From assembly GCA_016840165.1 (NCBI GenBank), contig JAEOSU010000004.1, positions 1-53,813 on the forward strand: a stretch of 53,813 nucleotides of DNA, in the 5' to 3' direction. Each line of letters starts with the position of its first letter. The stretch's first letter is position 1. The notes under the pieces were generated by a model. That model saw nothing but the letters and a program-made list of their open reading frames with translations. It had not been told where the DNA came from and searched no databases. A program made the position numbers and the translations under genes. Below are positions 1 to 53,813 of the stretch, piece by piece. This stretch comes from Promethearchaeota archaeon (lineage in GTDB: Archaea > Asgardarchaeota > Lokiarchaeia > Sigyniarchaeales > SOKP01).

Positions 1-225
1 AAGTATACTACAAAAATTTTGGAAGAAATTAGTAAAATTCCTGAAGTTTGTTCTGTGTTTCATACAACAGGAGAACAATCTGCTTGTTTAGTATGTAGAT
101 TTAAGGAATCAGAGGATGTTCATAAATTTATTAGAAGAATAAATGAAAAAGATCATGTCACAAAAACAATCTCCAACATGGTGCTTAAAGAATATAAAAA
201 CTATTCTTCAATAATAGGATTATAA
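1..225 (+). CDS. Lrp/AsnC family transcriptional regulator, C-terminal ligand-binding (RAM) domain; 5'-truncated by window edge
   Basis: Frame is open from base 1; 'ISKIPEVCSVFHTTGEQSACLVCRF...V.KTISNMVLKEYK' fits the AsnC/Lrp RAM domain pattern. Confidence 0.8.
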   Translation, partial: KYTTKILEEISKIPEVCSVFHTTGEQSACLVCRFKESEDVHKFIRRINEKDHVTKTISNMVLKEYKNYSSIIGL

Positions 226-257
226 AAGTAAGAAAAAATTGCTTTATAAATTACTCA

Positions 258-659
258 CTACTTTTCTGGCTTAAAGTCTAAAGAAATAGAGTTAATACAA
301 TACCGCAATCCCGTTGGTTTTGGACCATCCTTAAATACATGTCCCAAATGACTTTTACAGTTTTTACATAATACTTCCGTACGAATCATTCCATGGCTTA
401 AATCTTTTTTACTTCCTATTTTCTCTTCTCCAACTGGAGCATAAAAACTAGGCCATCCACTTCCTGATTCGAATTTTGTTTCAGAATCAAATAAAGGCTC
501 ACCACATGCTGCACATTTATATATCCCTTTTTCATGATGGTTCCAATATTTTCCTGTAAAAGCTGGTTCAGTCCCCTTTTCTCTAAGTACTCTATATTGT
601 TCTTTAGTTAATTTTTCTCGCCATTTACTTTCATCATATTCATTATTTTCCGCTTTCAT
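258..659 (-). CDS. msrB: Peptide methionine-R-sulfoxide reductase
   Basis: GTEPAF, two CxxC Zn pairs, GWPSF, HLGHVF, RYCINS. Confidence 0.97.
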
Positions 660-918
660 AGTGATAATAAAGTATAAAATAGGAATATTATAACTTCTGA
701 TTATAAAACAAACATTTCAATTAGTAAAGACATAATTTCTATTATAAAAAGAGCAAAGTAATATCTAAAATATAAATGAATTCGAGTTATAAAAAAGACT
801 ACCAAATTTTATCACAATTTTTTAGGGAGCACATTCTTTATATTAATATCGTTAAAATTCTATATTTACGAGTATCGTAGAAAAGTTTTCTCTACAAAAA
901 CTAAAGTGAGTCTATAAA

Positions 919-2079
919 ATGCCTGATTTTATTGTAACTCCATGGGAAGTTTCTGGAGAAATTGATTATGACCAAATTATCAAAGAATTTGGCATTGAAC
1001 CTATAGATGAGAAACTACTGTTTTATATAAAAGAAATTGCTAAAGAACTTCATCCCTTTTTGACTAGAAAAATTTTTTTTGCTCATCGGGACTTTAAGTG
1101 GATTTTAGACGAATACAGAAATGGAAATCCCTTTTTTCTTTATACGGGACGGGGCCCTTCTGGAGACATTCATTTAGGCCATATTATGCCATGGTTATTC
1201 ACCAAATGGCTTCAAGATAAATTTGATGTAGAATTATGGTTTCAATTAACAGATGATGAAAAATTCCTTTTTAATCAACCACTATCATATGATGAGGCAT
1301 ATCAATACTCCTATGATAATGCGTTGGATATTATCGCATTAGGATTTGACCCAAAAAAGACTTTTATTTTTTCCGATATTGATCTTGCTGGAGTTCTATA
1401 CCGAAATGCATTAAAAATTGCTAAAAAAATCACATTTTCTACAATTAGAGCCACTTTTGGTTTAGATAATAGTGCGAATATTGGTCAAATTTTCTATACG
1501 AGTATTCAAACTGTTCCAGCTATACTTAAATCTATAATTGAGGAAAAAAATATCCCATGTTTAATTCCCCATGCAGTTGATCAAGACCCTCACTTTCGAT
1601 TATCGAGAGATGTTTTACCAAAACTTGGTTATTACAAACCAGCTTCAATACAATGTATTTTTCTTCCAAGTCTTCAACAAGGAGGGAAAATGTCAGCCTC
1701 AGTAGAAAATACTGCGATATTTACCCAAGATAGCCCAGCAGAAGTCAAAAAAAAGGTAAATAACGCTTTTACTGGAGGACAAGCAAGTGCAAAGTTACAG
1801 AGAGAAATAGGAGGTAATCCTTCAGTATGCTCTGTATTCAAATACCATTTTATGTTATTTACTTTAGATGATAAGGAAATAAGAAATATTGAATCTCGAT
1901 GCAGAGCAGGTGATCTTTTATGTGGCGAATGCAAAAATGATCTCATTCAAAAAATTAATTCCTTTCTTAAAACACACCAAGAGAGAAGAGAGAAAGCAAG
2001 ACCTAAGCTTGATAAGTTTCTTATTAAAGAAAGAACTGATTTGAAGGAGATTGTCAAAGAAAAGTTAAAAAAGTTATGA
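919..2079 (+). CDS. trpS: Tryptophan--tRNA ligase (archaeal/eukaryotic type)
   Basis: VTPWEV, YTGRGPS, HLGH, TDDEK, DQDPHFR, KMSAS, AFTGG. Confidence 0.97.
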   Translation: MPDFIVTPWEVSGEIDYDQIIKEFGIEPIDEKLLFYIKEIAKELHPFLTRKIFFAHRDFKWILDEYRNGNPFFLYTGRGPSGDIHLGHIMPWLFTKWLQDKFDVELWFQLTDDEKFLFNQPLSYDEAYQYSYDNALDIIALGFDPKKTFIFSDIDLAGVLYRNALKIAKKITFSTIRATFGLDNSANIGQIFYTSIQTVPAILKSIIEEKNIPCLIPHAVDQDPHFRLSRDVLPKLGYYKPASIQCIFLPSLQQGGKMSASVENTAIFTQDSPAEVKKKVNNAFTGGQASAKLQREIGGNPSVCSVFKYHFMLFTLDDKEIRNIESRCRAGDLLCGECKNDLIQKINSFLKTHQERREKARPKLDKFLIKERTDLKEIVKEKLKKL

Positions 2080-2092
2080 AATTAGAAAATAT

Positions 2093-3034
2093 TTAGGATA
2101 ATATTAAAGGTTCTAATATCTGTCTCAAATCTACAAGAAATTCAGAAAAATTTTCAAGAAAAGCATCTTTATATTTTTCTTGGATAATTACTGAGGCAAA
2201 AAAGGATTGATCTCCTATTTCAAATTTATGTAAGTACGATAATAATTCATTTCCAATCGTAGAGAAATTCGCATCAGCCTCATATGCTTCCTCTTGCATC
2301 CGTTTCAGGAGAAATAAATGTTCTTTAATCGATTCTAAAAATTCAATATATATTTTTGGTTCAATGACGCTACTGTAGAATTCACTTATGATGATTCCAT
2401 TTTTATCAAAAACTATGAGAGATTTGCAGTTAAATTCTTCTAAATAGTGCTCCAGTAGTTCTGAAAGTTCAAAGAATTTCTCATCAAATATGGATAATCC
2501 ATACGAAATCAATTGAACGATTGAAATAATATTATAGATGGAAGTTTGTTGAAATAATATCTTAAACATAGAGTATTTATCCATAATGGTGTCTCGAAGG
2601 TAATTAACATCTAAACTTGCGGTCTCAACATCATGTATGTCTGGATCAAACTTATGAAATGTAATAATTAATGGAATATCGAGGTTGTTTTTTAAGAAAT
2701 TCTGAAGAATCATATCTAAATATGAAAGTGAAGTGTTAAATCGTTCTTTATCTTGGATATCGATAACATATAGGATTAAATCTGTGCCAGAAAAATAAAT
2801 ATCCTGTTTATTTTCATAAAGCTCTCTATATTTTTTCTGTCCTCCCATATCCCAGAAAACAGTTTTATTCCGGAGAAATTCGGTGGCATGATATTCCACA
2901 CGAATGGTTGGAGTAAGCGAAATAATATCTTTGTGAAAGTCGTACTTTTTGTCTAAAGCTGTGAGGATTGATGTTTTTCCTGCATTATCTAATCCTGCGA
3001 TAATAATTTTTATGAGATTTTCCATGTTCTTCAC
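2093..3034 (-). CDS. Arf-related/Rag-like small GTPase with C-terminal roadblock/longin-like domain (probable ATG start at 3025)
   Basis: G1 GLDNAGKT, G2 PT, G3 WDMGGQ, G4 HKFD; C-terminal ~125 aa beginning 'LIVFDKNGIIISEF'. Confidence 0.85.
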   Translation of the reverse strand: MKNMENLIKIIIAGLDNAGKTSILTALDKKYDFHKDIISLTPTIRVEYHATEFLRNKTVFWDMGGQKKYRELYENKQDIYFSGTDLILYVIDIQDKERFNTSLSYLDMILQNFLKNNLDIPLIITFHKFDPDIHDVETASLDVNYLRDTIMDKYSMFKILFQQTSIYNIISIVQLISYGLSIFDEKFFELSELLEHYLEEFNCKSLIVFDKNGIIISEFYSSVIEPKIYIEFLESIKEHLFLLKRMQEEAYEADANFSTIGNELLSYLHKFEIGDQSFFASVIIQEKYKDAFLENFSEFLVDLRQILEPLILS

Positions 3035-3327
3035 AATTTAAAAATGTATGAATTGAAAGATAGATCTAATTTTAAACCCCTAATAATAACTTAAAACGGA
3101 ATTATTATTTTTTATTAGAAAGAGAAATTCATTATTTTTAACCTTATGTTGTTTAATCTTATGCTAGTTTTAATATCTCGAATTTTTTCTTAGACGATTT
3201 ATAATAAAGATTTGCGATCTAGAACATGAATACGAGAATATTATAAGAAAAATATTGAAGCATCATACCAATGATATAGGTTTTTTTTAGTCAGATACGC
3301 TCTACACTATTTAAACACCAAATAAAT

Positions 3328-3558
3328 TTGGGGTTTATTGTGTTGGAAAATGAAAATAGGTTCATAGAATACTTAAGATTTCAAATTAATCGGAAATTTA
3401 AATCAGATCAGGTAGTTAAAAAAATACCCATGTTTCGTGCAAAATTAGATGATAGTAATGCCAAAATTCTACAGATGATAGATTATTTTGAAGATATGAA
3501 GCGAAGGGATATATATGCCTATTTGGTTCAAGAATTTAATAAATTAAATCAAAAATGA
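3328..3558 (+). CDS. Small hypothetical protein, paralog of 3688..3897
   Basis: Aligns by eye with the next ORF (EN.F.E.L..QI, V.KIP.F, IL.M.D, RR.IY..L). Confidence 0.7.
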   Translation: MGFIVLENENRFIEYLRFQINRKFKSDQVVKKIPMFRAKLDDSNAKILQMIDYFEDMKRRDIYAYLVQEFNKLNQK

Positions 3559-3566
3559 ATAATTCC

Positions 3567-3575
3567 TTTTTTTTT
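3567..3575 (+). terminator. Oligo-T tract, possible archaeal intrinsic terminator
   Basis: T9 run just after the stop codon at 3558. Confidence 0.35.
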
Positions 3576-3687
3576 ATTTCTATTTATGTCATGTTATTTG
3601 AATAACATATCTATGGCTTTTGGATAACATTCTCATTTTTTAAATAAATTTGATATAAGTAAATTAAACTAATAAGAGTGTATAATA

Positions 3688-3897
3688 ATGGATCAAGAAA
3701 ATCATTTCTATGAATTTTTAAAATATCAAATTGGTCAGAAGAAAGAATTCAATGGCACCGTTCGGAAGATCCCCTTATTTAAAAACAAGACTCAGGATCA
3801 TTACTTCACTATATTAAAGATGACCGATATTCACCGAAGGGAGATTTATAGCTTATTAATGAAGAATATTGATGACGTTATAGTTCTAGAGCATTAA
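3688..3897 (+). CDS. Small hypothetical protein, paralog of 3328..3558
   Basis: ATG start; similarity to the preceding ORF. Confidence 0.7.
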   Translation: MDQENHFYEFLKYQIGQKKEFNGTVRKIPLFKNKTQDHYFTILKMTDIHRREIYSLLMKNIDDVIVLEH

Positions 3898-3933
3898 TAC
3901 TTATAAAACTAAATTAAAGTCAGTTCTTAAATA

Positions 3934-4356
3934 TCATTCTCCGATAAGTGTTAAATATATTTTCCGAGTACGGGGTTTCTCATCATTCTCCAAAAATATT
4001 ATTTGCTGCCATGTACCTAAGAGTAACTTTTTGTTCTTGAAAGGAAAGGTCTGAGAAGTTTTTAGAAGGAAACTCCTTAAATGACCTGCTCCATTATGGT
4101 CTCCCCATGTTCTGTGATGTTTATAATTTGCATTATATGGAATAATGCTTTCTAAAAATTCTTCAATATCCTTTTTTACTAATCCAGGTTCGAATTCAAC
4201 TGTTGATATAGCGCCTGTAGATCCGGCTATATGAACATTCACAATACCATCATTTATATTACTTTTTTTAATTTTTTCTTGGACCTGAGATGTAATATCA
4301 ATGATATCACAATACGCTTTTGTTTTTAGATCGAAATTATAAAATTCAACCGTCAT
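3934..4356 (-). CDS. yjbQ: YjbQ/UPF0047 family protein (secondary thiamine-phosphate synthase-like)
   Basis: DIT, GSTGAIST.EFEPGL, Y.HH..WGDHNG..HLRS, LGTWQQI. Confidence 0.92.
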   Translation of the reverse strand: MTVEFYNFDLKTKAYCDIIDITSQVQEKIKKSNINDGIVNVHIAGSTGAISTVEFEPGLVKKDIEEFLESIIPYNANYKHHRTWGDHNGAGHLRSFLLKTSQTFPFKNKKLLLGTWQQIIFLENDEKPRTRKIYLTLIGE

Positions 4357-4455
4357 AATTAATTCATCAAACTTAATTTTGGGTATAATAATCTTATTTA
4401 GTCATATTAATTTAAATTATATATCTTTCAGTAAGAAAATTGATTTGCATTAAAT

Positions 4456-4875
4456 ATGAGTGAGAAATTAAAGAATTTATTCAAGAAGATCCATGATCCT
4501 AAAACTCAAATCCCTGAATACATAAGTATTATCGTACGGCCGGGAAAAAAAATTATTGATATTAAAATTAAAAAAGAAACTAATAATATTTTACGGATCA
4601 TTGCTCATGATGAAAAAGTAGTGGGTTGGTTCATTCATTCTTTTCATATTCCTATCAAAAATCTTGGATTAACTCCAGATGCTAAGGATAAAGAAATATT
4701 AGATTATTTAACTAATCCCGCAAAAATACCACAGAAAGAAACAAAAGATTATGTAGAAGATATATTAAGAAAGTACATTGAAATTTTGCCTGAAAAGAAG
4801 AAACATTTTTTTAAGACTAAACGGTTTAAGAAAAAGAAAGAAATCCAAACTGGGTTAAAATTGAAGGGTTTTTAG
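4456..4875 (+). CDS. Hypothetical basic protein
   Basis: 139-aa ORF filling the gap between neighbours; Lys-rich C-terminus; no motif recognised. Confidence 0.7.
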   Translation: MSEKLKNLFKKIHDPKTQIPEYISIIVRPGKKIIDIKIKKETNNILRIIAHDEKVVGWFIHSFHIPIKNLGLTPDAKDKEILDYLTNPAKIPQKETKDYVEDILRKYIEILPEKKKHFFKTKRFKKKKEIQTGLKLKGF

Positions 4876-4891
4876 CTTTTCTATTTCTTAC

Positions 4892-5758
4892 TTATTCGCG
4901 TAACGGCATTCCATTCATACTAATATACTCATTAGAGTTAGGCTTTTTCCCGCGATAAGGGTTTTTTAGGTTTTTGATCTTTCTGCCAAAAGTAAGATAT
5001 CCAGTATGCCCAATCATCCGAACTTGGGGTCTTGTTGCATTTTCCTTAACCTGCATCGTTCTCTTTATTAATTCATAGGTATTAATATCAAAAAATCCGT
5101 TTTTTTGTAACTTAAAGGTAGTCTTTTTAACCTGTTCTATGGTAGGAGAAAAAGATACAAGAATTCCACTTAATTTTAAATATTCCTTCACTTTTTCGAT
5201 TGCTTCCCATGGTTGAGGAATATCGAGAATAATTGAATCAATTTCTTGAAGATTTAAATCTTCATTTAATATGTCTGCCTTTTTAATAGTTACATACTCT
5301 TCGAGCTGAGCTTTTTTAACATTCTTATTAGTTCTTTTAAGACTAGAATCTCTAATATCAAATGAATATACATGCCCATCAGGTCGGATATAATTTCCTA
5401 AAATACAAGTAAGCGCTCCAGAGCCACATCCTGCCTCTATTACTTTACTTCCAGAGCTTATGCCACCATATAATAATATTAATCCAGCATCTTCGGGATA
5501 AATAATTTGAGTTTTTCTAGCCATGTGTAGGATATAATCTGAGGGTAATGGTTTAAGAACATAGAATTTATATCCTTGAGTATGAAATGGTTTTGAAAAA
5601 ACTACAGAACCAAAAGGTTTGCCAATAAGATCATTAAATTCTATATATCCTCTATTTGTATGAAAAATCTCACCTTTTTTAATAGTTAATAACCATTTCC
5701 TTCGATTATCATAAACCAAATAAATTAAATCGTTTTCCTTAATTTGCTCAGAAATCAT
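4892..5758 (-). CDS. trmI: tRNA (adenine57/58-N1)-methyltransferase
   Basis: R.TQIIYPED, EAGCGSGALT, LDIPQPW, FSPTIEQV, RP..RMIGHTGYL. Confidence 0.95.
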   Translation of the reverse strand: MISEQIKENDLIYLVYDNRRKWLLTIKKGEIFHTNRGYIEFNDLIGKPFGSVVFSKPFHTQGYKFYVLKPLPSDYILHMARKTQIIYPEDAGLILLYGGISSGSKVIEAGCGSGALTCILGNYIRPDGHVYSFDIRDSSLKRTNKNVKKAQLEEYVTIKKADILNEDLNLQEIDSIILDIPQPWEAIEKVKEYLKLSGILVSFSPTIEQVKKTTFKLQKNGFFDINTYELIKRTMQVKENATRPQVRMIGHTGYLTFGRKIKNLKNPYRGKKPNSNEYISMNGMPLRE

Positions 5759-6009
5759 TTTATTTGCACATATAAAAAGGTCTTTATTCTCTAATTATTT
5801 TATAATGATTTAATTTTTTATGATAATTTATTGAATTCAATTATTTCTCTGTTTAAGAAATAGCTTTATACTTGAATAAGTTTTTACATAAATGTAATAT
5901 TTGTGCTTTTTAAAGCGCTTATTAGAATTTTTTACAAAAAATATAAAATATATGAAAAATTGAAATATTTAATCATTGATGATATCTATTTTCATACAAT
6001 TACTCGTTA

Positions 6010-6942
6010 ATGACTTATTATATGAGTAGAGAGAAATTAAATCCCCCTCAAAATTCTAGAATCTCGTTTCAAGAGCTTCAATCTCAGATAGAGGAATTTA
6101 GGAAGAAGAGGGATGATTTGAATAATAAAACCAAAAATTATATCAATCAATTACAAGATTTAGATTCAGAAATAAATAATTATTTGAAATTAGCTAAAGA
6201 TAATTATAAAAAGAAAAGAGATTATTGGAATGAGAAAGTTGGGAAATTAAAAGAAAAGAAAATCGAATACAAAAGGATGCTTGAAAAAACTATAGATGAA
6301 AAGAAAAAGATCCTAGGGATAGACGATACTAAAAACGCAGATAAAAAATTTCACTCAATGAAACAAATTGAAAGAAAAATCGAAGGGTTAGAAAGAATAA
6401 TTGAAACCGAAAATTTAGATATCTCAGAAGAAAATTCGATTATAGATAAAATTAAAGAGTTAATGGTAGATAAACAAGAATTTGTAGCAGAACAGCAGAA
6501 CTCTGACGTATTTAAAATTGAAAGAAAAATCCAAATCATTAAGATAAACTTGAATAAAATCTATGAACAATTAAATAAATGGTCTAACAAATCCCAGAAT
6601 TATCATTCGAAGATGCAAGAAACATTTGAAATTATAAACGAGTTGAAAAGTAAGAAAAAAGAAGTAGAAGAATTTTTAATTGAAAATAAAAAAGCAGCAG
6701 ATATTTTTCATGACAAATTCTTGAATCTAATGAATCAAAAAAAGAAAATTTCGAAAGGAAAGAGATCATACAAATCTTCATCTAGAAACTATAAGAAAAG
6801 TTTTAAACCAAATAATAAACAAGAAGAGAAACTTGAGAAAATTAAGCAAGATAAACTAGCAGTAGCTTTAGAAAAACAAAAAGCAGGTAAAAAGCTAAAT
6901 TTATATGAGGCTCGGCTTATTTTAGAAAAATCGCAAGAATAA
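6010..6942 (+). CDS. Archaeal long coiled-coil protein (COG1340-like)
   Basis: Heptad-rich throughout; 'IE.LE.IIETE.LD..EE..IIDKI' and C-terminal 'A.EK.KAGKKL.L.E' resemble this family. Confidence 0.7.
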   Translation: MTYYMSREKLNPPQNSRISFQELQSQIEEFRKKRDDLNNKTKNYINQLQDLDSEINNYLKLAKDNYKKKRDYWNEKVGKLKEKKIEYKRMLEKTIDEKKKILGIDDTKNADKKFHSMKQIERKIEGLERIIETENLDISEENSIIDKIKELMVDKQEFVAEQQNSDVFKIERKIQIIKINLNKIYEQLNKWSNKSQNYHSKMQETFEIINELKSKKKEVEEFLIENKKAADIFHDKFLNLMNQKKKISKGKRSYKSSSRNYKKSFKPNNKQEEKLEKIKQDKLAVALEKQKAGKKLNLYEARLILEKSQE

Positions 6943-7081
6943 TTTCTGACACGATTATTCCGATTTAAAGTTAATTAAAGAATCTATTTCATTATTATCC
7001 AGATTTTCCAAAAAGATTTAAAAAAATTGTCATTTTATTTTAAATTTAATATATGAAATTTATAAAAAGATTTGATTAAAA

Positions 7082-8410
7082 TTGAAAAAGAAAATCGAAG
7101 AGATTAGAAATATATTACTTGAGCATCATGATTTATTCCAAAACGCAATACCTTTAATTGCTTCTGAAAACATTACTAGCCCTGCGGTTGATGAAGCGTG
7201 CTTATGTGATTTTAGTCATCGCTACGCCGAAGGGTGGTCAGGTCAGAGAGTATATGCAGGTTGTAAATACATTGATCAAATAGAAGATATTTGTATGGAA
7301 CTGGCTAGAGAATATTTTAAATGTATTCATGCGGATGTGAGGCCAATCTCTGGAGTTGTAGCAAATTTAACAATGTATAATGCATTCACTTCAGATAATA
7401 ACGGAAAAATGTGCTGTATGTCAATTATCAGAGGTGGGCATATTTCCCATGGTCCAAGATTTGCAAAAAGTGGAAGAGAAATTTTTGGTACAGCAGGAAC
7501 AACTAGAGGATTAAACATTGAATACCTTGCATTTGATAATGATGAGATGAATCTTGATATCGATGCATCTGCCAAAATTATTAGAGATTTTGAACCAGAG
7601 TTAGTTCTTTTCGGAGGTTCTGTTTTCCTATTTCCGCATCCCGTAAAAGAATTAGGTGAAGTAGCAAGAGAAGTTGGCGCAAGTGTTGGATATGATGCTG
7701 CTCATGTAGCAGGTTTGATTGGCTCAGGATACTTTCAAGATCCTCTAAGAGAAGGAGCAGACGTAATGACGATGAGCACTCATAAAACGCTTCCCGGACC
7801 ACAACATGGTACTTTAGTTTCAAATCGAGAAGATTTAGTAGAAACCTTACGATCTTGTGCATTCCCAGCGCTATTATCCAACCATCACTTGCATAATGTG
7901 GCGGGTTTGGCAGTAGCTTTAGCTGAAATGCTTGAATTTGGTAAAGATTATCATGAGAACGTTATTGCTAATGCCAAAGCGCTTGGTCAAGCTCTTCATG
8001 AGAGAGGGTTAAAGGTATTAATGGAGCATAAAGGATTTACTGAATCACATCAAATTGTGGTGGATATTGCTGATCATGCAAAATCTATCGGACTAGGGGG
8101 AGATATTGAGGCTTTATTAGAAGCGAGCAACATTATTTTAAATAGAAATTTACTCCCTCGAGATCTCGCTGAAGGCAGACATTACCAAAACCCAGGGGGT
8201 TTGCGTATAGGAACTTCGGAAGTTACAAGACTTGGAATGGGTAAAAGTGAAATGCAGGAAATAGCAGAATTTTTGAAACAGATAATTATCGATAAAAAAG
8301 ATCCAAAGAAGGTCAAACAAGAAGTTATTGAATTTCGAAAGCAATTCCAAGAAATAAAATATTGCTTTCAAAAACAAAATCAGGCATACGAGTATTTTAA
8401 ATTATATTAA
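7082..8410 (+). CDS. glyA: Serine hydroxymethyltransferase (archaeal type)
   Basis: LIASEN, RYAEG, GGHISH, YDAAHV, STHKTLPGPQ (PLP lysine), GLRIGT. Confidence 0.97.
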   Translation: MKKKIEEIRNILLEHHDLFQNAIPLIASENITSPAVDEACLCDFSHRYAEGWSGQRVYAGCKYIDQIEDICMELAREYFKCIHADVRPISGVVANLTMYNAFTSDNNGKMCCMSIIRGGHISHGPRFAKSGREIFGTAGTTRGLNIEYLAFDNDEMNLDIDASAKIIRDFEPELVLFGGSVFLFPHPVKELGEVAREVGASVGYDAAHVAGLIGSGYFQDPLREGADVMTMSTHKTLPGPQHGTLVSNREDLVETLRSCAFPALLSNHHLHNVAGLAVALAEMLEFGKDYHENVIANAKALGQALHERGLKVLMEHKGFTESHQIVVDIADHAKSIGLGGDIEALLEASNIILNRNLLPRDLAEGRHYQNPGGLRIGTSEVTRLGMGKSEMQEIAEFLKQIIIDKKDPKKVKQEVIEFRKQFQEIKYCFQKQNQAYEYFKLY

Positions 8411-8516
8411 TTCTTTTTATTCTATTTTTTAAGCTTAAACAGTAAAATTTATCTAAAATCGCATCTTTCAATTAATATTCAAATAATTGATTTAATAGAT
8501 GTAATTTTTTATAATT

Positions 8517-9356
8517 ATGAGCCCAATGAAGCTTGAGGTAATTGAAAAAACAGAGAACAAACTTGTTTTCATAATAGAAGGCGTCTCTATTGAAATGATA
8601 AATGCATTAAGACGTATAATCTTGACAGAAGTGCCTGTTATGGCAATTGATGAGGTCATCGTATTAAAGAATGACAGTCCTCTTTATGATGAAATTATAT
8701 CTCATCGATTAGGTTTGATTCCCTTGAAAACTGATTTGTCAGTCTATAAATTGCCACAAGATTGCGAGTGTGGAGGCTATGGTTGTCCTATGTGCCAAGT
8801 ATCATTAACTTGTGATGTAACTAATACAACAAATAGTCCACTAGAAATCTATTCTGGAGATTTGAATTCAAATGATCCAAAAATAATTCCAGTCCATCCA
8901 AAAATCCCTATTGTTAAAATAGATAAAAAGGATAAGGTTATCATTGAAGCATATGCAATTCTTGGAAGGGCTAAAGATCATGCAAAATGGCAAGCTGTTT
9001 CTAATGCGGCATTCAGATATCTACCAGTAATTGAGTTTAATGAAAATGAAATCACCGATTCTGAAGTAATTGAGCTAATTATAAAAATGTGTCCTGAAGA
9101 TCTATACAGTTCCAAAAATGGAAATATATTAAAGCTAGAAAAGGATTATTGGAAAACTTGTACCTTATGTATGTCTTGTGTTAATAGTTCTGATGGAAAA
9201 ATCAAGGTTTCACATAAAAACGATGCATATATTTTCTCAATTGAAAGTGATGGTGTATTGCCTTTTGATGTACTTATAAAAGAAATCTTTAAGATTTTTA
9301 ATGGAAAAATTGAGGAATTTATTAATAAACTTGAGGAACTCGAAATAGAATCATAA
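8517..9356 (+). CDS. rpo3: DNA-directed RNA polymerase subunit D (Rpo3)
   Basis: NALRR...EVP.MAIDEV, DEIISHRLGLIPL, G.AKDHAKW, F.IESDG. Confidence 0.97.
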   Translation: MSPMKLEVIEKTENKLVFIIEGVSIEMINALRRIILTEVPVMAIDEVIVLKNDSPLYDEIISHRLGLIPLKTDLSVYKLPQDCECGGYGCPMCQVSLTCDVTNTTNSPLEIYSGDLNSNDPKIIPVHPKIPIVKIDKKDKVIIEAYAILGRAKDHAKWQAVSNAAFRYLPVIEFNENEITDSEVIELIIKMCPEDLYSSKNGNILKLEKDYWKTCTLCMSCVNSSDGKIKVSHKNDAYIFSIESDGVLPFDVLIKEIFKIFNGKIEEFINKLEELEIES

Positions 9357-9432
9357 TTGGATCAAAAATTTATTAAAACATCAACTATTTGAGAATTCAT
9401 AGTATTAAACAAGAGAATTATTCGTATTTAAA

Positions 9433-9789
9433 ATGAGCCATCGAATTACAGGACCGAGTAATTATTACACAAGGAAATTGATTCGGGATTTATGGAAAAC
9501 TAAGAGACGAATTTGGAGACAATTATCAAAAAAATTATCCGGTCCCAGAAAGAACCGATTAGAAGCGAATTTGTATCGCATAAATAAGAAAACTAAAGAA
9601 AATGACGTTATTGTAATTCCTGGCAAAGTTTTAGCTAATGGTGATTTAGACCATAAAATTACTATAGCATGTTTAACCTCTTCAGAGGCAGCTAAGAACA
9701 AAATCGAAGTATCGGGTAGCAAATTACTTACTATTGAAGAGCTACTCCAACAGAATCCAGAAGGTAAAAATATCAAAATATTTTATTGA
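9433..9789 (+). CDS. rpl18e: 50S ribosomal protein L18e (eL18)
   Basis: NL.RI, VIPGKVL..G, S..A..KI...G; position after rpo3. Confidence 0.95.
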   Translation: MSHRITGPSNYYTRKLIRDLWKTKRRIWRQLSKKLSGPRKNRLEANLYRINKKTKENDVIVIPGKVLANGDLDHKITIACLTSSEAAKNKIEVSGSKLLTIEELLQQNPEGKNIKIFY

Positions 9790-9820
9790 AACTACCATCA
9801 CAGATAGAGGCCGTTAAATT

Positions 9821-10291
9821 ATGTTAGAATATCATTTGTTAGACGCAACAAATAAAATTTTAGGGCGTTTCTGCAGCCAGATAGCAAAATTAGCGTTGTT
9901 AGGACACAATATAGTCATAATAAACGCTAAAGATGCAATTATTAGTGGTACAAAAGATAATATTCATGAAAATTTTTTAAAAAAGCTCAATATTAGCACA
10001 GCCACCAATCCACGTCGAGGACCCTTTTGGCCAAGAAGACCAGATACTTTTATGAGAAATGTTATTAAAAAGATGTTACCGCGCAAGAAATATCGTGGAA
10101 AAGAAGCATATAAGAGGATTCATGTTTATATTGGGGATATACCCGAAAGATTCCAAAAGAGATATCAAAAATTAATTCCACTGGAAATTAATAACGCTGA
10201 CAAGAAAAGACTTTCATATTATAATAAGTTTATTACCTTAGAAAATCTATGTTCTCGACTAGGTTGGAATAAAACAGATATAGAGGCTTAA
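9821..10291 (+). CDS. rpl13: 50S ribosomal protein L13 (uL13)
   Basis: DA...ILGR, GPFWPRRPD, MLP; synteny. Confidence 0.95.
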   Translation: MLEYHLLDATNKILGRFCSQIAKLALLGHNIVIINAKDAIISGTKDNIHENFLKKLNISTATNPRRGPFWPRRPDTFMRNVIKKMLPRKKYRGKEAYKRIHVYIGDIPERFQKRYQKLIPLEINNADKKRLSYYNKFITLENLCSRLGWNKTDIEA

Positions 10292-10296
10292 TTAAA

Positions 10297-10713
10297 ATGT
10301 CAGAAAAAACAAAACAGGTTCAATCATCTGGTAAACGTAAATCTGCAATTGCTCGTGCTGTTCTTACTTATCCTGCGAAAGGACAGATAAAAATTAATAA
10401 CATTCCTATTGATCTTTACGAACCTGAAATCGCTAGGTATAGAATTCAGGAAGTTCTTGAAGTAATAAATCATCCCAAAATTGAAAAATGTGATATCAAG
10501 GTTAATGTGAAGGGAGGAGGAAAGATGAGTCAAACTGATGCTGTTCGAATTGCTATCGCAAAATCTATTAATAAATTTATTGGAACAAAAACAATCGAAA
10601 AAGCTTTCAGAGAGTATGATGAAGCTTTACTTTCCGGTGATTCTCGAAGAACAGAACCCAAACATTTCGGGGGAAAGAAAGCAAGAGCAAGAAGACAAAA
10701 ATCATTCAGGTAA
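10297..10713 (+). CDS. rps9: 30S ribosomal protein S9 (uS9)
   Basis: GKRKSAIARA, V.GGG..SQ.DAVR.AIAK, D.RRTEPK.FGG..ARAR.QKSFR. Confidence 0.97.
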   Translation: MSEKTKQVQSSGKRKSAIARAVLTYPAKGQIKINNIPIDLYEPEIARYRIQEVLEVINHPKIEKCDIKVNVKGGGKMSQTDAVRIAIAKSINKFIGTKTIEKAFREYDEALLSGDSRRTEPKHFGGKKARARRQKSFR

Positions 10714-10730
10714 TTTAAAAAAACATATCA

Positions 10731-12104
10731 TTATTTATAGAGTTCGATATTGGCTCCTAATTCTTTTAAATGCGTTAAAAAATCAGGATAAGAATCATTT
10801 ATTATTTCAATATTACTCATTTTAGATTCTGAATTTGCAAATAGGCAAGCTATTATTAAGGACATCGCAATTCTGTGATCATTCTCATGATTGATATAAG
10901 AACCATTAAGATTTTCACAATGATACACAGTTAGGGCATCTGCTTCTTCTTTAACTTTTACTCCTAATTTCTGCAATTCTCTGCTCACAATTGCTATTCT
11001 ATCACTCTCTTTATATCTTAAATGAGAAGCGTTATATAATCTCGTTTTTCCTTTGGCAAAAATACCAATAACAGACAAGATTGGAAAAAGATCAGGAATA
11101 TTTTGACAATCAATATCTATTCCAGTCAATGGATTTTTGTTTATATTGCCATAGACAGTTAATTGTTGCATGCTTTTATTTATCTCGATTTTTGCTCCCA
11201 TTTCTTTTATAATATTTAGAAGTTCTTTATCCCCTTGAGGTTTTTGAAAATTTAGATTTTGGATAGTGATTTTTGAATCTTGTTTGGTTAAAACTGCAGC
11301 AGCAATAAGAAAAGCTATTGAGGAAAAATCACCGGGAATATCATATGTTTGAGACCTATAAGTCTGGGCACATTCGATAATATAGTAAGCGGTATTATCA
11401 GGCTGCAGTATTTCCTGAATATTTATCCCAAATGTATTCATTATTTCTTTAGTAATTTGAATATAGGGGTAAGAGACTAGAGGAGTTGTGGTTTTAATAT
11501 GTATAAAACATTTTTTTTTACATTTTAATAGGGGACATATCATCAATAAGGCGGAAATAAACTGGGAACTTATATTTCCTGCGATCTGAACCATTTCACA
11601 GGATTTATTAACACGCTTAATATTAATTAGATTTTTCGAAATTCTATATTTAGCACCTAATTTTGTTAATGCTTCTAAAAGTGGAATGATGGGACGATTT
11701 TTTTCTAAAAATTCACCAGATAAATTAAGGCCCTCTTCAACTAAGAGAGATAATACACTTAAAAATCGAATTGTCGTTCCAGAATTTTTGCAATCTAATT
11801 CTTCTTGTTGAGGTTGAAAGAAATCCGATTCCCTAACCACAATATATTCGTTTTCATCCTTTTTTACTACTTTTACCCCCAATTTCTGGAGAGTATTAAT
11901 AGTCACAACAACGTCGCCAGAGATTAATGGATTTTTAACTATCGATACTCCTTTTGATAAAGCTGCAGCAATAAAAGCTCTATGAGAATAACTTTTTGAG
12001 GATGGAGCTCGAATATTTCCTCCCAGCCTTAAAGTAGGAGCGATATTTATATTCATTGTATTTGTTTTGATTAATGGTAAGTTAATTAAAAGAAGTCTAA
12101 CCAT
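10731..12104 (-). CDS. aroA: 3-phosphoshikimate 1-carboxyvinyltransferase (probable start ATG at 12056)
   Basis: PSSKSYSHR, NSGTTIR, SSQFISALL, DFSS, LRYKESDR, DHRIAM, SYPDF. Confidence 0.96.
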   Translation of the reverse strand: MVRLLLINLPLIKTNTMNINIAPTLRLGGNIRAPSSKSYSHRAFIAAALSKGVSIVKNPLISGDVVVTINTLQKLGVKVVKKDENEYIVVRESDFFQPQQEELDCKNSGTTIRFLSVLSLLVEEGLNLSGEFLEKNRPIIPLLEALTKLGAKYRISKNLINIKRVNKSCEMVQIAGNISSQFISALLMICPLLKCKKKCFIHIKTTTPLVSYPYIQITKEIMNTFGINIQEILQPDNTAYYIIECAQTYRSQTYDIPGDFSSIAFLIAAAVLTKQDSKITIQNLNFQKPQGDKELLNIIKEMGAKIEINKSMQQLTVYGNINKNPLTGIDIDCQNIPDLFPILSVIGIFAKGKTRLYNASHLRYKESDRIAIVSRELQKLGVKVKEEADALTVYHCENLNGSYINHENDHRIAMSLIIACLFANSESKMSNIEIINDSYPDFLTHLKELGANIELYK

Positions 12105-12222
12105 TTAATCTTAATTCAAGATTTATAATTGTTAATCACCAAGAAGAGGGGAATAATTTAAAGTGAAATGGTGATTTATTCTTAAATAAATAAATCATCA
12201 ATCTGATCAAAGGGTAAATGAG

Positions 12223-13332
12223 ATGGGAAATAATACCTTAGGAGAATTATTTAAAATTACCTCATTCGGGGAAAGCCATGGAAAAATTATTGGTGTCGTT
12301 ATTGATGGTGTCCCCGCAGGATTAAAGGCAGATATAGAATTTATTCAAAAAGAGTTAAACATGAGGAGACCAGGTCAATATTCTCTATCATCTCAACGAA
12401 TTGAATTTGATAAAGTCGAAGTTTTATCAGGAGTATTTAATAAATTCACCACAGGAGCACCATTATGCCTTATAATCAAAAATGAAGCGTTTGACAGCAG
12501 AGATTATGAGAAGAATAAAGATATATTACGACCCTCGCATAGTGACTATTCAGCATTTAAAAAGTTTGGCGGTTATGCTGATTATCGAGGCTCAGGCAGA
12601 TTTTCGGGGCGAATTACAGCGAGTTATGTCATGGCAGGGGCAATTGCTAAGCAACTTCTTCAACGATATAATATTTTTATTTTTGCTTTTACGAAAAGTA
12701 TTGGAACAATTATTGACTCTCAGATTTATAAAATCGATGCGTTACAAAGTCTTATCTCACGAAGAGAACAAAGTCCCGTCAGATCACTTAATTCCGCTTT
12801 ATCAAAACAAATGGAAGAGCAGATAAAAAAAGTAAATGATATTCAAGATTCAATAGGAGGGCAGATTAAATGTATCGTATCTAATTTTCCTCCTGGAATT
12901 GGAGGCCCAGTATTTAATGGTATTGAATCGAATCTTAGTAAAGCAATTTTTTCTATCCCTTCGATAAAAGGTATTGAATTTGGAAAGGGATTTAAAGCCA
13001 CGGAAATGAAAGGTTCCGAACATAATGATCCCTGGATATTAGTTAATGAATCAATAAAAACTTCAAAGAATGATTCAGGAGGCATCATTGGCGGTATATC
13101 TACTGGAATGCCAATTGAATTCACCGTAGCAGTGAAACCAACTGCTTCTATAGGTATTACTCAGAAAACTGTTAATATCAAAAGCATGAAAGAAGACACC
13201 ATTAAAATTGAAGGAAAACATGATCCATGTATCGTACCTAGAGCAGTTGTTGTAGTAGAGGCTATGACTGCTATAGTTTTAGTCGATTATTTATTAAAGG
13301 AGGGGAAAATCCCATCCGTTTTAAGCGCTTAG
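12223..13332 (+). CDS. aroC: Chorismate synthase
   Basis: FGESHG, RRPGQ, RPSHSD, GRFSGR.T, GG..GGISTG, KPT.SI, G.HDPC. Confidence 0.97.
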   Translation: MGNNTLGELFKITSFGESHGKIIGVVIDGVPAGLKADIEFIQKELNMRRPGQYSLSSQRIEFDKVEVLSGVFNKFTTGAPLCLIIKNEAFDSRDYEKNKDILRPSHSDYSAFKKFGGYADYRGSGRFSGRITASYVMAGAIAKQLLQRYNIFIFAFTKSIGTIIDSQIYKIDALQSLISRREQSPVRSLNSALSKQMEEQIKKVNDIQDSIGGQIKCIVSNFPPGIGGPVFNGIESNLSKAIFSIPSIKGIEFGKGFKATEMKGSEHNDPWILVNESIKTSKNDSGGIIGGISTGMPIEFTVAVKPTASIGITQKTVNIKSMKEDTIKIEGKHDPCIVPRAVVVVEAMTAIVLVDYLLKEGKIPSVLSA

Positions 13333-13340
13333 GAGGTTAA

Positions 13341-14789
13341 GTGAGTATGAAAAAAACTTTAGAAGCAATATTAATTGGCGCGGGCAATAGGGGAATGACG
13401 GTTTATGGGAAATTTGCGCTGAATTGTCCAGAAAAACTAAACTTTATTGCTGTAGCTGAACCGATAAGCCAAAGAAGGGAGAAATTTGCGAAATTACACA
13501 GTATTCCAGAGGAGAGATGTTTTAAGAGCTGGGAAGATATCTTTCTAGAAGGAAAGATTGCAGATATAGCGTTTATTTCTACTCAAGATCAATTACATGT
13601 GGAACCTACTATTAAGGCTTTGAATTTAGGATATAATGTTCTTTTAGAGAAACCTATGGCGCATACTTTAGAGGGATGCGTTAAAATTGCTCAAGCTGCG
13701 AAGAATTCAGAAAATATTTTAGGAATTTCTCATGTTTTGCGATATACCAATTTTTTTTCTACTATATATAAAGCTATTAAAGATGGGATTTTAGGAGATG
13801 TTATTAATATTACCCATCGTGAAAATGTTTCTTACTATCATATGGCCCATTCATATGTAAGAGGTAATTGGAACAATGTTGCGGAATCATCACCTATGAT
13901 TTTAGCTAAATGCTGTCATGATTTAGATTTGTTATATTATATGATAGGATCGAAACCTAAAAAGATAAGTTCTTTCGGTAGTTTAAAGCATTTCAAAGAG
14001 GAGAATGCTCCAAATGGAGCTCCAGAATATTGCGTTGAGGGATGTCCTATTCAAGAAGAATGTGTTTATTATGCCCCAAGTATTTACATAGATATAAACC
14101 CAATAATTCAAATAATGAAGAATACAGGAAAAAGAGGTCTAAAATTTCTAGCAAATCTTAGAAAAAATCATATCTCCTTTTTAACATTACTTTCTAAAAT
14201 TATTCCGACGTTTAATCGGTTGAGATATTGGAAGGAATGGCCAGTTGAACCTCTTTATTCTGGAAGACCCGAAGAGACATCCGAAGATTATTCCGATAAT
14301 GTAAAAAGGAGGATTTTAACGACAAGTCGTTATGGAAAATGCGTATATAAGTCCAATAATGATGTAGTTGATCATCAATTAGTGATGATAGAATTTGAGA
14401 ATGGAACTACTGCGAACCTAACGATGCATGGATTCAGTGAGAGAGAAGGAAGAACTTTAAGAATAGATGGCACGAAGGCAACGTTAAGAGGGGAATTTTA
14501 TGTGCATGATGGCTGCGAGAAGATTTCAGTAATTAATCATTTAACTGGGGAAAAAAAGATTCTTCACAGTCATGAAATGCAAATGGATCGATCTGGACAT
14601 GGTGGAGGTGATTTTCAACTTATTGATGCATTTATAAATTCAGTAATAGAAAGGAAAAAAGATCGTGGTTTAATCAATGCTCTTGAGATCCTTGAGAGTC
14701 ATCTAATGGCGTTTGCTGCAGAAGAATCTCGTTTATCAAATAAAGTAATTGATATGGATTCATTCCGAAATAAGACGCACAGATTTTGA
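13341..14789 (+). CDS. Gfo/Idh/MocA family NAD(P)-dependent oxidoreductase
   Basis: IGAGNRG, LLEKPM, HSYVRGNW, LAKCCHDLD, GHGGGD. Confidence 0.9.
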   Translation: MSMKKTLEAILIGAGNRGMTVYGKFALNCPEKLNFIAVAEPISQRREKFAKLHSIPEERCFKSWEDIFLEGKIADIAFISTQDQLHVEPTIKALNLGYNVLLEKPMAHTLEGCVKIAQAAKNSENILGISHVLRYTNFFSTIYKAIKDGILGDVINITHRENVSYYHMAHSYVRGNWNNVAESSPMILAKCCHDLDLLYYMIGSKPKKISSFGSLKHFKEENAPNGAPEYCVEGCPIQEECVYYAPSIYIDINPIIQIMKNTGKRGLKFLANLRKNHISFLTLLSKIIPTFNRLRYWKEWPVEPLYSGRPEETSEDYSDNVKRRILTTSRYGKCVYKSNNDVVDHQLVMIEFENGTTANLTMHGFSEREGRTLRIDGTKATLRGEFYVHDGCEKISVINHLTGEKKILHSHEMQMDRSGHGGGDFQLIDAFINSVIERKKDRGLINALEILESHLMAFAAEESRLSNKVIDMDSFRNKTHRF

Positions 14790-14886
14790 AATGAAGGATC
14801 GCAAAGAAGATTAAAATCCATATTATTATTATTGTTAAATATTATTAATATTATAATTAAGAAAAAAAATGTGAAGATAAAACATA

Positions 14887-15114
14887 ATGAGTGAAAAGAT
14901 AGACACTTCAGCCCAATTTCTTGAATTTTATAAGAAAAAAGGAGATTATTTAGTAAGTCTCTCTGAAAATCATTTTAAGAATAAAGAATATAAAAAAACC
15001 CTTGAATTACTCAATCAAGCGTATGCTATGTATCAGAAGGGAAGTTGTACCGAAGATATGTTAAGAACAAAACAAAAATTCCAAGAGATAAAAGATAATT
15101 ACTTTAATCGGTAA
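14887..15114 (+). CDS. Small helical hypothetical protein (TPR-like)
   Basis: 75 aa, all-helical pattern 'ENHFKNKEYKKTLELLNQAYAMY'. Confidence 0.65.
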   Translation: MSEKIDTSAQFLEFYKKKGDYLVSLSENHFKNKEYKKTLELLNQAYAMYQKGSCTEDMLRTKQKFQEIKDNYFNR

Positions 15115-15117
15115 ATT

Positions 15118-15612
15118 TTAGTCCTCTTTCTGATTGTTTTTTATTTTATTCAAAATATCATCAATATGGGGTCCATTCCAGTAAATTTTTCTACAATCCG
15201 GATTAGAGCATCGATAAAATTCATCATAATTATTATATGTTTGAGCAAGAACCTCCTCTTTAATATCACTCTTTTTCTGAACTCTTTCTAAAGCACTGTT
15301 ACATAATGAACATCTGGCATGATCAATCAGAAATTGATAATTCAGATTTAATTTGTATTTAAGCTGATTAAGATAATTATATACACCCTCACCTTTCAAA
15401 TATATCGAATTAGCCCTTGTTTTATTATAAAAAGGTAAATCTTTAGTTATAATGATGCGATTTTCTTTTTCTGCATATTCCTTTAGCTTTTCATCTGAAA
15501 CGGGACTCATACCATAATATTTCTCGAGATCATCTGCATAAACAGTATCATATCCGAAAATTCTTAAAAAGCGAACAAGTTTGCCTAGCATTGCATCTAC
15601 TAGAAATTTCAT
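15118..15612 (-). CDS. Mut7-C family PIN-domain RNase with Zn ribbon
   Basis: KFLVDAMLGKL.RFLRI.GYDT, IITKD, RCSLCN, C...CRKIYW.GPH. Confidence 0.92.
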   Translation of the reverse strand: MKFLVDAMLGKLVRFLRIFGYDTVYADDLEKYYGMSPVSDEKLKEYAEKENRIIITKDLPFYNKTRANSIYLKGEGVYNYLNQLKYKLNLNYQFLIDHARCSLCNSALERVQKKSDIKEEVLAQTYNNYDEFYRCSNPDCRKIYWNGPHIDDILNKIKNNQKED

Positions 15613-15692
15613 TATTATAATAAATATATTTAAAGTATGATATAAATAATATAATTAAAATCTTCAAATTCAGATTTATTCTAGTTGAGTTT

Positions 15693-16220
15693 ATGGAAAT
15701 AAGTGAATTAATGAAAAAAGCATCGATTTTTCATGGACATTTATGTCCTGGAGTTGCTATAGGAACTTTAGCTGTAAAATATGCTTTAGATAATGGATTT
15801 CAGTTTTCTCCTAATGAAGAAGTTGTGGCCGTGGTTGAAAATAATAATTGCAGCGTTGATGCCATCCAAGTCCTTCTTAGTTGTACTTTTGGAAAAGGAA
15901 ATCTTATCTTTCATGATTATGGGAAAAATACTTATACTTTTTATAATAGGAAGACTCAAAAAGCAGTTAGATTAGCATATAAAAATCCTTTTAAATGGAA
16001 GAAAAAACTTAGTAAAGAAGAGCAAATTCAATTAATATTACAAAAAAAACCTGAAGAGGTTTTTGAAATCAAAAATGTTGAATTCGATCCTCCCAACTTT
16101 GCCCGAATTGAAGATTCAATTCCTTGTGATATCTGTAAAGAAGATACTATGAGCTCTAGATTGATGGATTACCAAGGTAGTAAAATGTGCATCGATTGCT
16201 ATAAGAAAATGAAAAAATAA
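15693..16220 (+). CDS. FmdE family protein with C-terminal Zn finger
   Basis: FHGHLCPG, E...C.VDAIQ, CTFGKGNL, CDIC...CIDC. Confidence 0.92.
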   Translation: MEISELMKKASIFHGHLCPGVAIGTLAVKYALDNGFQFSPNEEVVAVVENNNCSVDAIQVLLSCTFGKGNLIFHDYGKNTYTFYNRKTQKAVRLAYKNPFKWKKKLSKEEQIQLILQKKPEEVFEIKNVEFDPPNFARIEDSIPCDICKEDTMSSRLMDYQGSKMCIDCYKKMKK

Positions 16221-16260
16221 TATTTCGATTCCAATTGAAATTAAAATCCAACAGTATAAT

Positions 16261-17022
16261 ATGAGAAATAAAATATTACCCGGTGCAGGTCCTTTTTATT
16301 ATAACGGTAATAAAGTTGGTATATTAATCTTTCATGGATTTGGAGGAGGCACTTGTTCTGATCTAAAATATATCGCAGAAAGTATCCATGATAATAAAGG
16401 ATATACCGTTCATCTACCTCTAATGCCTGGATTTGGTACAACTCCAGAAGATTTAAAGCAGACTAAAGTAAATCAATGGATAGAAAGTATGGAGCATTCC
16501 TTTAAGGTTATTAAGCAACAATGTGAAAAAGTGATCGTAGGAGGACATTCTATAGGGGGCGTATTACCCTTCTTACTGGCGAATTCTCATAAAATTGAAG
16601 GGATTTTTTCCATTAGTGCTCCTGTGGGAATTAGAGGATTGGGACCTATCATAGCGCCCTTCATAAATCTATTTTTAAAATATCACAAAATTGAATCCGA
16701 CAAATTCAAGCGCGATACTAATGGTAAATGGGTAGGTTATGATAAGATTCCAATTAACATTGTGACTAAAATAAAAAAAGTGATATCCGAAATGAAAGAT
16801 AATTTACCAAATATAAATTGTCCAGCTATATTATTTCAAGGCCGTAAAGACAACCAAATAAAAAAGAACAGTATGGAGTATATCTATGAGAATATAAATT
16901 CAACTGATAAAGGTAAAGTTTGGTTAGAAAACAACGAGCATCCAATATTAGATTCACCCGATCAAGATATTATCGTCAATCAACTTATCATCTTTATTGA
17001 GAGAATTAAAAATAGAGATTAA
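16261..17022 (+). CDS. Alpha/beta hydrolase (carboxylesterase/lipase)
   Basis: HGFGG, GHSIGG nucleophile elbow, QGRKD, C-terminal His. Confidence 0.9.
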   Translation: MRNKILPGAGPFYYNGNKVGILIFHGFGGGTCSDLKYIAESIHDNKGYTVHLPLMPGFGTTPEDLKQTKVNQWIESMEHSFKVIKQQCEKVIVGGHSIGGVLPFLLANSHKIEGIFSISAPVGIRGLGPIIAPFINLFLKYHKIESDKFKRDTNGKWVGYDKIPINIVTKIKKVISEMKDNLPNINCPAILFQGRKDNQIKKNSMEYIYENINSTDKGKVWLENNEHPILDSPDQDIIVNQLIIFIERIKNRD

Positions 17023-17069
17023 AAAATAAATTAGGTAAAATAAAAAGAGAATTTCTGATTTAATAGGCT

Positions 17070-17513
17070 ATGATAATACGAGAATTTACTGAAAAAGATG
17101 TCAATGAAATGACTGTATTGATTAAGGATCTCTGTGAGATAAATAAAAGAGAATTTGATGAATTAGAATGGAAGAACGATTTGAAAAAACATTTAGATAA
17201 AAAGTCCAATTCCGAAGTATTAATTGCCTTAGATCAAGATAATAAAACAATTATTGGCATGGCTTATTTTTCAGTAGAAAATACAAAGAGGGGTTTTCGC
17301 TCAGGTTATATTTCAAATTTAATAGTAAAAGAGCAGAAAAGAAGGATCGGGATTGGAGAGGAAATAATAAGAAAAATAATAGATTATTCAAAGAGTAATC
17401 ATATTCACTCAATAAGATTAGCGATAAGACCAAATACTGATATTGGCGCAAAAAAATTATTTATTAAACTAGGATTTAAAAATATCCTTCATATTTATGA
17501 ACTGCAGATTTAA
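17070..17513 (+). CDS. GNAT family N-acetyltransferase
   Basis: L.V....RRIGIG acetyl-CoA motif; A..LF.KLGF. Confidence 0.9.
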   Translation: MIIREFTEKDVNEMTVLIKDLCEINKREFDELEWKNDLKKHLDKKSNSEVLIALDQDNKTIIGMAYFSVENTKRGFRSGYISNLIVKEQKRRIGIGEEIIRKIIDYSKSNHIHSIRLAIRPNTDIGAKKLFIKLGFKNILHIYELQI

Positions 17514-17611
17514 AATTAGAAAAGAAAAGTATATTTCTTTTAATTAATAAGTATAAAATGTGACTAAGTATTTGATATTAAAGTGAACACAAATTAAAAA
17601 TTGAGAATTTT

Positions 17612-18817
17612 ATGATTAGAGATATCCAAAAAGGATTTACATTATTGGTTAAAGGGCCTTCGAGAATAAACATTTTGGAAGGAAAAGTCGAAGTCTTTGG
17701 TAAAATCTTTAATAGCGAAGTTAAGGAAGAAAATAATAGTCTTATTATCCCTAGCGCTCACAATTATCCTCTCTATGCCTTAGAAAATTCAAAAGTAGAA
17801 GTGATTACAGCAGATAAGGAAAATATCACCATTATCGAGGAAAACACGATTAGTGATGAATGGGTTAAAATTAAAGATATGTTAATAAATCAAATTCAAA
17901 AGAACGAAGAAGGAGCTCCCTTAAAAATTATGGTGCTTGGAATCAGTAGCGGAAAGACAACCCTTATAAAATATTTAGCAAATAAATTTTTCAGTGAGGG
18001 TCTTAAAGGGGGATATCTCGATTCAGATTTAGGACAACAAATTATATATCTCCCTACAACTATTAATATAGGAGAAATTAAAGATTTCATCATTTCAAGC
18101 GCAGATATAGAAAAAGAGGATACTGTTTTTATTGGAAGTACTTTCCCAAAATCAAATTACAAGTTTATTATCGCAGATGCAAGCAAAAAACTAATCGAAA
18201 GATATTTCAAAACCCACTCAGATTCAAAATTTGTTTTGATTGATACTGATGGTTGGATAAAAACTGAAGCAGGGGTCATCTATAAGAATTTTTTTATTGA
18301 TATGGTGGATCCGGATGTTTTAATTATATTTCATGATGATGAAATCGAGGAGTTGAAATTAATACAAAAAGTTGCCTCCAAGGTAAAACATCGGAAAATT
18401 ATTTTAATTAAAGAAAAGAATAAATATTTTTACGACAAAGACAAAGATGAACGCAGGTTTTTGCGTCAAAGTCAATTTGCTAAAGTTCTTGAAGATTTTA
18501 GGAAAATTTCCATACCACTAAATAATATAAAATTCATAAAAACAGATTATGATAAGGAAAACAAGAAAATAATTGAACAAGAAGTAAATATTAAAGATTT
18601 AGTCAATTTACCTTATCATTATGTGATTATATCATTATTAACTGAAGACTCAGAAATGATTAATCTTGGGCTTTTGTTTGTTATCAATGTAGAAAAAAAT
18701 TATATTCTTCTCTTTTCTAATCTTGGTTTTAAAGAACAAAAGAAAATTAAGAAGATCTTATTAGGAAGTTTAAGATTGAGTACTAAAGGAAATCATCAGG
18801 GTTATCTTTACTTATAA
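17612..18817 (+). CDS. Clp1/Grc3/NOL9 family polynucleotide 5'-kinase
   Basis: N-terminal 'TLLVKGP..I..LEG.VEVFG' domain, GKTT, DSDLGQ, DTDGW, ERR..R lid. Confidence 0.85.
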   Translation: MIRDIQKGFTLLVKGPSRINILEGKVEVFGKIFNSEVKEENNSLIIPSAHNYPLYALENSKVEVITADKENITIIEENTISDEWVKIKDMLINQIQKNEEGAPLKIMVLGISSGKTTLIKYLANKFFSEGLKGGYLDSDLGQQIIYLPTTINIGEIKDFIISSADIEKEDTVFIGSTFPKSNYKFIIADASKKLIERYFKTHSDSKFVLIDTDGWIKTEAGVIYKNFFIDMVDPDVLIIFHDDEIEELKLIQKVASKVKHRKIILIKEKNKYFYDKDKDERRFLRQSQFAKVLEDFRKISIPLNNIKFIKTDYDKENKKIIEQEVNIKDLVNLPYHYVIISLLTEDSEMINLGLLFVINVEKNYILLFSNLGFKEQKKIKKILLGSLRLSTKGNHQGYLYL

Positions 18818-18870
18818 TAGGAAGTTAATTTAAGATTGATCAATGAACCTGGATTAAATAATATCCTGTT

Positions 18871-19878
18871 TTATCTATCTAAAAATTCTAGCGTACATGC
18901 TACAAGTATAAGCTCATTTTTCTTATGAGTATGCCCTCCTTTCTTCAAAGTAAGTTTATTACACTCGGGGAGACTTAATATACTACTATTCTCTTCAAAA
19001 TTTTTAAATTTTATGATACGGTCATTTTCAGAGTGGATAAGCATAACTCGAAAAGTCAATCTCTTCCAATCCTCTTTATTCATCTTGCCATGCAACTCCT
19101 TAAAAATTAGATAGGGGGATAGCTTTTGGTTTTCTTGTTCTTTAGGACATAATCTCACGCCTTTTAAAAAATAATTTAATATTATAAATGGATTATATCG
19201 GGGTAAATTTTTCTTGTAAATCGATAAACCAGAAATGGCAATGATCTTCTCAATAATTTTATTTTGGAAACCCCCACATAATACTGTTGATGCACCTATA
19301 CTAAAACCTATACTGGAAATTCGCTTATTTCGAAAATCTTTATTTGATTTAATCCAGTCAATTATTTCTCTATAATCATCGATTCGCTTTAAAAACTGAC
19401 TTCTTCTTCCTAGCTTTCTTGATTCCCCTGTTCCTCTAGCATCATATGCAAGTACGATATGACCATTATAAGCCAAAGGAAAGTAGTAATTTTGAAGTGT
19501 TTCTTTAGAATCGGAAAAACCGTGACAGATTACAACAATCGAATTCTTTAATAAAGTTATTTGGTTATCTTGAGGATAAATTAAAATGGCACTTAAATGC
19601 CTATTTTTTCTTTTATACCCACTTCTTATGGGAATTCTTAATTTTGAAATAATTAAGTCCTTTGGATAAATTTCTTTCCATCTATCAAGCCAGATATCTC
19701 GAAAATTCCAATAAATCTCAAAGGGAGTATATATAATTAAAAATGTAGTTGTAGACAAAATTAAACATATGATCAATGGATTACCAAAAATATTCTGATT
19801 GATATTCCAAATGAGCATGCTAATGATTAAATCCACATAACTAAGTATTACTCGTTTAAGATTGTTGGAAAGCATCAT
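18871..19878 (-). CDS. Membrane-anchored alpha/beta hydrolase
   Basis: N-terminal hydrophobic segments; HGF, YDARGTGES, GFSIG, H..ND, GGH. Confidence 0.85.
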   Translation of the reverse strand: MMLSNNLKRVILSYVDLIISMLIWNINQNIFGNPLIICLILSTTTFLIIYTPFEIYWNFRDIWLDRWKEIYPKDLIISKLRIPIRSGYKRKNRHLSAILIYPQDNQITLLKNSIVVICHGFSDSKETLQNYYFPLAYNGHIVLAYDARGTGESRKLGRRSQFLKRIDDYREIIDWIKSNKDFRNKRISSIGFSIGASTVLCGGFQNKIIEKIIAISGLSIYKKNLPRYNPFIILNYFLKGVRLCPKEQENQKLSPYLIFKELHGKMNKEDWKRLTFRVMLIHSENDRIIKFKNFEENSSILSLPECNKLTLKKGGHTHKKNELILVACTLEFLDR

Positions 19879-19944
19879 TAATAAACATAAAAAAATAAAT
19901 TAAGAAAATATTATGATTTTTATTAATCAATTTGGGTTACTAAA

Positions 19945-20265
19945 TTACTTATTCGCTTTATCGGGTGGACATCCAAAATCATCGCGTACTTTGCATTCGG
20001 GTTTACTTGAACTTCCAGCGCACGGTGTGCATTTGACTTTACGCATTAGAGCTTCAACTTCGCTAATTTCATAGCCAAATTCCTCATCTTCGGTTTCATC
20101 CGCTAACATCTCATCGTTAATATTGCTTAAATCGTAATCTAGATCCTCCTCTAAATTATCCTTTTCATCGTATAAATCTAAAATCTCATCTCCATCGTCA
20201 TCTACTTTTCCAGTTGGAACATCATCCTCTTCTGGTTCAGATGAAATTTTCTTTTTTTTAGCCAT
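19945..20265 (-). CDS. Small acidic protein with C-terminal four-Cys motif
   Basis: KKKK N-terminus, long D/E tract, CxxC-x8-C-x7-C. Confidence 0.75.
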   Translation of the reverse strand: MAKKKKISSEPEEDDVPTGKVDDDGDEILDLYDEKDNLEEDLDYDLSNINDEMLADETEDEEFGYEISEVEALMRKVKCTPCAGSSSKPECKVRDDFGCPPDKANK

Positions 20266-20394
20266 TTATCCCACTTTTCTTATTGAAATCTAAATTTGGT
20301 TACAAGATATAGTTTTATAACATAAAATTTAGGTTTTATTATTTTCAAAATCAAAATAAAAAATCATTAATCTTTAAAATTTAGAAAATTGACA

Positions 20395-22362
20395 TTAATT
20401 CTCAATTTTATTATTATAAAATGAAACAATGTTTTTCAGAATTTGATAAATCTCGTTTTTACTATAAAACTCAAATTTAGGAATATCATAATAGGGAAGG
20501 ATAAATTTAAAGCTAAAGTTAGGAAGATTTTTAGTATAAGGATATTTATCAAAAAAATCAGTACTATTATTGCTTTTTAAAAATAAATCATTAACAATTT
20601 GGTTAGAGAGATCCTCATAAAAGTCTAAATATAAGTTAATTTTTGTGGAGTTAATTCCATTAAATTGATAATTTCTACTTAGTTCAAATTTTAATTGATG
20701 TAAAAAATAAAGGATTTTACCTAGGTTAGATAGTGGTTTCGGAATATTTCGGGGAATTGGTAGACTTTTAATGAAGCTTCCATTGAACCGCAGGTATCCA
20801 CTACTCATATGTAATGTTCCATAAAGAGATCTGAAGATAATGTTAAGTATTTTAGAATTTAGGATAGTTAATAACCCAAATAACTGATTTGTATTATATG
20901 AAGGAACTTGCAGAAAGTATAATCCTGTTAAATTAACAAAAACCCCTGGATCATATACAAAACATAGATCTTTAGCAATTTCTCGAAATATCAATTTTTC
21001 AGTTGACAATTCTTTCCATATTCCCCTATATTTATCATTAAAACGAAAAAATGGTTTATCATATTTTTTCTGGGCTACTTTTATGTATTTAGTAAAATCG
21101 ATATAAAATCTCTTAATATTACCCGTTCCAAGCAATATCAAATCTCTGGAAGAGGGGTTTTTTTCAATAATATTTTTCGAATTTTTTACCCAATTGATAA
21201 ACCCGAATGGACGATAAATCAACTTTAAATCATTAAGAGTTTCTGAGAGAGTATTAAACTTCGAATATAATGAGTTAATCAAATCAATATTATTGGATAA
21301 TGGAATTGTATATGAGGGAAAATTGTATACTTTTTCTTGAGGAAATCTGTATACCTGTTTACCTTTATAATTATTTAACTGTTGAAGATTATTAAATTCT
21401 TGAATGGAAATAGTATTTGAAAGATTTTGCCCTTTTTTCAAAAAAAGTATTATCGGATAAGTAGATATTCTTTTAAAAGATTTTAATGAAGAAATATTGA
21501 TAATTTCTCTAATCTGAGTATATTTAAGGAGAAATTCTCGAATTTTTATACCATAATCAGCAGCTAAAAATTTGTTTGTGGTTAAAAAAGATAAAACACC
21601 CTTTTTAGGATTTAATAAATTAATTGACTTCTCGATAAATACAACACTTAAATCAAAGAGCTTGTAGGCAGATATAAATTTCCTAGTTAAATCCTTTTTA
21701 AATTTTCTATCGGAGATCTTTTTATTTTCAATATATGGTGGATTTCCCAAAATTACTTCAAAATTGCGATGATTATAACTCAACAAATAATCTTCATTAT
21801 AAAGATTACAATTTATATCTAATTTATTTAAGCTATTTTCAATTTTAGGCAAATTTAATTCGGATTCAAAATTATAAAAAAGTTCAGAATCAGTTTGATC
21901 ATAAATCCAATTTACTAATCTCAAATTTGAAATGAGATTTGCTTCCTTATCTATGTCAATTCCATATATGTGCTTTTCAACAATCTTTTTCTTAGTTAAA
22001 TAATCATCCTGATCTCCATTTAACAATTTATAAATCTCAAAAAGATAATTAGCTGCAGAGATTAAAAATCTTCCAGAACCAGAGGCAGGATCCAAGATTT
22101 TAATCTTCATTATTTCAGTTTTTATATTAGTTCGAAAAGATTTATTTTCATTAAGAAAATGTTTTATTGAATCATAATCAACATTATTTCCAGATTGATT
22201 GTTTTTATCAAAATAATCTTCAAAGAAAAATCTAAAAGAATTAGACACAATAAATTTAACTAGATTCCATGGAGTATAATATACACCCATGCTTTTACCA
22301 CGATTTTTATCAATAAACCTTTGTGTTTCAAATTTATTTATAATTATATCTATATTATTCAA
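20395..22362 (-). CDS. N6-adenine DNA methyltransferase (TaqI/Eco57I-like gamma class), apparently orphan
   Basis: GVYYTP, LDPASGSGRFL (motif I), YGIDID, GNPPY (motif IV), TaqI-C-like C-terminal region. Confidence 0.9.
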   Translation of the reverse strand: MNNIDIIINKFETQRFIDKNRGKSMGVYYTPWNLVKFIVSNSFRFFFEDYFDKNNQSGNNVDYDSIKHFLNENKSFRTNIKTEIMKIKILDPASGSGRFLISAANYLFEIYKLLNGDQDDYLTKKKIVEKHIYGIDIDKEANLISNLRLVNWIYDQTDSELFYNFESELNLPKIENSLNKLDINCNLYNEDYLLSYNHRNFEVILGNPPYIENKKISDRKFKKDLTRKFISAYKLFDLSVVFIEKSINLLNPKKGVLSFLTTNKFLAADYGIKIREFLLKYTQIREIINISSLKSFKRISTYPIILFLKKGQNLSNTISIQEFNNLQQLNNYKGKQVYRFPQEKVYNFPSYTIPLSNNIDLINSLYSKFNTLSETLNDLKLIYRPFGFINWVKNSKNIIEKNPSSRDLILLGTGNIKRFYIDFTKYIKVAQKKYDKPFFRFNDKYRGIWKELSTEKLIFREIAKDLCFVYDPGVFVNLTGLYFLQVPSYNTNQLFGLLTILNSKILNIIFRSLYGTLHMSSGYLRFNGSFIKSLPIPRNIPKPLSNLGKILYFLHQLKFELSRNYQFNGINSTKINLYLDFYEDLSNQIVNDLFLKSNNSTDFFDKYPYTKNLPNFSFKFILPYYDIPKFEFYSKNEIYQILKNIVSFYNNKIEN

Positions 22363-22518
22363 ATTATTTACGAATTCTCTAATTCAAGCGTATAAGTAAA
22401 ATATTTTTACTAAAATATTAGCTTTTTTGATTTTTAAAAATGTAGGAAATTAATTTAAAAATTAAAATTCTATAATATAAAATGAGATTGATATAATTAT
22501 AAAAAAGGATGATTTCAG

Positions 22519-23412
22519 ATTATTAATAACTCATTTCTAAAAAAGATTTTAGAAAAACCTCATAAAATATTAGAATTAGAATATGAGACTATTTCAACAG
22601 TCCTTAATGAATCAAGGAAGATTTTTGGTGAAGAACACTTACTCTTAGAGTTTATGAATAATATTGAAAAACCAATTTATATAATTGGTGATATTCATGG
22701 AAATCTTCGATCGCTCTCAAAACTGATTGATTTCTTTAAACTAAAGAAACCTCAACTCGTGATTTTTTTAGGAGATATCGTAGATCGTGGGCCATATCAA
22801 TTGGAATGTCTTATTACTGTATTGATTTTAAAAATTCTTGAACCTAATACCTATTTTCTTCTTAAAGGAAATCATGAAACGTTAGAAATGAATAAATATT
22901 ATGGATTTTATCAACAATTTACTGACAGGTTCCAAAATAAAGCTAATTTTGATGAAATTCTTGCTTTATACAATACATTACCCTATGTCGCTCGAATAGA
23001 TAATCAGATTATTTGCGTTCACGGAGGGATTCCAGAAGATAAGGACTTTTTAAATAAATTACATGGTTTAAAAACTAAGGATCTTTATAAAAGTTGGAAA
23101 TATTTGAGCGAACAGCTATTGCAAATCACCTGGAATGACCCTAAAGAAGATATAGAAGGCTTTATTGACAGTTTTAGAGGGCCAGGAATAAAATTTTTCG
23201 GAGAGGATGTTTTTGAGGTATTTATGGAGACAAATAACCTTAAATATTTGATTCGATCACATGAAATGTTTCCAGAGGGATATAGGTGGTTTTTCAAATA
23301 CCGTTTACTCTCAATATTTTCATCTGAAAATTATGGAGGTTATAGCAGAAATCCCGCGTCTTATGCAATTGTTAATGAAAATAATGAAGTTATTGCTAAA
23401 CTTGTAAAATAA
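22519..23412 (+). CDS. PPP-family Ser/Thr protein phosphatase (PP1/PP2A-like); first in-frame ATG is 22654, proposed AUU start at 22519
   Basis: GDIHG, GDIVDRG, GNHE, HGG, WNDP, RGPG, IRSHE, FSSENY; the upstream open frame encodes a PP1-like N-terminal helix. Confidence 0.92.
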   Translation: MINNSFLKKILEKPHKILELEYETISTVLNESRKIFGEEHLLLEFMNNIEKPIYIIGDIHGNLRSLSKLIDFFKLKKPQLVIFLGDIVDRGPYQLECLITVLILKILEPNTYFLLKGNHETLEMNKYYGFYQQFTDRFQNKANFDEILALYNTLPYVARIDNQIICVHGGIPEDKDFLNKLHGLKTKDLYKSWKYLSEQLLQITWNDPKEDIEGFIDSFRGPGIKFFGEDVFEVFMETNNLKYLIRSHEMFPEGYRWFFKYRLLSIFSSENYGGYSRNPASYAIVNENNEVIAKLVK

Positions 23413-23468
23413 ATAGACTATAGATCTAATGAATCGAAGATTATCAAGACTTTGAAATCTATTTTCTT

Positions 23469-23732
23469 TTACATAATCTGGGACGCATCCGGCTTAATAA
23501 AAAGTAAATTATTTCCACGGATGAAAATTTCACTATATTTTGCCACAGGACTGCCTTCCATCAACTCAGTGGCATTCTCTAATATCATGTTCATGTACGC
23601 GTCGATCTCCTTCAAGAGACCCCTATATTCGGTGCCATCCTTTAATCTTAATATTATTTCAGAACCCATAGCATTCTGCAAGATATTTAAAGGATTTTTT
23701 GATTTCTGAAAGTCGTTGTTTCTATTCGACAT
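23469..23732 (-). CDS. Sm-like archaeal protein (SmAP/Lsm)
   Basis: PL..L, LKDG.EY.G.L..ID.YMN..L..A.E, IFIRGNN. Confidence 0.95.
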   Translation of the reverse strand: MSNRNNDFQKSKNPLNILQNAMGSEIILRLKDGTEYRGLLKEIDAYMNMILENATELMEGSPVAKYSEIFIRGNNLLFIKPDASQIM

Positions 23733-23868
23733 ATTATTTATTACCTTATAAAAAAATATTCATTATTAATATTGAAAAGATAATTTAAAGAAAAACTTTT
23801 TTGAATTAAAACCTTTTTATCGTTGATTTTTGACTTAAAGAGATTTTGAAATCATTGCTGTAAATATT

Positions 23869-24465
23869 ATGAAAACTAATATCTCACATTCTAATAAAAA
23901 AGGTAAAATCATCAAAGAGTATAATTCCTCATCTCAGTATTATGATAACCGATATCATGATATTCAATTAAAAAAATATGAAAGCTTTATAGAAAAGAAA
24001 TGGTTTCAAAAAAAGATAATTTTAGATGCGGGTTGTGGTACGGGTCTAATTTTGGAACAAGTTTCAAAATATATAAAATTTAAAGCTCTTTCAAATTGTA
24101 ATTATGTTGGAGTAGACATCTCCCTAAATATGCTAAAAAAGTTTCAATTAAAGTTAAATAATTTAGGAAAAGCATTGATCGTTAATCTTATCTTAGCAGA
24201 TTTAGAGAATCTTCCAATTCGCGAAAATATTGCAGACATAATATTTTCGATTACAGTTTTTCAAAACTTAACTGATATAGAACGTGGTTTAGATAATTTA
24301 ATTAGAGTAGGAAAAGCTAAGTTTGATATAATAATTTCAATATTAAAAAAAGCTTCAGAACTTGAGAAGTTTAATGATCTAGTTCGAATGAAGCTAGAAA
24401 AATATTCATTTGAGAATAATCCTTATTTAGAAGATATCATTGTTTGGGGAACTGCCATTAAGTAA
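23869..24465 (+). CDS. Class I SAM-dependent methyltransferase
   Basis: ILDAGCGTG, GVDIS..ML, AD.ENLP. Confidence 0.9.
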   Translation: MKTNISHSNKKGKIIKEYNSSSQYYDNRYHDIQLKKYESFIEKKWFQKKIILDAGCGTGLILEQVSKYIKFKALSNCNYVGVDISLNMLKKFQLKLNNLGKALIVNLILADLENLPIRENIADIIFSITVFQNLTDIERGLDNLIRVGKAKFDIIISILKKASELEKFNDLVRMKLEKYSFENNPYLEDIIVWGTAIK

Positions 24466-24477
24466 AAGAACTGAACT

Positions 24478-25359
24478 TTATTTTTTAAAAAAACTATTTA
24501 AGATAACATTTTTGTCAAAATGAAGTTTAAATTTTTTGTTAAAGTATTCACATACATTCGTAATATCCCTCTCTAGTAACTTATCCGCATTAGGATGGTT
24601 TTTTGAAACCCATTGTATCCAATCAATAATTAAAATATTCTCATTTTCATCAATTACTATATTAAACTCGCCTAAATCTCCATGAATTATTCCTACTTTT
24701 TCATATATTACTTGAATTTGTTTTATAATTCTTTTAAATATTTTTCGAGGGTTCACGAGGGCTTTACAATAAGCTAATTCCTTTCCTCGTAAATAAGACA
24801 TTAAAACTATATGTCGATTGTATGTTATTGGTTTGGGGGTGTTTAGTTTAAGTATAAATATTTTTTTTAATGCTTCAAATTCCCTTTTTGCCGCTAAACG
24901 ATTGATATATAACCACGATAAATGTTTTCTATTTTTAATTAAATTACGAGTTTTTTTAATATTTTTAAAGCTTGTCCTTCCCATTCTATAAATTTTAAGA
25001 GCAAAGATGTTCCTATTATCGTCCATACAACTATAGACGTCAGACTCCTTTCCTTTACCGATTAATGGCCCTAACTGACTTATTTTACCTCTCTCGACTA
25101 AAGTATGAAGTGCTAAGACATCGTATCCCAGAGAATTAAGTGTGTAACCAATTTCGTAAGAGGAGGCATTTCTAACAATCAAACCTTTTTTATGGACTTT
25201 TTTAAGTCTATAACGAGTCTCTTCTAAGGGATATCGTGAGTAAAATTTAATATTGGATTCTGTGACATATTCAGAACGTTTCATACCAATTTCAATAGCC
25301 ATTAAGATCCTCAGATCTTCTTTTTCAATATCTAAAAGATATTTAGCAGCCTCAGCCAT
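24478..25359 (-). CDS. rio2: RIO2-family atypical Ser/Thr kinase
   Basis: N-terminal wHTH ending GY.L...GYD.LAL, G.GKESDVY, GRTSF, A.REF, IHGDL.EFNI, IDW.Q. Confidence 0.93.
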   Translation of the reverse strand: MAEAAKYLLDIEKEDLRILMAIEIGMKRSEYVTESNIKFYSRYPLEETRYRLKKVHKKGLIVRNASSYEIGYTLNSLGYDVLALHTLVERGKISQLGPLIGKGKESDVYSCMDDNRNIFALKIYRMGRTSFKNIKKTRNLIKNRKHLSWLYINRLAAKREFEALKKIFILKLNTPKPITYNRHIVLMSYLRGKELAYCKALVNPRKIFKRIIKQIQVIYEKVGIIHGDLGEFNIVIDENENILIIDWIQWVSKNHPNADKLLERDITNVCEYFNKKFKLHFDKNVILNSFFKK

Positions 25360-25443
25360 ATGATTATATTTTTGATTTTCCTCTTTTAATATTTATTGAT
25401 TTTCTTTATTTCTAATATCAACTTAATTACACGATTAAAATTG

Positions 25444-26229
25444 TTAGAAGATGAATTTTTTATAGGTTGAGAGGAAATTTAAGGTTTTGATGATATTAGG
25501 AATTTCAAATAAACCAATTGCTAAGCCAATCACCAGAAGGAATAGATATATATCCAATTTGGCTATATAATAAAGAAAATACGTTGATGCTTCTTGAAAT
25601 TGAAATAGAAATACTCCTTGTTGAAGATAGAAGAGAAGACTGATAGAAAGTACAATACTTGTTGATGAAAATATTATTATTGAATTATCATGTTCATAAA
25701 CTGCAATAATTAATTGTGAAATAAAGAGCAAGAGGCTAATTATTAAAGGTATTAATGCTGAAATTAACCAAATGTTATAATTGGAGGCCTTGATTAGAAA
25801 GTCATTTCCAACGTTTTCCCAGAATAATGAAGAGCTTAATATAATAAATGATACTATCGGAAGAATTAATGCTACTATTGATATTACAGTATGAAGTCTA
25901 ATAGTAAAAAAATGGGAATATTGATAATTTGCAAGCTCCTTTTCTTTTTTCGCAGTATCAAGCAAATTTTCTAACCGATTTTTTACGTGCGGAGGAATAT
26001 CTTTATTGAGTTTCTTAATCTGAAAGTTAATATCGGTAAAATCTCTAAGTAATTTGTGGATTGACTTTTCTCCTTTCTTCAACTTATCTTTTGTGCATTT
26101 AGGCCCATTCCATAAATATATTATATTTCGATCTTTATCAATAAACGCAACCAAATCATGGTAAAGTAAATGAGTACTTTCTTCAACCCATTTATCTTGT
26201 TGTTCAGTATAGATAAAGATTTTTAACAT
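25444..26229 (-). CDS. Gelsolin-like domain fused to a four-TM membrane domain
   Basis: N-terminal 'LLYHDLVAFID...IIYLWNGPKC.......G' resembles the gelsolin core; four hydrophobic segments follow. Confidence 0.65.
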   Translation of the reverse strand: MLKIFIYTEQQDKWVEESTHLLYHDLVAFIDKDRNIIYLWNGPKCTKDKLKKGEKSIHKLLRDFTDINFQIKKLNKDIPPHVKNRLENLLDTAKKEKELANYQYSHFFTIRLHTVISIVALILPIVSFIILSSSLFWENVGNDFLIKASNYNIWLISALIPLIISLLLFISQLIIAVYEHDNSIIIFSSTSIVLSISLLFYLQQGVFLFQFQEASTYFLYYIAKLDIYLFLLVIGLAIGLFEIPNIIKTLNFLSTYKKFIF

Positions 26230-26296
26230 GATTAATTCACTATGTAAGTTTTTATCTGTATCTACATATAGAGAAAAGATTTACTTTAATCTTTTT

Positions 26297-27196
26297 CTAT
26301 TCTTTTATTCTTTTTTTAATTTCTTCCCATAAATTATCAATATATTCTCGATAATTTACGATTATCTCTTCAGAGATATTTCGAAATCTCTTTTGAATAG
26401 TTAAATATTCTTCAATTGGTTTTCTCTTGGATGGATCAAGAAATCGTTTGCTATCTTTCGATAATTGAAAGTTTCCCTCGATTACTTCATATAAGGGCCA
26501 AAAACCTGTTTGAACCGCTAATCTACCGATCTTGATTGAATCTTTGGGTTCATACCCCCATCCAGGAGGGCAAGGAGCAAGGATATGAATATATTTAGGT
26601 CCGTATATATTTTTAGCTTTCGAAAATTTTTCATATAAATCTAGTGGGTAAGAAGAGATAGCCGTTGCTACATAGGGTGTACCATGGGCTTCTAATATTT
26701 TTGGCATATTTTTTTTATATCCCGTTTTTCCATCAGGAGTGGTTGTGCTAAACGCACCTGGGGGAGTACTGCCACTTCTTTGAACGCCCGTATTCATATA
26801 GGCTTCATTATCATAGCATGCAAAGATGAAATTTGTGCCTCTCTCAACAGCGCCACTTAGACTTTGAATGCCAATATCCACTGTTCCACCATCTCCGGCA
26901 AATGCCACGACATTTATATCCTTATCTAATCCCTTTTCTTCTAAAGAAGCAACTATGCCTGAAGCAGATGCTCCAGTTGTCGCAAAAGGTGTATGAAGAA
27001 CCGATACTTTTGTTGTACAAAATCCCTGCATTCCATGTAAAACAGTCAAGCAACTCGCAGGAACTGTAATGATGGTATTTTTTCCTAAAGCTTTTAATGC
27101 AATACGATAAATAAGTGCCATTGAACACCCAGCACAAGCTCTTGTACCAGGATATATAAATTCTTCCTCTGGAAGTTCTAAAACATTGACCATCAA
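26297..27196 (-). CDS. porB: Pyruvate/2-oxoacid:ferredoxin oxidoreductase beta subunit (probable ATG start at 27193)
   Basis: ACAGC, GDGG...DIG, YDNEAYMNTG.QRS, PCPPGW. Confidence 0.93.
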   Translation of the reverse strand: MMVNVLELPEEEFIYPGTRACAGCSMALIYRIALKALGKNTIITVPASCLTVLHGMQGFCTTKVSVLHTPFATTGASASGIVASLEEKGLDKDINVVAFAGDGGTVDIGIQSLSGAVERGTNFIFACYDNEAYMNTGVQRSGSTPPGAFSTTTPDGKTGYKKNMPKILEAHGTPYVATAISSYPLDLYEKFSKAKNIYGPKYIHILAPCPPGWGYEPKDSIKIGRLAVQTGFWPLYEVIEGNFQLSKDSKRFLDPSKRKPIEEYLTIQKRFRNISEEIIVNYREYIDNLWEEIKKRIKE

Positions 27197-27206
27197 ATTT
27201 CACCTC

Positions 27207-28478
27207 TTATTTTAAAAAATCTAATTCATCTAATTTCAATCCTAAAAACTCTGTTTGATGGGAGATTTCACCATTTTCCTTCTGTTTTAATGCCATTTTT
27301 ACTCCATTAATGATATGATCAGTAGTAATATCTCTCCCTCCTAATCCAACAATAAAACCTTTAATAAAAGGGGCATCTGATAAATTATAGAGTGCTGATT
27401 TCAGTTCATAACTTAACACTCCTTCATATCCATATCCAATATCTCTATCAAACACAATTATAGTCTTTTTTGTTTTGAAATACTCTCTTAATTCCCTCGC
27501 GGGATAAGGTCGAAATAATTTCAAACTTAATAATCCAATTTTAACTCCCTCTTCTCTTAATCTCTCCACTGCTACTCTTGCTTGTGCAGCTACGGAACCC
27601 ATAGCGAAAATAATAGTTTCGGCATCATCAGTGTAAAATGTTTTATACACTCCATTGCCATAAGATCTTCCGAATTTCTTTGCAAAATCATCATGAACTT
27701 CTTTGATTATATCAATTGAATTTTCTAGAGCCTTTTGTAATGCATATCTGTATTCGAAATATCCTGGTGCTGTTCCTTCTACTCCCCGATCTCTTATGTG
27801 TGGTGTGGTGACGGGATCTATGCCTTTTACCACAGAAATATTTGATAAATCAATATGATGTTTTAAGGGAGGCAAAAACGCGTCCACGTCATCTTGATTT
27901 TCTAAAACAACGGGCATCATGGTATGGGAAAGAATATAACCGTCGTAACCCACAACTACGGGTAAAAAATTGCGAGGGTCCTCTGCTATTTTAAATGCTT
28001 GGATGTTAGTATCATAAATTTCTTGATTATTTTCACAGAATAATTGAACCCAGCCCACATCTCTTATTGTTATAAAATCTTGATGGTCTGTCCATACACT
28101 CCAAGGAGCTCCTGTCGCTCTTGTAGCTAAATTAATTACAATAGGTAATCTATTCCCTGCAGCCCATGGAAGCATTTCATACATTAACATTAAACCATGA
28201 GAGGATGTTGCCGTTCCAACTCGTGAACCTGTTGCTGATGCCGCACAACAAACTGCTAAGGCGGAATGTTCAGACTCTACCTTGACAAAACGAGCATTAA
28301 ATTTTCCCTTTGCAATAAATTCTGCTATTTTTTCTACAACAGGGCTTTGAGGGGTTATAGGATAAGCTGAGACCACTCCAACTTTAGCTTGTCTGAAAGC
28401 ATGAGCTGCAGCATGATTTCCAGTCAATATTTTTGTTCTTCGATCAATTTTAGCACTTTTTGTATTAGATATGGTCAT
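27207..28478 (-). CDS. porA: Pyruvate/2-oxoacid:ferredoxin oxidoreductase alpha subunit
   Basis: GN.A.A, AYPITPQS, VESEHSA, TATSS.GL, DGY.LSH, GLGGRD. Confidence 0.93.
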   Translation of the reverse strand: MTISNTKSAKIDRRTKILTGNHAAAHAFRQAKVGVVSAYPITPQSPVVEKIAEFIAKGKFNARFVKVESEHSALAVCCAASATGSRVGTATSSHGLMLMYEMLPWAAGNRLPIVINLATRATGAPWSVWTDHQDFITIRDVGWVQLFCENNQEIYDTNIQAFKIAEDPRNFLPVVVGYDGYILSHTMMPVVLENQDDVDAFLPPLKHHIDLSNISVVKGIDPVTTPHIRDRGVEGTAPGYFEYRYALQKALENSIDIIKEVHDDFAKKFGRSYGNGVYKTFYTDDAETIIFAMGSVAAQARVAVERLREEGVKIGLLSLKLFRPYPARELREYFKTKKTIIVFDRDIGYGYEGVLSYELKSALYNLSDAPFIKGFIVGLGGRDITTDHIINGVKMALKQKENGEISHQTEFLGLKLDELDFLK

Positions 28479-28774
28479 TCATTACTCACCTCTTCCATAG
28501 TGATTGCGTTTACGGGACATTCTTCCATACATATACCACATCCTTTACAATATTCAAAATCTATTTTTGGTGGTATAGTTCTCTCTATAACTGCTTCTGG
28601 ACAGAAAAGCCAACAATTAAAACAGCTAGGTTTCCCTGATTTTGCAGGTATACATTTTTCAGTATCGATTATCGGCTTTTTTGAGCTCCATGTACCTGTT
28701 CTCCCAGCCTCCCCTTTTACTGGTGTTTGTACCGAGCCCAATATTTTTTGATAATCTTTTTTTGTGTCAGTCAT
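28475..28774 (-). CDS. porD: Pyruvate/2-oxoacid:ferredoxin oxidoreductase delta subunit (2x4Fe-4S)
   Basis: TGTW...KP, C..CWLFCPE, YCKGCGIC.EECP. Confidence 0.93.
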   Translation of the reverse strand: MTDTKKDYQKILGSVQTPVKGEAGRTGTWSSKKPIIDTEKCIPAKSGKPSCFNCWLFCPEAVIERTIPPKIDFEYCKGCGICMEECPVNAITMEEVSNE

Positions 28775-28992
28775 AGATTTTCACATACTTTAATGAATTA
28801 CATTACCTATAAAAATTAATTAGTTTTGGAATAAAATTTTTCCGATTAATTAAAATAAGCTAACATGATATACTATATCGCTAGTTAGAAACAAGTTTGG
28901 AAAAAGAAAGACATATATATAGTCAATTTTCATATTTTTTTTAGGTTATTTACATTAATTACAACATTTTTAATATAGGTATAGGGTTATAG

Positions 28993-31236
28993 ATGGAATA
29001 CAATAGGGATGAGATAAGAAAACAATACAAAGATTTGTTTGAATATTCATTAGATTTAATATATGCGATAGATTTCGATGGAAATTTTCTTGATGCCAAC
29101 GATCTCACCTTAATTGCTCTTGGTTACGAATATGATGCTTTCTTGAATTGTTCATTAGCCGATTTATTAGATGAAATAGATTTAAGTCGGGCTTATCAAG
29201 TTTCCAAAGAGATAATGAAAACTGGAAAACAATCGAAAATAAGTGAGTATAAAATTCATACTAAGAGTGGAGATTTCATCTATGTTGAGTTTTATGGCAT
29301 TCCCTTAAAAATACAAGGAGAACAAATTGGGATACTAGGTATTGGAAAAAACATTACAGAACGCAAAAAAGTAGAAAAGGACTTAATGGAATCTAAAGAG
29401 AAATTCAAAGCAATATTTAAAGAGGGGCCTATTCCTGTCTATATCTTGCGATATATTAATGGGGACTTTATATTAGTCGATTATAATAATGCTGCTATTA
29501 AATTTACGAATAATAGAATTAAAGATTTTTTAGGATATTATGCTTTTGAGATATCCGAAGAGAGAGAGGATGTTTTGGATGATTTAAAGCAGTGTTATTC
29601 TCAAAAAATCCAAATAAATCGTCAAATAAAATATAATTCTAATGGCTCAAACCAGGAAAAACACCTATCGATTAATTATAGTTTCGTTCCTCCTGATCTT
29701 ATATTAGTCCATACTGAAGATATCACAGAAAGAATTCAAGCAATTGAAAAATTAAAAGAATCAGAAATTAAATACCGTAAAATGATAAATAACTTAGATG
29801 TTGGCTTTTATCAGGTCACTTTAGATGGAGTCATGCTTAATCATAATCCCGCTCATAATAAAATTTTAGAATATGACATTAATGAGAGCTTGGTGGGAAA
29901 AAAAGTAACTGATTTTTGGCGATATCCTGAACTTCGAGATGCTTATGTTAAGAATATATTGAGTAAGGGTTATGCGAAGAATTATATATGCCACTCATTA
30001 ACCAAAGATGGAAAAAAAGTTGTAGTACAGCTAAACTCTCATTTAATGAGAGATAAAGAAGGGAAACCTATCGGAATTGAAGGAACATTTATCGATATCA
30101 CCGAAAAATTCGAATTAGAAAAGCGACTTAAAGAATCAGAAAGAAAGTATCGCATACTATATGAAAGTACTCCCTACTCTATCGCGTTGATTAATTCGAA
30201 TGGACTTATTGTTGATTGTAATCCGACCGTTGAAGATTTATTTGGATATAATAAGATGGATTTGATTGGCAAAAATTTTACCAAATTGCCAATAATACCT
30301 TCAGAGAGTATGCAGAGTATAGTTGATGCTTTTCATAAATTTATCAAAGGAGTTAAAATCCACAGAATCGATCTCCAGATTCAACATAAGAATGGTAGTT
30401 TAATTTGGGTCAATTTACAAGCTTCAATCCTTAAGATTAAACAAAAAACTTTTGTTCAAGCAATCTTCACTGATATTAGATCAAGAAAGGAAGCAGAATT
30501 TTTGGTTGAAAAAGAGTTGGAAAAATTAAAGGAATTAGATAATTTACGGAAAAATTTGATTTCAAGAGTATCCCATGAATTAAAAACGCCACTAGTATCG
30601 ATATGTGGAGGATCTGAACTTTTATTCGATGTTTATAAAGAACAATTTAACAATGAAACGCTTGAGATCTTGGAGTTAATTGAAAAAGGGGGGAAACGAT
30701 TAAGATTTTTGGTTGATAATCTAATAGATACTTCTCGAGTGGAATATGGTAAATTAAAATTAAAGAAAGAGAATAGCGATTTAAGCTTAGTAATTAGAGA
30801 TGTAATTAATGAGTTAATTTACTTAATAAAAGATAGAAAGCTTAACATTCATGTGTCTCTTCCAGATAATCTAATCTTTAGTTTTGATAAAATAAGAATA
30901 GAACAAGTTATTATGAATATTTTATCTAATGCGATCAAAAATACTCCTCCTAATGGCGATATATCAATAGATCTTAGAAAAAATAATACTTTTGCAGAAT
31001 TCTCAATAAAAGACACTGGGATTGGATTGACCCAAAAAGAAATGGACTTATTATTTACTAGATTTGGAAAACTTGAAAGATCGGGAGAAGGTTTTGAATA
31101 TATAGATATCCAAGGGACAGGATTGGGGCTACATATCACAAAGGAAATTATTGATTTGCATAATGGGGAAATTAGAGCGGAATCGTCAGGTAGACAAAAA
31201 GGAAGTAATTTTATTGTGAAATTACCTCTAAAATAA
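28993..31236 (+). CDS. Cytoplasmic multi-PAS sensor histidine kinase
   Basis: About four PAS/PAC repeats ending in DITE-like motifs; SHELKTPL H-box, N-box NAIK, DTGIG, GTGLGL. Confidence 0.93.
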   Translation: MEYNRDEIRKQYKDLFEYSLDLIYAIDFDGNFLDANDLTLIALGYEYDAFLNCSLADLLDEIDLSRAYQVSKEIMKTGKQSKISEYKIHTKSGDFIYVEFYGIPLKIQGEQIGILGIGKNITERKKVEKDLMESKEKFKAIFKEGPIPVYILRYINGDFILVDYNNAAIKFTNNRIKDFLGYYAFEISEEREDVLDDLKQCYSQKIQINRQIKYNSNGSNQEKHLSINYSFVPPDLILVHTEDITERIQAIEKLKESEIKYRKMINNLDVGFYQVTLDGVMLNHNPAHNKILEYDINESLVGKKVTDFWRYPELRDAYVKNILSKGYAKNYICHSLTKDGKKVVVQLNSHLMRDKEGKPIGIEGTFIDITEKFELEKRLKESERKYRILYESTPYSIALINSNGLIVDCNPTVEDLFGYNKMDLIGKNFTKLPIIPSESMQSIVDAFHKFIKGVKIHRIDLQIQHKNGSLIWVNLQASILKIKQKTFVQAIFTDIRSRKEAEFLVEKELEKLKELDNLRKNLISRVSHELKTPLVSICGGSELLFDVYKEQFNNETLEILELIEKGGKRLRFLVDNLIDTSRVEYGKLKLKKENSDLSLVIRDVINELIYLIKDRKLNIHVSLPDNLIFSFDKIRIEQVIMNILSNAIKNTPPNGDISIDLRKNNTFAEFSIKDTGIGLTQKEMDLLFTRFGKLERSGEGFEYIDIQGTGLGLHITKEIIDLHNGEIRAESSGRQKGSNFIVKLPLK

Positions 31237-31255
31237 CTATAAAATCTTGATCAAT

Positions 31256-31870
31256 TTATGTTATTTTCGCAAGATTATATCCTTGTTCAATAAGAGCATA
31301 ATTTAATGACCCTATTTTTTCCCCTAACTTGTCTAAAATTACTTTTTTCAAATTTTCTAATTTCAGGTCAGGTACAGCTTTAGATAATAATCCTAAGATG
31401 GGTGTATTAATTACGGGATTTCCATCAATTGTCAGATTTTTTTCAAGAGCTAGTTTGCTAATATCAGCAGCTACTATTTTGATAGAGGGATTCAGCTGAT
31501 ATTTTTCGATCAACTCACTTGGCTCTTTATCTGTATTTATAATGAGGATGCCATTGGTTTCCAGAGAGGAGGCAACCTCAGTATTTAATACGCTTTCATC
31601 AAATATAATTAAAACATTTGGATGATATATTTGAGATCTGTCCCAAATTGTATTAGTTCTCGAAAGTTTAGCATAAGCTTGAACAGGGGCACCTCTTCGT
31701 TCAGCTCCGAATGATGGATATGCTTGAACATCTTTAAAATTTCCACTTAGATATGCTGCTTCAGCAAGGATTTCGCAAGCTGTGACCGCTCCTTGCCCTC
31801 CTCTGCCATGAATAACAATTTTAATAAGTTCTGAAGACTCTTCTTTATTGGTCATTAACTTTGTTCTCAC
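31256..31870 (-). CDS. porG: Pyruvate/2-oxoacid:ferredoxin oxidoreductase gamma subunit (probable ATG start at 31855)
   Basis: HGRGGQGAVT, QAYPSFGAERRGAPV, NT.ILG. Confidence 0.93.
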   Translation of the reverse strand: MRTKLMTNKEESSELIKIVIHGRGGQGAVTACEILAEAAYLSGNFKDVQAYPSFGAERRGAPVQAYAKLSRTNTIWDRSQIYHPNVLIIFDESVLNTEVASSLETNGILIINTDKEPSELIEKYQLNPSIKIVAADISKLALEKNLTIDGNPVINTPILGLLSKAVPDLKLENLKKVILDKLGEKIGSLNYALIEQGYNLAKIT

Positions 31871-32067
31871 TATTATGTTTTATAGCATAAATATAATATT
31901 TTGTAGTTAGTAGTTTTCGTTATACTTAAAAAATTTTGGGTTAAAGCATCTCTAAGTCTTAAATATCAATATTGTAGAAAATTATGCCAAAGAATAAAAT
32001 GCAAATAATAATTATAAATTTTATATCATAAACTGCATTCGAAAAGCAATTATTGATGTGACATAAT

Positions 32068-32916
32068 GTGATACATCAAACGGGTTATTTTGAAGGGAGA
32101 GAGACAAGAAAATTGTTCTATCAGTGTTGGAAATCTGAATCAGAAGAGATTAAAGCATATATTATTGCTATTCATGGATGGGGTACCCATTCGGATCGAA
32201 TGAAACTTCCTGCGGACTTTCTAACTGAAATGGGATATAATGTTTACGCCTTTGACTTAAGAGGGCATTGGAGGAATGCAGGAGATTCTCCTGGACATAT
32301 TGATAGTATGGATCATATTCAGAAGGATATTGTACTTTTTAATGATCTTGTGAAAAAAGAAGCGGGAGAGAGGAAAATATTTTTAATTGGGCACTCGTTT
32401 GGAGGTTTGGTAAGTCTTATATATGCTATCAATCATCCTGGCTTAGATGGAGTTATAGTTTCATCCCCCTTGTTAGAACTAAAAATAGAATTATCATTCG
32501 CAAAAAAACTTGGTAAAAAATTAGCAAAGCCACTTTCTAAATTATCACCAACCAAAATGATGAGTATGGAAATTGATCAAAATTTGCTAACTAGTGATCT
32601 AAAAATTCTCCGTAAACATATTAGTGATGATAAAAAATTGGAACAAATCTCGTTGAGGAGTGCCGCTGAATTGGAACAATCTATGAAATGGGCGAGAGGG
32701 AGTGCTGATAAACTATTATGCCCAGTATTTATTATGCAAGCTGGCAATGATAAACTTGTTGAAAAAAGCGTTTCTAAAGAATTTTATGAGGAAATTAGAT
32801 ATAAAGACAAATACTACAAGGAATATCCCGACTTTTTGCATGAACTCTGGAATGAAAAAGGAAGAGCGCAAGTCTATCGAGATATGTATGTATGGCTTGA
32901 GAAACATCTTAAATAA
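32068..32916 (+). CDS. Lysophospholipase/monoacylglycerol lipase family alpha/beta hydrolase
   Basis: LFYQCW, IHGWG.HS.R, DLRGH, GHSFGG, D.LV, HEL.NE. Confidence 0.9.
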   Translation: MIHQTGYFEGRETRKLFYQCWKSESEEIKAYIIAIHGWGTHSDRMKLPADFLTEMGYNVYAFDLRGHWRNAGDSPGHIDSMDHIQKDIVLFNDLVKKEAGERKIFLIGHSFGGLVSLIYAINHPGLDGVIVSSPLLELKIELSFAKKLGKKLAKPLSKLSPTKMMSMEIDQNLLTSDLKILRKHISDDKKLEQISLRSAAELEQSMKWARGSADKLLCPVFIMQAGNDKLVEKSVSKEFYEEIRYKDKYYKEYPDFLHELWNEKGRAQVYRDMYVWLEKHLK

Positions 32917-32961
32917 TATTCTTTCTCCATAAAAGAATATTTATAAGATATTACGATCAAG

Positions 32962-32980
32962 TATAGAATATTATTCTATA
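32962..32980. promoter_or_regulatory. Perfect inverted repeat TATAGAATA-T-TATTCTATA, candidate operator
   Basis: 9-bp arms with a 1-nt spacer, between a TATA-like TTTATAAG (32940-32947) and the ATG at 33000. Confidence 0.4.
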
Positions 32981-32999
32981 AATTTTTGATTGATTTTAT

Positions 33000-35768
33000 A
33001 TGAAAATAACTAACAGTAAAACGTCAAAGATATTAATTATTTCGTTAGTTGCATTGATCATAAGCAATGTTTTCATATTTTTTTTGATTACGCCAGGTCA
33101 TGGTCAAGCTACCGATCAAAAGAACATCTTAGTTATCAGTAAAGGTAATGATACACAGTTCCTTCAAAGCCTTCAGATTGATGTTGAAAATTTTAATGTT
33201 TCCATTGTATCTGAAGGAGCTCCAAGTATTCCAATTGGATCCTGGATTGATTCTATTATTATTTTTGATTCTATACTTAGTAATACCGTGGAGACCGACA
33301 TTTCTAATTATCTTAATGGTGGGGGTTCAGTAATTATTATCATGGGTCAGCAATTATATAATAATGCGAGCTTTTTAGAAAAGTTAACCTTATTAGATAA
33401 TTCACTATATGAAACTGGTAAAAGTCTCAACACAGAATCTATGTTATTTGTTATAAATGATGCTGCTCATCCAATTAGTAAAAATATGGATTGGAATTCT
33501 GCACCAGACATTAAGGTTGCAAACATGACCATTATTCCAGACTCAAGTTTAAATGGTACAGCAAAGCAAATTATTGATGTATATCCTGTCTCAAAGAATT
33601 TAGATATTGAAAATAATCGTCAAGCTATTTTATTAGAACACCAATATGGAGCAGGAAATATTATACTTTTTACTGGATGGTTAGAGGAGGGTGCAAATTT
33701 AGATTTTAAAGTTTGGCCTTATTTTAACTATCTGCTTTATGCATTTGTATTTGAAAGTATGCAGATGTCTTTTCAAATATATCCAATCTGGCCCTATTCT
33801 CCTGTTCCACATCTCACAGAACAAATAATAATTGGAATTATTATCCTTATTCTTGCAATCTTAGCTATTGCTCTATATATAGTGACTAAAAGGAAATCAA
33901 GGACCCAAATGGATCAAGCAACTATAAATGCATTAGAACGTCAAGCAGAAGAAGAACAAAAAAGATTAGCAGAGGAAGCAAGAAAAATAGAAAAAGTTAT
34001 TGAGCAGAAAGTAGATCCCGAGGATGAGTGGGAAGCCATAGGAGTACATCGGCAATTAGGAGGCTTTTTATTTACCCTATTTCTTAGTCTATTCTTGGTT
34101 CTTCCACAATTATTAGTATCGAATTTTATTATGCCTCAAATCATTCAGCCATATCCTCAAGCAGCAGGATGGTATAACTACGCATACAACTTCTTCCAGA
34201 TCGTATGGATTTTATTTGATTTCGGTACTAGTTTTGCTTTGGCAAAGTATTTTTCTGAACATCGAGTAAAAAACCCAAAAAAAGCAATACATTACATTCA
34301 AATTTATGTTTGGTGGCAAATTTTTACGGGTATTATCCAAATTACTATAATTGGTTTTATGGGATCAATTATATTTCCTTATACTTCTCTCGCTCATATG
34401 AGTTGGATATTTGTGGTTTATTCCTTCATTCAATATCCGGGGATATTTTTGGTATTCATGTATACTTTCCAAGGTCTTCAACGATCAGATCTTCACTTAA
34501 TTTCTTATGTTGCGTGGGAAGTGGCTTGGTTACTGATCGGTCAGGTAATATTCTGCTATCTCGGACGCATGTGGGGTGCAGCCAATCCTATCATAGGAGA
34601 GGCTCTTGGTGCAGGAATTGGATATGCAATTGCACGTTGTTTTGACTTCTGGGTTACCTTCTTGATGACTTTTATTATGTTTAAGAGACTTGGATTCTCA
34701 CCGAAAACATGCTTCCGTATCGATTTTACTAGAGATGAATTTAAGCAATCTATGCGATATGGATCAAGATTAGCGATAGGAGAAGGTTTTGTTCAGATAG
34801 GATGGTTTTTGCAGGTTATTATTACCTCTACATTTGTCGCTAATTATTCTAATAATCTTGGGTGGTTTAATCTGGCATGGACTTTAGGAATGATTGTGCA
34901 GATTGTAACCCTTTATGGTCAGAGTCTATTAGGAGCATTCAGTGAATCAAGTGCCCATAACAAAAAAACTTTAACTAAATTATACGTCTATCAAGCGTTT
35001 CGATGGGGAAATTATTTTGCCTACTTTCTCATTTCGGTTCTTTTCGCTGTTGGAGCTAAATTTTTAGTGGGGGCTGCAGGAGAGGAGTATGGAACACCAG
35101 CAGTTCCTTTTCTCATACCATTATTGTTTTTTCACGTGGGCGGTATCTATTCTTGGTTGGTTGATGCTGTATTTGAGGGTACCGGGCGAACGGGTTATGC
35201 GATGTTGGTATGGATCATCGAACAGACCACAAGAGCGCTCTTAATGTTTCTCTTTGTGCTAATTTTCCGTGATATGGTATCTGTGATTATTGCATACATT
35301 CCTGCTGTTTTTACCAAAGATTTTATTGCGTGGTATATCGTACGGAAAAAGATTGTCAAGTATAAACTCCATACATTTAAATCATTCATAACACCCGCTA
35401 TATCGGCAATTATTAATTTTATTGTTCTCTATATCTTTGGAGAGATTATTTGGGGTATCCCTATGGGAGACAAAATTCTTAATACAGCGATAATCTTCCT
35501 TATTGGTATTTTTGCCTTTATATATTTCTATGCGTTTTTAGATGGATTTTTTGGAGGATATGATGATCACACAATAAAGGAATTCGAAAGAGCAGCGGAC
35601 TTAGTAACAACAAGATTTTTAAGGATTTTCCCTCGAGGCTTAAAGAAGGTAGCAAAATTTGGAGCAAGAATAAGTCCATTTCATAATAAGTTCAAAATAA
35701 CGATGTATGAAGAAGCTATGAAAGAAGCCTATGACTTAACTTTAGAAAAAAAAATTCTAAAAATTTAA
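33000..35768 (+). CDS. Large membrane protein: N-terminal ectodomain fused to a MOP-superfamily (MurJ/Wzx/MATE-like) flippase domain
   Basis: Signal/TM segment, ~240-aa soluble domain (YL..GG.VII.MG, G.G.I), TM plus coiled coil, then many TMs with 'FDFGTS.AL.KYFSE' and 'FQGLQR.D'. Confidence 0.7.
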   Translation: MKITNSKTSKILIISLVALIISNVFIFFLITPGHGQATDQKNILVISKGNDTQFLQSLQIDVENFNVSIVSEGAPSIPIGSWIDSIIIFDSILSNTVETDISNYLNGGGSVIIIMGQQLYNNASFLEKLTLLDNSLYETGKSLNTESMLFVINDAAHPISKNMDWNSAPDIKVANMTIIPDSSLNGTAKQIIDVYPVSKNLDIENNRQAILLEHQYGAGNIILFTGWLEEGANLDFKVWPYFNYLLYAFVFESMQMSFQIYPIWPYSPVPHLTEQIIIGIIILILAILAIALYIVTKRKSRTQMDQATINALERQAEEEQKRLAEEARKIEKVIEQKVDPEDEWEAIGVHRQLGGFLFTLFLSLFLVLPQLLVSNFIMPQIIQPYPQAAGWYNYAYNFFQIVWILFDFGTSFALAKYFSEHRVKNPKKAIHYIQIYVWWQIFTGIIQITIIGFMGSIIFPYTSLAHMSWIFVVYSFIQYPGIFLVFMYTFQGLQRSDLHLISYVAWEVAWLLIGQVIFCYLGRMWGAANPIIGEALGAGIGYAIARCFDFWVTFLMTFIMFKRLGFSPKTCFRIDFTRDEFKQSMRYGSRLAIGEGFVQIGWFLQVIITSTFVANYSNNLGWFNLAWTLGMIVQIVTLYGQSLLGAFSESSAHNKKTLTKLYVYQAFRWGNYFAYFLISVLFAVGAKFLVGAAGEEYGTPAVPFLIPLLFFHVGGIYSWLVDAVFEGTGRTGYAMLVWIIEQTTRALLMFLFVLIFRDMVSVIIAYIPAVFTKDFIAWYIVRKKIVKYKLHTFKSFITPAISAIINFIVLYIFGEIIWGIPMGDKILNTAIIFLIGIFAFIYFYAFLDGFFGGYDDHTIKEFERAADLVTTRFLRIFPRGLKKVAKFGARISPFHNKFKITMYEEAMKEAYDLTLEKKILKI

Positions 35769-35822
35769 TTTTTTTTAATTTTTTATTATTAAAAATCATT
35801 TTTTACTCGCTCTTATAAGAAT

Positions 35823-36872
35823 ATGACCACTAGTAGATATCAGCTAGAAGGTTTTTATGAGAATTTATTCAATTGGGTCAACAGTTTTAAAATTAAAACT
35901 ACCCCCGGATATTATAGTTTAATTAAGGGAAAAAACAAACCTTCCTTATATGGAATCTGTGATATGGTATATAATTTATTCATACCAGCTAGGATTATAA
36001 ATTACTTTGATACTCATAAAACCGAAAGTAAAGAAAGTTGGATTAAAAACATACAATCCTATCAAGATCCAAAGACCGGTTGGTTTAAGGATCGGTATTT
36101 TAATTACAAGTTTCGTTCTCCTTTAACAGGACAATGGGAACATGCCACTGCATTTGCTATCTCTGCTCTCAAGCTTTTAAATGCCAAACCTAAATATGGA
36201 TTAAAGATTGCCAAAAAATTAGAGACAAGGAAAAAAGTGGAGAAATGGTTAAAAAGAGCCCCATTATGGGGATTTTTTTTCTGGCCTGGATCTCATCGTG
36301 GTGGAGGTATTGGAGCTATTTTCGCGACATTAGGGGAGGATTATTATCCCTATAAAAATTTTTTTGATTGGTATTTTGACTGGCTCGACAGTAAAGCAGA
36401 TCCTGAAGTAGGTTTTTGGCGTATAGGTTGGAATCATAAATTTAAAAAACGTTTGACTAAACATGAATTAGGTGGAGCTGTCCATTATTATTGGATCTAT
36501 GTATTTATGGACAGACCAATCCCTTTTCCTGAGAAAGTAATTGACTCAACCCTTAAATTACAGAATCAACTTGGATTATGGGATGATGATGTATCATATT
36601 GTATCGATCTTGATGCTATTTTTTGTCTATTGCGATGTGGGGATCAAGTGAAGGGATATAGAAAAGAAGATATAAGAAAAGCATTAATTAAATATTTAGA
36701 TTATACTATTCCTTGTCTTAATGATAGAGAGTTCTTATTTAATCGGTATGTGAGCACGCATAAACTTACTGGTTGTTTAGAAGCAATCGCTGAAATATAC
36801 AATAATATGCCCGAATTATTTGATCCATCAATAAAATTTATACAAACCTTAGATATTACCCCATGGATTTAA
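35823..36872 (+). CDS. Hypothetical protein with QW-like repeats (prenyltransferase/terpene-cyclase-like alpha-alpha barrel)
   Basis: Repeats YQDPKTGWF, ADPEVGFW, LQNQLGLW. Confidence 0.6.
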   Translation: MTTSRYQLEGFYENLFNWVNSFKIKTTPGYYSLIKGKNKPSLYGICDMVYNLFIPARIINYFDTHKTESKESWIKNIQSYQDPKTGWFKDRYFNYKFRSPLTGQWEHATAFAISALKLLNAKPKYGLKIAKKLETRKKVEKWLKRAPLWGFFFWPGSHRGGGIGAIFATLGEDYYPYKNFFDWYFDWLDSKADPEVGFWRIGWNHKFKKRLTKHELGGAVHYYWIYVFMDRPIPFPEKVIDSTLKLQNQLGLWDDDVSYCIDLDAIFCLLRCGDQVKGYRKEDIRKALIKYLDYTIPCLNDREFLFNRYVSTHKLTGCLEAIAEIYNNMPELFDPSIKFIQTLDITPWI

Positions 36873-36992
36873 AAAAGGATCAATTTTATTAATTTTCTAA
36901 TAATTAGAATAAATTTCTTTTAAAAACTAATAGTCTTATTAGATTTAATTTAAATTGTCGATATACTACTATCAACAATCAAACTAAATATC

Positions 36993-39932
36993 ATGGAAGA
37001 ACTGAACATTAAAGATTTGACACCAATGATGAAACATTGGTTTACTATAAAGGAAAGATATAAAGAAAAATATCCTAATCATGTAATTGCGTATCGAATG
37101 GGAGATTTTTATGAGTTTTTCTATGATGATGCTGAAAGAGTCTCGAATTTATTAGGTATTACGCTTACTAAACGAAAAATTGGAGGAGATGCATATCCCC
37201 TAGCAGGGATACCCCATCATGCGGGAAATTATCTAAAGAATTTAGTACATTTAGGGCAAACAGTAGTAGTGGTTGACCAATTAGAAGATCCATCAACTGT
37301 AAAGGGAAGGATTGTTAAACGTGGTGTAGTCCGAATTTTATCTCCTGGAACAATTATTGAAAGCGATATGTTGAAATCAAATGCTAATAATTATCTCTGT
37401 TCCATTGTTAAGGAAAAGAAAGGATATGGAATTGCTTTCGCTGATTTGTCGACAGGAGAGTTTGTTACAACTGAATTTTTAAAAAGGAACCAAGATGCTT
37501 TGGATAAAGTCCTCACAATTTTTTCGCAGTATGATCCCGTTGAGGTTATTGTTCCTTTAGAGCTAAAAAGCGATGATCGTTTCTTTTTACTTCTTACTGA
37601 TTTAAATGATGCCTTAATTAAGCCTTATGAAGATTATGTATTTGCTTATGATGAGGCCCATGAATTAATTAAACGTCATTTTAATCTTTCGAGTATCAAT
37701 AGCTTAGGCTTAGAAGGGAAGAATTACGCTATTCAAGCATCCGGAGGATTATTGGCTTTTTTAAAAGAAACTCAGAGAGATCTACTTCCCAATATCTTTA
37801 AAATTCGCTTAATAACGGATGATCGAGTTCTACATTTAGATTATATTACTCAGAGAAATTTAGAACTTACCACTTCTCTATGGGAACGAGGAAAAGATAG
37901 CACTCTTTTTTCAATTTTTAATCACACTCATACCCCTATGGGAACTCGCTTACTGAAGAAAATTATCCTTCAACCGCTTCTAGATATTAAAGAAATAAAT
38001 CAAAGATTAAATATTGTTCAAAAATTTAAGGATGATATCTTTTTAAGAACAGAATTAAGAGATCAACTAAAATTGATGGGAGATCTCGAAAGGTATGTAA
38101 ATAGAATAAATTATTCCGGAAATTCAAATGCACGTGATTTAATCAGTATTAAAAATTGTCTTGAAATCATCCCAAAGATAAAAGAACTACTAAAGAAATC
38201 AGTAATTCCCGAAATTGATATCTTCTTACAAGAGATTAATGAATTTACAGAAATAAAATCTTTAATAGAAAGTTCAATTAAGGAAGATGCACCATCCACT
38301 GTAAAAGAAGGTAACATAATTAGCGATGGGTTCAATAAAAGAGTAGATGAATTAAGAGATCTTTTGCATAATGGAAAGAAGTATATTCTTGACTATGAAA
38401 AACAAGAAAGAAATAAGCTAAATCTCACTTCAGGATTTAAGATTGGACATAATAATATTTTGGGTTATTATATCCAAATTACTTTAAATACTTTAAAAAC
38501 TATACCAAAAATACCGGAGGATTATAATGAGCGACAAACTCTCAAAAATGCTAAACGTTTTACTACTGCTAAGTTAAAAACTTTGGAAGAAGATATAGTG
38601 GAAGCAGAGGAGCAGATAAATGATCTAGAATATGAAATATATTGTACAATCCGGGAAAGAGTTGTAAAAGAGACGAAAAAGATTTTAGAAACAACGAGAA
38701 TTATTGCATATATCGATGTATTGGCTTGCTTTGCTCAAGTCAGTGAGGAATATAATTATTGTCGCCCTCTTATTAATAATTCTCACCAGATAATAATTAA
38801 GGAGGGACGCCATCCTGTTGTCGAGCAAATGAATATTGCTGAAAAGTTTATTCCTAATGATTGTTATTTAAATACCGAAAATGAACAGATTCTAATTATT
38901 ACAGGACCAAATATGTCCGGTAAGAGTACTTACTTGCGACAAGTAGCACTAATTTGCATTATCGCCCAGATGGGATGTTTTGTTCCAGCAAAATCAGCAA
39001 AAATTGGGGTTATTGATCAAATATTTACGCGTATTGGAGCCTCAGATGATTTAGCGAGAAAATTAAGTACTTTCATGATTGAGATGACAGAAACCGCAAA
39101 AATTTTGAATTATGCAACTCCATCAAGTGTAGTTATAATTGATGAGTTGGGAAGAGGGACCAGTACAAGTGACGGTCAAAGTATAGCAATGGCTACCATC
39201 GAAAAACTTCATGAGCTAAAAACAAAAACTCTTTTTAGTACCCATTATCACCAATTAACTGAAATAGAATTGCCCCGAGTGAAGAATTATCATTTGGATA
39301 TCCTTGAAAACGAAGATGGCAGTATAAACTTTGTAAGAACCTTAAAAGAGGGGAGTACAGACAAATCTTATGGTATTCATGTTGCTAAGTTGGCTGGAAT
39401 CCCAGATGATGTTATTATTCGAGCATTTGAGATTCTCGAGCAAATTGAGCAAAAAGATCCCTTTAAAGCGGCTGTAAAATTAAATGGGAATAACGAATCA
39501 AATGGTAAGTATTATGATAAATTCATTAGAGAAAAAAGACATGAATTAAAGAAAATAAATACGGAATTATCCTCCAAGAAACATGAATTGCTTGATTGTG
39601 AAGATAAATTATTGACAAAAGAAAAAGAATTAGGAAAAAAAGAATTTGAACTTGAAAAATTAAAAACCCAAATGAATCAATCTACTGGTTCAAAGCGACA
39701 GGAACAATCAGAAGATGAAAAATTTAGAAAAAAAAAGAAATCTTATGTTCAGACTACCTTCTTTAAACCTAAAGTATTGGAGAAAGTTGTAGTTAATGAG
39801 GATTTAGAGGAAATTCTCGATATAATTAAAAATTTGGATATCAATTCCTTAACTCCAATAGAGGCGATGAAAGTCATAATTGATATCAAACAAAAAGGAG
39901 AGAAACTTGATTCTTTGAATTTAGAAGAATAG
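36993..39932 (+). CDS. mutS: DNA mismatch repair protein MutS (MutS1 type)
   Basis: TPMM, GDFYEFF, GRHPVVE, TGPNMSGKST, STFM.EM, DELGRGT, STHYH, SYGIHVA. Confidence 0.97.
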   Translation: MEELNIKDLTPMMKHWFTIKERYKEKYPNHVIAYRMGDFYEFFYDDAERVSNLLGITLTKRKIGGDAYPLAGIPHHAGNYLKNLVHLGQTVVVVDQLEDPSTVKGRIVKRGVVRILSPGTIIESDMLKSNANNYLCSIVKEKKGYGIAFADLSTGEFVTTEFLKRNQDALDKVLTIFSQYDPVEVIVPLELKSDDRFFLLLTDLNDALIKPYEDYVFAYDEAHELIKRHFNLSSINSLGLEGKNYAIQASGGLLAFLKETQRDLLPNIFKIRLITDDRVLHLDYITQRNLELTTSLWERGKDSTLFSIFNHTHTPMGTRLLKKIILQPLLDIKEINQRLNIVQKFKDDIFLRTELRDQLKLMGDLERYVNRINYSGNSNARDLISIKNCLEIIPKIKELLKKSVIPEIDIFLQEINEFTEIKSLIESSIKEDAPSTVKEGNIISDGFNKRVDELRDLLHNGKKYILDYEKQERNKLNLTSGFKIGHNNILGYYIQITLNTLKTIPKIPEDYNERQTLKNAKRFTTAKLKTLEEDIVEAEEQINDLEYEIYCTIRERVVKETKKILETTRIIAYIDVLACFAQVSEEYNYCRPLINNSHQIIIKEGRHPVVEQMNIAEKFIPNDCYLNTENEQILIITGPNMSGKSTYLRQVALICIIAQMGCFVPAKSAKIGVIDQIFTRIGASDDLARKLSTFMIEMTETAKILNYATPSSVVIIDELGRGTSTSDGQSIAMATIEKLHELKTKTLFSTHYHQLTEIELPRVKNYHLDILENEDGSINFVRTLKEGSTDKSYGIHVAKLAGIPDDVIIRAFEILEQIEQKDPFKAAVKLNGNNESNGKYYDKFIREKRHELKKINTELSSKKHELLDCEDKLLTKEKELGKKEFELEKLKTQMNQSTGSKRQEQSEDEKFRKKKKSYVQTTFFKPKVLEKVVVNEDLEEILDIIKNLDINSLTPIEAMKVIIDIKQKGEKLDSLNLEE

Positions 39933-41822
39933 GTGGAAATATTGGATAGGCCAGCCATAAAAAAGATTATTGACTATGAAAAGATTGCAGCAGGCGAAGT
40001 AATAGAAAGGCCGGCGAATGTTGTTAAAGAATTGATCGAAAATAGTATTGATGCTGGAGCGAAAGAAATTCGAATAATTATAAGGAAAGCTGGGAAAGAG
40101 TTTATCCAAATTATTGATGACGGAATAGGAATACTATCCGGAGAACTTGACATAGCTTTTGAGAGACACACTAGTAGTAAGATTAGGATTTTTGATGATT
40201 TAACAAAACTTAATTCCATCGGTTTTAGAGGAGAAGCATTGGCTAGCATTGCAGCTGTGAGTAAAGTAATTATTATATCTCGAACAGAGTCCAATCAAAG
40301 AGGAAAAGAGTTAATAATTGAAGGAGGAAAAATTTTATCTTCGAAAGAGGTGGCTTGTTCTATTGGAACAAATATTCAGGTTAAACATTTGTTTTATAAT
40401 ATTCCAGCAAGAAGAAAATTTCTAAAAAAGGATATGACTGAATTAGGCCACATTAGCGATATTATTCAAAGATATGCACTATGTTATCCAATGATACATT
40501 TCATTTATATGAATGAAAATTTGACTATTCTGAACTGTCCTGCTTCAAACGACTTAAGAACCACAGTTTTTCATATTTATGGAAAAAAAATTGCAAAATA
40601 TGTAGAACCCATCAATTATAAGGATAAAAATATCACTATAAAAGGATTGCTGGGACACAGTGAGATTTCTAGAAATAATCGGAGTCAATCAAGTATCTTT
40701 CTCAATAAAAGATATGTGATTAGTGATCTCATATATAGGGCAATCCAAGACGCCTATGCGGGCGTGATGATGATAGGACGATATCCATTTTTTATTTTGA
40801 ATTTCGAATTTAACCCTGCATTTATTGATTTCAATGTACATCCTAAGAAATTACATATTAGGTTTGAGGATGAGGAATATGTCTATAATAAAATATATGA
40901 GGTAATTCATAGATTTGTTAAAGAACTATTTATGGAAAAAGAAGATAAATATATCATATCTGATTTGGATCAATTTGTGCCCCAACCAGAAGCTATATCT
41001 AGTGCGCCAGATAACGTTGATACCGAAATTAATAGAATGCAATCTTCAGAACCTGAAACTGATGCTTCAAATACACAAAATCAAGCGGAAATCATAGACC
41101 GTATTAAAGCTCCTGTGCAGTTGAGTTTGAATGATGAAGTTACCAGCACTTTGATTAATGGGAAAGAAGTATCTGACACATATTTGCGAGAAAAGTTTAT
41201 TATTAAGAAAAATTTTCCTAAGCTTCGGTTAATTTCTTATACAGGACAATTGAGTAACCATACATATATTGTTTTAGAAGGGATTAATGAAGAAGGAGAG
41301 AGTGGTTTGTATATTTTAGATCAACACGCTGCCTCTGAAAGAGTTATGAAAGAATATTTTTATACTTTGTATGCTAAAGCACGACAGAATCGACAAACTT
41401 TAATAGTTCCATTAAAAATTGATGTGTCTGCTAGTGAAAAATTTTTCTTATTGTCTAATTTATTGGAATTTAAAAAATTAGGGTTTAACTTTGAACATTT
41501 TGGGGGAAATACATTTGTATTGAGGGAAATTCCAACTATTATTGAAAAACTACCGAATACAAAAATCATAAAAGAAGTCATAGGTGATATTACTGAAATC
41601 GGAAAAGATAAAAGGTTTGCTGAATCACGTGAAGAAATCATTAATTATTTGGCATGTCATAAAAGTATTCGTGGTGGTGATAATCTTAGTTTAAAAGATA
41701 TAAGAAAACTCTTGATTGATTTATCTTATTGCGAGAATCCTTATCATTGTGCCCATGGAAGACCTACTTTGAAATTTATATCCTTTAAGGAGTTGGATAA
41801 GTTGTTCAAACGAATAGTATAA
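39933..41822 (+). CDS. mutL: DNA mismatch repair endonuclease MutL
   Basis: IAAGEVIERP, ELIENSIDAG, GFRGEAL, NVHP.K, DQHAASER, ACH, CAHGRP. Confidence 0.97.
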   Translation: MEILDRPAIKKIIDYEKIAAGEVIERPANVVKELIENSIDAGAKEIRIIIRKAGKEFIQIIDDGIGILSGELDIAFERHTSSKIRIFDDLTKLNSIGFRGEALASIAAVSKVIIISRTESNQRGKELIIEGGKILSSKEVACSIGTNIQVKHLFYNIPARRKFLKKDMTELGHISDIIQRYALCYPMIHFIYMNENLTILNCPASNDLRTTVFHIYGKKIAKYVEPINYKDKNITIKGLLGHSEISRNNRSQSSIFLNKRYVISDLIYRAIQDAYAGVMMIGRYPFFILNFEFNPAFIDFNVHPKKLHIRFEDEEYVYNKIYEVIHRFVKELFMEKEDKYIISDLDQFVPQPEAISSAPDNVDTEINRMQSSEPETDASNTQNQAEIIDRIKAPVQLSLNDEVTSTLINGKEVSDTYLREKFIIKKNFPKLRLISYTGQLSNHTYIVLEGINEEGESGLYILDQHAASERVMKEYFYTLYAKARQNRQTLIVPLKIDVSASEKFFLLSNLLEFKKLGFNFEHFGGNTFVLREIPTIIEKLPNTKIIKEVIGDITEIGKDKRFAESREEIINYLACHKSIRGGDNLSLKDIRKLLIDLSYCENPYHCAHGRPTLKFISFKELDKLFKRIV

Positions 41823-41887
41823 ATTTTAATAGGAGATAAGAAGTAAAGTAAATAAAATGATTAAATCAGTTAACAATAACTTAAAAT

Positions 41888-42166
41888 TCAAGCTTTTGAG
41901 AATGCTATACCTTCAATACCTTGTATTCCATCGGCTTTACTGAAGCACTCTTCTACTTTATCCGTTCCACCCCATTCTTCGGGATATCTAACACGAACCC
42001 TTGCTTTTTTTAATCCGAATGCAACTGGAATAACATCATAGCGTTCGATTACTGCATCATTAGGCAGAGTATCTTTTAATTTTTTGATTAGTTCTTCAAA
42101 ATCAGTATCAATCTCTTCCGGTACAACATCAATTAACGCAATAAATTCTTTTCCCATATTCTTCAC
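41888..42166 (-). CDS. ef1b: Translation elongation factor aEF-1 beta (probable ATG start at 42157)
   Basis: V.PE....D..EL, PVAFGLK, GGTD.VE. Confidence 0.9.
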   Translation of the reverse strand: MKNMGKEFIALIDVVPEEIDTDFEELIKKLKDTLPNDAVIERYDVIPVAFGLKKARVRVRYPEEWGGTDKVEECFSKADGIQGIEGIAFSKA

Positions 42167-42190
42167 TATTTTTCCGTTTAACAGATTAAT

Positions 42191-42367
42191 TTATGGGCCT
42201 TCAAACTCGCACTTTAAGCATTTATACGTATTACCCATTGTCCTGCAACGTTCACATCTCCAAATTGTCACGTCCCCACATTGAGGACAAGGAAAATGGA
42301 CAGCACCTTCATATGGAGCGATTGGACGACCACAAGAAAAACACAAATTCTTCTTAAAACTTGACAT
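42191..42367 (-). CDS. Small double Zn-ribbon protein (DUF1610/COG2888), not in the ORF track
   Basis: Manual translation MSSFKKNLCFSCGRPIAPYEGAVHFPCPQCGDVTIWRCERCRTMGNTYKCLKCEFEGP (58 aa, four CxxC); usual position upstream of EF-1 beta. Confidence 0.92.
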   Translation of the reverse strand: MSSFKKNLCFSCGRPIAPYEGAVHFPCPQCGDVTIWRCERCRTMGNTYKCLKCEFEGP

Positions 42368-42568
42368 TGTTATTTGTAATCTAATTGATTAGCTGTATTG
42401 AAAATTAGAATATAAAATAACTTTAATTCTTTTCGTTTTTATTTCTTCACTCAAACATCATAGAAAAGTTAATTAAAGTTTAAATTGATAAACAACATTA
42501 TTAAAATATAAATTATCTTTAATAATTTAAGGAATCACCATTATAAATGAAAATAAAGGTGTACACTA

Positions 42569-43105
42569 ATTCCAGAAAATAAAGTAAGGAAATATTTTAG
42601 TTTAATAGAGGCATGGGCATGGTGTGATATATGCCAGGATATGGTAGCGTTAAGATTGGACAAGAAAGAAATTATTGATGGACTGAAGATGGGACTTTAT
42701 ACAAAAGAATATACCCATTCCAATCCATATCCTGATCCTGAAGATCCCGATGATATATCAGGACAAGAGCATAAAGTATATGTCTATATAAATGATAACT
42801 ATGATATCACGGGAGTAAAAAGCTTTTTTGGAGATTCGCCTAGTATAACTCAAGTTGGGGCTGAAACTGTTGAAGCGGGTGGCGAAGCAAGAATACCTAT
42901 AGTCGTAAAGGAAGTTCCAGAAATGAGTGTTCATTTAGGTATGTTAAGTATGGAAGAGTACAAATTATTGAAGATTTGTGATGGAATGAATACTATTGAA
43001 CAGTGCGCAGAAATAGCAGAAAAACCTTTATCTGACGTTGAGGATATGATGGGTAAACTGAGGGATAAAGGATTAGTTAAAGTAATTCGCAGAACTTCGG
43101 CATAA
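42569..43105 (+). CDS. Putative Zn-binding (CxxC...H...H) protein with C-terminal winged HTH; first in-frame ATG is 42641, proposed AUU start at 42569
   Basis: C-terminal 'LLKICDG.NTIEQ.AE.......V...M.KL..KGLV' wHTH; the upstream frame encodes WCDICQD. Confidence 0.75.
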   Translation: MPENKVRKYFSLIEAWAWCDICQDMVALRLDKKEIIDGLKMGLYTKEYTHSNPYPDPEDPDDISGQEHKVYVYINDNYDITGVKSFFGDSPSITQVGAETVEAGGEARIPIVVKEVPEMSVHLGMLSMEEYKLLKICDGMNTIEQCAEIAEKPLSDVEDMMGKLRDKGLVKVIRRTSA

Positions 43106-43220
43106 GATTTTGAATTTATCTAGTTACCTTTTTTTCTGAGATTGAAACAGTTAAAATTATATTTAATCTATATTATAATAAATCTGATTAAAGATAAGAA
43201 TAGTAATTGTTGTTCTAATA

Positions 43221-43946
43221 ATGGCATTAAATTATTTAAGCGATACTTATTTAGTTAGATTTTTATTGAATTTGATTTTTGTTAGCACTAGCTTCATTAT
43301 TGGTATTAAAATCATACTAAAATATAAAACACTAAAAAAGAAGGAATTTCTTTTCCTAGGAGCATCATGGATACTTATGAGTTCTCCTTGGTGGTGGACA
43401 ATTTTAAATTTAACTACAGTAATTCTTTTCAATACACCGTCAACTGAATGGATGGAATTACTTTTATCGAATGCTTTTATTCCCTTCGCATTAATCTTTT
43501 GGATATATGCATATTCATATTCTATGGATCTTAAATATAAGAAAGAATTTACCATTTTAACTACTTTAATTTGTACTTCTTATGAGACTGTTGTTTTAGT
43601 TCTATTGTTTGTTAATCCAAATTTAATAGGATATAAAATTAATTTGGAAGTTATGAATCGAACTCCATTGAGTTTAATTTTTGCTATTTCCACAGCATTA
43701 ATTATATTTATTACAGGTACTTTGTTCTCTATTAATTCAATTCGTTCAGTCGATAGAGAAACGCACTTACGAGGCTATTTCTTATTAATCGCTTTTTCAT
43801 TAATCACATTTTCCGCAGGTATGGATTCATTTAGTTGGCAAGAGATTATTATAATAATAATTATTAGATCATTCTTGACATTAAGTTCAATTTTTTTTTA
43901 TTTCGGATTTTTCTATCCAATAAAGCTTATAAAGAAGTATGATTAA
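43221..43946 (+). CDS. Seven-TM integral membrane protein of unknown function
   Basis: About seven hydrophobic segments with basic short loops. Confidence 0.75.
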   Translation: MALNYLSDTYLVRFLLNLIFVSTSFIIGIKIILKYKTLKKKEFLFLGASWILMSSPWWWTILNLTTVILFNTPSTEWMELLLSNAFIPFALIFWIYAYSYSMDLKYKKEFTILTTLICTSYETVVLVLLFVNPNLIGYKINLEVMNRTPLSLIFAISTALIIFITGTLFSINSIRSVDRETHLRGYFLLIAFSLITFSAGMDSFSWQEIIIIIIIRSFLTLSSIFFYFGFFYPIKLIKKYD

Positions 43947-43959
43947 AAAATAAAATTTG

Positions 43960-44628
43960 TTAATAACCGATTATCTTTCTGCCATTTTCCAAACCTAAAT
44001 GTAAAGCTTTAATATTATTTTCAGGTTCTCTTAGTCGCTCCTTAATGACTTCTTCATAATCCTCTATTTCAATGAATGGTAATTTATTAGTCGTTATTGC
44101 AAGACCCAGTAAAATAATATTTACAAATTGATTAGATTTAAAAGAGTTTAATGATAATTCAGTGGCATTCAAAAAATATATCTCATCAGAGTACTGCCTT
44201 AAAACCTTTTCAATCATTTTTAAAGAGGGATATTCCTCTAATCCTGCTGTTATCATAATTCCGGGAATAGAATAAGAATTGATGGCAAATGTGGTTTTAT
44301 TCGAAGCAAAAAGACCATGCCTTAATGTTTCTACGGGCTCAATGCAAATGTATAAATCAGCATCACCATAAGAAATAAGAGGACTTTGAATATTTTTACG
44401 CTCATTTTTATTCAATTTTTTTTGATAACGTGTATGGCTTACAATTGCACCTTCTCTTTGTGCTAATCCATGATGTTCTGTTCCGAAACATCTGTTTATA
44501 CCTGCCTTTTGGGCAGCAAATTCTATGAGCCTTTTAAGGGTAATAACTCCCTGCCCTGCAGTTCCTGCTATAATAATATTAATTATGTCTGTGTCATTAA
44601 AGTTCACGGAAAGGAACCTCCTCTTCAA
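43960..44628 (-). CDS. iorB: Indolepyruvate:ferredoxin oxidoreductase beta subunit (probable GTG start at 44607)
   Basis: IIIAG..GQGV, E.HGLAQR.G.IVSH.R, SPLI..G.AD, EP.E.LR. Confidence 0.9.
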   Translation of the reverse strand: MKRRFLSVNFNDTDIINIIIAGTAGQGVITLKRLIEFAAQKAGINRCFGTEHHGLAQREGAIVSHTRYQKKLNKNERKNIQSPLISYGDADLYICIEPVETLRHGLFASNKTTFAINSYSIPGIMITAGLEEYPSLKMIEKVLRQYSDEIYFLNATELSLNSFKSNQFVNIILLGLAITTNKLPFIEIEDYEEVIKERLREPENNIKALHLGLENGRKIIGY

Positions 44629-46534
44629 ATAAATTAATTATTGATTTACGAATAGCACCATTTGGACAAATTTCATAACATACGCCACATTTTATGCATC
44701 TTTCTTGATCTATTTGCATTTCTTCAAGGTTGTCTATTCTAACTTTTCTTAACGCTGGACAACTTAATATTCGGGCACATTCATAACAGAGTTGACACCC
44801 CCCTATATAATATGAGATTTCTTGAACTTTGTTTCCTTTTTGGGTCAATTCTTTTATCTTAGTCTGTCTCCATCTATGAGCCTGAAGGGCACATTCTCGT
44901 TTAACTATTATGACCTTGAATCCTTTTGTATTTAATCCTTCATTTATAGTCTTTATTAGCTGCTTTGGGTTATAAGAATCCTCCACTTTTACCCATGAAA
45001 CCCCCACAGCATTACAAATCTTTTCAATTGATAACCGTTTCTCTGTTAGACCTAATACTGGTTGATGCCCAGTCATTGCGGTCCAATTATTTTCAAATAC
45101 AAATAACAAAATATTAGAATCATAATTTGCAGCTTCCGTTAAAGGTGCCATCCCAGTATGAAGAAATGTTGAATCCCCAATTAATGCAATTATTTTTTGG
45201 TCAGTTTTTTCACTCATCCCAATGGCAGCACTAAGCCCACCAGACATACAAATAATTAGATCACTACATTGTTGAGGAGGAAAGAAGCTCATCACGAAAC
45301 ATCCTATATCTCCACACACTACAGTATTTTCCAAGTTATTAGTTGCTTTTAAAATAGTGTAAAGTGTGGCTCGTTCTGGACATCCAGCACAAAAAGTCGG
45401 AAATCTACTCGGGATAGTATTTTTATAAGAATTGTATAATTCTATTGCATTATGAATTTTGTCATTTGATTCAATACCAAATAAGTTTGCTAACCGATTG
45501 GCGACAAGACCAGTAGAATATTCGTTATACTTTGGAAAGTATTCTTGGCCGAAGATTTCGATGTCAATTTTGAACTTTTGCGCAATTTCTGCAATTTTAA
45601 CTTCTAGAAAGGGTTCTAACTCTTCGATGATTATTACTTTTTTTAAATTTCTGATGAATTTGGTTATCTCCTCATAATTGAGAGGATAGATCATGCCTAA
45701 TTTCAAGATTGGCACATCATCTATCCCGAGTTGATTTAGAGCTTCAATAGAATAGCCAAATGACATACCACTTGTAATTATTCCGACAGAATTCTTTCCT
45801 GGATATATTTTATTTATATTAAGAGTCGGAATTATACTTCTTATAGCTTCTATTCTCTCATATAATCTAATGTGATTACTTATAGCGTGTGGAGGGAGAG
45901 AATTAAATTTTGGTATATTTCTTATAAACTTTCCTTTAGCCAATCCGTTCTTTAAAGGCTCCAAGTCCACATAACCTCGAGAATGAGCACTTCTAGTCGA
46001 TGTACGGATCTCGAACACCGTATCGTACTTTTCTGAGAGTTCAAATGCCAATTTTGTGAAATCCTTACATTCTTGAGGTGTGTGAGGCTCGAAACATGGA
46101 AAGTGGAACATCCAAGTATAAAAACGCTCATTTTGTTCTTGATGAGAGCCTAAACTTCCAGGATCTGCCCCAACAACTATGACCATGGCACCAGGATTAG
46201 GTCCATTCAGGGCTATGACACTTAAAGCATCACTTGCAACATTAAGACCAACATGTTTCATCGGATTTAATACTTTGCATCCCGTCCATGCCGCTCCAGC
46301 ACATTCCGAGCTTGCAACAGCTTCATTAATTGCCCAATGATGGATAAGAGCTTCATGGAAGATGGGTTCTTGGCCAATAATGGTTTGAAAAGTCTCTCCA
46401 ATGTCGCTTGTCGGAGTTCCGGGATATTGGGCTACATAACTGACCCCAGCTTCAAGGCTTCCTCTCACTATGGCTTCATTTCCCAGCATTAAAACTGTTC
46501 CATGTTGATCTGTAAATCGTGTATCTTTAATCAT
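44597..46534 (-). CDS. iorA: Indolepyruvate:ferredoxin oxidoreductase alpha subunit
   Basis: LGNEAI.RG, YPGTP, MKHVGLNVASD, FCAGCP, GDIGC, GDSTF.H, C-terminal ferredoxin Cys motifs. Confidence 0.93.
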   Translation of the reverse strand: MIKDTRFTDQHGTVLMLGNEAIVRGSLEAGVSYVAQYPGTPTSDIGETFQTIIGQEPIFHEALIHHWAINEAVASSECAGAAWTGCKVLNPMKHVGLNVASDALSVIALNGPNPGAMVIVVGADPGSLGSHQEQNERFYTWMFHFPCFEPHTPQECKDFTKLAFELSEKYDTVFEIRTSTRSAHSRGYVDLEPLKNGLAKGKFIRNIPKFNSLPPHAISNHIRLYERIEAIRSIIPTLNINKIYPGKNSVGIITSGMSFGYSIEALNQLGIDDVPILKLGMIYPLNYEEITKFIRNLKKVIIIEELEPFLEVKIAEIAQKFKIDIEIFGQEYFPKYNEYSTGLVANRLANLFGIESNDKIHNAIELYNSYKNTIPSRFPTFCAGCPERATLYTILKATNNLENTVVCGDIGCFVMSFFPPQQCSDLIICMSGGLSAAIGMSEKTDQKIIALIGDSTFLHTGMAPLTEAANYDSNILLFVFENNWTAMTGHQPVLGLTEKRLSIEKICNAVGVSWVKVEDSYNPKQLIKTINEGLNTKGFKVIIVKRECALQAHRWRQTKIKELTQKGNKVQEISYYIGGCQLCYECARILSCPALRKVRIDNLEEMQIDQERCIKCGVCYEICPNGAIRKSIINLFEEEVPFREL

Positions 46535-46676
46535 AAAATTCTCCTATTCTAATTAGATTAATATTATAATTAAAAGAATTAATCATTAAATCATTTAATT
46601 ATTCTCTAAAGAGAACTATTCAAGTAAAAATTATTGGTTCTATGAAAAAGAGTAATATTAAATTTAGAAAAGTAGT

Positions 46677-47225
46677 TCATTCAAGGTCTGAATTTTCTAT
46701 CATAATACGTGTTATAAATTCAAAAATCTCTTCAACATTCTCTCCAGTTTTTGAAGAACATTCAAAATAGCCATTGAGGTTATATTTACTAGCTAAATCT
46801 TGCGCCTCTTCAGATTCAACGGAACGCTTATTTTGAAGATCAATTTTTCCTGCAACCATTATAATAGGGATCTCAATTTGTTGTTCTGATGTGCTCCTTT
46901 CAAAAATAGATAGCCAATCGTTAATATTTTTAAGACTTGCATACCTCGTGGTATCAAACATAAAAATTCCTCCATCCGCTCCTTTAGCAAAGCTCGGTAA
47001 TAATACTTTAAATCGTTCTTCCCCTGCAAAATCCCAAATTCTTAATCTTGCACTTTTTCCGTCGATAATTAGTTCCTTAATACTGAAATCTGCTCCGATT
47101 GTCATTTTTAAATCCTTATCAAACACTTTAGTAATATAACGTTTAATTAAAGTGGTTTTACCAACTCCACCGTCCCCAAAAAGACAGAGCTTAAATGCGC
47201 CATCACGATCGATAATAATCACCAA
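46677..47225 (-). CDS. Rab/Ras-superfamily small GTPase
   Basis: GDGGVGKT, TIGADF, IWDFAGEERF, GKID, ECSSKTGENVEE.F. Confidence 0.93.
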   Translation of the reverse strand: MVIIIDRDGAFKLCLFGDGGVGKTTLIKRYITKVFDKDLKMTIGADFSIKELIIDGKSARLRIWDFAGEERFKVLLPSFAKGADGGIFMFDTTRYASLKNINDWLSIFERSTSEQQIEIPIIMVAGKIDLQNKRSVESEEAQDLASKYNLNGYFECSSKTGENVEEIFEFITRIMIENSDLE

Positions 47226-47449
47226 TCTTTTTCATTTTATATTTACAATACTATTTTACCAATTTAAAAAAACTCCTTATTAAAAACTTTAACTTAAAAC
47301 ATAATAAACTTAGATCATTACCTAATTACTAAGATATTTAATTAAAGGGTTTATTGTATCTTCTTTTCTTATTTTAAAAAATTTTTAAAACTATAAAAAA
47401 TAACATAAAGAAAGAAAATACAAAATATCACATAAAAAGAATTAAAATC

Positions 47450-49081
47450 ATGTCAGATCAAAAGATCTATTATAAAGATTGGCCTGAGAATGTCCCAAAA
47501 ACTATAGACATTCCAGAAAATACTCTAGTAGATTTTCTTGAAGATAGCGTTAAAAAATATCCTAATCATATAATTACCAATTTCATGGGGTTTCAACTTA
47601 CATACACTCAATTGCAGGATATAGTATATCGAACTGCTACTAAACTTACTGAACTCGGATTAAGAAAAGGAGAGACTGTTGCACTTCAGTTCACAAATAA
47701 CCCAGCCTATATATCCTATTACTATGGTGTTCTTAAAGCGGGAGGAGTTGTGACCAACTTATCTCCGTTATTTAAGAGCTTAGAAGTTAAAAGACAATTG
47801 AATGATAGCGATGCAAAAATATACATCGGATGGGAGGGTTTTAATGGTATAGTAGAACCTATTATTCAAGAAACGGATGTACAGCATAAATTTTATAGTA
47901 ATTTAGGGCCTTATCTAGCTCCTGATCCCATGGCACCTCCAGAATACCCAATGGGAGGGGAGCCTACTTTTGAAGATATTATAAGGGAAACAAGTCCAGA
48001 TCCCCCTCAATTGAATCTAGATCCTGAAGATATCGCTATGTTACAATATACGGGTGGAACTACTGGATTCCCTAAGGGTGCAATGCTAACTCATCGAAAT
48101 ATAGTAGCAAACGTATATCAGATTAAAACATGGCTTGCTGGTATTAGAGAAGGGGAAGAGACCTTTCTTGCTGTATTACCCTTCTATCACATCTATATGT
48201 GCTTTGTAATGAACGCAGTAGTTCATATGGGAAATACTCTTACTTGCGTGTTTAATCCTCGCGAAACTCATGAAGTAATAGAAGCCATTGAATCCACAAA
48301 AGTAACTATTTTTCCTGGAATTGCTCCTTTATTTAACAATATAAATAATTATGAGGGCATTGAAAAGCATGACTTATCAAGTATTAATTTCTGTTTTAGT
48401 GGAGCTGCGCCTCTTCCTGATGATGTAAGAACACAATTCGAAAAACTCTCAGGTGCAAAAGTTCGAGAGGTCTATGGATTGACTGAAATGTCTCCCGCTG
48501 TTACAGCGAACACATTTGGTGATAATTTTAAATCTGGAACTGCAGGAATGCCATTACCTAATACTGATGTTAAAATAGTAGGAGATAATGGAGAAATTCT
48601 TGGATTAAATGAGGTAGGAGAACTATGGGTTAGAGGTCCACAGATGATGAAGGGATATTATAAAAGACCAAAAGAAACTGCAGATACAATAATCGATGGA
48701 TGGCTTAGAACAGGAGATATGGCTCTAATGGATGATGATGGAAGGATAGTTATCAAAGAACGTTTAAAGGATATGATTAAATATAAAGGTCATTCTGTTT
48801 ATCCAACCGAAGTAGAAGATTTGTTATTTTACAATGAGTCAATAGAAGATTGCGCTGTTGTGGGAATTAGAGATGAGGAGGGTAATGAAAATATCAAAGC
48901 TTTCATTGTATTAAAGGAGAGATTTAAGGGGCAGGTAAGCGAACAAGAAATTATTGATTGGTCGAAAAAGAATATGGGATTTGAAAAATATCCTCGATTT
49001 GTGGAATTTATTGATGAAATCCCTAAAACTATAGTTGGAAAAATCCTACATCGCGAATTAAGAGAAAAAAATTCAGATTAG
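47450..49081 (+). CDS. Long-chain fatty acid--CoA ligase (AMP-forming)
   Basis: YTGGTTGFPKG, SGAAPL, YGLTE, RGPQ.MKGY, TGD, GKI. Confidence 0.92.
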   Translation: MSDQKIYYKDWPENVPKTIDIPENTLVDFLEDSVKKYPNHIITNFMGFQLTYTQLQDIVYRTATKLTELGLRKGETVALQFTNNPAYISYYYGVLKAGGVVTNLSPLFKSLEVKRQLNDSDAKIYIGWEGFNGIVEPIIQETDVQHKFYSNLGPYLAPDPMAPPEYPMGGEPTFEDIIRETSPDPPQLNLDPEDIAMLQYTGGTTGFPKGAMLTHRNIVANVYQIKTWLAGIREGEETFLAVLPFYHIYMCFVMNAVVHMGNTLTCVFNPRETHEVIEAIESTKVTIFPGIAPLFNNINNYEGIEKHDLSSINFCFSGAAPLPDDVRTQFEKLSGAKVREVYGLTEMSPAVTANTFGDNFKSGTAGMPLPNTDVKIVGDNGEILGLNEVGELWVRGPQMMKGYYKRPKETADTIIDGWLRTGDMALMDDDGRIVIKERLKDMIKYKGHSVYPTEVEDLLFYNESIEDCAVVGIRDEEGNENIKAFIVLKERFKGQVSEQEIIDWSKKNMGFEKYPRFVEFIDEIPKTIVGKILHRELREKNSD

Positions 49082-49245
49082 AATTGCCATTTTTATTTTT
49101 TCTTATATAATTCTTCATATTTTCTGTTTTGATATCACTTATTTTCTATTAAAATTTTCTTTCATATCATTAACAATTATTAGTAAATGTAGAGATTGGA
49201 TTATAGGTAATTACCGACACTAATTTATTTCTTTTTTATTATTAT

Positions 49246-49728
49246 ATGATTATGATGATGGAAAAAGCGACATTTGGGGCTGGGTGCTTCTGGGGTGTAG
49301 AAGCACGCTTTAGAAAAGTAGAAGGGGTTATTGATGCTATCTCTGGATACTCTGGTGGTCATACTAAAAATCCAACTTATAAAGAGGTCTGTACTGATAA
49401 AACCGGACATGCCGAAGTAGTACAAGTTACTTATAATCCTTCAATTGTATCGTATGAGGAATTATTAGAAATATTCTGGAATATACATAATCCTACCAGT
49501 CTTAATCGACAAGGATGGGATGTAGGTACGCAGTATCGTTCAGTTGTGTTTTATAATAATGAAGAACAAAAGCAGAAAGCGATACGTTTAAAAGAGAAGC
49601 TAGACAAATCTGGAAAGTATAAAAAACCTATTGTTACAGAAATTGTACCACTTGAAGAATTCTATCGAGCTGAGGAATATCACCAAAGATATCATGAGAA
49701 GCACAATAAATCGGTTAGCCTTTTCTAA
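49246..49728 (+). CDS. msrA: Peptide methionine-S-sulfoxide reductase
   Basis: GCFWG, GYSGG, NPTY.EVC, GHAE, RQG.DVGTQYRS, AEEYHQ. Confidence 0.97.
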   Translation: MIMMMEKATFGAGCFWGVEARFRKVEGVIDAISGYSGGHTKNPTYKEVCTDKTGHAEVVQVTYNPSIVSYEELLEIFWNIHNPTSLNRQGWDVGTQYRSVVFYNNEEQKQKAIRLKEKLDKSGKYKKPIVTEIVPLEEFYRAEEYHQRYHEKHNKSVSLF

Positions 49729-49763
49729 ATTTCTTTTTAGATGTTTTTATTATTTTTTATTTT

Positions 49764-50036
49764 TCACTTTAAGGCTTGAAGTTTAAGTAAAAGTTTATCT
49801 TTATGTCTTTCCCAGATTCGATCAACAGTTTTACGAACTATCTTTTTTGCTACTTTTCTAATAACATACCTGTTCATCATTGGACCAAGTTTACTAAAAA
49901 CCTTTTCAGTAATTAGATTTTTTATTAATTCCTCTAAAGAATCTCCCTTAGAAACTTTATCAAGGAATAAAACAATCGCTTTCTCAACTATCTGATCAAT
50001 TTTTTGTCGTATTTCAGGGTTAATATCCTCAGTCAA
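49764..50036 (-). CDS. Hypothetical helical protein
   Basis: TTG start 6 nt after a GGTGA Shine-Dalgarno; 90 aa. Confidence 0.7.
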   Translation of the reverse strand: MTEDINPEIRQKIDQIVEKAIVLFLDKVSKGDSLEELIKNLITEKVFSKLGPMMNRYVIRKVAKKIVRKTVDRIWERHKDKLLLKLQALK

Positions 50037-50190
50037 ACAATATCACCAGTTAAATTACGAGAATGATAGTATTATCTTAATTATTCTATAAAACCTTATG
50101 CATTTCCAAAATGGAGGTACTTTGAGATAATTTTCCTATCATAACCATTTAATAAACATGCTTATTTGATGAGTTATATTATTAGGTTTT

Positions 50191-51378
50191 ATGTTAAATC
50201 ACAGATTAATTAATCCACCCAAAGAACCAAAACAATTTGTAAATGCTGCTATTGAGTTTTTAAAAAAGTATGCAATGGACAAAAAGGTATTCTGTGCATT
50301 ATCTGGAGGTATTGATAGTTCAACTACTTACTTATTATTAAAAATGACAAAGATTAACGTAGTACCTGTATTTATTGACCATGGATTAATGCGGATTATA
50401 AATGGGAAAGAAGAAAAGGAGAATATTAAAGATATATTTCCTGAAACAGTGATCATCAATATTCGTGATGAATTTCTTCCAAAAATTTATGGTGAAGATG
50501 ATGCAGAAAAGAAAAGACAGCTTTTTAAGAATGCATATTCATCGACTATAAGTAAATTTATAAAAGATAATAATTGTGAGGTATTAGCCGACGGAACGAT
50601 CTTACCTGACATTGAAGAAAGCTTCGGTGTAAAGATTTCTGATTTGAAGGAAACTATGTCTTTAGATGATGAATTAGCTTTGAAAGAAAAACATAAAGCA
50701 GGATTTATCAAAAGTCAGCACAACCTAGAAATTGAATATGAAGTTGAGGCTACAATTCAACCAGTGGCTAGCCTTACTAAGCATGAAATTAGAAATATAT
50801 TAGAATTTCTAAATATGCCCCAAGAACTTATCTATCGAAAAGCCTTTCCCGGTCCCGCACTTGCAGCACGTATTATTGGTCCTGTCACCCCAGAAAATTT
50901 AGATTTTGAGAAGAAAGTTCATGATATCGTGGAAAATTGCATTAATACTTATTATAATGAGAAATATGGAAAAGCCATGATAATAAATGAACAAGGAGAG
51001 CAGGAACCATTCCAAGGTTTTGCAGCAATAGGTGAGGATGTTTTATTAAAGAAGGTTACCGGAATGGTTGAGGGTAGAAGAACTTATGAAATACCTTTAT
51101 CTATCAAAGGGGAATGGGATTTTAAGAAATTAACAACTTTTGCGTCACATTTACAAGGATACGCTCGATTATTATATGAGCTCCATGAGAGCAGGGCAGG
51201 AACTTATGACGTGATAATTCGTAGTGTGAATAGTATAGATGCACGCAAGGCTAGTGTTACCGCCTTACCAATTCATTTACTTGAAGAAATTAAGTTTAAA
51301 TTATTAGAATTAAGTGCTGCAAAGAATATTTATTTTGATATTACCCCTAAACCTCCCGCCACAATTGAATATGTATAA
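50191..51378 (+). CDS. guaAB: GMP synthase ATP-pyrophosphatase subunit B, divergent
   Basis: SGGIDS PP-loop, D.GLMR, GTI.PD..ES, IKSQHN, FPGP.LA.RI.G, DIT.KPPATIE. Confidence 0.88.
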   Translation: MLNHRLINPPKEPKQFVNAAIEFLKKYAMDKKVFCALSGGIDSSTTYLLLKMTKINVVPVFIDHGLMRIINGKEEKENIKDIFPETVIINIRDEFLPKIYGEDDAEKKRQLFKNAYSSTISKFIKDNNCEVLADGTILPDIEESFGVKISDLKETMSLDDELALKEKHKAGFIKSQHNLEIEYEVEATIQPVASLTKHEIRNILEFLNMPQELIYRKAFPGPALAARIIGPVTPENLDFEKKVHDIVENCINTYYNEKYGKAMIINEQGEQEPFQGFAAIGEDVLLKKVTGMVEGRRTYEIPLSIKGEWDFKKLTTFASHLQGYARLLYELHESRAGTYDVIIRSVNSIDARKASVTALPIHLLEEIKFKLLELSAAKNIYFDITPKPPATIEYV

Positions 51379-51617
51379 TTTATTTTGCTTTCATTTTTTG
51401 ATGAAAAAGGAAATAAAAATACAAAATTTTATTATTTTCCATCTTTTTTTAAGGACTTATTATCATTTATCATAAATTGATCTTATGTTAATTATCGATT
51501 TCTTTCATTCAATCTTTAAGGATATCGTTGGAATTCCGTCATACAATAACATAAATGTCGAAAATAGTCATAATTTAAATATCAGTTCTTTTTACTATTG
51601 CATAGGTACGGTTAAAT

Positions 51618-51896
51618 ATGGATACGCCCAATTTCACGTCAGAAATGAAGAAAAAAGCGGAAGAAAATCTTGAGAATATAAAAAAATCCATTCAAGGACT
51701 ACATGAAATTCTCAATATTAACTTTTCCGATGAGGATGCTTACTATAAGTTAGGACAAGATAACTTACTCGGTTTATATGAAAATTTACTTGAATTAATA
51801 TTAAATGAATATGGTTTAAGAAAATTAGTGAAAAAAATCAAGGATTGTGAAGTCGACCTTGATATTACTCTAGATAGTCTTTTTATAGAGAAATAA
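51618..51896 (+). CDS. Hypothetical protein
   Basis: 92-aa helical ORF with ATG start and host-like composition. Confidence 0.65.
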   Translation: MDTPNFTSEMKKKAEENLENIKKSIQGLHEILNINFSDEDAYYKLGQDNLLGLYENLLELILNEYGLRKLVKKIKDCEVDLDITLDSLFIEK

Positions 51897-51999
51897 ATTT
51901 TATTTTTTTCGTGATACACCATTCTCTTTTTATGAATAAAGCGAAATTTGCTCAAATCTTTTTCAATCATCAAGATAAAGTAAAATAAAGAATTAAAAG

Positions 52000-52173
52000 C
52001 TAATGTAAGATTTTCATTGAATTTTTTAACTTTTTAAGCTTTAATTCATAATCTCTGCACTGTTTATAATCGGGAAAATTGCAGAGACTTTGAACTTTTG
52101 GCAAATTACATGATTCTGTGAAGGGACAGGCCAAAATATTAATTTTAAGCTCTCTTTTTGACTCGCTAATCAT
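52000..52173 (-). CDS. Small four-Cys protein, not in the ORF track
   Basis: Manual translation MISESKRELKINILACPFTESCNLPKVQSLCNFPDYKQCRDYELKLKKLKNSMKILH (57 aa; C-x5-C-x8-C-x7-C). Confidence 0.65.
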   Translation of the reverse strand: MISESKRELKINILACPFTESCNLPKVQSLCNFPDYKQCRDYELKLKKLKNSMKILH

Positions 52174-52317
52174 ATTTGCAACAACTTTTGATAATTAATA
52201 AATTTCTTATCAATTTATTATTGTTCGTTACCTCAGTATGAAAAATTTTATAGGAAGTGAGAGATTAGATTTTTCGATTTTCCTAAGTATACTATGAATG
52301 TTATATTACGAAATGGC

Positions 52318-53229
52318 TTATTTGTTAAAATCTTCTACTAATTTTATTAGATCAGCTTTCCTGTATTTTGAAAGTACGTTTATATCGTTTTTAGAGCAAT
52401 AAGCTTTTAGTTCTTTGACGGTCCATTTTGAGTAGTCTATAATTTTTTCTTTCAGAACTTCAGGGGCGGTAGGCTTTAAGAATTCTACCGCTTTTATAAG
52501 ACTGCTGTTGACATCAAAATAGACTCTTATTTTATAATCGTTAAATTCAATCATTTTCTCATTCAATCCTTCAACAGGGCTCCATGATTCCTCGATAACT
52601 ATTTTACCAAAAATTTCAGTTTTAGACTTCACATTACCATAAATGATATTATCACCCAGAATTATATGTTGACGAGCAAATCCTGAAGGAATTTCAGATT
52701 TTAGAATAGTATCTAATCGAGATTTTTGATCTTGAGATAAAATCTTAAACTTGTTAGGCTTTCGTAGTTTATAAGGTTGCTTACCCTTATCAATTTGCTT
52801 AGATCTTTGAGATGTATCAGTTTTCTGAGTAGGTTTTTCCGAGTAGGATGATTTAGGCATTTCTTTAGGCTCTAAAGCCATATCAAGTTTCATGGAAGAA
52901 AAACCAAAAGAATTTAAAAATTCACGTGGTTCATCCCCTTGATCCACAGAAACCACTTTACATCGATGAAAATTTGCAACATTTGCCAATTCATTTTGCA
53001 ATTCAGAGGCAACCCGTGAAGCAATAAACTTTTTTCGAACTGAAGATTGTGCTCCCTTCCATATATATATCCTTCTTAATTCTTCATCAAAAATTAGGAC
53101 TACTTGTTCGGGGAGAAGTACTTTTTTTCCATTTTCTTTTAAAAATATTTCTTTTGTAATATCAATTTGATCCTTTTCCCCTGAATCATGTAACATGAAT
53201 ATCATAAAAGGCTGATAATAAGCATTCAT
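52318..53229 (-). CDS. Gelsolin-domain protein (1DGelX-like) with C-terminal SAP/Rho-N-like helix-extension-helix module
   Basis: 'L.PEQVVLI.DE..RRIYIWKG..SSVRKKFIASR.A...VDQGDEP.EF' gelsolin domain; tail 'DYSKWTVKELKAYC....I.......KADLIKLV'. Confidence 0.85.
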   Translation of the reverse strand: MNAYYQPFMIFMLHDSGEKDQIDITKEIFLKENGKKVLLPEQVVLIFDEELRRIYIWKGAQSSVRKKFIASRVASELQNELANVANFHRCKVVSVDQGDEPREFLNSFGFSSMKLDMALEPKEMPKSSYSEKPTQKTDTSQRSKQIDKGKQPYKLRKPNKFKILSQDQKSRLDTILKSEIPSGFARQHIILGDNIIYGNVKSKTEIFGKIVIEESWSPVEGLNEKMIEFNDYKIRVYFDVNSSLIKAVEFLKPTAPEVLKEKIIDYSKWTVKELKAYCSKNDINVLSKYRKADLIKLVEDFNK

Positions 53230-53409
53230 CTTTATCTAAATTTTTTTTTCTAATTAATTGGTTTTTTTAATTATATTAAAATTTCCTGTAAATTGAATGT
53301 AAGATATAAATTTTAAAGCTTTTAAAATATCAACTCTAAGGCTGATTATAGTAATCTAAATATATAGAAAAATAATAAAAGAAAAATAATTTTAAATTCA
53401 AACTCACAT

Positions 53410-53712
53410 CTAACCTAATCCAATCAATGGTAATGCTTCATCTACAGTTAATAATGGTTCAATTTTAAATCGAGAGCCTTCAACATTGAAATATCCCGTG
53501 AACCTTTTGGTTATTGCTACGAATCCCTCATGAGATTTCGCATCTTCGACCTCATAAATGGAATAAGCCTTTAGTTCTTTATCCAAAACCACAAAGATTT
53601 GGATTCTATTTACAAAATCCGGTAATTCGGGGGCTTCCTTGGATACAAACGCCTGACCAACCTCTTCAGCCTTAGAAGGGGGATACGTAAATGTTACCAT
53701 AAAAAATGCCAT
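53410..53712 (-). CDS. Hypothetical protein, probable ferredoxin-like alpha/beta fold
   Basis: AAGGTGA Shine-Dalgarno upstream; beta-alpha-beta-beta-alpha-beta pattern ending 'EPLLTVDEAL..IGL'. Confidence 0.75.
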   Translation of the reverse strand: MAFFMVTFTYPPSKAEEVGQAFVSKEAPELPDFVNRIQIFVVLDKELKAYSIYEVEDAKSHEGFVAITKRFTGYFNVEGSRFKIEPLLTVDEALPLIGLG

Positions 53713-53813
53713 TAATTTCTCACCTTATCATTTCTTTATTTTAAGATTTTAGTTTAATTTTTTTGATTACTTAATATATTGGTATCTTCTCCTTTTAAAA
53801 TTGTTTGAGAAAG

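Follow-up and report, generated by a model that had tools for sequence, protein, structure and literature searches.

The minus strand of the window (the whole 53,813-nt stretch of Promethearchaeota DNA analysed here) carries the gene for a ~30-kDa integral membrane protein, in which a single N-terminal gelsolin-homology (GH) domain is joined to four transmembrane (TM) helices. We coined the name GelTM for this GH plus four-TM protein. By analogy with its nearest relatives, we propose that GelTM is a membrane anchor that tethers Lokiactin filaments, a function to which we would give a probability of roughly 0.55. The open reading frame is intact and starts with ATG, as judged from the ORF list and the translation, and its features are collected in Table 1.

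Cultured Lokiarchaeales form long, dynamic, actin-filled protrusions and are capable of crawling. To our knowledge, the only Asgard proteins known to regulate actin are soluble ones, profilins and gelsolins, and no protein fixing Lokiactin to the membrane was named in the literature that we searched. A description of a membrane-spanning gelsolin was likewise not found in full-text literature searches on Asgard and archaeal gelsolins. Three gelsolin architectures have been published for Asgard archaea, ProGel, 1DGelX, and 2DGel, none of which has TM helices (PMC7444086). GelTM belongs to a known family but has a new architecture, a GH domain combined with a membrane anchor, and stands as a fourth beside these three types. 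With 261 aa and four TM helices, it falls outside the ProGel class of stand-alone GH domains (~90 aa); it also falls outside the 1DGelX class, as its hydrophobic C-terminal part takes the form of a membrane bundle in the model and an X-like region is absent. The proteins 1DGelX, B35_GelX, and B35_Gel1/2 resemble GelTM in carrying one N-terminal GH domain and a different C-terminal module that would position it (PMC7444086; 10.1101/2025.11.30.690169), but their extension is a soluble coiled coil or disordered, whereas that of GelTM is a polytopic membrane domain. GelTM is a concrete, cloneable, and testable candidate for the Asgard actin-membrane link, occurring order-wide and in both cultured species, and, if the proposed function is true, it would be a pre-eukaryotic transmembrane actin-membrane linker.

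Table 1. Positions of GelTM and its parts in the window
Feature	Position	Strand	Basis
GelTM, whole gene	25444..26229	(-)	ORF list and translation; 261 codons plus stop
Spacer 5' of the GelTM ATG	26230..26296	(-)	67 nt, by eye from the sequence
GH domain, aa 1-95	25945..26229	(-)	AF2, Foldseek, VIA, HMM, hhalign
D31 of the 'DWG' motif	26137..26139	(-)	invariant, 45/45
WxG signature, W40-N41-G42	26104..26112	(-)	invariant W40 and G42; 'DWG' together with D31
Basic N-terminal half of the long helix (K44, K47, K49, K51, K52, G53)	26071..26100	(-)	conservation
Charged juxtamembrane helix, aa 80-105	25915..25992	(-)	DSSP helix 80-100, then helix 107-136
Four-TM bundle, aa 107-261	25447..25911	(-)	model, hydropathy, K+R counts, invariant columns

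The N-terminal gelsolin-homology domain

Residues 1-95 of GelTM form a single GH domain of the ProGel or gelsolin-G2 type, and the gelsolin fold is independently supported by sequence profiles and by the predicted structure. The initial annotation had quoted the stretch at residues 21-53 and had drawn a parallel with the gelsolin gene at 52318..53229 of the window. The pairwise part of this parallel was marginal, with a BLASTP E value of 0.044 over 26 residues, which by itself is near chance, whereas the resemblance at the family level is real. The product of the comparison gene (minus strand) lies barely above the Pfam Gelsolin cut-off (21.3 bits against 21); it also gave a C-terminal SAP/HeH-like match (SAP E 1e-4, 22.3 bits against a cut-off of 23.9) and a match to DUF7904 (E 0.001).

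GelTM was overlooked by standard Pfam annotation, although it is a fifth gelsolin-family gene of its genome. The Pfam model PF00626 (Gelsolin; gathering threshold, 21 bits) gave no match to GelTM itself at E<=10, and a six-frame search of the genome with this model returned four other gelsolin genes and missed GelTM. Twenty-three of 42 orthologues touched the model at E<=1, the best at 7.1e-5. A GH family profile, built from residues 1-105 of 42 GelTM orthologues, was searched against the PDB and matched villin (E 2e-9, summed over repeats), gelsolins (3e-7 and weaker), and, in one stretch, the single-domain ProGel of Thorarchaeota (7c2f_B, 94 aa; E 2.9e-5), as well as CapG, adseverin, and the Lokiarchaeota 2DGel (E 0.004). 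The single-sequence phmmer search of the PDB with GelTM residues 1-105 placed ProGel first (E 0.037) and the Loki 2DGel second. The GelTM family was also aligned by hhalign with a ProGel profile built from six 92-93-aa ProGel orthologues of other Asgard genomes, which resulted in a probability of 96.6% and an E value of 5.9e-10 over 47 gap-free columns (GelTM residues 25-71, ProGel residues 29-75). Among 1.84 billion representatives, the full-length profile further picked up proteins of 811 aa (five stretches, E 5e-5) and 834 aa (three stretches, E 1.5e-4), which, from their size and repeat count, we read as multi-repeat gelsolin/villin-type proteins.

The AF2 model of full-length GelTM, built without templates, had a mean pLDDT of 85.9 overall and of ~79-87 over residues 1-95. 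The DSSP assignment of the GH domain gave strands at residues 2-8, 13-16, 26-31, and 36-41, a helix at 47-64, a strand at 70-73, and a helix at 80-100, and the model shows a central mixed beta-sheet with a long helix packed on one side and a shorter C-terminal helix on the other, the arrangement by which a gelsolin fold is recognised. Gelsolin-family chains were almost all of the best 50 matches listed in a Foldseek search of the PDB, led by ProGel on rabbit actin (7c2f_B; E 5e-5, TM score 0.70 on the target, 24% identity). Re-alignment with VIA gave a Z of 10.3 to ProGel (rmsd 2.5 A, 84/88 residues, 25% identity) and of 9.2-10.6 to domain 2 of gelsolin, CapG, adseverin, and severin (~2.8 A, 91 residues), with gelsolin G2 as the top eukaryotic match (Z 10.6, 2.8 A). 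No ADF/cofilin chains were among the fold-search matches listed (Foldseek, VIA), and no Sec23/24 chains were among the matches listed in the PDB profile search, Foldseek, or VIA. Taken together, the PDB profile matches, the hhalign probability, and the template-free model with its Foldseek and VIA matches bear out the gelsolin fold that had been suggested for the N-terminal domain.

Conservation was read from the columns of 45 aligned GelTM orthologues of the window's clade. In the N-terminal part, W14, E17, D31, W40, and G42 were invariant, and E16, L22, D25, L39, and P79 nearly so. In the hhalign alignment, D31, W40, and G42 fall gap-free on ProGel D35, W44, and G46, corresponding to the 'DWG'/'WxG' signature used to recognise gelsolin domains (PMC7444086, PMC9433394). 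The signature is not universal in GelTM, because the orthologues of L. ossiferum, MK-D1, and Harpocratesius have Tyr in place of the WxG Trp and Glu in place of D31. Within the long helix, K44, K47, K49, K51, and K52 were each K/R in at least 80% of the 45 orthologues, and G53 was present in 38; this basic face is a likely candidate for binding acidic surfaces of actin, the head groups of anionic lipids, or both. The same alignment paired GelTM K44, K49, G53, K55, and K59 with ProGel K48, K53, G57, R59, and R63, the first three being well conserved among GelTM orthologues and K55 and K59 variable. The calcium-site signature was incomplete: D25 (43/45) lies one residue off the type II Asp register in the HMM alignments and fits it in the gap-free alignment, and position 48 is acidic in 31 of the 45 (type I/II calcium-site positions). 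ProGel is likewise without calcium control (PMC7444086). The C-terminal 'EP..F' motif is degenerate, just as the initial annotation described it; P79 is nearly invariant in the family.

ProGel, a single gelsolin/cofilin-type domain of ~90 aa, is thus the best match by sequence and by Foldseek, and it shares with GelTM the D...WxG pattern, a Gly at W+13, and the basic helix positions. It differs in being a free, soluble protein of 92-93 aa, whereas GelTM adds a stalk helix and four TM helices, has the extra conserved residues W14, E16, E17, and D25, and is without the glutamates of ProGel's 'EGxEP'. Eukaryotic G2 and its homologues (severin D2, CapG D2, and adseverin A2) were the best eukaryotic structural matches to the GelTM GH domain, but with 10-14% identity only; G2 lies within soluble proteins of 3-6 repeats, and calcium-site residues are not clearly retained in GelTM.

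The membrane domain and its orientation

The juxtamembrane helix leads on from the final GH helix in the direction of TM1, with P79, L86, and L90 conserved. Hydropathy analysis gave hydrophobic segments at residues 105-138, 150-180, 182-210, and 216-250, and DSSP assigned helices of the TM region at 107-136, 148-179, 182-204, and 224-260, with short strands in two outer loops. When modelled alone, the TM domain formed an up-down four-helix bundle (pLDDT 90.9, pTM 0.82), again with small beta elements in both outer loops. The hydropathy segments and the modelled helix at 80-100 agree with the four TM segments following a charged helix that had been noticed earlier.

Averaged over the 45 orthologues, the K+R count was 3.8 for the 15-residue stretch ahead of TM1 and 3.6 for the C-tail; loops 1, 2, and 3 had 0.5, 0.2, and 1.0, respectively. 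Under the positive-inside rule, these counts support the prediction that both termini of GelTM, and hence the GH domain, are cytoplasmic. No signal-like N-terminal hydrophobic segment was seen by eye, the first residues being those of the first GH beta-strand. The cytoplasmic orientation without a signal peptide, as the initial annotation had it, was therefore upheld by these K+R counts and by the absence of such a segment.

The TM domain has conserved residues of its own, namely R111, P124, W137, W154, E179, S188, F209/F211/Q212, D226, and FEIPN at 241-245. Because of these residues, polar ones among them, and of the structured outer loops, the TM domain is probably more than a passive anchor. 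Its searches returned no specific relative: Foldseek against the PDB gave nothing specific (best E 0.45), VIA against 48,161 chains gave only four-helix bundles of a generic or de novo kind, with Z values (up to 15.4) that are usual for helical bundles, and the ESM Atlas fold search, Pfam (41 members), and NCBIfam gave none. A feature search of the ESM Atlas returned only GelTM's own Promethearchaeota cluster. A claudin/PMP22 identity, prompted by the beta elements of the outer loops and a Pfam E value of 0.26, was not supported. Pfam PMP22_Claudin reached E 0.26-0.39 only, in 1 of 41 members; the Foldseek matches to TARP, CNIH, and Cav-gamma had E values of 0.5-1.7 and TM scores of 0.25-0.45, and the Z of 9.3-9.8 for CNIH in VIA is in the range expected for any helical bundle.

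Distribution and genomic setting

A search of 5.8 billion clustered proteins yielded 82 homologues, nearly all of 259-264 aa with 100% query coverage and nearly all from Lokiarchaeia/Promethearchaeota MAGs, where they are annotated as 'hypothetical'; the full-length profile matched 109 representative clusters among 1.84 billion proteins. We also searched 400 Asgard genomes and found full-length GelTM in 129 of the 153 genomes of the window's order (113/134 in the window's family, 13/14 in a second, and 3/4 in a third), the ORF being intact and single-copy in most of them. In the more distant families, the GH and TM profiles both match one ORF of 252-307 aa. Outside the order, matches were limited to profile positions ~20-90 in small soluble proteins, except for one remnant (L022, below). 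Across the 400 Asgard genomes, the whole GH plus four-TM architecture was thus seen in the window's order only. Exact look-up identified the orthologues of Ca. Lokiarchaeum ossiferum (UYP46179.1), Promethearchaeum syntrophicum MK-D1 (QEE14692.1), and Ca. Harpocratesius (MCF2139422.1). GNAMCCOK entry 02486 of a published table (10.1101/2025.11.30.690169) was considered for the L. ossiferum orthologue UYP46179.1 and rejected for its wrong mass.

The orthologues of L. ossiferum, MK-D1, and Harpocratesius (L019:5017-5865, L018:4927-5784, and L020:4800-5642, all minus strand) read 'YFYSG' or 'YFYAG' against 'YLWNG', and carry an extra acidic C-terminal tail of ~25-40 aa, ending '...ILRDK..VELKEI..', that the window's clade is without. 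Second, divergent paralogues with the GH plus four-TM layout were seen at L025:4860-5567 (minus strand; MK-D1, 235 aa) and L023:5039-5830 (plus strand; G147, 263 aa); on the sequences, the GelTM family is duplicated in some lineages, MK-D1 included. In genome G279, a distance of 1.3 kb separates the GelTM orthologue (L021:4808-5566) from a gene (L021:6861-8129, plus strand) for a 422-aa protein with an N-terminal gelsolin-like domain followed by ~330 highly charged, coiled-coil-like residues. On an 8-kb contig of G058, the frame at L022:1829-3130 (minus strand) combines an unrelated-looking piece with the C-terminal two thirds of a GelTM-type GH domain, the stalk, and the start of TM1, and its 3' part is a 10-TM region that looks EamA/DMT transporter-like by eye. 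This frame is either a chimera made in assembly or the remnant of a rearrangement, and its contig probably comes from a Lokiarchaeales genome and was mis-binned.

The gene neighbours of GelTM are subunits of pyruvate:ferredoxin oxidoreductase and a RIO kinase. The order porD-porA-porB, GelTM, RIO kinase is kept across the window's family (f1) and loosely in one f3 genome, and is absent at the L. ossiferum, MK-D1, and Harpocratesius loci. An operon of shared function was considered from this gene order and rejected; because the neighbours are housekeeping genes, we read the synteny as inherited order rather than functional linkage. In a comparison that covered positions 24478-25359 of the window (minus strand) and loci L005-L016 of same-genus and same-family genomes, GelTM was 40-46% identical (41-45% where its gene order is kept within the window's family), while the RIO kinase reached ~70% and PorB 75-86%. 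Measured by such sequence identities, GelTM evolves much faster than the flanking housekeeping genes.

Right after the porB stop, at 26270-26296 (minus strand), an inverted repeat (aaagat...atcttt) followed by a T run resembles a small terminator, which suggests that GelTM has its own promoter. A TATA-like 'ctatatg' was found by eye ~40 nt 5' of the GelTM ATG. GelTM is putatively transcribed from this promoter of its own, a weak inference given the genome's G+C content of ~28% (the window varies over ~28-34%). Two 151-nt contigs of one sediment metatranscriptome library matched inside GelTM with 1 and 3 mismatches; given that DNA may be present in RNA libraries, they hint only weakly at transcription.

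GelTM as a possible link between Lokiactin and the membrane

The architecture is well supported: the GH domain sits in the cytoplasm, fixed to the membrane by the four-helix bundle, with its last helix continuing as a charged stalk towards the bundle. In the proposed mechanism, this membrane-fixed domain would bind Lokiactin, most likely along filament sides as ProGel does, and would in this way hold actin filaments at the cell membrane; the protrusions of Lokiarchaeales are one place where this could happen. Many copies confined to the membrane plane could strengthen individually weak binding into a multivalent tether, and contacts with the cell envelope could be made by the small, structured loops on the outer side.

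Gelsolin G2 is a filament side-binding, phosphoinositide-sensitive domain. ProGel is also described as a filament side binder (PMC7444086). Because these closest relatives bind filament sides, tethering appears more likely for GelTM than barbed-end capping. Binding to Lokiactin is suggested by the behaviour of the Asgard GH proteins tested so far, ProGel, 1DGelX, and 2DGel, all of which act on actin (PMC7444086, PMC9433394); by the nearest sequence and structure relatives, which are actin-bound gelsolins; and by the basic helix positions common to ProGel, with K44, K47, K49, K51, and K52 strongly conserved. We also counted in favour of the tether the orthologues in both cultured protrusion-forming species, L. 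ossiferum and MK-D1, and the presence of Lokiactin genes in the genome that carries GelTM. Counted against it were the GelTM score below the Pfam threshold, the incomplete calcium signature, the degenerate 'EP..F', the replacement of the WxG Trp in three orthologues, the PorABD and RIO kinase neighbours, which give no functional hint, and the weak binding of ProGel to actin in vitro (PMC7444086). Only tentatively do we extend the proposal to GelTM being the first integral-membrane gelsolin and a direct attachment point for Lokiactin, arisen by fusion of a ProGel-like domain and a tetraspan module in the ancestor of the order, to which L. ossiferum and MK-D1 belong, and needed for building or stabilising the protrusions.

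A GH fold alone is no proof of actin binding, as exemplified by Sec23a, whose gelsolin-fold domain has no known actin binding (PMC7444086). The fold may have been re-used in GelTM without actin, as a head with a regulatory or partner-binding task on the cytoplasmic side of a small membrane protein such as a channel, a transporter subunit, a scaffold, or an envelope-assembly factor. The gelsolin-like domain of Sec23/Sec24 likewise places this fold beside a membrane, but it is part of a large soluble coat protein. We consider such re-use less likely than the tether, although the conserved polar residues R111, E179, E242, and N245 near the cytoplasmic face, the structured outer loops, the degenerate calcium and 'EP..F' signatures, and the loss of WxG in the f3 orthologues examined (cultured or named species) would all fit it. 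The nearest relatives of the domain are the actin-binding gelsolins of Asgard archaea and eukaryotes (ProGel, 2DGel, gelsolin G2/G3, and villin), with no Sec23/24 chain among the matches listed, and the basic pattern of the long helix is common to ProGel.

The basic helix face might also bind anionic or inositol-phosphate lipids instead of actin, with the domain flat against the membrane, regions of which the protein would shape or mark. The polyphosphoinositide-binding pattern of gelsolin G2 is (K/R)x4Kx(K/R)(K/R), and the conserved K44-x4-K49-x-K51-K52 of GelTM resembles it, which is a lead only; the match is short and degenerate. G2 is the structurally closest eukaryotic domain, and enzymes for PIP head groups are expressed in L. 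ossiferum (10.1101/2025.11.30.690169). With four TM helices, however, a lipid patch would be needless for membrane attachment, and actin and lipid binding are not mutually exclusive in gelsolins, so we regard this possibility as improbable. That the N-terminal domain faces outward and is unrelated to the cytoplasmic cytoskeleton is very improbable: the topology rests on prediction, and loop 2, which in this case would be outside, is acidic with almost no K/R, but a folded domain of ~100 aa lies ahead of TM1 with no signal peptide or N-terminal hydrophobic segment, and K+R amounts to 7.6 on the side of the N-flank and C-tail against 1.5 on the other.

For the preferred reading of GelTM as a tether, eukaryotes offer counterparts in ponticulin (Dictyostelium), supervillin, and the ERM proteins, which link the plasma membrane to actin filaments; of these, supervillin contains gelsolin repeats, though it is peripheral rather than transmembrane. 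We know of no sequence or fold relation of GelTM to ponticulin or the ERM proteins, and the likeness to all three would be one of proposed role only, that is, a functional analogy. In L. ossiferum, five GH proteins were found by Lokiactin Co-IP, all of them soluble, and membrane proteins were under-represented in that Co-IP according to its authors (10.1101/2025.11.30.690169).

Lokiactin is encoded in GelTM's own genome. Two paralogues with 81-83% mutual identity were located there (G000; C77:24266-25408 and C54:263868-264983), together with two further, more distant actin-family genes (C15 and C4), the C4 gene in a 510-aa open frame. On contig C27 of G147, Lokiactin (401062-402198) and GelTM (418908-419654) lie ~17 kb apart, which is probably a coincidence.

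What the first reader, a model, noticed from the sequence alone, without database searches (positions are those of the whole stretch)
52318..53229. Gelsolin plus 'X'-like domain plus SAP/HeH module: candidate actin-nucleic acid linker
Seen: an N-terminal gelsolin domain (IYIWKG, VDQGDEP.EF), a low-complexity K/S/Q linker, a beta-rich domain (IPSGFARQHII...KIRVYF...AVEFLK) and a final ~40 aa 'DYSKWTVKELKAYCSKNDINVLSKYRKADLIKLV' matching the SAP/Rho-N/LEM-like helix-extension-helix pattern. Known: Asgard 1DGelX proteins (gelsolin plus an X domain) act on actin filaments, and HeH modules often bind DNA or RNA. Inference: the protein could couple actin to the chromosome or to RNA. With the membrane-bound gelsolin at 25444..26229 it hints at a modular membrane-actin-nucleoid tethering toolkit, although the two genes are about 26 kb apart and no direct link is shown.
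Basis: partly seen in the sequence, partly recalled or inferred. Interest (0 to 1): 0.8.

Follow-up and report, generated by a model that had tools for sequence, protein, structure and literature searches.

The report
Asgard gelsolin with SAP/HeH tail
This gene encodes a lineage-specific version of the Asgard archaeal actin regulator 'GelX' that ends in a small SAP/HeH module, a type that usually binds DNA, so it is a testable but unproven candidate for a physical link between the archaeal actin skeleton and the chromosome.

Summary
Window 52318..53229 (-) is one 303-aa ORF with four parts. Residues 4-112 are a gelsolin domain (best solved match Thor ProGel). Residues 113-163 are a disordered basic linker. 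Residues 164-256 are a helix plus five-strand 'X' domain. Residues 264-301 are a two-helix SAP/HeH module. Gel-linker-X is the known Asgard 1DGelX/GelX architecture, and the X domain occurs in 358 of 400 Asgard genomes. The SAP tail is new in the literature I could search. It marks one clade of the family and is confined to the window's own GTDB family (0 of 265 other Asgard genomes, apart from one SAP-only hit). Three results favour nucleic-acid binding by the tail:
- Only three other proteins in this genome carry the module: a probable kleisin between SMC and ScpB, Topo VI-B, and a GIFT-domain protein.
- One nested family member carries a helix-hairpin-helix domain in place of the tail.
- A sister clade carries two tandem tails.
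A complex prediction supports X-domain homodimers (0.56 against 0.02 for the best control). Actin binding, DNA binding and tethering are all inferred. I found no link to the membrane gelsolin 26 kb away. Verdict: new variant of a known kind, interest about 0.6.

The parts
52318..53229 (-). Whole gene, 303 codons plus stop: Gel-linker-X-SAP protein (P0001)
   Evidence: ORF list and translation. 378 full-length homologues.
52894..53220 (-). Gelsolin domain, residues 4-112. It includes the long helix 64-84 (SVRKKFIASRVASELQ), which is nearly invariant in the family.
   Evidence: Pfam PF00626 21.3 bits against cut-off 21. Thor ProGel 7c2f_B at E 2.3e-7 by sequence and Foldseek E 3.3e-4, TM 0.78 normalised by the target. 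Invariant columns listed.
52741..52893 (-). Disordered basic K/S/Q/P linker, residues 113-163
   Evidence: pLDDT below 50 for residues 114-161. Net charge +8, pI 10.0. Length and sequence vary among homologues.
52462..52740 (-). X domain, residues 164-256: one helix plus a five-strand beta sheet, and the predicted homodimer interface
   Evidence: Model at mean pLDDT 90.9. A profile of the domain matches 358 of 400 Asgard genomes. No convincing known fold found. Homodimer prediction scored 0.56 against a best control of 0.02.
52327..52440 (-). SAP/HeH two-helix module, residues 264-301 (helices 271-280 and 291-302)
   Evidence: Pfam SAP 26.4 bits on the fragment against cut-off 23.9. 24.1 bits in the six-frame search at 52327-52437. 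VIA-align best matches are SAP, LEM and Rho-N domains at Z 5.0-6.4.
53230..53409 (-). 180-bp AT-rich upstream intergenic region with TATA-like stretches. Presumed own promoter, not tested.
   Evidence: Sequence read. The neighbouring ORF ends at 53410.

Best explanation
The gene encodes a paralogue of the pan-Asgard GelX (1DGelX) actin regulator. I propose four steps.

1. The N-terminal gelsolin domain binds Lokiactin through its conserved long helix. Like the characterised Thor 1DGelX, it caps or severs filaments.
2. The X domain pairs with a second copy, giving a dimer with two actin-binding heads on flexible basic linkers.
3. The C-terminal SAP/HeH module binds nucleic acid, most likely double-stranded DNA of the nucleoid. 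The dimer would therefore hold or position actin filaments or their ends at the chromosome, or concentrate the actin-regulating activity there.
4. The protein arose in one family-level lineage of Lokiarchaeia. An ancestor probably carried both a SAP module and a C-terminal [KR]xLPxIP motif. After duplication this copy kept the SAP and its paralogue on contig C5 kept the motif.

Shown here: the domain identities, their conservation, their lineage distribution and the module's other carriers. Inferred: actin binding (about 0.85), dimerisation (about 0.55), nucleic-acid binding (about 0.5) and actual actin-chromosome coupling (about 0.3).
For: Gelsolin identity is supported by sequence and fold. 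The helix region VRKKFIASRVA..LQ is almost invariant across 35 members, as expected for a conserved partner.

Published work supports an actin role for the architecture:
- Thor 1DGelX binds rabbit actin (Kd 7.7 uM) and severs filaments without calcium (PMC7444086).
- The GelX of L. ossiferum is described among gelsolin homologues recovered in a Lokiactin co-IP (bioRxiv 10.1101/2025.11.30.690169; PMC13716822).

Dimerisation of X:
- The complex prediction scored 0.56 against a best control of 0.02. That mark was reached by 20 of 30 solved homodimers and 1 of 23 proteins solved as single chains. The three runs agree in at least 95% of contacts, and partner pLDDT is 79.
- Natural Gel-X-X tandem forms exist (P0131, P0142, P0149).

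Tail as a SAP/HeH module:
- SAP scores above the Pfam cut-off on the fragment. Of 30 family tails, 22 hit HeH, 17 Ish1, 14 SAP and 7 Rho_N.
- The best fold matches are the SAP domains of E1B-AP5, SLX4, Hcc-1 and PIAS1, the emerin LEM domain and the Rho N-terminal domain.

Context of the module:
- The only other carriers in this 3.6-Mb genome are a 336-aa protein encoded between SMC and ScpB, Topo VI-B (Rho_N 32.3 bits, after the transducer domain), and a GIFT-domain protein. The 336-aa protein has a weak ScpA match of 16.8 bits.
- P0134, nested inside the SAP clade, has an HHH_5 domain (27.0 bits) in place of the SAP.
- One clade carries two tandem SAPs (SH-aLRT 100).
- W269, T270, L274, C278, I283, K291 and A292 are at least 90% conserved. 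The tail's median net charge is +3.

Lineage and history:
- The profile of the X end plus SAP matches 121 of 134 genomes of the window's own family. At least 85 of those have a match spanning both parts. It matches 0 of 265 genomes elsewhere, apart from one SAP-only hit.
- SAP forms make one clade (SH-aLRT 98). That clade groups with the KLP-motif clade holding the C5 paralogue and with the SAP+KLP forms, the forks between these groups being weakly supported.
Against: There is no experimental datum for this protein or any SAP-tailed member.

SAP/LEM/HeH folds are small. The match scores (Z 5.0-6.4) lie in the range the tool warns can reflect a common arrangement only. Some of the matched domains act by protein contact, for example emerin LEM with BAF, MANF SAP with BiP, and SLX4 SAP with MUS81. 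Others are structural parts of phage baseplates.

One of the three other carriers in this genome, the GIFT-domain protein, has no known DNA role. The kleisin assignment rests on gene position plus a sub-threshold Pfam hit.

The HhH replacement is seen in a single metagenomic protein, and its score sits exactly at the cut-off.

The authors of the Thor 1DGelX study proposed that the C-terminal extension binds the side of actin filaments. A basic tail could do that, because actin is acidic.

The dimer is a model's confidence, not a measurement. No conserved gene neighbourhood points to chromosome biology. The two closed genomes of the sister family f3, and the closed genomes of two other Asgard families that I inspected, lack the SAP form. 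Any such function is therefore not general to Asgard archaea.
Confidence: 0.5

Rival explanations
1. The SAP/HeH tail is a protein-contact or actin side-binding module rather than a nucleic-acid binder. It would add a second, filament-side or partner-protein contact that tunes severing, bundling or localisation, as the Thor 1DGelX authors proposed for the C-terminal extension.
For: The Thor 1DGelX authors hypothesised an actin side-binding element in the C-terminal extension. Several of the best fold matches work through protein contacts: emerin LEM-BAF 7ndy, MANF SAP-BiP 6h9u, SLX4-MUS81 7bu5 and phage baseplate proteins. The tail and linker are basic, and actin is acidic (general knowledge). 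The paralogue class carries a short peptide motif ([KR]xLPxIP) at the same position, and that motif looks like a protein-binding ligand.
Against: The module's other carriers in this genome include Topo VI-B and the gene at the kleisin position of the SMC operon. A nested member replaced the tail with an HhH domain, whose usual ligand is DNA. K291, at the start of helix 2, is invariant. From my own knowledge, this is the position of the conserved basic residue of SAP motifs.
Confidence: 0.25
2. The tail binds RNA rather than DNA, as the Rho N-terminal domain and some SAP proteins of mRNP complexes do. The protein would then link transcripts or ribonucleoprotein particles to actin filaments.
For: Rho_N is among the Pfam hits in 7 of 30 family tails. 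The Rho N-terminal domain 1a62 matches at Z 5.0, and Tho1 SAP 1h1j appears among both the fold and the sequence matches.
Against: The helical subdomain matched in Rho is not, to my knowledge, the main RNA-binding part, which is the OB fold. The co-carriers in this genome (Topo VI-B and the kleisin-position protein) act on DNA. The replacing HhH domain is typically a DNA binder.
Confidence: 0.1
3. It is an ordinary GelX-type actin severing or capping protein. The tail does not tether anything and serves only to park or buffer the protein, for example by keeping it on the nucleoid away from filaments, or it has a minor role.
For: Gelsolin and X are the most conserved parts and are shared with all GelX classes. 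Tails are interchangeable across the family: SAP, two SAPs, HhH, the KLP motif, an amphipathic helix or none. The two closed genomes of the sister family f3, and closed genomes of two other Asgard families, lack the SAP form.
Against: The tail is conserved in position and in seven residues across the clade, and it is retained in most genomes of the lineage. Duplication of the tail in one clade suggests selection for stronger binding.
Confidence: 0.15

Closest known systems
Thorarchaeota 1DGelX (Akil et al. 2020, PMC7444086) and L. ossiferum B35_GelX (bioRxiv 10.1101/2025.11.30.690169; PMC13716822)
   Same: One N-terminal gelsolin domain, a long disordered linker and a C-terminal 'X' region. 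The X domain profile built here matches 358 of 400 Asgard genomes, so it is very probably the same X. In this genome the paralogue on contig C5 and the short forms on C51 and C27 belong to the same superfamily.
   Different: The published proteins are described as gelsolin plus X, with X 'unknown', 'predicted coiled coil' or 'disordered'. Here X models as a compact helix plus five-strand domain predicted to dimerise. This protein also adds a SAP/HeH module that the papers do not mention. I could not align it directly to Thor 1DGelX, because the accessible text gives no sequence or accession. The closed sister-family genomes carry Gel-X-[KR]xLPxIP and short Gel-X forms but no SAP form.
Thorarchaeota ProGel (PDB 7c2f chain B) and eukaryotic gelsolin, villin and adseverin domains
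   Same: Same fold and detectable sequence similarity in the gelsolin domain: E 2.3e-7 by sequence, and TM 0.78 normalised by the target.
   Different: ProGel is the bare domain. Eukaryotic members multiply the domain three to six times. None of the solved matches carries an X domain or a SAP tail.
SAP / LEM / HeH / Rho_N two-helix modules (Pfam PF02037, PF12949, PF10281, PF07498), for example the SAP domains of PIAS1, Ku70, Tho1 and SLX4, and emerin LEM
   Same: About 35 residues forming two helices joined by an extended loop. Pfam SAP scores above its cut-off on the fragment, and the best fold matches are to these domains.
   Different: The module cannot be assigned to one family within the clan, because SAP, HeH, Ish1 and Rho_N all hit at similar scores. 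It is attached to an actin-binding domain, a combination I did not find described. No ligand is known.
MRTF/myocardin-family proteins (RPEL actin-binding motifs plus a SAP domain). From my own knowledge, apart from the MKL1 SAP structure 2kw9 appearing among the fold matches.
   Same: One polypeptide combines actin binding with a SAP module.
   Different: The actin-binding elements are unrelated (RPEL motifs against a gelsolin domain). MRTFs are eukaryotic transcription co-activators. No homology outside the SAP is implied.
ParR-type adaptors of bacterial actin-like ParM segregation systems (from my own knowledge; an analogy of mechanism only)
   Same: A dimeric adaptor that would hold both DNA and the end or side of an actin-family filament.
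   Different: There is no sequence or fold relation and no centromere-like site or partner operon here. The analogy is untested.

Membership tests
Gelsolin repeat (Pfam PF00626; gelsolin/cofilin fold) | Scores at or above the Pfam gathering cut-off | tested here: met
   21.3 bits against a cut-off of 21 for residues 43-105. 23.9 bits in the six-frame search of the genome.
Gelsolin repeat (Pfam PF00626; gelsolin/cofilin fold) | Fold of a solved gelsolin domain: a central sheet packed against a long helix | tested here: met
   The AF2 model has pLDDT 86-92 over residues 11-110. Foldseek gives 7c2f_B at E 3.3e-4 and TM 0.78 normalised by the target, followed by about 50 gelsolin-family chains.
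Gelsolin repeat (Pfam PF00626; gelsolin/cofilin fold) | Binds actin | not testable with these tools
   Inferred from the near-invariant long helix and from published work on relatives.
Asgard 1DGelX / GelX | A single gelsolin domain followed by a non-gelsolin C-terminal region X | tested here: met
   Domain layout. Of 151 proteins examined (149 cluster representatives plus P0001 and P0031), 57 classify as GEL-X and 18 as GEL-X-SAP.
Asgard 1DGelX / GelX | The X region is homologous to that of the characterised Thor 1DGelX | tested here: inconclusive
   No sequence or accession for Thor 1DGelX is available in the accessible text. Indirect support: the X profile matches 358 of 400 Asgard genomes in most families.
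Asgard 1DGelX / GelX | Calcium-independent severing of actin filaments | not testable with these tools
   Biochemical property reported for Thor 1DGelX only.
SAP/LEM/HeH clan (PF02037, PF12949, PF10281, PF07498) | Sequence match at or above a family's Pfam cut-off | tested here: met
   SAP scores 26.4 bits on fragment 236-303 against a cut-off of 23.9, and 24.1 bits in the six-frame search. In the whole protein it scores 22.3 bits, just under the cut-off. HeH, Ish1 and Rho_N stay under their cut-offs.
SAP/LEM/HeH clan (PF02037, PF12949, PF10281, PF07498) | Two helices joined by an extended loop (helix-extension-helix fold) | tested here: met
   Helices at 271-280 and 291-302, with pLDDT about 93-98. 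VIA-align best rows: 1zrj Z 6.4 (rmsd 2.5, 45 aligned), 7bu5_B Z 5.8, 2do1 Z 5.4, 1v66 Z 5.2, 7ndy_G Z 5.0 and 1a62 Z 5.0. These Z values are modest for so small a domain.
SAP/LEM/HeH clan (PF02037, PF12949, PF10281, PF07498) | Binds DNA or RNA | not testable with these tools
   Only indirect evidence: the module's co-carriers in this genome, the HhH replacement and the conserved Lys291.

The most novel reading that the evidence does not exclude
The protein is a dimeric adaptor that grips actin filament ends or sides with two gelsolin heads and the chromosome with two SAP/HeH tails. In this Lokiarchaeial lineage, Lokiactin dynamics would then position, compact or segregate DNA. That would be an archaeal, gelsolin-based counterpart of filament-DNA adaptors such as ParR, and the first direct actin-chromatin link found outside eukaryotes.
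Probability: 0.15. Interest if true: 0.85.

Novelty: new variant of a known kind. Interest (0 to 1): 0.6.

Why it matters
How Asgard archaea organise and move their DNA, and what their actin skeleton is attached to, is unknown. These questions bear on how the nucleus and the cytoskeleton became coupled in the line leading to eukaryotes. This protein joins a proven type of actin regulator to a module that, in the same genome, is otherwise found on SMC-complex and Topo VI proteins. That gives a concrete hypothesis that can be tested at low cost with EMSA, actin assays with and without DNA, and SEC-MALS. Three further results are useful for anyone working on Asgard gelsolins, even if the tethering idea fails:
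- The 'X' domain of GelX proteins is a compact, nearly pan-Asgard domain that is probably dimeric.
- GelX proteins fall into tail classes: SAP, the [KR]xLPxIP motif, and an amphipathic helix.
- The SAP form is confined to one family-level lineage.

The limit is that the lineage is not the one closest to eukaryotes, and the genomes I took to be those of cultured Lokiarchaeia lack the SAP form.

Tried and rejected
- **Known fold for the X domain.** Foldseek against the PDB gave nothing better than E 0.08. VIA-align wide gave only AF1514 (3c0f, Z 4.2, 62 aligned) for that part, and its list was filled by the tail. The ESM Atlas shape search returned only Asgard GelX clusters, then a dCache protein at TM 0.41. 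The feature search returned only Asgard clusters, at scores up to 0.79.
- **NCBIfam.** No meaningful hit.
- **Longer fused forms of the protein (532-2000 aa).** None at E <= 1e-5, which is weak evidence of absence.
- **Direct comparison with Thor 1DGelX.** No sequence, accession or supplement text was available. A search with the C5 paralogue listed only Loki-type relatives among its best 120 hits.
- **Conserved operon.** Neighbours match only in a 75%-identical relative and differ in more distant members. The neighbours in the window are metabolic genes and a Ras-family GTPase.
- **Link to the protein at 25444..26229.** Pfam found no gelsolin hit. hhalign against this family gave probability 0.8 over 25 columns.
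- **Complex prediction.** It failed twice because the machine was unreachable and ran on the third try.
- **Literature.** No paper in the library holds 'gelsolin', 'Asgard' and 'SAP domain' together. A wider search with six terms, at least two required, listed no paper on a gelsolin-SAP protein. The one Asgard paper there that mentions a SAP domain concerns a viral protein.
Full report
**1. What is there**

Window 52318..53229 on the minus strand is a single 303-codon ORF that starts with ATG. A 180-bp AT-rich spacer with TATA-like stretches separates it from the upstream gene. The window has about 30% G+C. It lies on contig C104 of a 3.6-Mb, 105-contig genome rated 99.7% complete and 6.3% contaminated. 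The closest named relatives are hypothetical proteins of 'Promethearchaeota archaeon' MAGs.

**2. Domain anatomy**

Pfam on the whole protein gives these scores:

| Family | Bits | Cut-off |
|---|---|---|
| Gelsolin (residues 43-105) | 21.3 | 21 |
| SAP (residues 265-301) | 22.3 | 23.9 |
| HeH | 20.2 | 28.9 |
| Ish1 | 19.8 | 26.6 |
| Rho_N | 15.1 | 24.9 |

An AlphaFold2 model built on 35 aligned homologues shows four parts:
- A confident gelsolin domain, residues 8-108.
- A disordered stretch, residues 114-161, with pLDDT below 50.
- A helix (166-177) followed by five strands (184-253).
- Two terminal helices (271-280 and 291-302).

The gelsolin domain is confirmed in three ways. phmmer against PDB sequences gives Thor ProGel 7c2f_B at E 2.3e-7. 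Foldseek gives 7c2f_B at E 3.3e-4 with TM 0.78 normalised by the target. About fifty gelsolin, villin, adseverin and Asgard 2DGel chains follow in the Foldseek list.

The linker has net charge +8.

I modelled the C-terminal 144 residues separately on a 69-row alignment, which reached mean pLDDT 90.9. In the wide VIA-align search against 48,161 chains, the tail (protein residues 256-303) matched SAP/HeH-type domains best:
- SAP domain of E1B-AP5, 1zrj: Z 6.4, rmsd 2.5, 45 residues aligned.
- SLX4 SAP, 7bu5_B: Z 5.8.
- C-terminal part of T4 endonuclease VII.
- Hcc-1 and PIAS1 SAP domains.
- Emerin LEM domain.
- Rho N-terminal domain, 1a62: Z 5.0.
- Tho1 and Ku70 SAP domains.

These Z values are modest, as expected for 40 residues. 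The tool warns that values under 8 can reflect a common arrangement only.

Sequence agrees with the fold. On the fragment 236-303, SAP scores 26.4 bits, above its cut-off. Of 30 family tails, 22 hit HeH, 17 Ish1, 14 SAP and 7 Rho_N at E <= 0.001. The six-frame genome search gives 24.1 bits for SAP at 52327-52437.

**3. The family and its classes**

The protein has 378 full-length homologues at E <= 0.001 in the 5.8-billion-protein set. It has 252 cluster representatives at E <= 0.001 in the exhaustive search.

Conservation is strongest in the gelsolin domain, and the helix VRKKFIASRVA..LQ is almost invariant. In the tail, W269, T270, L274, C278, I283, K291 and A292 are at least 90% conserved.

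I built HMMs for the three parts and classified 151 proteins (149 cluster representatives plus P0001 and P0031):

| Architecture | Count |
|---|---|
| GEL-X | 57 |
| GEL only | 44 |
| GEL-X-SAP | 18 |
| X-SAP (fragments) | 12 |
| GEL-X-X | 3 |
| GEL-X-SAP-SAP | 1 |

GEL-X-SAP-SAP is common among close relatives, making up 65 of the 120 listed.

The proteins without a SAP end in one of three ways:
- A basic stretch plus a C-terminal [KR]xLPxIP motif.
- An amphipathic helix of the type HLSDLVDFFK.
- No tail at all.

One member, P0134, ends in a helix-hairpin-helix domain instead (HHH_5, 27.0 bits, exactly at the cut-off).

**4. Distribution**

A profile of the X domain matches 358 of 400 Asgard genomes at E <= 1e-5, including 87 of 90 high-quality genomes. 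X is therefore nearly pan-Asgard.

A profile spanning the last X strands plus the SAP (A3) matches 121 of 134 genomes of the window's own GTDB family (f1) at E <= 1e-12. It matches none of the other families, apart from one SAP-only hit in f13. Some of the f1 hits are SAP-only matches to another gene (see section 5). Counting only matches that span both parts among the 150 listed, at least 85 f1 genomes besides this one carry a true X-SAP junction.

I also searched with the tail of a SAP-plus-motif form, P0133:290-403. It again hit only f1, plus a SAP-region hit in the same f13 genome.

This genome has four Gel-X paralogues:
- C104, this gene, which ends in the SAP.
- C5, 306 aa, with an LKKT-containing linker and an RRELPKIP end.
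- C51, 252 aa.
- C27, an open frame of 280 aa.

Two closed genomes of the sister family f3 (6.0 Mb and 4.3 Mb) and closed genomes of two other families have Gel-X forms but no SAP form. Some NCBI names among the hits say Hermod- or Odinarchaeota. The genome survey does not bear that out, so I treat those submitter labels with caution.

**5. Tree**

I built a quick IQ-TREE (LG+G4, SH-aLRT support, midpoint root) on the gelsolin and X columns only, using 111 rows.
- All proteins with a SAP but no motif, plus P0134, fall on one side of a branch with support 98.
- The double-SAP forms are one clade, support 100.
- P0134 is nested among single-SAP forms, so its HhH replaced a SAP.
- The SAP clade groups with the motif-bearing clade that holds the C5 paralogue (support 99) and with the forms that carry both SAP and motif, in a 51-row grouping with support 92. 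The forks among these groups fall below the tree's 95% mark, and some are drawn open.

The simplest reading is an ancestor with X-SAP-motif, followed by duplication and reciprocal loss. The deeper branches have only moderate support (87-92), so this remains a hypothesis.

**6. What the SAP module sits on elsewhere in this genome**

I searched the whole genome with A3, PF12949 and PF02037. Only three other carriers turned up.

(a) A 336-aa frame between an SMC gene and an ScpB gene, which is the kleisin position.
- Its N-terminus carries the module: 55.2 bits to A3 and 22.3 bits to HeH.
- Its C-terminus gives a weak ScpA match of 16.8 bits.
- No ATG, GTG or TTG precedes the module in that frame.

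(b) Topoisomerase VI subunit B. It has a Rho_N-type module (32.3 bits, above its cut-off) after the transducer domain. The Topo VI-A gene lies next to it.

(c) A 384-aa protein with an IFT52-GIFT/ABC_transp_aux domain, an acidic coiled stretch and the module at its C-terminus.

Two of the three co-carriers act on chromosomal DNA. Together with the HhH replacement and the tandem duplication, this is the best available argument that the tail binds DNA. It is an argument from association, not a measurement.

**7. The X domain**

I found no convincing known fold for X:
- Foldseek against the PDB: best E 0.08.
- VIA-align: only AF1514, Z 4.2.
- Atlas shape search: only Asgard GelX clusters, then a dCache protein at TM 0.41.
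- Atlas feature search: Asgard clusters only.

X was not modelled alone, so I leave its fold open.

A complex prediction with two copies of residues 160-259 gave a score of 0.56 (runs 0.55-0.57) against a best control of 0.02.
- That mark was reached by 20 of 30 solved homodimers and by 1 of 23 proteins solved as single chains.
- The three runs agree in at least 95% of their contacts, and partner pLDDT is 79.
- I used my own alignment, so the calibration counts hold only roughly.
- The symmetric interface uses residues 218-238 and 243-250, including the invariant R235.

Natural tandem X-X proteins fit a pairing domain. A dimer with two gelsolin heads would also fit the severing-plus-short-bundle behaviour reported for Thor 1DGelX. 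That last link is my inference.

**8. What is known**

Akil et al. [quoted passage not shown] They showed binding to rabbit actin (Kd 7.7 uM), nucleation at low ratios, and calcium-independent severing. They reported a GFP signal around the nuclear membrane and ER region in human cells, predicted X to be a coiled coil, and proposed a filament side-binding element in the extension.

The L. ossiferum work reports nine proteins with gelsolin-homology domains, five of them enriched in a Lokiactin co-IP. It describes a 'B35_GelX' with an X domain and a linker of unknown function.

I found no paper that mentions a SAP or HeH module on an Asgard gelsolin.

**9. Mechanism proposed, and its rivals**

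Best reading, about 0.5 overall: a dimeric GelX paralogue whose heads act on Lokiactin and whose tails bind nucleic acid, probably nucleoid DNA. It would place actin filaments, or actin-regulating activity, at the chromosome.

Rivals:
- The tail is a protein-contact or actin side-binding element (0.25).
- The tail binds RNA (0.1).
- The tail only parks the protein, or is of minor importance (0.15).

The report sections list the evidence for and against each reading and the result that would refute it.

**10. The 'toolkit' idea**

I found nothing that connects this gene with the one at 25444..26229. They are 26 kb apart and separated by unrelated genes. The neighbourhood is conserved only in very close relatives. 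The sequence-profile comparison was negative. I did not re-test that.

**11. Verdict**

This is a new variant (Gel-X-SAP) of a known kind (Asgard GelX). It is restricted to one family-level lineage of Lokiarchaeia, and it comes with a concrete, testable hypothesis of actin-DNA coupling. Interest 0.6.

Noticed in passing
G000 contig C63, locus L021:652-1659 (-): The gene between SMC and ScpB, at the kleisin position, is a 336-aa frame. Its N-terminus carries the same HeH/SAP module (55 bits to the tail profile). Its C-terminus has only a weak ScpA match (16.8 bits). No ATG, GTG or TTG precedes the module in that frame, so the start codon is unclear. Frames of about 335 aa with the same module recur in many genomes of the family.
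   Followed up: partly
G000 contig C63, locus L023:1153-3150 (-): Topoisomerase VI subunit B carries a Rho_N/HeH-type module (32.3 bits, above its cut-off) after the transducer domain, followed by a further C-terminal extension. The Topo VI-A gene is adjacent.
   Followed up: partly
G000 contig C30, locus L022:1480-2631 (-): A 384-aa protein combines an IFT52-GIFT/ABC_transp_aux domain, an acidic coiled stretch and a C-terminal HeH module. Its function is unknown.
   Followed up: no
G000 contig C5, locus L007:958-1875 (+), and proteins P0131-P0184: The widespread GelX class ends in a conserved C-terminal motif [KR]xLPxIP (here RRELPKIP), often after a Lys-rich stretch. It resembles a class I SH3 ligand or a MIM2-type peptide (from my own knowledge), which suggests a docking site for an unknown partner. 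A few proteins carry both a SAP and this motif.
   Followed up: partly
Protein P0134 (346 aa, Logan contig): A member nested in the SAP clade has a helix-hairpin-helix domain (HHH_5, 27.0 bits) where the SAP tail should be. This is a single observation.
   Followed up: partly
Proteins P0131, P0142, P0149: Some GelX proteins have two X domains in tandem, which fits a domain that pairs with itself.
   Followed up: partly
window 46677..47225 (-): A 182-aa Ras/Arf-family small GTPase (Pfam Ras, 150.9 bits), a typical Asgard eukaryotic signature protein, lies 5 kb away. It keeps its place relative to this gene in a 75%-identical relative.
   Followed up: no
window 53410..53712 (-): A 100-aa DUF3303-like protein (21.1 bits against a cut-off of 21.2) lies directly upstream and is co-oriented. 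The adjacency is kept in the close relative GCA_004524615.1 but not in more distant family members.
   Followed up: partly
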